Positions 1 to 64,000 of a DNA stretch of 64,000 nucleotides are shown here, in pieces. Every line of letters begins with the position of its first letter. Positions within the stretch are counted from its first letter, which is position 1. A program made the position numbers and the translations under genes. Under the pieces are notes generated by a model. That model searched no databases, was not told the DNA's origin, and worked only from the letters and a program-made list of their open reading frames with translations. The stretch is from Macrostomum lignano (taxonomy: Eukaryota): the NCBI GenBank assembly GCA_002269645.1, contig NIVC01002477.1:19875-83874 (forward strand), written 5' to 3'.

Positions 1-132
1 CAGAGGACAGAGGACAGAGGACAGAGGACAGAGGACAGAGGACAGAGGACAGAGGACAGAGGACAGAGGACAGAGGACAGAAGACAGAAGACAGAAGACA
101 GAGGACAGAGGACAGAGGACAGAGGACAGAGG
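1..132. repeat. 7-bp tandem repeat (CAGAGGA)n, runs off the window start
   Basis: Direct reading, with a few CAGAAGA variants. Confidence 0.95.
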
Positions 133-787
133 TTGAACACAAAGTTTCTCAGAATGAGTTAAAATTTCAATCTTGAATTCCTTCTGTTAAATATGAGCTC
201 AGTAAATTCAAACATCATTATAAATCACTAGAATAGAAAGAGAATATCCAGGACACGCTCCATCAACCGGTTCCCTTATCCCAGTCGCCAGCCAAGTGCC
301 ACCTGCAAGAATCGATCAACCGCGTCCTGAGCTCAGAAATCAACGGTTTTGAAGTCTCTGCTGTGAACTATATGAAAGCAACTTTGATGGCATTTTGAAA
401 TTTTTGATGCAGTCTTACCTAGCTACACAGTCAGTGCAACAGTCTGAAATTGAGATAAGAATTGTATATACTATGGAGAGGATGAACTGTGGAATACAGA
501 CTCTTACACATCCTTAACAGATAAAGCTATTTATTGTGGGACTTGCATGGACGGTGCGGTGCGTGCGTGCGGTTCAATGTTTAATCATGCGCATAGGGGG
601 GTGCTCTTTCTGTTTTAATAGCGCTGCCCACGTGCGCCAATCAGTTCGGCCCCGTGTGCCAGGCTCGCGAGAGTCTCGGTGAGAATTCTGTAAAGATCTT
701 ATAGTCCTGATTCTCCTTCAGGCTGCGCCCCTCACCCCATCCCTCAAGGTTTACGCAGGTAACCAAGCCTGCGTGTTGGCAGGAGGA

Positions 788-2080
788 GCTCAACTTATGC
801 TTGAGATTGGCGCCCAACAAGAGACAGTGAGAGAGTGGCGCCCAACAAGAGACAGTGAGAGAGTGGCGCCCAACAAGAGACAGTGAGAGAGTGGCGCCCA
901 ACAAGAGACAGTGAGACAGTGGCGCCCAACAAGAGACAGTGAGACAGTGGCGCCCAACAAGAGACAGTGAGACAGTGGCGCCCAACAAGAGACAGTGAGA
1001 GAGTGGCGCCCAACAAGAGACAGTGAGAGAGTGGCGCCCAACAAGAGACAGTGAGAGAGTGGCGCCCAACAAAAGACAGTGAGAGAGTGGCGCCCAACAA
1101 GAGACAGTGAGAGAGTGGCGCCCAACAAGAGACAGTGAGAGAGTGGCGCCCAACAAGAGACAGTGAGACAGTGGCGCCCAACAAGAGACAGGGAGAGAGT
1201 GGCGCCCAACAAGAGACAGTGAGAGAGTGGCGCCCAACAAGAGACAGTGAGAGAGTGGCGCCCAACAAGAGACAGTGAGAGAGTGGCGCCCAACAAGAGA
1301 CAGTGAGAGAGTGGCGCCCAACAAGAGACAGTGAGAGAGTGGCGCCCAACAGCAACAAGAGACAGTGAGACAGTGGCGCCCAACAAGAGACAGTGAGAGA
1401 GTGGCGCCCAACAAAAGACAGGTGAGAAAGTGGCGCCCAACAAGAGACAGTGAGACAGTGGCGCCCAACAAAAGACAGTGAGAGAGTGGCGCCCAACAAG
1501 AGACAGTGAGAGAGTGGCGCCCAACAAGAGACAGTGAGAGAGTGGCGCCCAACAGCAACAAGAGACAGTGAGACAGTGGCGCCCAACAAGAGACAGGGAG
1601 AGAGTGGCGCCCAACAAGAGACAGGTGAGAGAGTGGCGCCCAACAAGAGACAGTGAGAGAGTGGCACCCAACAAGAGACAGGGAGAGAGTGGCGACCAAC
1701 AGCAACAAGAGACAGTGAGACAGTGGCGCCCAACAAGAGACAGGTGAGAGAGTGGCGCCCAACAAGAGACAGTGAGAGAGTGGCGCCCAACAAGAGACAG
1801 TGAGAGAGTGGCGCCCAACAAGAGACAGTGAGAGAGTGGCGCCCAACAAGAGACAGTGAGAGAGTGGCGCCCAACAAGAGACAGTGAGAGAGTGGCGACC
1901 AACAGCAACAAGAGACAGTGAGACAGTGGCGCCCAACAAGAGACAGTGAGAGAGTGGCGCCCAACAAGAGACAGGTGAGACAGTGGCGCCCAACAAGAGA
2001 CAGGGAGAGAGTGGCGCCCAACAAGAGACAGGTGAGAGAGTGGCGCCCAACAAGAGACAGGTGAGACAGTGGCGCCTAAC
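788..2080. repeat. About 29-bp minisatellite (TGGCGCCCAACAAGAGACAGTGAGAGAG) with recurring variant units
   Basis: More than 40 head-to-tail units. The long ORFs 641-2082 in three minus frames are translations of this repeat. Confidence 0.95.
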
Positions 2081-2081
2081 A

Positions 2082-2220
2082 AGAGGGGGTCAGGACCCAG
2101 AAGAGGGGGTCAGGACCCAGAAGAGGGGGGCAGGACCCAGAAGAGGGGGTCAGGACCCAAAAGAGGGGGGCAGGACCCAGAAGAGGGGGTCAGGACCCAG
2201 AAGAGGGGGCAGGATCCTGA
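2082..2220. repeat. 19-20-bp minisatellite (AGAGGGGGTCAGGACCCAGA)
   Basis: About 7 tandem units directly abutting the preceding array. Confidence 0.9.
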
Positions 2221-2637
2221 GGAATGCGTTGCTGAGCTGTATAAATTTTGAGCTTTTAAAGGTATTTATTTAGCATTTCTGACTGTGGTACTTCCAGTAG
2301 TAAATAGGCACACCTAAATTTGTGTGATCGTTTCCAATTTCCCTATAGGTCCATATACTATACGTAAAGATCTTTAAACTTTCAGCTGATAGTAAGAAAA
2401 GAAATAACTTTTCAAATAAAGACAAGGATTATAAATTTCTACGCAGAATAAGTAAATTGCCAGTGCATTATCAACCGGCAGTGCTTCGCCCATAGAACAC
2501 GGAGAAGGACTCAGAAAGTACTTAGATTCTATAGCGCTGCATACAGCCTATTCATACTCAAAAGACTCTCGACAAAATAGTAATTAAATATAGCTGATCA
2601 GCAGAAACATCCTAAACTCGTTCAGCTTAAGTAACAT

Positions 2638-3966
2638 ATGCACGAGGATTCGAACATGGCTAGCAACTATCAGAAGCTCGAACACGTGCGGGCTCGCTAC
2701 TCCAGGCTTCAGCACCAGCGCCAGCACGTCGAGGAGCAGCAAACGCATGCTCAGCAGCAGAAGCAGCAAAAACAGCAGCAGCAGCAGCAACAACAGCAAC
2801 AACAACAACAACAACAACAACAACAAAATCAGCAGCAACACCAGCAACTCAGTCGCAGTCGCGATCGCCGGTACCTTCTGCCTCCGCCACCGATCCGCAA
2901 TCCTCTACTGGCTTCTCAGGACGTTGATCATTCTTTGCGACGCTTGCAAAGGCAGCAGCACCAGTTCCAAGGCGCACATCTGCAGCAGAAGGAGCCGCAG
3001 CAGCCTCAGAATGAAGCTCAGCAGCCTGAGAGAGAACCTCAGCAGCCTCAAAAGGCAGCTCAGCAGCCTCAGACTCAGAAAGAGCCGCAGCAGCCCCAGA
3101 GTTCAGAGATGTTGCAGCGGTTTCTCGCCAGTCTCCCGTCGACGCCGCCGCCGCCTCTCAGACGGTCGCGCTCGCCGGCGCCCTGGTCGCAACGCCATCT
3201 CGCAACAAAGCTCGTCTCGCTGTCGCGGGCATCCCTCCTGGCTTTCCCTCCGACCACCAACACGGAGGCGGCGGCGCCCCCAGCCGACCAGGCCGCCTCA
3301 CCCGACGTGGCGACGGATGCCGAGGCCAACTCGAGCAGCCTTGTGAGCTCCTCGTTCGACGCCGTGACCACGCTCGACGAGCCGACCGCGACCCGGCTAA
3401 CGCCAGCTCCGCCTCCTGACCCGTCGCCGTCGCCTCGGCAGCACCGCCAGCAGCAGCCGTCGCTACGCCGGTCTCGTCACACCGCGCGGATTCGCAGCTC
3501 CTCGCTGGAGATCCGCTCGATGCCGAGCTCGCCGTGGCGGGAGCAGCAGCGCCAGCCGCAGCTCAGAGACAACCTCACAGCGCCGCCGGTGCCGAAGCCG
3601 AGGTCGCGAAACCACGCAGCCGACGGGCCGAGTCATCGCGGCCGGTCCAACTCGAACAGCCGGCAGCCGGTCGAGCAGCAGACTCCAGTCTGCCAGGTGT
3701 TCCGCGTGACAGACGCGTCTGACGTTTTCAGCTCTCTCGTGACCAGGGAGGATCGCCGGCTGTTGAAAGTCCTCAGCCACTTCAGCTGCCAGGCCGAGGT
3801 TCTGGAGACGCTGAAGCTGCCTCGGCGGTGTCGCGGGGCAATCGTCAGCATCAGCGGGCCAGACTGGCGGCGGCTGAGCTGGTGCGTTGACAGACTTCAG
3901 AGCCTCTTTCCCGAGTGGGAGCTCAAGTTTCAAATGCGCAGCTGCTGCAGAACCCGGCTTTGTTGA
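2638..3966 (+). CDS. PolyQ/Pro-Ser-Arg-rich protein with a C-terminal degenerate KH-like domain (copy A, 442 aa)
   Basis: Uninterrupted GC-rich ORF between AT-rich flanks, with a near-identical second copy at 55947-57266. The last about 85 aa show a KH-like pattern (VFRV..FSSLVTRED..LLKVLSHFSCQAEV..AIVSISGPDWRRLSWCVDRLQSLF). Confidence 0.7.
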   Translation: MHEDSNMASNYQKLEHVRARYSRLQHQRQHVEEQQTHAQQQKQQKQQQQQQQQQQQQQQQQQQNQQQHQQLSRSRDRRYLLPPPPIRNPLLASQDVDHSLRRLQRQQHQFQGAHLQQKEPQQPQNEAQQPEREPQQPQKAAQQPQTQKEPQQPQSSEMLQRFLASLPSTPPPPLRRSRSPAPWSQRHLATKLVSLSRASLLAFPPTTNTEAAAPPADQAASPDVATDAEANSSSLVSSSFDAVTTLDEPTATRLTPAPPPDPSPSPRQHRQQQPSLRRSRHTARIRSSSLEIRSMPSSPWREQQRQPQLRDNLTAPPVPKPRSRNHAADGPSHRGRSNSNSRQPVEQQTPVCQVFRVTDASDVFSSLVTREDRRLLKVLSHFSCQAEVLETLKLPRRCRGAIVSISGPDWRRLSWCVDRLQSLFPEWELKFQMRSCCRTRLC

Positions 3967-4886
3967 AATGATCAGCTGGTTGGGATTTCAGTGATGCATC
4001 AGAGCACATCTGAGCAGGCCCCAAGCCCATCAGGCGCTGCAGACTCGCACCTTTCATTGTACACCGCAGGACAGATCGAGACACGCGGGTTTCCAGTGAA
4101 CTTTAATTCCGATCAAATAAGATTGCGTCAGTCAATCTTAATCTTAACTGTTTAATTGGTTGTTACTTTTCGCATTAACTAAGGCAAGTGCCGCTAGCTA
4201 ATATTTTATGCAGCTTGTTATTCAGTTGTGATAGGTAGCAAAAAGGGAATTGTACAATTTTAGAATCTCAAGTTATTCAGCTTTCTGTTGCGCAGATGTA
4301 GACACACTACTGCCAAGTAGTAAAGAATTGTTTTAATAATTGTTTTGTCAGCAAGAGGTTCGTTTGCGATGCCTAGAAGCCAGTGTATTATGATGTGCTG
4401 TGTTTTTGGTTTCCTGTCATTTGCGCAATTAACTGTATAGATATTAATAGGATGAGCTGTAGTTTCTATTGATGACAGACAGTCAAATGACAGTCAAAGG
4501 ACTCGCTGTACACCCCGTGCCAGCGTGTGTACGAGTTGCGTGTCTGTGTACAGTATTTTGGCGCGCTTGTGTCTGCAACTGGGATTTAGTAACTGAGACT
4601 ATATGATGAAGATCATCCAAAAAATGGAAATCTCCATGAAGAAAAGTGGCCTGCTAGGCTAAAGAGAGCACACTGAAAAAAGACGAAAGGTAGTAGATAA
4701 GGTACCGCGGGATGATTTCCGGGATTCCGGGATTCTTGCTGCGCGCCAGCTGAGATTGAATTTGGGAATAGATCAGACAGAAGAGGAAAGAGGAGATGAG
4801 AGATAAGATGAGAGATGAGAAGAGAGGAGAGGAGATGAGAGGAGACGGGGAGAGGAGAGAAAAGAGAGAAGAGAAGAGAGGCTTCA

Positions 4887-4927
4887 GGGCCGCATGTAGC
4901 CCTCGGGCCGGAGTTCGCCGACCCCTG
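4887..4927 (-). mobile_element. Isolated hAT/Charlie-like terminal remnant
   Basis: Reverse complement reads CAGGGGTCGGCGAACTCCGGCCCGAGGGCTACATGCGGCCC, which resembles typical hAT MITE ends. No partner end found nearby. Confidence 0.45.
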
Positions 4928-5203
4928 TGACGTAAAGGATCTTTGTTCTCGCAGTCCTCATTGTTTTGTAGGCCATAGAGTTTATGGTCTGCTAATCTAA
5001 ATTTTGACAGGTGCTGCGCTTAAATTCTGGACTGGAACTTTCCGGAACAAACTTTTCGGTCTCCAGTTGTCTTGTAAATTTCAGTTTAAGACTAGCTTTA
5101 TGTGTTCTTTGATTGCTTTCGCAACGCCAAAACCTCACTATAAACTGGGTCCCATGATGTCTCGTGATGATGGAGTCTGGAGACAATCATGTATTGGCAT
5201 GAT

Positions 5204-5436
5204 TGCAGCCTAGTGGTCAGAGCGTCGGACTCACGACTTGAAGGTCGGGGGTTCGATTCTTGACTCACTCGGAACAATTTGTGTCCTTGAGCAAGACCCT
5301 TAACTCTGCATTGCTTCAGTTCACCCAGCTGTAAAATGGGTGCCAGCATTAGCTGGGGTAATTGAGGGTGTGTGGCGACCCCCCAGTCGATACTTGGACT
5401 GAACAGCCGTACGCAGCAGGTGTAATCAATTATTAT
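5204..5436 (+). mobile_element. tRNA-derived SINE with CORE-like central domain
   Basis: A-box-like AGCCTAGTGG and B-box GGTTCGATTC; CORE-like GTCCTTGAGCAAGACCCTAACTC..CAG..CTGTAAAATGGG; (ATT)n tail; 12-bp direct repeat TATTGGCATGAT at 5192-5203 and 5437-5448 (TSD). Confidence 0.85.
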
Positions 5437-6062
5437 TATTGGCATGATGAAATAGAAGCATCAGAAATAGTTTGACATCAGCAAATAAACTTCGACAGCA
5501 GTAACCATACCAACAGAAGTGAATGAAAAGAACACGATTTTCACTACAATATTTTTCAACAAATTTAAAAAACGCGATATAAAATCTTTTTCGATTTCGA
5601 TACCGGCTTTATTATATAATGAAACAATAGCAATTTAAATCTAATTTAATATCCGAGCAAAGGCCAATGCAGATCACAGCTGCCTTAGGCTTTCATAGAT
5701 ACAAACGGAGGACTTCAGAACTGGAATATTTTCAAATTGGAAGATGATTAACAAACCAATCAGCAATCTACGATAACATTTGTTAGAACGCTACTAACAG
5801 TAAGCTGTTGGAATATTCGCGGATAATTTTAGTTTTCAATAAGTCAACATAATAAAAATCAACTACAAATAATAAATAAACAATTCATAATCTCTAATAG
5901 GAATGCCTTATTGAGAAATGTGACCTGCACAAATATGTATGTGAACTGTAACTAAATAGCTGATCACAGATATTCTTGACAATACACATTACCGCACATT
6001 GTCTGAGCTGTTAAAAAGAAGCAATCCTTATGCTTGGAAGCTTCTGAATGATGCGGACTCTG

Positions 6063-9000
6063 CTACTGCTGGCTCGTGCCCCGCTTGTCATCTGAAATTT
6101 ATTTAGCAAACCAATTCATTTTTCAGATATCAAACCATCATTACAGAATGATAGCTAATAGGAATCTGCACATTATCCACCCAAATCTGCACATTACCCA
6201 ACACAATCTGCACATTACCCAGCACAATCTGCACGTTACCCAATCCATTCTGCACATTACCCAACACAATCTGCACATTACCCACCGCAATCTGCACATT
6301 ACCCACCCAATCTGCACATTATCCACCCCAATCTGCACATTACCCACCCAATCTGCACATCACCCAGCACAATCTGCACATTACCCAATCCATTCTGCAC
6401 ATTACCCAACACAATCTGCACATTAACCACCGCAATCTGCACATTACCCACTCCATTCTGCACATTACCCACCGCAATCTGCACATTACCCACCGCAATC
6501 TGCACATTACCCAATCCATTCTGCACATTACCCAACACAATCTGCACACTACCCAACACAATCTGCACATTACCCACCGCAATCTGCACATTACCAACCA
6601 CAATCTGCACATTAACCACCATAATCTGCACATTACCCCGTCGCTCACCCAAGCCGCGCAGCAGCCTCCGGCTAGTCGGGCTCAACGCGCGATCGGCTTC
6701 GCAGCCACCTGCGGTGCCCCGCCTCCTCCCTTGCAGTCGGTTGTCGCCGGCTTTGCCTTTGATCTGGCCGTCGGCATCGGCGTCGCCGTTACCTTCCCCG
6801 GCGCTATCGCCGACTTCGTCGTCGCCAACGGCCTCCTTGTCAGCCGGCCGGCGGCCCAGCAGGCTCTGGATGTCGGCCAGGGCGGCGCGGATGTCGTCGG
6901 CGCCGGCGCCGCCGTTGGATTTGCCTTCGTCGACAGGTGGCGGCTTTCGGCGAGGCTGCGGCGGCGCCTGCGGCTGTTGCTGGGGCAGCTGCTGGCGAAG
7001 CACCTGCTGGCAAGCCGCCAGCTGCGCACGGAGTCGGCGATTCGCAGCCTCGGCCTGCGTCGGTTTTTTTGAATATTTTAAACAAAGAATCCTCAGATCC
7101 CAATCTAGATCCTCAGATCCCAATCTATAATCCTCAGATCCGAATCTAAAATCCTCAGATCATAATCTAAAATCCTCAGATCCCAATCTAAAATCCTCAG
7201 ATCCCAATCTATAATCCTCAGATCCGAATCTAAAATCCTCAGATCATAATCTAAAATCCTCAGATCCCAATCTAAATTCCTCAGATCCGAATCTAAAATC
7301 CTCCGATCAGAATCTAAAATCCTCAGATCCCAATCTAAATCCTCCGATCAGAATCTAAAATCCTCAGATCCCAATCTAAAATCCTCAGATCCCAATCTAA
7401 ATCCTCCGATCAGAATCTAAAATCCTCAGATCCCAACTTCAAATCCCTGATCAAATGGGATTTGATTTGAGGTTGGGATCATGGAATTTGAGATTGGGAT
7501 CAAATGGGATTTGATTTTAAATCAAATGGGATTTGATTTCAAACTTCAAATCCCCTAATCTAAATCTTAAATCCCATGATTCCAATCTTAAATTTTTAGA
7601 TCCCTATTTCAAATCCTTAGATCCCAATCTAAAATCCCCAGATTTTGCACCTGTCGAGCCGAGTTCGTGGCCTCCTTGCACTGCCTCGCCCAGGTGTCCA
7701 GCTCGGCCACCAGCCTCTCGTTGTCAGCCTCCAGAGCCATCAGCCGGCGCTCCTGCAGCTGTTGCTGCCGGCGTTGCTGCTTTTTGGCCGCGGCAGAGGC
7801 GGCCGAGGCGGACGGGGCTGCCTGGTGACGGCGGGCAGCTGCTGCCGTGGCCTCCTCCGCCTCCTCCTTTGCTTTGAGCGCGTCCCTGGATGGGGAGGAC
7901 AATTAGCGACGGGTTTGTGCGGGAGTTCAAACTGGGATTCGAGGTTGGGATCATAGGATTTGAGATTGGGATCATAGGATTTGAGATTGGGATCATAGGA
8001 TTTGAGATTGGGATCATAGGATTTGAGATTGGGATCATAGGATTGGAGATTGGGATCATAAGATTTGAGGTTGGGACCATAGGATTTGAGATTGGGATCA
8101 TATGATTTGAGATTGGGATCATATGATTTGAGATTGGGATCATAGGATTTGAGATTGGGATCATAGGATTTGAGATTGGGATCATAGGATTTGAGATTGG
8201 GATCATAGGATTTGAGATTGGGATCATAGGATTTGAGATTGGGATCATAGGATTTGAGGTTGGGACCATAGGATTTGAGATTGGGATCATAAGATTTGAG
8301 GTTGGGATCATAGGATTTGAGATTGGGATCATATGATTTGAGATTGGGATCATATGATTTGAGATTGGGATCATAGGATTTGAGATTGGGATCATAGGAT
8401 TTGAGATTGGGATCATAGGATTTGAGATTGGGATCATAGGATTTGAGATTGGGATCATAGGATTTGAGATTGGGATCATAGGATTGGAGATTGGGATCAT
8501 AAGATTTGAGGTTGGGACCATAGGATTTGAGATTGGGATCATATGATTTGAGATTGGGATCATATGATTTGAGATTGGGATCATAGGATTTGAGATTGGG
8601 ATCATAGGATTTGAGATTGGGATCATAGGATTTGAGATTGGGATCATAGGATTTGAGATTGGGATCATAGGATTTGAGATTGGGATCATAGGATTTGAGA
8701 TTGGGATCATAGGATTTGAGATTGGGATCATAGGATTTGAGATTGGGATCATATGATTTGAGATTGGGATCATAGGATTTGAGATTGGGATCATAGGATT
8801 TAAGAAAGGGATCATGGGACTTGAGATTGGGATCATATGATTTGAGATTGGGATCATAGGATTTGAGATTGGGATCATAGGATTTAAGAAAGGGATCATG
8901 GGACTTGAGATTGGGATCCAATGGGATTTGATACTGCGATAATGGGATTCGAGGTTGGGATCATGGTATTCGAGGTTGGGATCATGGGATTTGAGATAGG

Positions 9001-12000
9001 GATAATGGGATTGGAGGTTGGGATCATGGGATTCGAGGTAAGGACCATGGGATTTGATATTGGGATCACGAGATTCGAGATAGGGATCATGGGATTTGAG
9101 ATTGGGATCAACTGGGATTTCAGACCTAGCCAGAGCCAGCTCCGCCCGGGTGTCCTTCAGTCTGGCGGCGAGTTCGGCCGCCCGCTTGCGCAGCGCCTCG
9201 GCCTCCCGGCCGCTGGCCACCCGAGCAGCTTCAGAGTCGGCCCGCAGCGCGGCCACCTCCAGCCGCGAGTCCTTGAGCTCCAAGTACAGCGAGTCGCGTT
9301 CAGCGGCGGCTCGCTCAAGCTCGGCAACGCCAAGGCGACCGCGAGACTCCAAAGCCGCCAGCTGGCCGCTGCGGTCCTCGAACAGGCTGACGAGGTGCCT
9401 GCGGATGCAAATGGATCGTCGGCTATTGAAGTTTGCCACTGTGTTGAAAACTTTGCAGTGTAAACTGCTGTCTCTGTTACAGCTCCAGCTCCCGACTTTT
9501 CACCCAGACAGTCAGCCGCGTTCAAAGCCGATTCTACCCACCGGAAATCCACCCCGAGGCCCCCAAAACCCGCCAGAGAACCCGCCCCTAAACACTCCAG
9601 AAAATCCGCCCCTAAACCCTCTAGAGAATCCGCCCTTAAACCCTCCAGAGAATCCGCCCCTAAACCCTCCAGAGAATCCGCCCCAAACCCGCCAGAGAAC
9701 CCGCCCCCAAACCCTCCAGAGAATCCGCCCTTAAACCCTCCAGAGAATAAGCCCTTAAACCCTCCAGAGAATCCGCCCCCAAAACCCTATAGAGAATCCG
9801 CCCTTAAACCCTCCAGAGAATCCGCCCCTAAACCCTCCAGAGAATCCGCCCCAAACCCGCCAGAGAACCCGCCCCCAAAACCCGCCAGAGAACCCGCCCC
9901 TAAACACTCCAGAAAATCCGCCCCTAAACCCTCTAGAGAATCCGCCCTTAAACCCTCCAGAGAATCCGCCCCTAAACCCTCCAGAGAATCCGCCCCAAAC
10001 CCGCCAGAGAACCCGCCCCCAAACCCTCCAGAGAATCCGCCCTTAAACCCTCCAGAGAATAAGCCCTTAAACCCTCCAGAGAATCCGCCCCCAAAACCCT
10101 ATAGAGAATCCGCCCTTAAACCCTCCAGAGAATCCGCCCCTAAACCCTCCAGAGAATCCGCCCCAAACCCGCCAGAGAACCCGCCCCCAAACCCTCCAGA
10201 GAATCCGCCCCTAAACCCGGCAGAGATTCCGCCCCCAAACCCTTCAGAAACCTCCCCTAAACCCTCCAGAGAATCCGCCCCTAAACCCGCCAGAGAATCC
10301 GCCCCCAAACCCTCCAGAAACCTCCCCTAAACCCTCCAGAGAATCCGCCCCTAAACCCTCCAGAGAATCCGCCCCTAAACCCGGCAGAAAATCCGCCCCT
10401 AAACCCGGCAGAAAACACGCTCCCAGGCTGCACCTGTAGTCCTCCAGCACGCTCGCCAGCTGCTGCGCCCGCCCAGCCTCCTGCTCATACTGCCTGTCCC
10501 GCTCAGCCGCCAGTCTCGCCACCTCCTCGTCCCGCTGCCGCAGTCGCTCAGTCAGGTGTCGGAGCTCCTCGTTGGAAGCGGACAGCCGCTCCTCAATCTC
10601 CAGCCGCTCCTCCGACTGATCGGCGAGGCGGCGCTCCAGAGCGGCCACGTCGGCTTTAACTGCCTGCAGCTCCTTGGCTTGCAGCTCGCAGCGCTCAGTC
10701 TCTGCCGCGAGCTGAGTTGCCAGGCTGCGGGACTGCGCCTGCGTGTACTGCTGCTCCTCCGCCAGGGCTTTGGTCACCTGATGGGGGCGGGCCGCGATTT
10801 CAATGCGTGACGAAGTTGTTAAATTCTGGAAATCTCACCCTGATATCTCTTAACTGATGATTCAGAAATTTCATCCTGAGATCTATCCATGATGATTCAT
10901 AAATCTTACGCTTAGATCTCTTTTAATGATGATTCAGAAATCTCACCCTGAGATCTCTTTATGATGATTCAGAAATCTCACCCTGAGATCTCTTTATGAT
11001 GATTAAGAAATTTCACCCTGAGATCTATCCATGATGATTCATAAATCTTACCCTTAGATCTCTTTTAATGATGATTCAGAAATCTCACCCTGAGATCTCT
11101 TTATGATGATTCAGAAATCTCACCCTGAGATCTCTTTATGATGATTCAGAAATTTTACCCTGAGATCTATCCATGATGATTCATAAATCTTACCCTTAGA
11201 TATCTTCTAATGATGATTCAGAAAGCTCACCCTAAGATCTATTAACTGACGATTCAGAAATCACACCCTGAGATCCATTATACTAAAAATTCTCTTACTG
11301 TTGATTCAGAAATCTCAACCTGAAATCTATCCACGATGATTCAGAAATCTCACCCTGAGATCTCTTTTAATGATGGTTCAGAAATCTCACCCTAAGATCT
11401 CTTACTGTTAATTCAGAAATCTCACCCTAAGATCTATTAACTGACGATTCAGAAATCTCACCCTGAGATCTATTAACTGACGATTCAGAAATCTCACCCT
11501 GAGATCTATTAACTGACGATTCAGAAATCTCACCCTTAGATCTCTTACTGTTGAGTCAGAAATCTCACCTTGAGATTATTTTAATAACAATTCAGAAATC
11601 TCACCCTGAGATCTCTTACTGATAATTCGGAAATCTCACCCTGAGACCCGCCTGTCTCACCTGCTCCTTAGTAAGCGAGTCGGACTCCTCTTTCAGCGCC
11701 TCAATCAGGGCCCTGAGTTCGGCCACTTCAGTAGACTTGGCAGTCAGTTTAGTCTTGACCTCGTGCAGCTCGGTCTCAGCCGAGTCTCTGGCCTCGGAGA
11801 GCTCATCCCGTTCCGCCTTCAACTCTTCAACCTCAGCCTCGGCGGACTTGAGCCTCGGCTCGATCAGCGCTGACTCTTTGATTGCCTCCTCTCTGAGTCG
11901 CTTGGACTCCGCAAGCTCAGTCTGAGTCGAGTCCAGGCCCGACTCGAGAGCCGATCGCTTCGATTCCCAGGCTTTCCTGTCTCGGTCATAGTCGTCAATT

Positions 12001-15000
12001 AGGCGGGACAAGGTGGACTCCAGTTCGGCCACTCGGCTGGACCGGGAGTCCGCCTTCGAGCGCAGCTGCTCGGCCTCTCGACGGGCGTCTTCGGCTACGA
12101 GTTCCAGTCTGCAGTGGCGGAGGGGACGTTGAGGAGGGGACTGTTTGATTTACTAATAGTAGTAAGTTGCTTTGTGAGGTGAGAGGGTGAGAGGGTGAGA
12201 GGGTGAGAGGATGAGAGGGTGAGAGGGTGACAGAGTGAGATGGTGAGAGGGTGACAGGGTTACAGGGTGACAGAGTGAGAGGGTGAGAGGGTGACAGGGT
12301 GACAGGGTGAGAGGGTGAGAGGGTGACAGAGTGAGAGGGTGAGAGGGTGACAGGGTGACAGGGTGAGAGGGTGAGAGGGTGAGAGGGTGACAGAGTGAGA
12401 GAGTGAGAGGGTGACAGGGTGAGAGGGTGAGAGGGTGAGATGGTGACAGGGTGACCGGGTGAGATGGTGAGATGGTGACAGGGTGACAGAGTGAGAGGGT
12501 GAGAGGGTGACAGAGTGAGAGGGTGACAGGGTGAGAGGGTGACAGGGTGAGAGGGTGACAGGGTGACAGAGTGAGAGGGTGAGATGGTGACAGAGTGAGA
12601 GGGTGACAGGGTGAGAGGGTGAGAGGGTGACCGGGTGAGAGGATGAGATGGTGACAGAGTGAGAGGGTGACAGGGTGAGAGGGTGACAGGGTGAGAGGGT
12701 GACAGGGTGACAGAGTGAGAGGGTGACAAGGTGAAAGGGTGAGAGGGTGAGAGGGGCGATGGAGGCGAGAGGAGAGGTGGGGCAGCGGAGTTGAGATGCT
12801 CAATACAGAATTTGTCAAATTTGACCTTCTCTGTTCCTCGGCCGATCTGTCCCGCAGTTTCCTGAGCTCGGCCTCGTACTGGTCAGCTGACTCGCTGCAC
12901 CGGCGTTGCCAGGCGGCCTCCAGCTCGGACTTCTCGGCCAGGAAGGAGCGGCGCGACTCGGACAGTTCATGCTCCAGAGATCCGATGTCGCGCAGCCGGT
13001 CCTCGATCTCAGCTGAGAACTCTTGCAGGCATCTGGGTAGGGAGGAGAGAGCGCGAATCGTTGAATGGGGATTTTTATAGCAAGACATGTTTTGATTTTT
13101 TATAAACCCAGTGAAAAAGAAATCCTAGGATTTATAAAATCATCTGATTATTTTGACTAGGAAAATTTCAGACAACCTAAAATTGTGATGATTCTAAGCA
13201 TGGGGAATTCCAAGCAAGGAGAACTCAAAACAGGGGAAATCATAAACAGGGGAAACCCCAAAAAGGGAAATTTCAAACTTGGAAAACTCCAAGGAGGGGG
13301 AATCTCAAGAATGTGGGAATCTGGAGCATGGGGGAATACCAGTCATGGGGAATTCCAAGCAGGGGAATCTCAATCAGGGCAAATCCTAAGAATGTGGGAA
13401 TCTCAAGAATGGGGGAATCCCAAGCATGTAGAAATTTCATGCAGGGGGAATCTCAAGCATGTGGGAATCTCAAGAATGGGGGAATTCCAAGCAGGGGAAT
13501 TCAAAGCAGGGGGAATCTTAAATTGGATAATTCTAATCATGGGGAATTCCTAGCAGGGGGAATCCCAAGCATGTGGAAATTCCAAGCAAGGGGAAGCCCA
13601 AATAGGGGAATTCTAATCATGGGGAATTCCAAGCAGGGGGAATCCCAAGAATGAGGGAATGTAGAGTATTATACCTCCCAAGAAACGTCATACAAATTGT
13701 TAACATACTACTTCTACATTTTTATTCAGTAGTATACTAAGTAGCATGTATAAAATTAAGTACTGAATCACAGATATATTTTAATCAACCAATCACAAGA
13801 GAGTAAAGTCAAACATGTTACTTTTTGCAACCGACCAATCACGTGTGACCTACAATTATCAGTTCAAACCCCATCTGCGATTCATCATTAGGCGTGCACC
13901 CGGATGAACCAATCAAAGGTAACCAAAAATAACCCAGCTACAGTAACCAATACGCGCGCTTACACTAGACTAGTGGCCTAACTTTCTACCCTGTCATGCT
14001 TGACAGCAACCAAAGCGTGACCCTTTGACATTTACGAAAAAGGTGATGGACGACCTCGCGAGGGGTCCGCGTTTGCCTATAAATACAAGTGGTACGTAGC
14101 GGACCCGGAGCCAACAACCGAACCTCCAGAAGGAGGAGCTCCGAAGAGGAAGCCTTAGGAGGACTTCCTGCAGACCAATTAGTCAATCAAGACTCGGCTG
14201 AGTTTCTGTGGTAAGCCTTACTCATTTGCGCCGGTTGTTTGAGTCGACTCATTATTGTTGTTGAGTTTGAGTCTATTGAGACTCCATTGGTTGTAGTCTC
14301 CAGAAGGACTACCCTGATAGATCTTAGAGGACTATCAGTGATTACCGGAGCTATACCTAGAGTGCATTAAGGCACTGCTAGAAGGAGAAGGCTTAACTGA
14401 AACCGCAGTACGGCGCAGGGATCCCATTGTTAATACAAAGCTTCTGATTGGTTCGAATGACAGATTCCAGCCGGAAACGACTTCATTGGAAGTAAAGAGG
14501 AACCTGGACCAGGACAACTAAATCTAGACGTCTAAACTGATTGAAACTACGCAAAGGAAGAGCTCTCCAAAACAGGACTCAAAGTAATAAATACCTTCAT
14601 TTGATTACTGGGTTGCCTAGCAGTAGCTAGAAGTGATTGTTCTTTGATTACTGAGAAAGGTCTTAGTAATAAGGAACACATCAGGAATTCCAAGCAGGGG
14701 GAATCCCAAGCAGGGGGAATCCCAAGCAGGGGAATCCCAAGCAGGGGGAATCCCAAGCAGGGGAATCCCAAGCAGGGGGAATCCCAAGCAGGGGGAATCC
14801 CAAGCAGGGGGAATCCCAAGCAGGGGGAATCCCAAGCAGGGGAATCCCAAGCAGGGGGAATTCCAAGCAGGGGGAATTCCAAGCAGGGGGAATCCCAAGC
14901 AGGGGAATCCCAAGCAGGGGGAATCCTAAGTACTGGGAGAGTGGAATTCCAAGAACGCCTACCTCTCCAGTGTGGTCGCCAGCACGCCGTCTTCCTGTTG

Positions 15001-16177
15001 CGACACAGGCTCGCCCTCGACGAACGGCCGTCCACCTCGACGCCGCGTCTCCACGTCGGCCAGCACGCCGCGAACGTCGGCGAGGGCCGCCTCCAGGCCG
15101 AACTGGCGCCTCTTGGCCGTGTCCAGCCTCCGGTTGGTCTCCAGGAGGGCCGCCTCCTGCTCCCTGTTAGCCGCCTGCAGCGCCTCAACCGAAGCCTGCA
15201 GCCGACCAATCAGGTCGTCCTGCGCGGCCGCCTCCCTCGCTCGCTGATTGGCCAGCGACTCTCGCTGTCCGTTGGCCTCCATCAGGCGAGCCCGCAGGCC
15301 GTCCAGCTGCGCCCGGAGCTCCGCCTTCTCCCTCAGCTGGCGGTCGTGCGCGGAGCGCAACTCCCGGCGCAGATGCTCGGCCTGTTCGCGGGACTCGCGC
15401 AGCTCGCGCTCGGCTGAAGCTGGCGGCAGGAGAACCTCTGTGCGGGACAGTCGGGCTGACTGCTGCTGATGATGGGGCTGGTAGTAGCCGGAGTGATGAA
15501 GCGGAGAGGCTGAGCTGGTGTAGTGCAGTCGCTGCTGAAGATTCGTAGCCGCTGCAGCTTGAGCGTCCAGTTTGCTGCTGAAGCGGAAAAGCAGTTCGAC
15601 GCCCAAAGCTCGATTCCAAGTGCAGTCACATTAATTCGAGGCTAAATTGGAATCTCGGCTTGGCTCTGCCCTCGTGCAATTAAGGGCCGACCAGGGCGAT
15701 AAATAAAGTCAGGGCCCCTGTACATTCCTGTGTGAGGGTGTGCCTGTGCGTACGTATCCGCGCACTTGTGTGTCTGCTCAGGGGAGTCGGCGAAATGGGC
15801 AGCAATGCCTCTCGCCGGTTGTGTGACAATGTCGCTTAAATTTCTACAGGGTCCCTACACCCCGCGTCTCGAGCTAAAAAAGTTTGAGAAGTTTCTCACC
15901 TCATCGTGTCCAACTCGTGCTGCTCTGCGCTGCTGTCAGCCAGGTGATGGTAGTTTGAGGGCTGCAAACAAAACAAAAGCGAAATTTGTCGGTTTTTAAC
16001 AACTTCCCGATATGTATCGTAGCAAATATTTCGAAGCGTGAAGTATTCAAGAAATTCGCTCACCCGACTGCCAGCACCGCCAGGTCCGGCGAGAATTGCG
16101 TCGACCGACGAACTGCGTTGGTTTCCCCTGTAGGGACTGCGGCTCTGATCTGCAATGCCGCGTGAGCTCTTCATCAT
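6063..16177 (-). CDS. Long coiled-coil protein, CCDC158-like; 10 coding exons: 16177-16064, 15961-15900, 15577-14963, 13032-12826, 12108-11661, 10777-10434, 9398-9126, 7885-7651, 7054-6649, 6091-6063 (910 aa)
   Basis: All junctions are GT-AG with matching phases and sum to 2733 nt including the stop. Heptad-rich exons. The segment AAAQDDLIGRLQASVEALQAAN...LEAALADVRGVLADVETRRRGGRPF..EPVS..LATTLER resembles the CCDC158 N-terminal region as I recall it. Probable 5'UTR exons at 17223-17128 and ending near 18195. Confidence 0.85.
6160..6637. repeat. 21-bp intronic minisatellite (AATCTGCACATTACCCAACAC)
   Basis: About 22 tandem units in the last intron. Confidence 0.95.
7088..7640. repeat. About 22-bp intronic minisatellite (AATCCTCAGATCCCAATCTAA) with an internal orientation switch near 7450-7540
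   Basis: Direct reading. Confidence 0.9.
7930..9120. repeat. 21-bp intronic minisatellite (GAGATTGGGATCATAGGATTT)
   Basis: More than 50 units. The PISNPMI and KSYDPNL ORFs are translations of the repeat. Confidence 0.95.
9545..10415. repeat. About 23-24-bp intronic minisatellite (CCCTAAACCCTCCAGAGAATCCGC)
   Basis: Direct reading; a block near 9560-9870 recurs near 9880-10170. Confidence 0.95.
10825..11645. repeat. About 29-31-bp intronic minisatellite (GATGATTCAGAAATCTCACCCTGAGATCTCT)
   Basis: Direct reading. Confidence 0.9.
12177..12752. repeat. 8-bp intronic repeat (GAGAGGGT/GACAGGGT)n
   Basis: Direct reading. Confidence 0.95.
13195..14930. repeat. (GGGGAATCCCAAGCA)n-type intronic array, interrupted by a solo LTR
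   Basis: Degenerate units at 13195-13655 and homogeneous 19-20-bp units at 14684-14930. Confidence 0.9.
13660..14683 (+). mobile_element. Solo LTR (1024 bp), copy 1
   Basis: TGTAGAG...ACATCA termini, 4-bp TSD GGAA, TATAAAT near 14078, AATAAA near 14586; homologous along its length to 27301-28333. Confidence 0.9.
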
Positions 16178-16224
16178 TTTTATCCATGGAAAATGCAGAA
16201 GAAGCCAACTCTCTGATCCAATGC

Positions 16225-17080
16225 GAAGGGAAATGTCAGATAACAGAGGGAAACGTCAGATACAAAGGGAAATGTCAGATAACAGAGGGAAACGTCAGAT
16301 ACAAAGGGAAATGTCAGATAACAGAGGGAAATGTCAGATACAAAGGGAAATGTCAGATAACAGAGGGAAATGTCAGATACAAAGGGAAATGTCAGATACC
16401 AACAAAGGGAAATGTCAGATACCAACAAAGGGAAATGTCAGATACCAACAAAGGGAAATGTCAGATACCAACAAAGGGAAACGTCAGATACAAAGGGAAA
16501 TGTCACATAACAACAAAGATAAATGTCAGGTACCAACAAAGGGAAATGTCAGATACCAACAAAGAGAAATGTCAGATACCAACAAAGAGAAATGTCAGAT
16601 ACAAAGGAAAATGTCAGATACCAACAAAGGGAAATGTCAGATACAGACAAAGGGAAATGTCAGATGCAAATGGAGGGAAATGTCAGATACCAACAGAGGG
16701 AAACGTCAGATACCAACAGAGGGAAATGTCAGATACCAACAGAGGGAAATGTCAGATACCAACAAAGGGAAATGTCAGATACCAACAAAGAGAAATGTCA
16801 GATACCAACAAAGAGAAATGTCAGATACCAACAAAGGGAAATGTCAGATACCAACAAAGGGAAATGTCAGATACCAACAAAGAGAAATGTCAGATACAGA
16901 CAAAGGGAAATGTCAGATACCAACAAAGAGAAATGTCAGATACCAACAAAGGGAAATGTCAGATACAGACAAAGAAAAATGTCAGATGCAAATGAAGGGA
17001 AATGTCAGATACAGACAAAGAAAAATGTCAGATACCAACAAAGGGAAATGTCAGATACCAACAAAGGGAAATGTCAGATC
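16225..17080. repeat. 19-23-bp minisatellite (AAAGGGAAATGTCAGATACCAAC) in a probable 5'UTR intron
   Basis: Direct reading; the ORFs in 16096-17250 are translations of the repeat. Confidence 0.95.
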
Positions 17081-17564
17081 CCAATATGGGAAAAAACTGG
17101 TTATCCCAAACCGAGCAGAAAGCTGACCTCGACTCCTGCCGGCGCGGCTGTGAGGTCGCGATGAAGAATCATAAAACGTTGGCGTATCTGGTGGAGGCGG
17201 CGGCTGCGGCGGCCTCTGAGTTACTGCGGGCAAATTTTTTTTGTTGTTGATGCTTTTAAGTGCGAAATTTATTGGATGTTCGTGGCCAACTGTGAAGGAG
17301 GTTTTGCAAGTGTAAGTATAGAAAAGGAGCAGAAAAAAGTGCTTAGAAAAAGAGCAGAGATAGATAGGGAGCACTATTTGTGTAAGTTTCACAGTAGTAA
17401 ATTACCTGAGTCTGTTTGGCTTCTATCTGAAAACTCTGAGGATGCAATTAATGAGTTGGAAATTAATAGTCGTAGTGATAAGACCAATAATATATAGGAC
17501 GAACGAAAACAATTACTTTGATGATGCAATAACAATTAAATAAAACAAAACAATGCGGATAACA

Positions 17565-18015
17565 CCTCACACGGGGTGTACAGCAGCTTACACGGGGTGT
17601 ACAGCAGCTCCCACGGGGTGTACAGCAGCTCACACGTGGTGTACAGCAGCTCACACGGGGTGTACAGCAGCTCACACGGGGTGTACAGCAGCTCACATGG
17701 GTGTACAGTAGCTCACACGGGGTGTACAGCAGCTCACACGGGGTGTACAGTAGCTCACATGGGGTGTACAGTAGCTCACATGGGGTGTACAGTAGCTCAC
17801 ATGGGGTGTACAGTAGCTCACATGGGGTGTACAGCAGCTCACACGGGGTGTACAGCAGCTCACACGGGGTGTACAGCAGCTCACATGGGGTGTACAGTAG
17901 CTCACATGGGGTGTACATGCAGTAGCTCACATGGGGTGTACATGCAGCAGCTCACACGGGGTGTACAGCAGCTCACACGGGGTGTACAGTAGCTCACATG
18001 GGGTGTACAGCAGCT
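17565..18015. repeat. 21-bp minisatellite (CACACGGGGTGTACAGCAGCT)
   Basis: About 21 units. Confidence 0.95.
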
Positions 18016-18741
18016 CTTGCCTTTCTAATCGTTGAAACCAACTGATGAGTGGATCTCAGTAAGAATTGGAGATTTTTTTACTTTAGTTACTTAAACATTG
18101 AGAGAGAAGGGGGAAAAGAGAGGAGAGAAGAGAGAGAACAGTCAAATATAGGCAACCAAGTTGATATTCAGTGAATGCCTACAAATACTCACCTTATACT
18201 CAGCTATAAAGACTCAGCTTAACACCAGGTGTGATAGATATACTCAACAACATTAAAAAGTCACCAGCTTTGAGAGTACGCAGTAAATTCCAGCTCAGTA
18301 TTGACTTTTGAGTGACGCAACTTGCGCCACGCCACGCAGAGTTGGGCTGGGTGAGGAGGGATTGGGAAGAGCGGAGGGCGGATTGAAGCTTCCGCCCGGT
18401 TTCCATTTTTCTTTTCAAGCATTTTTCAAATCAAAATGGTTGGCCGGGTGATAGACGCTGGTCGAAAGACACTGCTCACTGGGGCAAAGGGCGGCCACTT
18501 TTTAATGTTGCTGAGTATACAAGTTGTCAGCACTCACCATCGGACAGAATTTCATCAACCTGCGACCTCAAAACCGAGCCCTCCAATTCCAGTTGGCGAA
18601 TCTGGTCGTCAAGCGATGCCCCGTCGTGAGCAGCTGGCAGACCGGCCGACATGTAGGAAGCCATGCGGGAGCCTCAGACTCAAGCTAAGCGCTTTTCAAT
18701 AATCTGCTGCGGTTTTTTTCTTGCAGAAATTTAATGCGTTT

Positions 18742-19655
18742 GTTTTCTTATCATCAGGCATGTACACTTTCTGTACGACCCACCCCCAGGGTGTACAGCC
18801 GCCCCTGTAGCTTTCTTATCATCAGGCATGTACACTTTCTGTACGACCCACCCCCAGGGTGTACAGCCGCCCCTGTAGCTTTCTTATCATCAGGCATGTA
18901 CACTTTCTGTACGATCCACACCCAGGGTGTACAGCCGCCCCTGTAGCTTTCTTATCATCAGGCATGTACACTTTCTGTACGACCCACCAAGGTGTACAGC
19001 TGCCCTTGCAGCTTTCTTATCATCAGGCATGTACACTTTCTGTACGACCCCCCAGGGTGTACAGCTGCCCTTGCAGCTTTCTTATCATCAGGCATGTACA
19101 CTTTCTGTACGACCCCCCAGGGTGTACAGCTGCCCTTGCAGCTTTCTTATCATCAGGCATGTACACTTTCTGTACGACCCCCCAGGGTGTACAGCTGCCC
19201 TTGCAGCTTTCTTATCATCAGGCATGTACACTTTCTGTACGACCCCCCCCCCAGGGTGTACAGCCGCCCCTGTAGCTTTTTTATCATCAGGCATGTACAC
19301 TTTCTGTACAACCCCCCAGGGTGTACAGCCGCCCCTGTAGCTTTCTTATCATCAGGCATGTACACTTTCTGTACGACCCCCCAGGGTGTACAGCCGCCCC
19401 TGTAGCTTTCTTATCATCAGGCATGTACACTTTCTGTACGATTCCCCCCCAGGGTGTACAGCCGCCCCTGTAGCTTTCTTATCATCAGGCATGTACACTT
19501 TCTGTACGATTCCCCCCCAGGGTGTACAGCCGCCCCTGTAGCTTTCTTATCATCAGGCATGTACACTTTCTGTACGACCCCCCCCCAGGGTGTACAGCCG
19601 CCCCTGTAGCTTTCTTATCATCAGGCATGTACACTTTCTGTACGACCTCCCCCCT
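18742..19655. repeat. About 65-bp minisatellite with a variable poly-C tract
   Basis: About 14 units of TTTCTTATCATCAGGCATGTACACTTTCTGTACGA(C)nAGGGTGTACAGCCGCCCCTGTAGC. Confidence 0.95.
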
Positions 19656-20234
19656 AAATTAACGTCATGGCCGCACACTTACTACACTTTCTAATTGCTT
19701 TAGTTAATTATAAGTTTTTTTAATGAGAAACATTCTCACCCAGCATCCATTTCAAATAAATCTAATTACCCTGCAAAACTGTTTTTCTTTTCAAAGACTA
19801 GATTAAGAAGACAGGTTTCTCACAGCACCACCGAGTCAAAGTACGAGTATAGCTCAGCACAGGGGGGGGGGGTTCTATTTGGCTAAATAGATGGAGCTAA
19901 ACAGCGTGTGCAGCACGAGTTCGAACAATGCCAGAATAGAAATTGAGTATACTACACACAGCAGACACACAGACCCTCAGCATTCGGTACTCGCTTGAGC
20001 AGCCTGCCTGGCATTTTGGAATGTTTTCATGGTCAGCTTAAAAACTTTGCGAGTTAAATAGATAAAATAGGTGGCCTTTACATAGAGCGGAGCACTCAAA
20101 GTTAAGGTTTGCTAAAGGTTAGCTTAAATGGCGACATTAATAAACAATACTTGGTCTTTCTGTCCATCTATCAGGGGCGTGGCGTGGACATGAGGGGCAT
20201 CGCGGCCTTCAATAATGACATGGTGCAGAAGCCC

Positions 20235-20660
20235 CTTTTAATGAAATGGCACCCCCCCCTCCATAACTAAATGTCGCCCTTCTCCCTCAATAATGAAATG
20301 GCGCCCCCTCTCAATAATGAAATAACGACCTTCTCCCTCAATAATGAAATGGCGCCCTTCTCCTTCAATAATGAAATGGCGCCCTTCTCCCTCAATAATG
20401 GAATGGCGCCCCCCCCCTCAATAACTAAATGGCGCCCTTCTCCCTTAAAAATGAAATGGCGCCCCTCTCAATAATGGAAAGGCGCCCCCTCAATAATGGA
20501 GTGGCGCCCCCTCAATAATGAAATGGCGCCCCCCTCAACAATAAAATGGCGCCTCTTAATAATGAAATGAAGCCCCTCAAAATGAAATGCCACCCCCAAT
20601 AATGAAATTGCGCCCCCAATTATGAAATGGCGCCCCCAATAATGAAATGGTGCCCTTCTC
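20235..20660. repeat. Degenerate 19-24-bp array (CTCAATAATGAAATGGCGCCCC), possibly inside a non-autonomous DNA element
   Basis: Direct reading; preceded by CAGGGGCGTGGCG near 20171; no second end identified. Confidence 0.8.
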
Positions 20661-22186
20661 TAACAAAACCCAAATTACAAAGTATCTTCACCTCGCAATC
20701 ACAATTTCTCCCCTTTTTTAGTTCTGCCTATATTTTTGCCAAATCAATTTGTTACCAATTAAATGAAATTTAAATTGAATATTCAAAAGTTTAAATAAAA
20801 AATTTAAATAAAACGAAAAATTACATTTGGATAGTAGTTACTTCACTAGCTTTTTAAATGTAACAAAAACTCATTTTTAAAAATAAACTTTTAAATAAGC
20901 ATTTAGATTATAATGTTATATACCATATGAGTTACAATTTATAATTTGAAACTAGACTTAAATTATTTTTTAAACCACGAGAATATATTTAAAGGCATGC
21001 TTTTCATGCCCTTTAAATAGGTAAATAAGTAAAAAATATAATAAAAATAATGTACAGGCTATTATTTTTATTTCATATTAGCAACAAATATTCTTTCTAA
21101 CTGAATAAGAGACATAGTAGAGGGAACTTTAAAAGGATTATTTTTATAAAATAGAAAGAGAAGCAGCTGATTGAATCTATACTGTAGAGCAAAGAAATTT
21201 TATATTTAATTAATATTATCTACAATGGTCCTACATCAATATTTAAAGGCTTTGCCTAATAATTTTACATAACTGCCATCCAACTCTGAAATTGCAAGTG
21301 ACATAAGTTTTATAAACTTAAAAAAAATATTATCTTGCACAAATATCTTATAAACAAAAACAGCATTTTAGGAATTAATAAGTACATGCAAAATATTTCG
21401 AAAAAACGAAATTGAATTAAGGTAGCAATCAAAAGGTTTATACATAATTCATTCCGAATTTGATTATTATTACCCAGTCTGAAAAATGGTATGGAAAACA
21501 AACGTAAGCAAACATATTACGAAATGAATGATTTTCTCTGGTGCTCCGTCAAATTTCACGAAATAAGTGTCATTTTCGAAATGATGAGATCATTTGGTTT
21601 AGTTTTAGTAGTAAGACAATCAGCGTTTTTTCTGTTTCTGTTCTGTTCCCCTCAATAATGAGGGGACAGACTTTTCTGTTAATATTAAACACTAAAAGTC
21701 CTAAATATATAGTTTTATTATCGCCACATATCATCAGCACTAGTAATCAGCAATGTCAGCATCACAACGTGAAGAAACAGAGTACGAACAACACAAAATG
21801 TTTAAAAAAAACGTCCATTTGCATGTTGAAAAACTGGAGTAGCGCAAAACTAATAAACAATATCATTTCAAACAGAAACGGATTATTATTGTATGAGCTT
21901 TTGCTATAGTTGAATGAAAGCAGCTCAGTCTAGTAAGCCCTTGGTTCTTTTTAAAGCGATACTATTTGTTAAAGTATGCTAATTTTGCATTTTGTAATAA
22001 AATTATTATCGCTTTATAGCACTACTGGGGAGTCGAATTTTCTTATCACATCCTCATCTGATACTTTTAACAACTCAGCCGTCTGTAGTACTAAATTAAA
22101 AAAATATAGGCGAAAAGGCTTCAGGTTCCTGTTTTATACACTGTCTACACACGCGATCGTACTACGTGCGGATCTATATGCATATA

Positions 22187-22399
22187 TGAGTACGCGCTTA
22201 AATTTATCTCATCAAGATCGAAACGTTGCATTCAAAACGTTTAAACCATCCAAAACTTACCATTTAATTGTACGATATTATACTATAATTGATGCATTGA
22301 GTACGCGCTTAAATTTATCTCATCAAGATCGAAACGTTGCATTCAAAACGTTTAAACCATCCAAAACTTACCATTTAATTGTACGATATTATACTATAA
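22187..22399. repeat. Near-perfect 111-bp-period tandem duplication
   Basis: TGAGTACGCGCTTAAAT...TATACTATAA starts at both 22187 and 22298. Confidence 0.9.
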
Positions 22400-25300
22400 G
22401 ATGCATTAAGTAACACAATTCGATCGCTATCTCATGCAGTTAATCAAAAAAACGTTTTCAAGAAGACTAGCTTATATTACATGCACTGCGCTGTACAGCA
22501 CATGGTGACGCGAATTGCGCAAAATTGCACAAAATTACGTGAGAAAATTGAAAAAAATTGGGCAAGAATTGCGCAATAATTGCACTCAAATTGTTCATTA
22601 AGTGCAATAAAATTACACGAAATCACGCTTAAAATTACAATTTAATTGAGCATAAAATTGCAATTCAAGAGCTTAGAAATTGCCGTTGGAGTGGCACTTC
22701 AGAATATTGATACGCTCGTATTATAGTGCAGGTAAATTTTAAGACTTCCCAAATTTAGCACTCGATCTGCAATTTTCATTATATCTGCTCAGAATTGAAC
22801 CCAGAAAAGTAATTAAGACACAGTAAAAACCACCGGTGTTATTTCGGAATACATTAAATTTTGCAATTTTTCAATAAGATGTTATAATCATTTTTCAATC
22901 CAATACATTTCATTGTAATTTTTTATTTCACTTTACTACATATTAAAAAATAAAACTACAAACAGATACTAAATATAAACCTTTATGGGCAAAAAACGAT
23001 GCATAAGATACAAGAAAATACTTGCATAGATTAGTAAAAATTATTATTATTAAAATATTACTATTTAACTATTTAGAAAAATTATTATTAAACCATTAAT
23101 AAGCACACTGAACATTGAAACTAATTGAAAAATTCTTTTACATTTGAAGTGCAAAAGCGTTCTAAATAAACATAATTTATTAGTTAAACAATATTTTAAC
23201 TTTCAGGGGTGCTGGCTGCATCAGCATGTTTATCTAAGCAGTTTAAAACTTTAAAGATGAAGCCTTTTACACATCTATGATGAAGCTTTTGGATACTTTT
23301 AAGTTCAAAACCTTTCTAGATTCCGAAATGAGACTTTCTAAGAACCCACAGGTAATTATTTTGTAGAATTGAATATTTAAAAAAAGATCCCAGATAAAGT
23401 TAGGATTCACTTTTTGCTTATTTATAATTTTTTATCGCCTTTCCATGATCTTACTTAGACATTACTTTTTAAGGCTACCCAACATTGCCAGCCTGAAGCT
23501 CGTTAGAGCTTCCAGAAGTCAATTACAGTGATTACCTTGCAGTGATTTAGTGATTGCTTATTTAATGTTATTCCTATAGGCTATAACTGATACTTAATGG
23601 TTTCCAGTATTGTCTTTCTTACGCTTGCCAGAAATGTCACGAAACATTTGATTTAACGATGCTCGCACAGATCTCCAGTTGTAGGCTGCAAACCATTCGG
23701 ACAAAACAGCTCGAAGCTCCTCGACAGATTGCTCGTCCATCGCAATGCGCTCCGTTAAGCCATTCAGCTCAATAATTGCAGAAATGCAATACTCCTCACC
23801 GAAGCGTCAAAAAATGTACTTTATGTACATTGGAGTTTATGTACATTGGCCTGCTATGAGAATTCGATTTAGGAAACTATAGAAGCACAAACTCGAAAGG
23901 CAACGGTTGGTCAAATTTGTCTGCAGCATGCCTTCGCTTTTGTGTGTTCATTTCTTGGCATGAAGAGAAACACAATTGAGTATTGAGTCGAAGTTGCACT
24001 GCTTTATAATTATAAAAGAGTATTATATTATAAATAATAATTATAAAATAATTATATAATTAATAATTATAAAATAATTATAATAGATTATAAAAACAAA
24101 GTAGCTTTTCGAGCCACTTATTTTATTTATTTATATAGATTTCATTTTAGAATTTTGGCATACCATTAATTTGTATATGGAATCATAAAATATCATTTTG
24201 AAAACTTGCAACCAAGATTTTCATAAAACAATCTAGATATAGTGATATGATATATAGTCTAACAGACAATATATCAATAGAAGCCAAAATATCAAATACC
24301 TTAAAATAGTAGCTAATTAGTAAACAGAAGCTATACAAATGATTATACGCTCATAGCTAGGCCTAGTCATTAAGTCATTGATTAAGTTAGTAATCTAGTA
24401 TATACCTATTTACTCAACTATCTTTTGCATATATTATGCTGTACCATTTAATAACCTGATAAGCTTCAGTTTGACTTTTAGACAATACATCAATTAATTT
24501 AATTAGAAAAAAGTAAATGTTTTTAAAAATAGCTATAGCTACATTAATTAAAAACCTATTTGTAGGCCTAGCTAATTGCCTATTAAACAATGATGTTCAA
24601 TTTCATGCTTCACTAATTTAATTTAATGTATAGCTCCTATAAATAGTAGAGCTACTAAAATAATTTTGAATTGAAATACATAATGTAATGACCAATAACA
24701 ATGTAATTACAATTAAAGTATAACTTATTAATACAAAATTTTAGTCTACAAAGTGCCACTGCAGTATTAAAATTAATTGTATGCACTTGCCTGATACTGA
24801 GAGAGCTCTAGTCCTAGATATAAGAAAATGATAGAAAAGTATAATTACATGTATGAAACTAAAAGATAAAGTTCAAATACAGAGTTGACAAAACATTAAC
24901 AATGACATAGTACATAGACAATTGGTAGCTTTTAGTATTTTATAAAAGGAGCTATGAAAAATGAATTGGACAAACTCCAATAATGCTAGCTAGACTAGTC
25001 AATACTTATTAGTAATAGTAATAGCTAGCAATAATAGGACTAGAATTAGATAAACTAAAAAACTTTTTTTGAGTTTTACAATCTTAAGTCAAGACTAAAA
25101 GAGTAAATAGCAAGGCTAAGTTCTTGTCATTTACGATAAGTGAAAAGCAAGTGGCATTACTAGCCTTCAATTTCAATTACAATGATAAAAAAAGCTAGTA
25201 AAAACAACAAAGGAGAAGGCAACAACAACAAGCAAGAGCAAGAAAGCAGCAATACGTCGTCGACGACCAATATGTGAGCAATAAGGCGCGCTGCTTTTTA

Positions 25301-26195
25301 AATTTAGCAAAGTTGTTACACTTTTAAACAAAAAATTCCTAAAATGGTAGATACACTTTCTATTGAATATACAAAGCAGATAGATTTCTAAGAAAAATCA
25401 ATTTTATTTGTTTGTAAGAATTTAGAACACTTTAAATTTGTTCAGGGAGTCGTGAAAATGCAGTCATGTAAGTACAACTTATATTGTGCATATTTGCAGC
25501 TTATATAAATCATTTTATACCTCGATTTCGAAGACTTTGTCTATACTATGCTTCAATATATTGCAATTCATTTTCTGTACTCGTCAGAATCTGCATGTAA
25601 TCGTTAAAAAATAATTTCTTTTGGCAATCTACATGTAATAGATGCGATGTAAATGTACCAGTAGCAAGGATATTTTTTATCTACTACTATACAAGTAATA
25701 TTTAAAGCATATTTGAAATTGAAAAAATTGCAATATTCTTTGCAATGCGATTGCAAGAATTTCACTTTCTTGATATGTCTTTAACACTACTTACATAAGC
25801 ATCTAAAGCGCACATGAAAGTTGAGAAAATTGCAAGTTCTATGAGAAAGAAATTGCAATTAAGTCAATTATTGTGAATAAAATTGCAAGTTTCAAATTTT
25901 TTCCTCAATTTCGGGTATCATGTGAGCGCTGTACACTAAATGCACATGCCATATCTCGTATATTCATGCCCGGTTGAGAAACAACAATTGAGTTGTAAGT
26001 ATAGCGGTACATCATGTACTTGTACAACTTACCAACCTGTGTGTATAGCTTGTGCAAGTAAACCTTTACACTACGTGTATATGTTATTCTCTACGGATTA
26101 CCTTTACAATACGTGTATGTTATTCTCTACAGATTGCAATTTTGAAAGCGCGGGAGACAATTTTCAACGCGAGGACGAACGGCTGCCAGATGCCA

Positions 26196-26326
26196 GTCGG
26201 CAGTCAAACTGTTGGCCGTCAAATTGTCGGCAGTCAAATTGTCGGCAGTCAAATTGTCGGCAGTCAAATTGTCGGCAGTCAAATTGTCGGCAGTCAAATT
26301 GTGGCAGTCAAATTGTCGTAGAACCC
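26196..26326. repeat. 15-bp array (GTCGGCAGTCAAATT)n ending in GTAGAACCC; probable subterminal array of a foldback/Mutator-like end
   Basis: About 8 units; architecture resembles 44976-45322; only one end seen. Confidence 0.6.
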
Positions 26327-27300
26327 TAAAAGTCCCTACCAGCACGAACAGCTTATAACCTGATATGACAGCCAGAACTTAATTTCTATTCTAATGTACA
26401 TGTACAGTGGACCAACATCCAGCTCCTGAATTCCGGCCTCTATTTTAGGGGAGTAGCAAAGTCATAAAACTGTCGATCTGTAAGCGTCTGCCTAGCCTAG
26501 TCCATAGCCATACAATTTACTCAGCTAAAGGCTCTCGGAGAATTGGCAGTTCAAGAGAATGGCCCAAGAGAATATAGCCAAGCACAAAACCGAGAAAAGC
26601 GAGCTACGACAGGGGGGAGAGAGGACAGATGAGCAAGCATAAACCCTCTGGAGTCCCCCGTGTTCGTTCCGTCTGTTAGTCTGTCTATTAAGGCTATTGG
26701 CTGGGTAACGGTAGTCGCAGTCCTCACTCGTACCCCTTGCCCCGATGTACACTCGTACACAGTGAGATGGACTGAATGAACTCGATGTTGTGGCCACAGC
26801 AACCTCAACAAAACGGCATACGCTTCGCCTCTACTAATGTCCAATTGTAAATATTTGTATATAGCTTTAGTTTAATTCTTTTTAAGTTAAGGAAGGTCAA
26901 AGATTTGCATTTATATTGTAGAATTGTTTTGAAGCTTGACTTGATCTATATTATTTACCTTAACTTGCCTTGATTATTAACAAATTAAACGCGGCGGAGG
27001 TAAGTAAATTTGGTATTCTTTATTCTTGACGCTGAAATGCCATATGTGTTAGGGGCTCTTGGAAAGCATGAGTTGGAAAGCATGAAGAGTACTCTCTAGG
27101 AGCCCTGCTGGGTTTCAGTTCCTGGCTCCTAAACACTCCTAATATCAATAAATAGTTGGATATTGGAAATAAATATTTCAGGTCTGGATGACCATGCAGT
27201 TGTTTTTTATCAAATCTGGATGCTGCTTTCTCATCCTCGTACAGATGGCCCTAGAAACCAAAGCTCAGATAGTCTTATCCATATCTGTGTACAATAGAAG

Positions 27301-28333
27301 TGATGTGTTCCTTATTACCAGTCCTCAACTGTAATCAAGGAACAATCACTTCTAGCTCTGTAGCTAGGCAACCCAGTAATCAAATGAAGGTATTCAATTA
27401 CCTTGATCCGGATTCCTTGATATCGTTCTTGAGTCGTTCGGTTCTGTAGATCTCTTAGACTTTTAGACGTCTTCAGATGTCGATCGGGTCCGAGTTTCCT
27501 TTTCTCTCCTTTCGAAGTATTTCCGGCCGGTATCTGTAGTGCGGACCAATGGGAAGCTTCCAAATTAACAATGGGTACCCTGCGCCAAACTGCGGTTTAA
27601 TATAAGCCTACTCCTTCTTGCAGTGCCTCTATGCACTCTAGGTATAGCTCCGGAAACCACTGATAGTCTTCTAAGATCTATCAGGGGCAGTCCTTCTGGA
27701 GACTGCAACCAGTAGAGTCTAAACAGACTCAGGAGTCTCAACAGACTCTAACTAAACTCCAACGAGACGTCTCAAAACACAGGCGTAAATGAGTAAGGCT
27801 TACCGCAAGAACTCGACGAGTCTTCTGTAGGAAGTCCTGTAGTGGCTTCCTCTTCGGAGCTCTTCTCCTTCCGGAGGAATTGTTGCTCCGGGTCCGTTCC
27901 GGACCACTTGTATTTATAGGCGTTCAGACCTCTCTCGAGGTCGTACATCACTGTCTTCGCAAATGTCAAAGGGTCACGATTCGGTGGCTGTCAAGCATGA
28001 CAGGGTAGAAAGTTGTTCCATTGGTTCAGTGTAAAAGCGCGTGATTGGTCATCGCATTCGAGTTATTTTTAGTTACTTTTGATTGGGTCACGTGCGTACA
28101 GTTGAATGATGCATCTTTCCTGGGGTTTGCGTTTGACAAGTACAGGTTACACGTGATTGGGTGATTTCTAAATTTAACATGCACAAGGTCTCTCTCTTCC
28201 TATTGGTTAGTCAGAATAAACTTATAATTCAAAGCATACCTTTATTCATGCTCTTCAACTTACTACTGAATAAAATGTATGAGTAGTACATTAACACTTT
28301 TATGTCTTCTTATGGGAGGTAGAACACTCTACA
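27301..28333 (-). mobile_element. Solo LTR (1033 bp), copy 2 of the same family, inverted
   Basis: Reverse complement TGTAGAG...ACATCA; 4-bp TSD GAAG at 27297-27300 and 28334-28337; shared blocks such as AACTTTCTACCCTGTCATGCTTGACAGC and CTATAAATACAAGTGG. Confidence 0.9.
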
Positions 28334-29318
28334 GAAGTACGTCAGACCGAATCCTTTCTGACAAGAGGCTTAATGAAATCGCTATTTCCAATTACTAAAA
28401 CTTCCTGTTGTAATTGATTGAAGATACATGTCGCACATATTTATCAATGTCAATATTGGGGAAAGTATAAACAGTATTTCTTTCGTCATTGATTCAGGTC
28501 TAAAATATTTGCTAAGAATTAAGTACAGCGATTGTTACTTGAATGGTAAAAAACTTGGTGGCTTGCTGCATGCTCTGCACTTTATAGGTTTTTTCCGGTC
28601 AACTGGCAAAATAGCCCCAACTCAAGTGCTCATGTGAATTACTCAGTTCAATTATGGAATTTACAAGTCAAGTGACAACATGCCAAATTAAATTGCAAAT
28701 TGCCAATTGTTTCAGTATGTGTTCTCTTCTGCTCAAGGTATTGTATAACGAACACAATGATATAATTTGCACGTGACTTGGCTATATTGACAGATAAACT
28801 GAATTTTATGCACCTGAGATGGCTATAGCTATCCCGTAACAGCAATGTCGGTGATATCAAAAAGTACATATTTGTCATCGACGTCGTTATATGTAGTAGT
28901 CGGAAAGTAGTCGTTGTTAGCCGCCGTCGTCATATTGCTGTAGGGGTATGTTAAATTTGAGTTAATATCATGGGCTACTTAAATCCTATAATAGCATGCT
29001 GCCCTTCTAAAAATATTGCCCATTATGCACTCACGCCTTCTACTATAGATACACTCCCTCACTCTCAGGACAGACTTGAGGTCCCAGTCAAGGCTCGTTC
29101 AAATCGGCCGTCAAATATGGCGATCACCACACGTACTGAAGTACATCAATTGTCATTCCTTTGTACGTTGGTTGAGTGATCTGACGGCAGTGTGAATTGG
29201 GCAGCTTTACGCATCGAATTCCACAACCATTTCAGCCGGCACCACGCATGAGACCAGTTTGTGAGCTAGAACTGGATCCTATGCTATTATAGATACAGTC
29301 ATCACAACAGCGATCACA

Positions 29319-30098
29319 ATGCGATTCCAGAAAAAGACTCTAATATTCTTCACCATCATGCTACCGACGATCATATTATGCATTATTCTGTTCCTCATTG
29401 CCTACTCCGGGCCGAATCCGTCGCCCTGCTGGCAGACAACGGGCGAGGAAGACATGTCAGACTTGCACCGTCGCCGACTCATTACCTGGGGCGAGTGCTC
29501 GGCCAGCCCGACTCTGCAAGCCGTTGTAGCTGTTGAGTCTGGCCAATCGGACGCGTCCAGCAGGGCGTCGCTTCGTCGATCGTGGCCTTGGCCAGCTGAG
29601 CAACCTGCTGAAGCGCAGTTAATTTTCTTCATTCGCTATTCTGTTAATGCTAGCTGGGAGGATATTGTGCAGGAGTTCTATGCTCACAACGATATGGTGC
29701 TGGACTCTGAGCAGCATCATAAGCAATTGTCGGAGTCTACACTGGACCGGAATGCCACTCAAAGCGGTGAGTCAGAGCTGCTAACCACGGCGACAGCCTG
29801 GATGCAGCGTTACTGTCCATCAGTTCGCTACCTTCTGTACGCCGATATTGCCACCACTCTGCAGCCGAAACTGTTGCCATGGTTACTAGACTATCTGACT
29901 AAAAAGACAGTGCCGCCTAATAGGAAGTCACCTCCATTGCTAGGGCGGTGTCTCCTTATTGCTGACGGTCACAGGACCATTGTGAAAAATATTAACAGGG
30001 ATAACAATTTGAATATAAGAAACAATAATGACAGAAATGTGTCTTGGTCACAGAATGAAAGTTCTGGGTTATTAAATTATGAACAATTATGCCTATAA
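29319..30098 (+). CDS. Divergent GT31 (beta-1,3-galactosyltransferase-like) type II membrane protein lacking DxD
   Basis: N-terminal TM segment; motifs VVAVES..D..SRASLRRSW, E...HND(M)V and W.QRYCPSVRYLLYAD follow the GT31 order; the 3' end is low complexity and may be spliced or truncated. Confidence 0.65.
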   Translation: MRFQKKTLIFFTIMLPTIILCIILFLIAYSGPNPSPCWQTTGEEDMSDLHRRRLITWGECSASPTLQAVVAVESGQSDASSRASLRRSWPWPAEQPAEAQLIFFIRYSVNASWEDIVQEFYAHNDMVLDSEQHHKQLSESTLDRNATQSGESELLTTATAWMQRYCPSVRYLLYADIATTLQPKLLPWLLDYLTKKTVPPNRKSPPLLGRCLLIADGHRTIVKNINRDNNLNIRNNNDRNVSWSQNESSGLLNYEQLCL

Positions 30099-30384
30099 AA
30101 AGCTTCATTATTTCAAAGTTAAAGTTTTTTTAAATTCCGTAATCTTAATTTGTTTTGACTGCGATCAGAAAAATCAAAAGAAATAAAACCTTTTTATTGG
30201 AAATTTTTAAGGGAGTGCCTTTGCAAAAATTTGAAGTTACTGTGTAATTTTCTTCTATTATTTTCAATATAGATTTTGTCGTGGAAATAACACAAAGTAT
30301 TGAAATTTAGTAAATTTCATATTTTTTTCAACAGCCTTTGAAATTTTAAGTATTGAGTACGGATTTATGAAATATTTCTTCGAA

Positions 30385-30905
30385 ATTCCTCCCTGAGAAT
30401 CTACCCCATAGATCTCTCCCTGAGAATCTACCCCATACATTAGATCTCTCCCTAAGAATCTACCCCAAAGATCTCTCCCTGAGAATCTACCCCATAGATC
30501 TCTCCCTAAGAATCTACCCCAAAGATCTCTCCCTAAGAATCTACCCCAAAGATCTCTCCCTGAGAATCTAACCCATAGATCTCTCCCTGAGAATCTAACC
30601 CATAGATCTCTCCCTGAGAATTTACCCCATAGATCTCTCCCTGAGAATCTAACCCATAGATCTCTCCCTGAGAATCTAACCTTTAGATCTCTCCATGAGA
30701 ATCTGCCCCATAGATCTCTCCCTGAGAATCCACCCCATACATTAGATCTCTCCTTGAGAATCTAACCCATAGATCTCTCCCTGAGAATCTAACCTTTAGA
30801 TCTCTCCATGAGAATCTGCCCCATAGATCTCTCCCTGAGAATCCACCCCATACATTAGATCTCTCCTTGAGAATCTATCCCATAAATCTAACCCTGAGAA
30901 TCCAG
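30385..30905. repeat. About 29-bp minisatellite (CCCTGAGAATCTACCCCATAGATCTCT)
   Basis: About 17 units. Confidence 0.95.
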
Positions 30906-30966
30906 CAAGGAAATCGTCTTGAACCCGAACTCTTTCTTTTAGACAATCTACCACAAAATATCTCAC

Positions 30967-33900
30967 CATGAGAATTTCACTAAAATAAAAATGTGTTGTC
31001 AGTAACTTTTCATCTCTGCGATGTGTTTCCAAGAATTCGCCACTTTCGACTCTGGCCACTCCCGGATCCAACAGAGTTAAAGCATCGTGCTGGTTATACC
31101 ATTACAATAAAATTGTCAAAATATGGTAAACCAGATATATCAACAATTTCATATTAAAAGTTTCTTATATATTCTGTTACTAATTTAGCAATGTCCAATA
31201 ATAGTCATTTCATTGCTATATACACATAGATAAGTCTTAATGCAGTGCAGCTAACTAATAGTTGCTGATATGCCTATTATTCAAGCGTTCATATAGTAAT
31301 CAATTTGGTAATAATAAAAATTAATTACGTGTTTATTGATGATAGACATTTCAGCAACAAGAATAACTGAATTCGGACAATCAAAACCGGACGCCGTAGA
31401 CATTGAAGCCAGGCCACAGACTCGGGCTGCTTGGGAATGCACAGACATAGAATGTGGAATATGAACAAACGAAAATGGTAAAAGCCATTCAAAACGGGAA
31501 TTCACCCAATTTAATGTATTTTTTATATCTCAGGAAGGAGGGACACAGAGTTATAAAATCTCAGTCCGATTACCCTTTTGAATGGCCTTTTCCCATATTG
31601 AATGACCAAAGTTATAGTCTATGGCCAAGCCTCCCTCAGTAGACTTTGCTTAACTGCTAAAGTCCATGACTAGGGTGAGATCTGTGGCCTGGCTTGAATG
31701 TCTATGGCGTCCCATTTTAATTGTCCCAATTAGATCGTCAAAAGCGATATTAAACTGGAATATTTGAAACTCGTATCGTCAGTACATAAAGTATGATCTA
31801 AAGAATGTATAGCGCTGGATAGGACTTCGCCATAGACAATTTTCGTTTGAGAAAAATTCGCTCTAGAAAAATCCGATTTTTTATCTTCTATGCTCATTTC
31901 TAAGAAATGAATCCTTCAGCTACTTCAGCTGTCCATGCATCTGCATGTATAGTACATACACTGAGTACGTACGTACAGTTAAATATGACCCACAAATTGG
32001 GGTTACAATTGCAAAGCAAAAAACACAGGAATCTATCATAAATAAACAGCTAGTCAAAGTGAAAGAAGGCAGAATGTAAGTTACAAGTTACATGTACGAC
32101 TGTTTAGGTAGTTTGGGTAACTGTCAGTTGATCCTATTCACCATCTCGAAAGTTGTGAAACTTCGCTGGACCCAAGGCGAGGAGCCGTTAACTTTGATAT
32201 TACTTGCTTCTTTAAAGAATGTGGACGGTGCTAAGCCTTTTTTCTGAACTGCCGGAAGCTTCAGTCGAGTTGTCGAGGATGTCGAATGGTTCGACAAAAC
32301 GCCGCCTCCGCCGCGTAGCTTGTCGAATCTGCCGGAGGAATCGATCTGCAGCCGGCGCACCGTCGCCAACACTTCGCCGCGTCGCCAACGCTTCCAGTCG
32401 GTCTGGCCCTGACAGGCCCGGCGAAGACGCTTATCCGACGGCTGTTGGACGGCGGCGACAGTGGCGGCTGCTGTTGCGGCGTCGGGAGTCAGGACCGACA
32501 GCAGGGTGGCGCGGAAGACGGCCAACACGTGGCAGCCGCGGCTCACCAAACGGAAGGCGCGAGTGGCGTCTGGACCGGCAGCCAGGCCCTGAGCAGAATG
32601 AACAGATTTGTAATTACAGCTTGATTGAGACTTAGCGTTACAGCGAAAGTTTAGCTCCATGCAGAGTTTACAAAAGCCGCCGTGCAAACAAAACTATATG
32701 AAATTTTATAGCCACAAGTGGATTTCAACTCAAGCTTTGAAACCGAAGCGAGGGACTCTGTGTGGAATAAAGTTGCATTTCTCTAGTTGACTGGTCCGGC
32801 TTCTTTCCAGTGCTACATCCCCTTTTGATGACCTCATAGAATTTAAACTTTCCAAAGCATCTTACGATCATGCAACTCACAAAAGCACTGCCGGGCACCA
32901 GACGGCCAACTTTAGCCATGAGGCAGTCGGGCTCGTTTAGCAGTCTGTAGCAGTCGGCTGAACCGGACATCAGAAACCAGACGCAGTCGGTTCGACGCGA
33001 GTCCGACACAATCTGAAAGCCGTCCAGATAGTCCAGCTGAACGCAACTGCTGGCAAAGCTGTTGATCTTAGCCTCAGCCGGTTCGGGCTCGACAGACTGC
33101 GGTTCTGACTCCGTCTCGGTGCGAGGTCCGTCTTCGCTGACAGCTGGCTGTCTAGCTGGTGACGCGAGGCTTGACAATAGCGGCACACGTCTGAAGATTG
33201 TTGGACGTTTTTCTAGGATAAACGATTGTTGATTCTCATTATCTGAAATAAAACTATTGATCAAACGGTACCTATCGTGTAAAAAAGCCTGACGATGGAC
33301 GCAACCCTGAGCCCGATCAAAATATGATAACTTGTAAAGGTAATTTTCAAAAGCTTTTGAGTCTAACATCAATCAGTTCGGTTGTAAAAAAAATTTACGA
33401 CATTTTCCGTGAATACTCATTGGATTTAGTTTCAATCAATACATGGAATATTGCTATAAATACCTTAAAAATTGAGCAGTCTGCTCAACTCTAGCCCTAA
33501 AGTACGCAGCCAGACCAGACTCAGCGAAGCACTCATCGTAGATAATTAGCAACTCCGTCAGCTGCGTCTCCGTAGTGACGGTGGCATTTCGATTTGTCTC
33601 CAAAAGCAACGCTCTCTCGCCGAACGCGTCACCTTTTCGCAGGCGAACGGACTCTGAACCGGCGTCCGTGCTGGCCGCCGTTCTGACCACGACACCGCCC
33701 GAGAAGATCATGTAAAATGAGTAGCCGATGTGGCCCTCGCGAAGTACGTCGCGGCCCTTCTCTAGCCTGGGGAGGCAGAATTGTTTTATTTAAAATCTAT
33801 CACATGTAATTGATGGTAAAATAGTATTATCTTACCACGTAAACAAACTGTCGCTAGCAAATGGGTACTTAATTTAATTACACCGATTGACATTTACCCG

Positions 33901-35089
33901 ACGTACATGTATATCATCGTCAGCTGTCGGCGTATTCTAAAAATAGCCATTTGCCAGTGACGACCTTTGACATTAGCGATGTCGGGTACGTTGACAGACA
34001 TTGGAATGTTGCAGGGGTTAGTGTGACTAGTGGAAGAATAAGAACAAACGAAGGACTCCGAATAATGTGTCAATTTTATTGACCCTATTTTTTACGTTAA
34101 ATTCATTCCAGAGATCATTACATCGAACCGTTTTGGCGGTTAAATCTCGATTGTGTTTCTATAACCATTCTTAATTTTAATAATGTCCATCAGCTGCCGA
34201 ATCAATTCTTGGACCTTACTCGACTGAGAATTATTCATTACGAGTATTATTTAATTTAATTTTACACGTTCGTAAGTCACGGAACAACTCGTCTAAGTAG
34301 TTTAAGTCTAACGACGCTACACCTAAAAAATGTACAAATTTCACCTGAGGCAATTTTCATTGCTAAACGCAGTGAGAAAGAAGCTTTTAGTTAGCACTAA
34401 ACTGACCATACCTCATATTTTCAAGACTTCTGCATTGCAAATAAATCAAGTGTTACAATGTCTTTTTTAGCCAGTTATTACAAGTTATAAATACCATGCC
34501 TACTATGTACATGTATGTTCGTGAAGCTGTATCCTTCGAAGTTTTTTCAGTGTTGACTGTGTAGATAATTTATATCTGACCAACCTCATGTAGAAGGCCT
34601 GCTCAGCCAGTCGTTGCAGCAACTGCTCCGGCAGTCGTCTGCAAAACTTCAACTGTCGCATCAGCGTCCTGATACAGTCGACATCATCGCTTGTTCGATG
34701 CTGCGGCAGGCGCAGCACGGGCCCGATTGCGTACCTGGGCCAGCGGTACTCATCGCCGGAACTAAATCGATACTCGGCAGCGTCGAATTCCAGGTAGCCA
34801 TCGGATTCTGAGTAGAACCTGGCCAGACTTGGCTGCTGCTGCGCCGCTGTGGCGGCCGCTGTCGATAGGGGCGCGTGGACGCCGGCTTCGCGGGCGCACT
34901 GGGAGAAAGCCAGACTGACTCGGCAGAGCACCCGAACAACGGTGGCTTTGCGACGGAGCAGGCCCTGCAGCTGATGCCGGTGCTCTCGACTCGGTTGTTG
35001 ATCGTCAGGCTTCTGCTGCAACTGCGTCTGGTTTTGTGGCACTCCGGCTCGCTGCTGTTCAACATCACTTTGCTGCTTTTGTTGTTGTA
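30967..35089 (-). CDS. Cyclic nucleotide-binding domain protein (CNBD2-like); exons approx. 35089-34585, 33766-33464, 33271-32881, 32588-32142, 31089-30967(?)
   Basis: RTSDDVDCIRTLMRQLKFCRRLPE..L precedes a cNMP domain (VLREGHIGYSFYMIFSGGVVV..LRKGDAFGERALL..NRNATVTT). A second, degenerate cNMP domain follows (VWFLMSGSADC..VGRLVPGSAFG). Internal junction phases are consistent; the first and last exons are uncertain. Confidence 0.8.
31370..31731. mobile_element. MITE-like element with about 50-bp imperfect inverted repeats
   Basis: 31370-31420 (AATTCGGACAATCAAAACCGGACGCCGTAGACATTGAAGCCAGGCCACAGA) is inverted-complementary to 31681-31731. Confidence 0.6.
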
Positions 35090-35340
35090 CCTACAGTTTT
35101 AAAATATTGAAACGTAGAACGTAGCATGCCATATAAGCGTAGAGAAAATGAAGAATTCTGTGCTAATTAGCTATAAATTCCTGTCGCTTCTAATGAGATT
35201 CGAGTCGAAGTTTTTCTACTGCGCAATGTTTTTTTTAATTAGGTCAGTCTTTTTCTTGCCAAAATTCTTAGAAACTTCTCTACGTCTTAAGCCTCATAAG
35301 CTTTGTGTCGTACGTTGACCCAGCTAGTGGCGGCAATGCC

Positions 35341-35488
35341 GTGCAGCAATCAGACGTTCTATCGATGTCGCCGACAAACATGTACTTTTACATTCCATCC
35401 ATGGATAACAACGTCATACAAATTGAACGTCGGTGTAATGTAAAAGTACATATTATTCGGCGACGTCGGGAAAGTCGAATTGCTGTAC
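35341..35488. mobile_element. Short palindromic MITE-like element
   Basis: CGATGTCGCCGACAAACATGTACTTTTACATT (35363-35394) pairs with AATGTAAAAGTACATATTATTCGGCGACGTCG (35437-35468). Confidence 0.55.
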
Positions 35489-36009
35489 AGGAATGTGACA
35501 CCTTTTATGGCATTTGATCGATTAGGTTGGGTAGGTTGTGTTATGAAATCTATCCAGTACACCCTGTGTGAGCGTGTTATATAAGTGCATGCCTGTGAAG
35601 TACTTCTTCTTCTCGGGTTCTCAAAGATGTTCCTGAAAATCGAACCCGCTGCTCCTGAAGAAGCTAGATAGCACCGCAGTACTACCTATCGATTTGCCTG
35701 AAAATGAACCTAAAACGTTGCCGTTACTTGGTAGGGTTGCTGCCACCTTGGTGTGCGGACTCGACGCGTCGGCAGAGTTGTCTATCCGTCACCTGAAAGA
35801 AAATTAACAAAGTCGCTCGGAGCAAAGGCAAATCTGCAAATCTCGACAGTCGATCGTCTTAGTTGAATGCTGCTCGGACCTGAAAACCTGTAAAACCTGA
35901 AATGAGAGAGGAGAGCTCGGAGGCAGAGGCTTCACGAGTTAGCCGCAATGCTCCGCGAGACGACGCAGGCTACGAACACGGTCTGGAGAAAATGGCTCGC
36001 AGATGCTCC

Positions 36010-36019
36010 GTATTTATAG
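36010..36019 (-). promoter_or_regulatory. Candidate TATA box upstream of the CNBD gene
   Basis: TCTATAAATA on the minus strand, upstream of a GC-rich UTR-like segment and acceptor-like sites near 35790-35910. Confidence 0.35.
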
Positions 36020-36550
36020 ACGAGCGGACCCCCAAAAGTCACGTGAGTTTCATGCGGTGAGCGCGTGAAACTTCCTTATTTGGGCATTGAAATCATGCGA
36101 ACGACGCGTGATTCAAGGCCAACTTCCAAATAAGGCAATCCTGTCACGCATCAGTGGCGTGACTCAAGGTCAGTGGCCACGCACAGCATGCGTGCACAGT
36201 CACGTGCTTTTCTGTGCTAAAAATAGAACTTGGGCGGATGAGTCATCCTGTTTACTCCCTCTGGGCAGCCATTATACTCCGCGCAGGTGATGAGTCATCC
36301 TGCTACGCCTCTCAGCGCGAGTGGGAAGACATTGAGTGTGGCTGCCCACGCCTGCTCAGGCGATGAGTCATCGGGCAGTAAACACTTAGGCCCAGCACAG
36401 GGTATCTCTCTCACTAGATCAGGTGGACTGAGCCACTGTGCAGCGGATCACAGCGCCCTTAGGGAAAGCTAGTGAATGCTGCTGAATAGCCAGTTAGCAG
36501 CCAGTCACTACACCTGTCTACAGTATTTTCGCGCAATTGTATGCGCTCAG

Positions 36551-37076
36551 GGGGGTCTTTCTCGAAAGCAACTTACGATCGACCATAGACGTAAGTTGGG
36601 TAAGCTACACTTACGGGTTGCTCGAAGGGCTCGCAAGTTAGCTATGCGTAAGATTGATCGCAACTTTACGAGTTCGTAACTTTGCGCAAAAGACTGTTTC
36701 TCGAAACGTTCGTATGTCTATGGTCTTTCGTAAGATTGATCTTAACCCTACGACTGCTCGGTATCAGTCGTAAGACGCACTTAAGCACTAATCGCATAGT
36801 ACGTGAAGCTTTAGTCAAGCCAAGTTAAGTTGAACTTTATCGAAGGTGGGTCTTTCTCGAAAGCAACTTACGATAGACTAAGTAAAGATATTTGCAGATT
36901 TATGACCATAGACATGCAACTTTTCGTTTCAGATACGACTTACGAACAGCGTAAGCCACGCAAAGTCTAAGTGAGTTTTGAGAAAGCGTCTTACGAGCAA
37001 ACTTACGCTACACGTAAATTTCTTTCTTACGATCTACCTTACCATAGAACTTACGTGAGTTTCGAGAAACACCCCC
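36551..37076. mobile_element. PIF/Harbinger-type MITE
   Basis: 17-bp TIR GGGGGT(C/G)TTTCTCGAAA with one mismatch; 3-bp TSD CAG on both sides; many internal CTTACG/CGTAAG motifs. Confidence 0.8.
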
Positions 37077-38084
37077 CAGGAGTCAGCGGAACGGGCAGAA
37101 TTTTGACTTTTATTATGCTTCCACTTCGTATTTTCATACTGACGACTATATAATTTTAGAAAAGTGTTACTTCTGTACTCAAATCTCATTATCAATGCTC
37201 AAGGAGCATTAGAAGTAGACTTCTAAATGATGTCCAGCAGTTTTATAATGGTCTCAGTTTTCCTGAATGAATCATAGGCTAATGCGAGCGTAATAGTAAC
37301 ATTAAAGGATAGATCAAAATTTAGATCGCAATTTCACGCAAATAGTGAGGAAAATATTTTTGCAGCAAGTTAGCTACGTAGGAACAAAAAATTAAGATCC
37401 CATGAGTTCGACTTTTACTTACCGGATTTGTTAAAGTCTGAACAGTTTCAGCGTTATGAGACATTTTCTAAGTTCATAAGTGTATAACCTGATTCAATAT
37501 TGGAGCTGAGTTGTATTGAAAATTCCGACTAGAATCTTTTCTCCGATTTAGCCAGAAACCTTTCCTTTTCTTGGTCCTTAACTCGTCAAATTACTTCAGG
37601 CCGCGTTACAGGCATTGGTCGAGAGCGAGTTTTGAGCCAATAAAAGCAAATTTGCACACTCACGCATTAGCGCATATAACATTAATTATGTATTGTTTGC
37701 GCAAGCTAGCTGCACAAGTACATTCGCCCGAAATGACGCATTACATGTGTATAGACTTTGGGCACTGAAAAGACGAATTATTGTAGACAAACTTGTGTGA
37801 GCGGCAGAATGTTGGCTAACTTTACTCACAGAGCCAGGAGAGGAAGTTAGCTGGCTAAAAGCTCGCTTCCCTGAGAATATCTCTGTGTGCTTAGAAACCA
37901 CGCAGAACCCTGTGAATGTGATGTGTGCGCTTTTGGCGAATGTTTAATTAGATATAGTGATTCGTATTTTGGCTAACTATAAAACTACAGCCGTCCAAGT
38001 GACTGAAGAACCCTTCTTTGTGCAGTGGTTATTTCGCATATTGAAAGCTGATTTCGGGAATTCGGTTGACTCTCCTGAGTATCT

Positions 38085-38450
38085 TTTAAGCTCTCTCTTG
38101 AGTGTCTTTTAGGTGTGACTCTTTTAAGTGCCTTCGGTTGACGTTCTTGAGCGTCTTTTAAGGGATTCTTAAGCGTATTTTAGGGTGATTTTCTAAAGTG
38201 TCTCTCTAGAGTGTGGGATTTTGAGCGTCTTTTAAGTGGCTCTCGAGTGTCTTTCGGGTGACTCTCTTGAGCGTCTTTTAAGTGACTCTCGAGTGTCTTT
38301 CGGGTGACTCTCTTGAGTGTCTTTAGGGTGGCTCTCTTGAGTGTCTTTTAAGTGACTGTCTTGAGTGGCTTCTAAGTGACTCTCTTGATTCTTTTTTGAA
38401 AAGACTGTCTTGAGTGTCTTTCGGGTGAATTTTTTAGGACTGAGTGCCTT
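38085..38450. repeat. Degenerate about 20-24-bp array (CTCTTGAGTGTCTTTTAAGTGACT)
   Basis: Direct reading. Confidence 0.8.
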
Positions 38451-39819
38451 TTAGGTAACTATTTGACAGTTTAAATAACGACTATTAAATATAGGAGTTT
38501 TGGAGACTCTCGGACCGTAAGCTCCGTAAGCTTTTAAAGTGACAGCTCAAGTGTGTTGCAGAAGATTCTCACAGCACTTAAGTGCTTAGATTTTTCGGCT
38601 GTTAACACAATCGCGCAAATGAAATATGAAGGTATTTTATTTAATTGAGGTACAAAATGACAAATAAAACGCATTTTCTACATAACACAATAAGTTTTTA
38701 AGAAAAAGTGATTTCGACTTGCCGTCCTGATTAAGTCAGTGCAAAACGCATTGGATATACGCTGTATAACGACTTTATTCAATTACCAAAATGTCAATGA
38801 AAGTCGTAAAATTGTCTCTGTTAACTGTAAACGAGAAAAAGCTTTAAAAAGTTTTCATAAAGCTGTGCCTTTGATAAAAAAGTATCACTACTGTACGAGA
38901 GAGCGTATTGCCGGTTTAAGTGGGACGGGGCCAGGCCTTTAGAGACCGAAAAAGGTTTTCTTCTAAATGAGAAACTTCCGTTTTGGATTTCCGCGGCTTT
39001 CACTAAACACGAAAAAACGAGATAATATTGTCCAAATCTTCCGGTAACACTTGAAAAAATATTCATCACAAAAAATAAAACAAAAGTGCGTCAGATAAAA
39101 AACAGTAGAACAAAAGACACTGGCTACTGTATAGTCGAAATGTAAGAGCATAAAGACTAAAAAAGGGCAAGAGAGTTTAAAAAGTTTCATTGTTGTTTAA
39201 AACAAAGCAAAACCGATCGCCGAAATAAAACAATTGCACGGAAAAGAAATGGAATAGATAAATAAAAATGTAGTGAGAATATCTGACGCAGTATAGGTAT
39301 AAAATAGAAATATACACATTAAGTTCGACATCCGCATAAAAAGCAGTTCAATGCTAATAAATCCTACATATATATATCGAAAGGCACTGCTTACAAAAAC
39401 GCGGGGATCATGATATCGCTAGCTTGCAAAATTTTCTTAGTATAAAATTAAATGAATTAAAACATTCGAACATACATGCGCAACAGTCGGCCGAGTCGGC
39501 CGATCCGGCCGACCGATTTGGCAGTCAATCAAGGAAGTCGCAAAAATGCCCACCCGAAAAATACCAAAGTAGTATTACTAAGGAGCTGACGAGGCATTTT
39601 GACCTAATAAGACAGTCATAGTTACTCCTGCCGTTTACCCAAAGTTGTGTTAATTTTGCTTTAGGGTTTTTATTACATGTAAGTCGCATTTTTTGGCCAA
39701 AAACTACGTCGCATTTTTGTTAAAACTAAGTCGCATGGCCGACCGAATTTTGGAGGTTGCGCATGTATGCATTCGAATAACATGGCATACATTGTTTCTC
39801 TAATTGGTAATAAAATAGC

Positions 39820-40770
39820 ATGCCAATCTGCAAATGTACCTGAATGTGACATTCCACAATAGACTCAAATTGATGCTCAACAGCCAATCTGCAAAGGTAT
39901 CTGAATGTGACATTCCACCATGGACTCAACTTGATGCTCAACAGCCAATCTGCAAATGTATCTGAATGTGACATTCCACAATAGACTCAAATTGATGCTC
40001 AACAGCCAATCTGCAAATGTACCTGAATGTGACATTCCACCATGGACTCAACTTGATGCTCAACAGCCAATCTGCAAAGGTATCTGAATGTGACATTCCA
40101 CAATAGACTCAAATTGATGCTCAACAGCCAATCTGCAAATGTATCTGAATGTGACATTCCACCATGGACTCAACTTGATGCTCAACAGCCAATCTGCAAA
40201 TGTATCTGAATGTGACATTCCACCATGGACTCAACTTGATGCTCAACAGCCAATCTGCAAATATACCTGAATGTGACATTCCACAATAGACTCAAATTGA
40301 TGCTCAACAGCCAATCTGCAAATGTACCTGAATGTGACATTCCACCATGGACTCAACTTGATGCTCAACAGCCAATCTGCAAAGGTATCTGAATGTGACA
40401 TTCCACAATAGACTCAAATTGATGCTCAACAGCCAATCTGCAAATGTATCTGAATGTGACATTCCACCATGGACTCAACTTGATGCTCAACAGCCAATCT
40501 GCAAAGGTATCTGAATGTGACATTCCACAATAGACTCAAATTGATGCTCAACAGCCAATCTGCAAATGTACCTGAATGTGACATTCCACCATGGACTCAA
40601 CTTGATGCTCAACAGCCAATCTGCAAATGTACCTGAATGTGACATTCCACCATGGACTCAACTTGATGCTCAACAGCCAATCTGCAAATGTATCTGAATG
40701 TGACATTCCACCATGGACTCAACTTGATGCTCAACAGCCAATCTGCAAATGTATCTGAATGTGACATTCT
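39820..40770. repeat. 59-bp minisatellite with two alternating variants
   Basis: About 16 units; variant A is CCACAATAGACTCAAATT and variant B is CCACCATGGACTCAACTT. Confidence 0.95.
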
Positions 40771-40925
40771 ACAGAAACAACAAAAAAATGAATGTGTTTG
40801 TAAAATTAGATATTTTACCACAAACAATTTTTGCTACAAAATCCGTAGTTAGAATTTATGTAGTTAGAGTAAGCTTAAACAAAGGCGTATTTGTCTTCAA
40901 CAATATCATCATTGAGTCATCAATC

Positions 40926-42638
<1,713 letters not shown>

Positions 42639-44975
42639 TTTGCTAGCTCGTTAATATTCCCTTCTGAAAGCAAGTAAAATAAATAAAAAAATAATTTTTA
42701 AACTAGACTCCTGATCTCATATGTGTAGATATTGATACTGTATGAAATTATATACTCAAAAATGCAGAGTGCATACAATGGCTCTTAGCATAACACCCCA
42801 ATCAACATAGAAATATATGCTAATGGCATTGAAAATGATAAATTATATCTTATTAGCTAAGATTCAATTCATCTTATTCTGCAATTTTACTGCCAAAAAA
42901 TCTGTTTAAGTTATTGTCAAAAATATTGAAATATCATTAGACTCCATATAGAATAACATTTAACATCCTAAGTACAATGTTATAAGAGTAAACAAATACT
43001 TTCTACATTAAATAGATCATATTTTATATTATATTTCAAGGTATTATAAATTTTAGTATAAACTTACGCCAATAAATAATATCACTAGCCACTTAGCTAT
43101 GCTTTGAGTTCTTGGTCTTACAAAAAAGTATTTATATTTTTTTTCACAAACTTAATCTAATTCCTAAATAACATGAAAAATATCAAATAATAGAAAAATT
43201 ATATTTTAGTTAAAAGTAGTATACTTAAAATCACCAAAAAACTAATTCTAAAATTTATAGATATAATAGCCATAAAAATCTAGTATCTACTAAAAAAATA
43301 AAAAATTGTGTTTTTAGAAAAAATGTGCGTTTTGAAGAAATTCTGTTTTCAAAAGATCTGATCATAGTATATAATTATTTTTATAGTCACAAGTTATGCT
43401 CATATAAATAAGTTACACAAAATTACACAAATGCTTGAAATAAAACAATAAGTTTCAACCTGGCAAGCAGTAGCAAAATTTTTGAGTTTCCTACACTATT
43501 TTGGGAAATTTGGGGTAATTGATTAAAAATAAAAAATGATGCTATCAGCTATGGGAGTATAAGTAAATCTGAATGAAAGGGCAATCCATAACCAGGCATG
43601 TAGCCAGGATTTATATCAGGGCCTTATTATATTAAACAGTTAGTGATGGAAGCAAAATAAAAAAGTAGTAAAAATTGTCTGCCCTCCAGAGGGGAGCATG
43701 CCCCTGGTGTCCTCCCTCTTGGCTATGCTATGTACCTGCACTATAATATTAATAATAAATAATATATTATGCTTGTGTATAAAATTTATAATACATAATA
43801 TAATAATAGTAAGACATATTTTACATTTAAGAAAAAGAAGAAAAGGAGGTTGAGGCTTTCATCGACTTTGCTTCTCTTATATAGAACCTATATCAGCCCA
43901 GCGAATACAATCTATTCATAGAAAAAGCCGCAAAGAGTAAGCGATAATTAGTCATTGTTTAAATTTTTATTTTCACAAACAACGGTACGCACTCTATCAA
44001 AATTTCCTTCTTTAAATCATCTATCATATTTATTACTATCAAGCAACAAAAGAACCGTGCTATATTGGTTTTATTTTACTAATTTCAAACGTTTTTACAA
44101 GTAACAATTTAACCATCTAACCATTTACAAAGTAACCATTATTTTACGTCATATAGTTTCTTTTCAATGAAGGCGTGTTCGTTAACTGTGACGTTGCTAG
44201 TTTAAGTGGTCCCGAGAGGGGCCGTTGGACTATAGTTTCTCTTGCTATTTCTCATTTTAATTTCTCCAATAGTTTATTTTAACGTTTACTTGTAGTAGCG
44301 TGCAAATAATCTGTATCAATTGCTAATTCACTGTGTATTTGGTAGGCCTTGCGCTCGTCTGTGAATTTTGGCACGATCGATAATTTCAAGTTCTCTCGCC
44401 AGCCAATGAAGGCTCTCCGTGTTTGCGCCCCCCCCCCTTTTTGCGCTCTTTATTAGCAGCCCCTCCCTTCGGCCCTTCTCCTGCCTTCTGTCTGGTTTCG
44501 GGCTGCCTCGAGCCCCCCTTATCTCTCGCCACGGCTCCTCTGTCTGGGCCAGCCTGTTTACACTGCCTGCCACTGTCTGCCACGGCTAACGCCAATCTCA
44601 CCACTACGCATCTGCCTCTTCTGTGCTCATCGCCGTTACTCACCACGTTGCATCGCATTGCATCACTCGCCTGCCACTCGACTGCAATTTCTAACTCACC
44701 TTCAATTCAAAACCATTTGCAGCCGCCAGTGTCCCAAAGCGCAATAAGTTCTGTATTGACATTAACCAATTAGAATATTGATCTCAACAATAAATCAACT
44801 ACGGCAGTTCCCTGCCTTGTACGCCAAGTGCTCCGCTACACAATCCGCTTCTCAAGACTTGACTCGATTCATTTTGGGACTACAACTTACGACGACTCTC
44901 GTAAAACGGCCCTTCTAAGGGTCATAGCCCCTACGCCAAATAATCGTGACATAACTTTGGTACATGCAACTAAGG

Positions 44976-45322
44976 GGGGTTCACAAACTCGAATTTTCAC
45001 AACGTCGAAAGCACCTTCTTTCATAAGGTCGCAAATTTCACAACGTAGAAAACTCAAATAACAGCCACTTTCCAGAAGGTCTTTTACTAGAGTTTTCGAT
45101 GTTGTGAAATTTCGACCTTGTGAAGTTTCGACCGTGTGAAAGTGGCTGTTATTCAAGTTTTCTACGTTGTGAAATTTCGACATTGTGAAATTTCGACATG
45201 AAGTCTCTTGCTAAAGTTTTCGGTGTTGTGAAATTTCGAGTTTTTCGACTTTGTGAAGTTTCGACCTTGTAAAATAATTTACTTTTCGACATTGTGAAAT
45301 TTCGACCCTGTGAAAGCACCCC
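44976..45322. mobile_element. Foldback/Mutator-like MITE
   Basis: GGGG...CCCC ends, inverted arms built from 15-bp TTGTGAAATTTCGAC units, and flanking direct repeat CAACTAAGG (9 bp) at 44967-44975 and 45323-45331. Confidence 0.75.
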
Positions 45323-46636
45323 CAACTAAGGACTTCATCAGCGTAGTGAATTTGATTTATAGATGAAAAAATTGAGTAAAATAGTGCTATACCTACAAAT
45401 AATCGTTCGAATATTTTTCTGGAGGTCGGTTTCTTTTGGAAGTTGTCTGTCTTTTGAGCACTGATCATGCACATGCACGACATCTTATCTTTTGGACTTC
45501 CAATTCAAATTGCGGAATCTAAAACAGGTCGTCGAAAGGATGCTCACACGTGACACAACCCTCTTGTGAGCATCAATCATATATATTTATCACACGGATC
45601 TAGAAAAAATGCATGCATGTACATTTGATCCATCTTTTAACTATTACATACATAATGCATATAGATCATGTTTGCGCTAGCAAATTAGTACTCGCTCGCG
45701 CGCACCTTGCGCTGGCAGAACGTTTGACAGTAACATAGAGCTGCGCTTTATTTGATGTTGCTTCTCCAATTATGTTGAAAATATACAAGCAATATTCCTA
45801 CTAAGCAATAATCCTATCGTTGGACTATAGCTTAGAGTATAGTTTTGCGTGCACATGTAAATTTTTATTCGTTATTTTGACAGCCAAATAAATCGGTATC
45901 TGGTCTGATGCCTGCAGCTATTTCATATCTTGGCCGCAATCTTTTGTTAATGTACTTCTGCCAGACTTCGCTGGGTTCTCCGAGTTCCAGACCCGCCGTC
46001 GCATCGGTAAAAAGTAGCAATCGACACAATCCGCGTCTCACGCTAAATAAGCAGGCGACGCAACCATCAGATTGGTAGCAAAGACTGACGCAGTTGAAAA
46101 CTCCAGATTTACTACTTCTTCCAGTCTGAAAGTGGTAGTAGTCGCTGTGGCAGTATAGCTATTTTCGTTTGTTACAATTCGTGGAGTTTTTTCCCTTATG
46201 ATGTTGCCGAATCGAGTCAACTGGAGTGTAAACAAGCGAGAAAAACATTAGGTCATGCGGCTCATTAACTCCAGAGAATTGTAGCTCGTATATGCGGATG
46301 CGAATGTTTTACTGAGTATAAGGTTATTGTTAACACCACGCCGATAATTAAAACATCGAAATGAATTTTGTATTTATATATGGTATCGTTCTTAAAATAC
46401 TTCTAAGTGTTTTTTGCCTAAAAAGTTTTGCAAAATCGGAGCCAAATGAGAGATTATAGCTATAGAGCCCAGCATTTTTGAAGTCCCAAAAACAGATCTT
46501 TAATTTACATACATGTACATTTTTGCGAATTTTTTTTAAACAGCGACCCCCAGCAGATTCTACAACACCCCAATTTTAACAGTCCCTATAACAATTAAAA
46601 TTCTTTAGAAAGTTGCCTACGACACTAACTATTCCA

Positions 46637-47134
46637 CTATCCGATTTGCGTTGCAGCTAGGTGATACAGAAATCTTCGCCTTTCGCGACACTCGCCGTCT
46701 ATCAGCCGCCAAAGTCGTTCCGGTCGAGGCGGCGTCTTTGTAAACTCTTCAATGGCAATGCATCGGGTCACATTGGCATTGCTGCTAGAGCTGAGTTCTG
46801 GAGCACCGGCTGTCGTGTTGGGAAGTAGAAGGGGTTGGTCAGTTGCGACAGTCCAATAGTTTCCACCATACATAAGATTGCTGGCGCCTAGCCAGAAAGC
46901 TTTGCTGGCGACTTCCATACCCAGGCCGGCTGTTCGTCTGGAAAGCAGCATCTCGATGACGGTTGAATCGGATAGAAGTGTAGCTCCGGGAGCAATTTCT
47001 ACGCACGATGAATGGGCCGAACAGAAATCTACCAGCTGATCCACTGCTGGAGAAGTGCAGACAGACAGGATCAGCGGCAGTGGTGTCTCCGCTGCGCGAT
47101 TCGACGAGCATTGTAAGTGTCTCGTAAGTACCAA
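46637..47134 (-). CDS. C-type lectin-like domain exon/ORF
   Basis: Pattern FC..C...GATLL....IE.LL...FWLGAS....YW...C(IAI)...W...C..RRRF matches a CTLD layout; gene boundaries unknown. Confidence 0.5.
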   Translation of the reverse strand: MVLTRHLQCSSNRAAETPLPLILSVCTSPAVDQLVDFCSAHSSCVEIAPGATLLSDSTVIEMLLSRRTAGLGMEVASKAFWLGASNLMYGGNYWTVATDQPLLLPNTTAGAPELSSSSNANVTRCIAIEEFTKTPPRPERLWRLIDGECRERRRFLYHLAATQIG

Positions 47135-47976
47135 GTATTCATGTTACACGGATGTATGGTCTTACAGACTATAGACTATATAGACTATAATAGACTATAA
47201 AATCACGAACCAAAGTTATACCAGTTATACCGCTTACAATCTGTTGGCGGGCTGCATGGTTGCCATGAGTGAGCCATAATTTTTGTAATAGTCGCTAATA
47301 CTATAAGTTTTCGTGGAATCTGTGCATAATCTGTCGGAGACCATCAAAGTGACTTACCACAAGGACTTACCAAAATACATTTAGTATTCCAGATACTATA
47401 CACAGAAAAAAGTATAGTAGGATTCAATAAAATCATTGCTAGATTAAAATCCCACTGGTTAAGCAGAGTTTTTATAAGTTTTATATTGCAAGAAATTCAA
47501 TACCATATTCGGCTTCTCCAATGTGAACTGAACTATTTGGTTTCATCATCAGGCGTGACGCAGCATCCTAGTTTCCCAAAAATACAGCTGCAGCGGGATT
47601 CTTTTTTTGTCTGTCCGAATGCGTCTACAAAACAATGGTGAAATTAAATCCGATTTTTATATTCTCATTTAACGAAAATAAATGGCACGTGATGTTTGGT
47701 TGATTTTTTCGGCTTTACGAAAATCTGCTTTAAGGTGATGCGTAAAGACACCTTATTTTGCCTGTTTTACATTTACTTTCAACTCTATTACCTCGTACAT
47801 TTACAATAGACGTTTGTGTATTTTTTGATTAACTTAAAGTACCTGTCTTAAAACACTTTGAGTTTAAAAACTACTACTTTTACAGAACCATTCGAAAACA
47901 AGTTAATTACATTACACTGATGTACGTCTATAAACTACGTAGTATAATATTTAAATCAATCGACGAATGTTCAGCT

Positions 47977-48570
47977 TTAGAAGAAATAATTCTCCAGGGC
48001 TTCATCGGCCTCGTCGACCTCCGACGCAGCTGGTCGACGCCGTCGTTCATCCCTGCCTGGGCGTCCCAGCTCGGAGCGCTCGCGTCCTCTCTTGGCGTCA
48101 TTTTTCTTTTTGTCCTTCTGCTTCCTCTCTGGCCACAAATTGCGCCGGGCCTCCTTAGCGTAGGCGTAAAGCGTTTTGCCACGAGTGGGCGAACCGCAGC
48201 CTTTGAAATGGACCTCCAACTGGTCCTTGTACTTCACTTTGGAAGCGTCGAAATCAGTGGCAATCAGTTGCTTGTCGTTGCGCACGATCATTGTGATGTT
48301 GTCAGTTGACTGGTTAAAGAAAGTAGCCAGGTTGTTGCTAAGGTTGGCGAAGCTGTTGTTAAGAGTGTTCAGCTGCAGTGTGCGAAAGTACGGATGTGGC
48401 TCGTCCACCTTGCGCACAAGCAAATAAAAAGTCCCGTTCGAGCCGCTGGACCAATTGCCCCGTCCGCCGCGGTTGCCGCTTCGCCATCTCTTTCTGCCCC
48501 AGGCGTCCGAGCTGCCGACAAGGCAGACTGCTGCCACCAGCACAATTAAGAGTGCCAACGAGAATTTCAT
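47977..48570 (-). CDS. Intronless secreted protein (197 aa): signal peptide, W/R/G-rich N-terminus, N-glycosylated ubiquitin-like core, basic then acidic tail
   Basis: MKFSLALLIVLVAAVCLVGSSDA signal peptide; six N-x-S/T sequons; compact ORF between AT-rich flanks. Confidence 0.8.
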   Translation of the reverse strand: MKFSLALLIVLVAAVCLVGSSDAWGRKRWRSGNRGGRGNWSSGSNGTFYLLVRKVDEPHPYFRTLQLNTLNNSFANLSNNLATFFNQSTDNITMIVRNDKQLIATDFDASKVKYKDQLEVHFKGCGSPTRGKTLYAYAKEARRNLWPERKQKDKKKNDAKRGRERSELGRPGRDERRRRPAASEVDEADEALENYFF

Positions 48571-49647
48571 CTCTATGTCTTACAGAAAGTCTGCCAATTC
48601 GAAGAGTTCCAGAATCACAGTCTTATGATCCCGTCTGACACTCGGCCTCCACTCCCTTTTATGCTGATTTTGAACAACCCAATCTTGGCCGGTCAAGGTT
48701 TTCCGCTGGGTTTAAACTGCTGATAATGTTTGCACTGGAAAATGAAAAAACTTGTTATGATTAAACTGGCTATTCTTGTCAGAACCAGTCCAATACCAGC
48801 CTAAGTCACTTGCATAAATGATTCTTATCACTGAATTTCAGCTCTCTGAAAGCTTTGACAAAGGTCCTCGAGTGCTTTGGTCAAAAGAGCACCAATTCCT
48901 TTCTTTGCTACAATCGATGTGCCTAAAGCAATACGTCAAACTGATTAGATAACTTCAGACCCTTTTCTATGTGCAGGAAAAGGTGGGAAGAAATCTCAGT
49001 AGAGCCATTTTAGGTCTAAGTACGAGTGTATACAATCCAGGCTGTCTACAATGAGTCATACATGTAATGAACTAAAACTCATCCCAGACCAATGTAGAAT
49101 TTCTGTTTCCTGTTTTTACATTCTACTATTTGCAAGGAACATAAATAGATTTCATTAATTCAGTGGTAGGATCATCAAACTTTGGGCAGGCACACGTGTG
49201 CACATGCGCATACACATAAACTCCGGAATGAATAAATTAGGTGCTATTGTGTACTGAAGATAATCCAGTTAGAGACAACCTAGCCTCTGGCAGATCTCAA
49301 CAATGCGTCCTTTGTTTGCCCCCTTCTCAGCTGTTTGTGCTATCAGCTCTGAGTAAATTAGTTATGATCACACTCAGACAGGCTTTTGTCAGCTGAGTTA
49401 ATGAGCTGCGAGCATCCGAAGTGGACTGCACTTGCTATGTCTGCTATGTTTGATTTGTAACCATCCTATTTGTGCAGTTGCTCCGTAATTAATTATCTAC
49501 AATGAACCATTGTGTTTCATTTCGCTGTTGACCATGTCATTCAATTAATTAAGTCACACTTTTAGCAAATAAATGGCGCTGCATCGCTTCGGTGGCCAGA
49601 AAAATCCTGCTCATTGTTTGCCTCAAAATCAGCCAACGTAAGCCTCC

Positions 49648-51474
49648 ATGTTTGATCAAATTTCGTTACATTCAGTGTCAAATGACGACAACGAAAAAGA
49701 ACTCTGCCCTATGCAGAGCTGCGGCAAGCTCCATAGTAACCGATTCGATGCTTTGTACTCTGGCCGATTGGGCGAGTTCGAAAGCTACCTGGAAAGTCTG
49801 GCTCCGAAGGAGGTGCGCGAGCTTCTGTTGCCAACAACCGATGCTGTTGAAAATGCGGCTTTGCGATACGGAAGCCTTCAGCCTCTGAGCTCCATGACGG
49901 TGGCCGAGAAAAGAGTCGAGAATTTATCAATCACTCCACTGATTGAGCTGATGATCAATCAAAGAACCGAGTTAGTTATTAAAGCATTGGCGCTCATGAC
50001 AGAAGATACCGAATCACAACATGCTGTCGCTCACAGTGCAAGATTTTCCTTATTCCAACTCGTCGACTTTTGTCGCTGTTTTCCAAACAGAGAGCTGCAG
50101 ATGGCTGAACTTTTCACTCAGCTGGCGAATGCACAGCCGACCCTTTGTGTGAGATGGCTGTTAGTGGAGACCGCTCAAGAAGCTGTAAGACCATTAGAGT
50201 ACGCTTCCATTTGGAATTGTTTTCAGCTGGCCAAAGTCTTCATTGACGTGCCCGGCTATCTCAAAACGACAATTGTCTCAGAGAAAGACAGCAGACTTGA
50301 GATTGACCGCTTCGACTTCTCCAACTATCGCTGGTTCACGGGCTCCCGGTTTACTAGGTCGCCATTTGTTCAACTGAGCTGCGCCACCACGCGACTGATT
50401 AGCGACTTTATCCCGGCGGGATACGCAGATTTCTACGACTGTCCCGCGGTTCAGGGCTACCTGCCAAAAATTCTAGCAACCGGCCCGACTTCACGCAGAT
50501 CCACTTACATACTCATCGTATTTTACGTATTATATTACACAATTTACACAGTCACCCTAACGGCGCGCCTGTTCACAGGAGGTCAATTCAGTTCGAGCTC
50601 TATACTCAAAGTGGCTGGCGAAGCTAATAATACAATCTCGTATCTGACGAAGCTGCCGCAGCAGGTATTAACTGCTCTACTCTACCTGTTCTATTTTAGG
50701 GTAGTTATCCAGCTGCTCTTTATATTCATGGCCTCATCGCTATTGATTTCCTCGCATCTGACCAACATTAGCCTTCCACGGCCGTCTAGAAGGCGGTGGC
50801 TGCCGCTGCATTGGTTACGCAGTGCTATATCGCTCTCTAGCGACATACGCGAAGGCTCGTCCATTGTCTATCTCTTGCATCAGTTCCTGTCGCTAATGCT
50901 AGAGTTTGGCTGGACAAAAATGAACTACGTCACCGTCAATGATGAGCGATTTGTAAATCCTGAAAATTTGAAGATCTTCTTTGCGTTGCACATTCTATTC
51001 CTAATACTATTGATGATATTCTTCTTCGATGAACTGGCCTCGCACTTCAAGGTGTTTTTCTACTTGATTCACAGTTTGCAAGAATCAATGAAGGTTTTGT
51101 ACATCATCATCATGCCTGTCTTTGTACTATGCACCACGATATTCATCTGTCATCCATTCACGGAAGACACTGACAAGGACCTATTGGAAGTACTGGCTGA
51201 CATGATGGTGGGCGCTAGCCGCTACGCGCTGAGCCTCGGTGACTTTTCCGGTCCCAGTAAAGACTTGGTCCTGTGGGGCCAGCCTATGTTCTTCATCATG
51301 GTATCCCTGTTCCTCGTGAACTTCTGCATCGCTCTACTGACGCAACGCATCGCACTAATGGAAGAGCGAACCGAGCTGAGGCAGATAATGCGAATTGTAG
51401 ATTTGCTCCATCAGATATGGCTGATTGCAAGGCTTATTATGAAACGATTTAAAAACATAGCTGAAAACCGTTGA
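49648..51474 (+). CDS. Intronless divergent TRP-like six-TM cation channel (608 aa)
   Basis: Multiple TM helices in residues about 285-560; pre-S1 FYDCPAVQGYL; S4-S5 FKVFFYLIHSL..SMKVLYIII; pore RYALSLGDF; S6 VSLFLVNFCIALLTQ followed by a TRP-helix-like EERTELRQIMRIVDLL. Confidence 0.75.
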   Translation: MFDQISLHSVSNDDNEKELCPMQSCGKLHSNRFDALYSGRLGEFESYLESLAPKEVRELLLPTTDAVENAALRYGSLQPLSSMTVAEKRVENLSITPLIELMINQRTELVIKALALMTEDTESQHAVAHSARFSLFQLVDFCRCFPNRELQMAELFTQLANAQPTLCVRWLLVETAQEAVRPLEYASIWNCFQLAKVFIDVPGYLKTTIVSEKDSRLEIDRFDFSNYRWFTGSRFTRSPFVQLSCATTRLISDFIPAGYADFYDCPAVQGYLPKILATGPTSRRSTYILIVFYVLYYTIYTVTLTARLFTGGQFSSSSILKVAGEANNTISYLTKLPQQVLTALLYLFYFRVVIQLLFIFMASSLLISSHLTNISLPRPSRRRWLPLHWLRSAISLSSDIREGSSIVYLLHQFLSLMLEFGWTKMNYVTVNDERFVNPENLKIFFALHILFLILLMIFFFDELASHFKVFFYLIHSLQESMKVLYIIIMPVFVLCTTIFICHPFTEDTDKDLLEVLADMMVGASRYALSLGDFSGPSKDLVLWGQPMFFIMVSLFLVNFCIALLTQRIALMEERTELRQIMRIVDLLHQIWLIARLIMKRFKNIAENR

Positions 51475-52161
51475 TTATTGAGAACTTGCGGCTACGGTGT
51501 GACTTCGCTGACTAGAGCCATCAATCCTGTCAATTAAACTCTCAGGTACTTCTGGTTTCAGCGAACACCAAGACGCAATCATGCGTGAAATTCAAGATGT
51601 ACAAGTAGAATATTTACGTGACAATTTTTGCATAGTCACACGAAAGGCTACGCACACTCGAGGTCTAACAAGCAAACCGTCGCTATCTCTCCATTGGTGA
51701 AGAGTTGTAATATAGTTCAGATAAGAGTTACTAGTTTCGATAGCAAATAAGATCGAAAATCACATTTGATCCCTATATAATGTTAGATTTCATAACGTCT
51801 AATCGTATTGATACTTTTGCACGTCGAATATCTGATCAATAGAAGAATCACTATTTGATATTTTACAATGGACAATATCTATTGCCGAATTATAATCAAT
51901 GTTTCGTACATTAGAATCTTTTTGTTTCCACTTCTTCGTATTTCTTTTCTTATAAATATAAAAAAAATCAAATAAGAGTCTGAAACTTTATTGATCATAA
52001 ATATACATCAACGAAAATAGTGGCCTCCCTTGTCAGCCGCTTGGTTTTATTTTTCTTGCTCGTTTTCAAGTCATGCAAAATTGAAACAAGAAAACTGAAA
52101 ATAAGTTTTTCTTGCAAGTATTTTCATGGACCGATGGACTTTTAACACGTCACGATTTCTC

Positions 52162-53099
52162 TCAACTGAAGATCCCCGTAGGTAGCCAGCGCTTCACGTT
52201 GAGTGCATTCTCGGCGAGACCTTTGATGCTTTCCTTGAAGTCCGAATTGATCTTTTCGATTAGAAACTTCTTCTCAGATTCGATCAAGTGTGTGACGACC
52301 GGTTTCACTAGGAAGCGATAAAATATCGACATGTTTGTTATTCCCACCGTGATTGCCCCGATCTCCTCTACTTTCAGCTTTTGCATGTCCATTTTTCCTT
52401 CCTTGATGTTGAAAATGAGGCTCACTATGCCGTCGATATACTCTGTGGTGGCATTGAACGTGGGGTGATATACATGGTTCCGAAGCGTCACGTCACTGTC
52501 GTACGAGACCACAACTGGGCCGATGCGAATGGAGAACGTAATCTACAATTAGTGAAGGTTAAGGAATACAGTAAGCAAGTGATTTGACTATTATTGCAAT
52601 TGTTACGAACAGAAGGCCTAAAAGTGAAATGACCCACCTCGGCTTTTCCTTCTTGCATATCTAAGCCGACTTCGCCGTGTCTTCTAGCCGTTGACAAGCC
52701 TTTGCAGACGCCGTTTTTGAGCTCGGCCACGCCGGGATAGGTTTTGCAGCAGACTTGCTTTTCGAATTCAACGCTGCGCTCAGGCAGTTTCAGCGGGTCC
52801 AAGTTAGCCAGCTTCAGCTTGGGCCCCACCGACTTCAGTAGGTCGTCGGCTAGATCGTTGACCATGCCACGAATCTTGTTGGTTGGTATTAGTGACAAAA
52901 TCGAGTTGAAGTTTCGCAACTGTTGTTCGATGCTCTGATTCTGCTGATTCTGCTGCTCAGTAGTGCTGCTGCTGCTGCTGCTTTTTCGCAGTTTTTTCTT
53001 TCGACTCATCTCTTTCGGAATGCTCTTCAGTTTAGTATCGCCTTCGATCGCATTCTCCTTCTTAGGATTGTCGTCCACCTGAAATCCCACTGTTTCCAT
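52162..53099 (-). CDS. Der p 7 (group-7 allergen)/TULIP-fold lipid-binding-like protein; exons 53099-52638, 52542-52162
   Basis: LDPLKLPERSVEFEKQV..GVAELKNGVCKGLSTARRHGEV, a beta-strand series and a C-terminal helix match the Der p 7 pattern as recalled; phase-0 GT-AG intron. Confidence 0.75.
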
Positions 53100-53774
53100 G
53101 TCTGCTTGAGGCGTTTAGAACCGCTGCTTGATCTTGAACAACTTTCTTTGCTTGATGGCAGAGCAGCTCCCTCTGTCTACACTCGCGTCCCACCTCCCAC
53201 TCACTTTATTCCAGCGCGGACGCCAGGCCATAGACATTACTCGACGTTTTGTTACCGAAAAGTTTGGCTACAAAAGTTCGAGTAGTTAGGGGCTTGGAGG
53301 AGATGAGCATGTTGAGGCGTGTACGATTAAAGCAAACTGGGGTCAAGATTTAGACGAGCCTAGTAAGCTCACCACTTTGCTTTACCCATCGTAAAATCTC
53401 TTGTGGAATGAAATCTTCCATTTGTGAATCGAATATTGTCAGATCAGCGGTATAGAAGCCTGAAGACAATTCCTATCTCGCTAATGCATTTCGCTGCAAA
53501 AACCGGTCTTTCATTTTCACGTGCAGCGTCCTTCAACTTCGGTTGCTCATGACTCGCATGAGCAAGAGACTGCATTCAGTAGCATTTCCAACTCTACTTC
53601 CAACAATTGCTTCTTCATCAGCATATTTTGAGGCGAAAATTAGGTTTCGGGGCACACAACTCAGTGACGAACAAGTGAATGATAAACAAATCGACATACG
53701 AGTACCTAATTCACGTCGAAATTCAACTGTTCGTTGACGTAGAAAGTTGCTTTTTAAAGATTAACCTTAAAGAA

Positions 53775-53970
53775 GCATTCCAAATAGGTAGCTGTGGGGT
53801 TACAAATATGTAGCTGTGGAGTGACAAATAGGTAGCTGTGGAGTGACAAATAGGTAGCTGTGGAGTGACAAATAGGTAGCTGTGGAGTGACAAATAGGTA
53901 GCTGTGGAGTGACAAATAGGTAGCTGTGGAGTGACAAATAGGTAGCTGTGGAGTGACAAATAGGTAGCTA
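53775..53970. repeat. 22-bp minisatellite (TAGGTAGCTGTGGAGTGACAAA)
   Basis: About 8 units. Confidence 0.95.
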
Positions 53971-54399
53971 TGGAGAAACATTTAATAGCAGCGTCCTTGC
54001 TTCAAAGCAACCCATTGAATAAAATTGCTGCAATCTGGAGGCATCAGTTAGTTTTTGTAGTGAGGGCTGAGCTCAGAGCCGAAAATCAAGGTGACAATCA
54101 ACCCGCAGCCAATCAACGCTCGAAAATTGGACTCAACAACTCAAAAGCACAACAGCTCAACTGGATAACTGGCCATCAATCAACCTGCCGCTCACTCTCG
54201 TGCAGCCGTTACCTCGACTCGCTGTAGGTAAATCGACGGCTACGATAATTTTCACTAGCTCCTCTCCCGAACACAAGGCATCTTCACCGGTTCTGAATAA
54301 ACGTTCACCTCCGATTTAACGCCAACATCCTAAAATCAAAAAGATTCGTCTTCGAACCTAACTGACTAGAGCAACAAAATAATCAGCACCAAAATCCTG

Positions 54400-54800
54400 T
54401 TCTTGGTCAATCTTACAACGCTTGCAGAATGCCGCTCTGCGCATTGTCACCGAATGCCGCAGCTGCTCTCCAGTCGAGCACCTGCATGCGGAATGCCACC
54501 ATCTGTGGCGATCTCTGCAACTTTCAACGAGTTATTGGTCTTTCCTTCGTGCTTTTCACACTATAATTCATTCTGCCATCATTTATAAACACAATGAGCT
54601 CTTCTTCAACCCTGTCCTGGGCTGGGAACCATCCCTCCCGATATGGACATCCACCGAGCAACTTTGCCGACGTCAAAGAATCACTCAGGCTCAGCTACGC
54701 TCGCAGGTCACTGCAAGCCTCTGGCGACCTTATGCGGCCAAGCTCGACCCTACAATCTCTTCTCTGTCTGGTTACACACACACATACGCACACACACACA
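54400..54800 (+). mobile_element. Degraded 3' end of a non-LTR retrotransposon
   Basis: LTTLQNAALRIVTECRSCSPVEHLHAE and RQRITQAQLRS..Y resemble post-RT LINE ORF2 motifs; frameshifted; ends in a (CA)n tail. Confidence 0.65.
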
Positions 54801-55946
54801 AAGAAAATTTCAAAAATCGTTGTTTTTTGCTTTCTTAAGCTTAATCGTTTTTTTCAAAAGTTACCTTTATCTAAATCAGAAGCACTCTGCCACCGCCATA
54901 TTTAGATGTGAAGGTAATCCGCTATACATTTTTTCCATAAAAAGACGGGTACGCTCGTACAAAGATCAAATAATAATACGCTGAAAGTAACTCCAGTGGG
55001 CTACTCGCGCATGCGACTCTTCGTATAAGTATATTTTGTTAATTCATTGCCTTCTAAGCTCTTGAAAAAATATTTTCATGCAACATCGCGAACTTGCTTA
55101 AGAAAAGAAAACAATACAGCTTTGGCAGTTCTTTGTACAGCAAACGATTCCTTATAAGTTCTCCTAGGTCTAAGGATACAGAAGCAAAAAAAACAGGATA
55201 ACGTGAGATTCTACTGCAGATTTTCCTACCTACGAGTATAAATTGAATAGAAGAAGCGGAATATACAGTCTACGGGCAAGCACAAAATCCTTACTTGAAG
55301 AAAGCAAGATTATAAGGAAACTGTTAAAGACATAAGTATATTGAACTGCGAAATCTACTAATCAAATTAATTGCTAGAAGGCAGTAAATGAAGAGGACGC
55401 TAACAAAAACGACATTGAAAAAGACGACTATATGCGATGTGATGGATAAGAAGAATCCCTTAAAATCTTTCAAAGTGCAACATGTGAGTTGCGCATCACA
55501 AAAGGCATGCAGTAGCGTCCTAAACGGCTGTGATACATGCGACAAATATCGTTTCTTAAAATGCAAGCTCAGCGAATCGGGAAACCGGCATGAAAACTCA
55601 GGAATCAATGCTATAAGTACTCATTCGGCTAACTGTAGACTCCTTATCTTGTTTGCTCAGAAACTGTTTCTATTTTTATTCATGTTCGATAAATCCTTCA
55701 ATGCAAGCATAAAATTGAAATGAAGCTACTTATAGTAGCCTGTCACAAACCTTTCACTATTTCATTAAAGGCTGAAGGTTCACGATTTGAGATCAAGATT
55801 TTGCGACTAAACTGGTCTACCCTAACACTATTTTATATGCATCGGAATTCCTGACCTTTCAAGGCTTCGTACAGACTTTTTATTGTTGATTGAACCAACA
55901 ACTGATCGACGCATAACAAAATCACCAATCGCTCAGTAATTCCCTC

Positions 55947-57075
55947 TCACCTGACCCCGCAGCTGCGCATTTGAAACTTGAGCTCCCACTCGGGAAAGAG
56001 GCTCTGAAGTCTGTCAACGCACCAGCTCAGCCGCCGCCAGTCTGGCCCGCTGATGCTGACGATCGCCCCGCGACACCGCCGAGGCAGCTTCAGCGTCTCC
56101 AGAACCTCGGCCTGGCAGCTGAAGTGGCTGAGGACTTTCAACAGCCGGCGATCCTCCCTGGTCACGAGAGAGCTGAAAACGTCAGACGCGTCTGTCACGC
56201 GGAACACCTGGCAGACTGGAGTCTGCTGCTCGACCGGCTGCCGGCTGTTCGAGTTGGACCGGCCGCGATGACTCGGCCCGTCGGCTGCGCGGTTTCGCGA
56301 CCTCGGCTTCGGCACCGGCGGCGCTGTGAGGTTGTCTCTGAGCTGCGGCTGGCGCTGCTGCTCCCGCCACGGCGAGCTCGGCATCGAGCGGATCTCCAGC
56401 GAGGAGCTGCGAATCCGCGCGGTGTGACGAGACCGGCGCAGCGACGGCTGCTGCTGGCGGTGCTGCCGAGGCGACGGCGACGGGTCAGGAGGCGGAGCTG
56501 GCGTTGGCCGGGTCGCGGTCGGCTCGTCGAGCGTGGTCACGGCGTCGAACGAGGAGCTCACAAGGCTGCTCGAGTTGGCCTCGGCATCCGTCGCCACGTC
56601 GGGTGAGGCGGCCTGGTCGGCTGGGGGCGCCGCCGCCTCCGTGTTGGTGGTCGGAGGGAAAGCCAGGAGGGATGCCCGCGACAGCGAGACGAGCTTTGTT
56701 GCGAGATGGCGTTGCGACCAGGGCGCCGGCGAGCGCGACCGTCTGAGAGGCGGTGGCGGCGTCGACGGGAGACTGGCGAGAAACCGCTGCAACATCTCTG
56801 AACTCTGGGGCTGCTGCGGCTCTTTCTGAGTCTGAGGCTGCTGAGCTGCCTTTTGAGGCTGCTGAGGTTCTCTCTCAGGCTGCTGAGCTTCATTCTGAGG
56901 CTGCTGCGGCTCCTTCTGCTGCAGATGTGCGCCTTGGAACTGGTGCTGCTGCCTTTGCAAGCGTCGCAAAGAATGATCAACGTCCTGAGAAGCCAGTAGA
57001 GGATTGCGGATCGGTGGCGGAGGCAGAAGGTACCGGCGATCGCGACTGCGACTGAGTTGCTGGTGTTGCTGCTGA

Positions 57076-57106
<31 letters not shown>

Positions 57107-57266
57107 GCTGTTGTTGCTGCTGCTGCTGCTGTTTTTGCTGCTTCTGCTGCTGAGCATGCATTTGCTGCTCCTCGACGTGCTGGCGCTGGTGCTGAAGCCT
57201 GGAGTAGCGAGCCCGCACGTGTTCGAGCTTCTGATAGTTGCTAGCCATGTTCGAATCCTCGTGCAT
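55947..57266 (-). CDS. PolyQ/KH-like protein, copy B; probably continues by splicing (donor AG|GTGAGA after 55951)
   Basis: About 99.5% identical to 2638-3945; the apparent stop TGA lies inside a consensus 5' splice site. Confidence 0.7.
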
Positions 57267-58430
57267 AGGACGCTTGTTTTTAGAGCCGTTCTTCCTACTT
57301 TTATATTTATGACAATGTGAGGAAAATAAAGGTGCCTAGGCTCTTCACAGAGCTGGAATCGATGTACTTTTAGGCCTAACGAGAGCAAGTTTCTCGCTCT
57401 GTTTAAGGCATTGAGCCATTCTTAAAAAATGGAATAAGACTGCTTTTATAATACGAAAGCGCAGTGTCTGTGGGCTAAAGCTCTAGTATTAAAGAAGGCC
57501 TTACTTGTGGCTATTCGGAGTTTTAAAAATAGTTTTCCTTGTCGAAGCAATTTTGCAGGGATTCTATCATTTAGCGTTCGTGAGGCTACAAGATACAACT
57601 AAAAACCACACTGCACATTTCACCAAGACCCTCGGATCCTGATTGAGCTCTTGGATTCCAACATGAGGGGTCATACGACATTTTTCTAGCTTACAAAAAG
57701 CCACCTCAACCCACTACTGGAATACATTGTCCGGGTACTGCTGCACAAGATAGCAATGCGAAACTGTTCAGCATAAATTGTTTATCTCTTTGAAGTTGAT
57801 GCGTATCGACATACAGCGCGAACACAAAAAGCATTTTATATTTTTCCGGAGCAAAGCTATAAAAAAGGCAAATACGAGCGTAATTTCAAACTAAATCCAA
57901 AGTACTTTCAGACGCACCAGGTCTAAAAATGTGATTATAATTTTTATAGCTTTGTAATGACGAAGCATGACAGGAAGTGCCACACGGTCTGCTTGTTTTG
58001 CTAAACCGGAAAGTATTACAGAGCAAATCATATTTTAGCTATGGTTACAACGAGATGCAGAAGGTAATCGACGAAATCCGCACGATTCGCACAGCGACGA
58101 AATGCTTTCACTTTTCTGTCCTACCCTTTCTCTCCATTTCGTGATCCGTTCAGCCCCTCCCCCCTCCTATACTTAGCGACTGCACGTTAGCGAAATCTAA
58201 TGCAGCCTGCTACACAGTGTTTGGGCCTAACGAAGGAAATGCTGTCAGTACGTCACTTCAGGTGTACGAAGGCTTTCAACCCCTGCGACCCCCACCCACC
58301 GGCATGCTGATAAGCCCCGGCAGTTTCGCCTGTGTGGTTCAAAATGTAAAAACTGGTCAACTGACATTCACTGTTGTTGAACTTCAGTTAAGCGTCAATG
58401 TAATTTCTCGAGTTTGTGCAGTACCGCAGG

Positions 58431-64000
<5,570 letters not shown>

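What the first reader, a model, noticed from the sequence alone, without database searches (positions are those of the whole stretch)
47977..48570. Secreted glycoprotein with an apparent ubiquitin-like (beta-grasp) core and cationic arms
Seen: signal peptide; WGRKRWRSGNRGGRGNW; then FYLLVRKV..YFRTLQL..NSFANLSNNLATFFNQSTDNITMIVRNDKQL..DFDASKVKYKDQLEVHFKG. By eye this follows ubiquitin's pattern (IFVK..TITLEV..TIENVKAKI..PPDQQRLIFAGKQL..LSDYNIQKESTLHLV). Five sequons fall in or at the edge of that core, and a K/R-rich then acidic tail has dibasic sites. Known: ubiquitin-like domains are almost always intracellular. Inference: a novel secreted UBL-fold protein, possibly a processed precursor releasing antimicrobial or adhesive cationic peptides.
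Basis: partly seen in the sequence, partly recalled or inferred. Interest (0 to 1): 0.7.

Follow-up and report, generated by a model that had tools for sequence, protein, structure and literature searches.

The report
Orphan secreted flatworm glycoprotein gene
This is a real gene of the flatworm Macrostomum lignano for a small, probably secreted and heavily glycosylated protein found only in that worm; its resemblance to ubiquitin could not be confirmed and its function is unknown.

Summary
The ORF exists as described, on the minus strand (47977-48570, 197 aa). It is identical to a deposited 'hypothetical protein' of Macrostomum lignano. It is a genuine gene. The genome annotation is RNA-seq based, the CDS is better conserved than its flanks against a homeologous copy, and dN/dS is 0.18. 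Secretion and N-glycosylation are well supported in silico: one cleavable-looking N-terminal hydrophobic segment, and 6 sequons against 1.7 expected (p=0.002), all kept in the homeolog. The only relative among 1.8-5.8 billion proteins is one diverged M. lignano paralog (37% identity over the core). The ubiquitin reading is not supported by sequence (BLASTP E=18, negative z-score). Two AlphaFold runs gave pLDDT of about 40 and Foldseek found nothing, so the fold is undetermined. What favours a beta-grasp is weak: the predicted strand/helix order, UniRef labels on the paralog cluster (Doublecortin, DUF4430) and marginal similarity of the paralog to the transcobalamin beta domain (E=0.005). Secreted beta-grasp domains are already known (transcobalamin-type SLBB). 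The dibasic sites are mostly not conserved, so a peptide-precursor role is unsupported. This is an ordinary lineage-restricted secreted protein of modest interest.

The parts
47977..48570 (-). Complete intronless CDS (197 codons plus TAA) of a Macrostomum lignano hypothetical protein of the Mlig017608 transcript cluster
   Evidence: ORF list and sequence. The exact protein is in NCBI/UniRef, and its 96%-identical cluster mate is named BOX15_Mlig017608g3. dN/dS against the homeolog L001 is 0.18.
48502..48570 (-). Signal peptide, residues 1-23 (MKFSLALLIVLVAAVCLVGSSDA | W)
   Evidence: It holds the only strongly hydrophobic 15-residue windows (Kyte-Doolittle mean 3.2; maximum elsewhere 0.37). 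S is at -3 and A at -1. The M[KR]FSL start is shared with the paralog P0004. No SignalP run was possible.
48442..48501 (-). Basic Trp/Arg/Gly-rich N-terminal arm, residues 24-43 (6 K/R, no acidic residues, pI 12; carries sequon N39)
   Evidence: Composition. It is poorly conserved in the paralog, where only R30, N39, S41 and G43 are invariant.
48196..48441 (-). Conserved alpha/beta core, residues 44-125, with sequons N45, N71, N76, N86 and N91. Combined from two low-confidence models, the predicted elements are strands 46-54 and 61-67, helix 74-86, strands 93-98 and 101-104, a short helix at 109-111 and a strand at 117-125.
   Evidence: This is the region aligned to the paralog P0004 (E=6.6e-8, 37% identity). 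Secondary structure comes from two AF2 runs of low confidence.
48031..48195 (-). Lys/Arg-rich tail, residues 126-180 (21 K/R in 55 residues, pI 11.4). It includes the conserved stretch G..TR..T..A.AK..RR and G.PGR motifs.
   Evidence: AF2 draws helices at 134-167 with low confidence.
47980..48030 (-). Acidic C-terminal piece, residues 181-197 (AASEVDEADEALENYFF; 6 D/E, pI 4.05)
   Evidence: The paralog also ends in an acidic stretch with aromatic residues (PDWDEMDD).
48655..48663 (-). TATA-like box CATAAAAGG, about 93 nt upstream of the ATG
   Evidence: It is identical in the window, L001 and L003. GATAAAAGG lies about 100 nt upstream of the paralog gene in L002. Promoter function is inferred, not shown.
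48596..48607 (-). Leader element ACTCTTCGAATT, shared with the diverged paralog's upstream region (ACTCTTCGAAATT)
   Evidence: Its function is unknown. The conservation between paralogs of 36% protein identity is notable but was not tested statistically.

Best explanation
This is a lineage-restricted Macrostomum lignano gene for a small secretory-pathway protein (mature about 174 aa, pI about 10).

Shown:
- It is a real, constrained coding gene.
- It has one N-terminal signal-like segment.
- It carries an excess of conserved N-glycosylation sequons.
- An 80-residue core is shared with just one diverged paralog family.
- It has poorly conserved, highly charged flanks: a Trp/Arg-rich arm, a Lys/Arg-rich tail and an acidic end.

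Inferred:
- The protein enters the ER, is cleaved after A23, is N-glycosylated at up to six sites and is exported by a gland or epithelial cell.
- The core folds as a compact alpha/beta module, most likely a minimal beta-grasp-like domain. Its nearest relatives would be the extracellular transcobalamin-beta/SLBB and DCX-type domains, not ubiquitin.
- The core serves as a binding module.
- The polycationic flanks hold the protein by charge on anionic material such as mucus, matrix, a partner's surface or granule contents.
- The acidic end may neutralise the flanks during storage.

The tissue and the ligand are unknown.
For: Gene reality:
- The exact protein is deposited for M. lignano.
- That genome's annotation was built from RNA-seq transcripts (PMC5730564).
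- The CDS is 96.5-97.5% identical to the homeolog, against about 91-93% in the flanks.
- dN/dS is 0.18.
- A TATA-like box is conserved in all copies and in the paralog.

Secretion and glycosylation:
- There is a single N-terminal hydrophobic segment with S at -3 and A at -1.
- There are 6 sequons against 1.66 expected (p=0.0023), and 7 against 1.17 (p<5e-5) in the paralog.
- Two of the 7 amino-acid changes between homeologs fall inside sequons, and both keep the sequon.
- One sequon (NIT91) is invariant across the family.

Core as the functional unit:
- The only remote homolog aligns over residues 44-149.
- Most invariant columns lie in the core and in the stretch just after it (residues 126-143).

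Beta-grasp lean:
- The predicted order of elements fits.
- UniRef labels the paralog cluster Doublecortin-domain or DUF4430-domain.
- Paralog against human transcobalamin beta domain gives BLASTP E=0.005 and shuffle p=0.003.
- Transcobalamin-clade SLBB domains are typically secreted (PMC1796856).
Against: - The fold is unproven. Both AF2 models have pLDDT of about 40, and Foldseek finds no hit at E<=0.001.
- The current Pfam gives no DCX, DUF4430 or ubiquitin hit for any family member at E<=10.
- Family profiles find nothing relevant in PDB sequences.
- hhalign probabilities are 0.2% against DCX and 1% against the transcobalamin beta domain.
- The window protein itself shows no significant similarity to the transcobalamin beta domain (p=0.77 and 0.18).
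- No SignalP, proteomic or tissue-expression evidence was obtained.
- One of the three genomic copies carries a premature stop, so the gene may be partly dispensable.
- The charge-mediated binding role is inference from composition only.
Confidence: 0.5

Rival explanations
1. One reading: a precursor cut at dibasic sites by proprotein convertases to release cationic antimicrobial or adhesive peptides from the N-arm and the tail. The acidic C-terminal piece would act as a neutralising pro-segment.
For: There are eleven overlapping dibasic positions. The N-arm is Trp/Arg-rich. A strongly basic stretch is followed by an acidic end. That charge layout recalls cationic-peptide precursors with anionic pro-pieces (own knowledge).
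Against: Only R142-R143 is conserved as a dibasic pair in the paralog. K27-R28 and the RRRR run are not. RRRR is followed by Pro, which is unfavourable at P1' for furin-type enzymes (own knowledge). The conserved, selected part of the family is the glycosylated core, not the arms. There are no repeated peptide units.
Confidence: 0.12
2. A stand-alone transcobalamin-beta-like (DUF4430/SLBB) domain that binds a corrinoid or another small soluble ligand outside the cell.
For: A cluster mate of the paralog is named 'DUF4430 domain-containing protein' in UniRef. Paralog against human transcobalamin residues 306-409 gives BLASTP E=0.005 over 43 residues, including ..LLQ....(W/Y)R..DG(D/E).IE(I/L), with shuffle p=0.003. 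This clade is usually secreted. Short DUF4430-only proteins exist in teleosts (PMC4350170).
Against: The window protein shows no significant similarity to the transcobalamin beta domain. The current Pfam gives no hit. The beta-hairpin insert after the helix, which contacts B12, has no room: six residues lie between the predicted helix and the next strand. The two hallmark glycines are absent, with no Gly between residues 47 and 123 (sequence; definition). There is no alpha/alpha toroid partner domain.
Confidence: 0.1
3. A doublecortin-type (DCX) domain protein, that is, a cytoskeleton-binding module, with the N-terminal hydrophobic segment not acting as a secretion signal.
For: UniRef names the paralog 'Doublecortin domain-containing protein'. 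hhalign aligns 83 columns in a sensible register (VRKVDEPHPYFRT against VRFYRNGDRYFKG) at 27% identity. Shuffle p is 0.07 for the window protein and 0.025 for the paralog.
Against: The hhalign probability is 0.18% with E=0.33. A DCX N-domain HMM scores about 0 bits. There is no Pfam PF03607 hit. The signal-like segment and the significant, conserved sequon excess argue for the ER lumen rather than the cytosol. The review of the DCX superfamily does not mention signal peptides or secretion.
Confidence: 0.05
4. A true ubiquitin-family (UBL) homolog that has been recruited to the secretory pathway.
For: Only the by-eye pattern and the predicted order of secondary-structure elements support this.
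Against: BLASTP against ubiquitin gives E=18 over 6 residues. Smith-Waterman z-scores are -1.3 and -1.0. There is no Pfam ubiquitin-clan hit at E<=10. UBL entries in Foldseek appear only at noise level (E>=4).
Confidence: 0.03
5. The gene has no function: a decaying, recently arisen ORF, or an annotation artefact.
For: It is an orphan with no homolog outside M. lignano. One near-identical copy has a premature stop at codon 88. No expression data were found in the paper supplements searched.
Against: dN/dS is 0.18 and the CDS is better conserved than its flanks. A paralog of 36-37% identity keeps the same architecture, which implies long persistence under selection. The annotation is transcript-derived.
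Confidence: 0.05

Closest known systems
Transcobalamin C-terminal (beta) domain / DUF4430, transcobalamin clade of the SLBB beta-grasp superfamily
   Same: It is a small domain of secreted, glycosylated animal proteins. The clade typically carries signal peptides. The paralog shares a C-terminal motif with human transcobalamin (..LLQ....[WY]R..DG[DE].IE[IL]) at BLASTP E=0.005. UniRef gives the DUF4430 label to a cluster mate of the paralog.
   Different: There is no Pfam hit now. The window protein itself is not significantly similar. It lacks the ligand-contacting hairpin insert and both hallmark glycines. There is no alpha/alpha toroid partner. It has added polycationic and acidic tails.
Doublecortin (DCX) domain, PF03607 / PROSITE PS50309
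   Same: It is about 80-90 residues with a ubiquitin-like fold (PMC1550402). The order of predicted elements is similar. The alignment register is plausible at 27% identity. UniRef gives the Doublecortin label to the paralog.
   Different: DCX proteins are cytoplasmic microtubule binders, usually with tandem domains. Here there is a single domain behind a signal peptide with six sequons. The statistics are not significant.
Ubiquitin and ubiquitin-like modifiers
   Same: Possibly the same broad fold class (beta-grasp), judged only from the predicted order of elements.
   Different: There is no sequence similarity. There is no C-terminal Gly-Gly. The context is the secretory pathway.
Taxon-restricted secreted gland proteins of Macrostomum lignano, such as the putative seminal fluid proteins found by the in situ screen (PMC5977470)
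   Same: It is a small M. lignano protein with a signal peptide and no informative homolog, from a compact gene with its own TATA-like promoter.
   Different: No expression pattern is known for this gene. It was not found by identifier in any of the paper supplements searched (only listed supplement files, which held no sequence file).

Membership tests
Ubiquitin / UBL family | Detectable sequence or profile similarity to ubiquitin-family models | tested here: not met
   Pfam shows no ubiquitin-clan hit at E<=10. BLASTP gives E=18. The Smith-Waterman z-score is -1.3.
Ubiquitin / UBL family | Beta-grasp three-dimensional fold | tested here: inconclusive
   AF2 pLDDT was 42.6 and 39.7. Foldseek found no match at E<=0.001. 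The order of predicted elements fits.
DCX domain (PF03607 / PS50309) | Match to a DCX profile | tested here: not met
   There is no Pfam hit. My own DCX N-domain HMM scored about 0 bits. hhalign gave probability 0.18%. The UniRef label on the paralog could not be reproduced.
DCX domain (PF03607 / PS50309) | Cytoplasmic, microtubule-associated context | tested here: not met
   There is a signal-like N-terminus and a significant sequon excess. Microtubule binding itself cannot be tested here.
SLBB superfamily, transcobalamin clade (DUF4430, PF14478) | Match to the family profile or to a member | tested here: inconclusive
   There is no Pfam hit. The paralog against the transcobalamin beta domain gives E=0.005 and p=0.003. 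The window protein gives p=0.77 and 0.18. hhalign gave probability 1%.
SLBB superfamily, transcobalamin clade (DUF4430, PF14478) | Two strongly conserved glycines (after strand 2 and before strand 3) | tested here: not met
   The definition comes from PMC1796856. The window protein has no Gly between residues 47 and 123 (sequence).
SLBB superfamily, transcobalamin clade (DUF4430, PF14478) | Beta-hairpin insert after the helix that contacts the ligand | tested here: not met
   Only six residues (NQSTDN) separate the predicted helix (74-85) from the next strand (92-98) (low-confidence prediction).
SLBB superfamily, transcobalamin clade (DUF4430, PF14478) | Signal peptide / extracellular location | tested here: met
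   by heuristics only. SignalP was not available.
Peptide-hormone or antimicrobial-peptide precursor | Conserved dibasic cleavage sites flanking conserved peptide units | tested here: not met
   Only R142-R143 is conserved with the paralog, and the arms are the least conserved parts.
N-glycosylated secretory protein (generic class) | Cleavable signal peptide plus sequons used in the ER | tested here: met
   This is in silico only. It has a single N-terminal hydrophobic segment, a -3/-1 small-residue pattern, and sequon enrichment (p=0.0023) with conservation. Actual glycosylation cannot be tested with these tools.

The most novel reading that the evidence does not exclude
A flatworm-specific family of secreted, glycan-coated, minimal beta-grasp domains (stripped-down relatives of DCX or transcobalamin-beta domains) fused to polycationic tails. 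It would act in an extracellular secretion such as seminal fluid, adhesive or mucus.
Probability: 0.3. Interest if true: 0.5.

Novelty: new variant of a known kind. Interest (0 to 1): 0.3.

Why it matters
If the core proves to be a beta-grasp, it would be an unusually small extracellular version of that fold. It would also be a lineage-specific tool of a model flatworm used to study adhesion, regeneration and sexual conflict. As it stands, it is one of many uncharacterised taxon-restricted secreted proteins. Its main value is as a candidate for expression mapping and RNAi in M. lignano. It does not open a long-standing question.

Tried and rejected
- **Pfam, NCBIfam and PDB sequence searches.** I searched with the protein, its core, the paralog and two family profiles. 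Nothing relevant came back.
- **Protein database searches.** Two word-indexed searches of 5.8 billion proteins and one full HMMER scan of 1.84 billion representatives found only the protein itself and one M. lignano paralog.
- **Metagenome contig scan.** A scan with the core profile matched 53 patterns, and none was confirmed.
- **Structure prediction.** AlphaFold2 without and with the 4-sequence alignment gave pLDDT of about 40. Two Foldseek PDB searches returned only noise.
- **DCX test.** I built an HMM and alignment from 121 DCX N-domain sequences. The scores were not significant, and the profile is narrow, so this is a weak test.
- **Transcobalamin test.** I checked a typed human beta-domain sequence residue by residue against PDB 2BB5/4ZRP before use. 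Only the paralog shows marginal similarity.
- **Expression and tissue data.** I searched for the identifiers Mlig017608 and Mlig013076 in full texts and in the supplements of seven papers. One of those papers held no supplement text. The only hit was Mlig017608.g5, in a large orthogroup of a truncated file. I did not interpret it, because g5 may be a different gene.
- **Absence from Logan-assembled runs.** I rejected this as evidence against expression, because that collection's coverage of M. lignano is unknown.

Full report
**Observation**

The interval 47977-48570 holds a 197-codon ORF on the minus strand. Its ATG is at 48570 and its TAA at 47979-47977, and an in-frame TAA lies 12 nt upstream of the ATG. 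There are six N-X-S/T sequons (N39, N45, N71, N76, N86, N91), and five of them lie in or next to the proposed core. The tail is Lys/Arg-rich over residues 126-180 (21 K/R, pI 11.4). It turns acidic over residues 181-197 (pI 4.05), and several dibasic pairs are present.

**Origin and reality of the gene**

The exact protein is on record. Its 96%-identical cluster mate is 'hypothetical protein BOX15_Mlig017608g3 [Macrostomum lignano]'. The window is therefore genomic DNA of this free-living flatworm. That fits the patchy composition and the many satellites.

The annotation of that assembly was built from RNA-seq-derived transcriptional units (PMC5730564). A gene model there implies transcription, although I found no expression values.

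A homeologous locus (L001, NIVC01000312.1) aligns over about 8 kb. The CDS is 96.5-97.5% identical, against roughly 91-93% in the immediate flanks. Between the two CDSs there are 11 synonymous and 7 non-synonymous changes, giving dN/dS of 0.18.

A third copy (L003) is almost identical to the window copy. It has TCA changed to TGA at codon 88.

A TATA-like CATAAAAGG sits about 93 nt upstream of the ATG in all three copies. A GATAAAAGG sits at a similar distance upstream of the paralog gene. The two gene types also share an ACTCTTCGAA(A)TT element in the leader.

**Secretion and glycosylation**

The only strongly hydrophobic 15-residue windows lie at the N-terminus (Kyte-Doolittle mean 3.2, against at most 0.37 elsewhere). 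That segment is followed by SSDA|W, with small residues at -3 and -1.

Sequons are enriched relative to composition-preserving shuffles. The window protein has 6 against a mean of 1.66 (p=0.0023). The paralog has 7 against 1.17, reached in none of 20,000 shuffles.

Two of the seven amino-acid differences between homeologs fall inside sequons (N72I, T93S), and both keep the sequon. NIT91 is invariant across the family.

There is no second hydrophobic segment, no hydrophobic C-terminus suggesting a GPI anchor and no KDEL. I regard entry into the secretory pathway and N-glycosylation as well supported in silico, but not shown experimentally.

**Relatives**

Word-indexed searches of 5.8 billion proteins found only the protein itself. 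A full HMMER scan of 1.84 billion representatives added one relative, P0004. It scored E=6.6e-8 with 37% identity, matching residues 44-149 to its residues 60-171. P0004 is also from M. lignano (BOX15_Mlig013076g1).

A profile of both subfamilies found nothing more. A scan of metagenome contigs also found nothing.

The paralog has the same architecture. It starts with an M[KR]FSL signal peptide and a variable sequon-rich or basic arm. Its core is conserved (T..LVRKVD..PY[FY]R ... NIT.IVRN..QL..TD.D ... D..E). After the core come G..TR..T..A.AK..RR, G.PGR motifs and an acidic end.

Its gene has one 102-nt GT..AG intron in codon 79. The window gene lacks that intron.

**The ubiquitin / beta-grasp question**

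Direct comparison with ubiquitin gives nothing. BLASTP returns E=18 over six residues, and the Smith-Waterman scores fall below the shuffle means (z=-1.3 and -1.0).

AlphaFold2 on the single sequence gave mean pLDDT 42.6, and with the four-sequence alignment 39.7. Foldseek against the PDB found no match at E<=0.001 for either model. Ubiquitin-like entries appear only in the noise.

What remains in favour of a beta-grasp is weak.

1. The two models together predict strand 46-54, strand 61-67, helix 74-86, strand 93-98, strand 101-104, a short helix at 109-111 and a strand at 117-125. That is the canonical order for this fold.
2. UniRef names the paralog 'Doublecortin domain-containing protein' and its cluster mate 'DUF4430 domain-containing protein'. 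DCX domains have a ubiquitin-like fold (PMC1550402). DUF4430 is the C-terminal domain of transcobalamins (PMC4350170), which is an SLBB beta-grasp (PMC1796856).
3. The paralog resembles the human transcobalamin beta domain over 43 residues. I verified that sequence against PDB 2BB5/4ZRP. BLASTP gives E=0.005 for the single comparison and the shuffle p is 0.003.

I could not reproduce the database labels. The current Pfam gives no hit at E<=10 for any member or for either isolated core. A DCX N-domain HMM scores about 0 bits. hhalign gives probability 0.18% against DCX and 1% against the transcobalamin beta domain. The window protein itself is not significantly similar to the transcobalamin beta domain.

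The SLBB hallmarks are also missing from the window protein. These are two conserved glycines and, for the transcobalamin clade, a ligand-contacting hairpin after the helix. The window protein has no Gly between residues 47 and 123, and only six residues separate the predicted helix from the next strand.

I put the chance that the core is a beta-grasp at about one half, and the chance that it is a ubiquitin-family homolog at a few per cent. Secreted beta-grasp domains are not new in any case, because the transcobalamin clade mostly carries signal peptides.

**Precursor idea**

Of the dibasic sites, only R142-R143 is conserved in the paralog. K27-R28 and the RRRR run are not, and RRRR is followed by Pro. 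The arms are the least conserved parts of the family. This argues against a peptide precursor, but only mass spectrometry would settle it.

**Most likely mechanism**

The protein is most likely a gland or epithelial secretion product. It would be cleaved after A23 and glycosylated on a compact core that serves as a binding module. Polycationic flanks would hold it on anionic material, and the acidic end may neutralise them during storage.

Only the gene's reality, the architecture, the selection and the sequon excess are shown. The rest is inference from composition. I searched the full texts and the supplements of seven M. lignano papers for the gene identifiers, and found no tissue or expression data.

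**Verdict**

The object is a lineage-restricted secreted glycoprotein family of unknown function. It is already deposited as a hypothetical protein and is of modest interest.

Noticed in passing
L003 (NIVC01002656.1), codon 88 of the copy of this gene, about L003 2983-2985: A third genomic copy is nearly identical to the window copy. It has TCA changed to TGA in the S of the NQS sequon, so only a 104-aa ORF starting at M94 is annotated there (P0003). This is either a young pseudogene or null allele, or an assembly error.
   Followed up: partly
window 2637-3945 (+) and window about 55975-57280 (-): A gene for a Gln-rich, low-complexity protein (442 and 439 aa ORFs, no Pfam hit) occurs twice in the window, in opposite orientations. 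Both copies match L001 1411-2713 at 95-98% identity.
   Followed up: partly
window 49648-51474 (+): A 608-aa ORF with many hydrophobic segments has no Pfam hit at E<=1. It is 98-99% identical to its homeolog, well above the flanks. It looks like an orphan multi-pass membrane protein next to the gene studied.
   Followed up: partly
window 52162-53099 (-): Two adjacent ORF pieces are likely exons of one gene. The upstream piece matches Pfam Grp7_allergen (a JHBP/lipid-binding-type family) at E=4.6e-9. It is 97.5-100% conserved against the homeolog.
   Followed up: no
window 1-20700, 30389-30902, 39822-40769 and 60223-60709: There is a dense patchwork of tandem satellites with periods of 7 to 312 bp. 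Examples are 28 bp x45 at 803-2085, 21 bp x56 at 7935-9110 and 61 bp x15.5 at 39822-40769. Long ORFs run through several of them, and one gives a spurious Cornifin-like Pfam hit at 12153-13088.
   Followed up: no
window 48596-48607 (-) and L002 about 9960-9972: The element ACTCTTCGAA(A)TT lies in the leader of both paralog types, although the proteins are only about 36% identical. With the shared TATA-like box, this hints at common regulation.
   Followed up: no
window 63214-63966 (+): An ORF piece has a strong PI-PLC-X domain hit (E=1.3e-31). It is probably an exon of a phospholipase C gene at the edge of the window.
   Followed up: no
L002 10237-10338: The paralog gene Mlig013076.g1 has a 102-nt GT..AG intron in codon 79, just after the conserved PYY motif. 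The window gene is continuous at that point, so an intron was lost or gained within this small family.
   Followed up: yes
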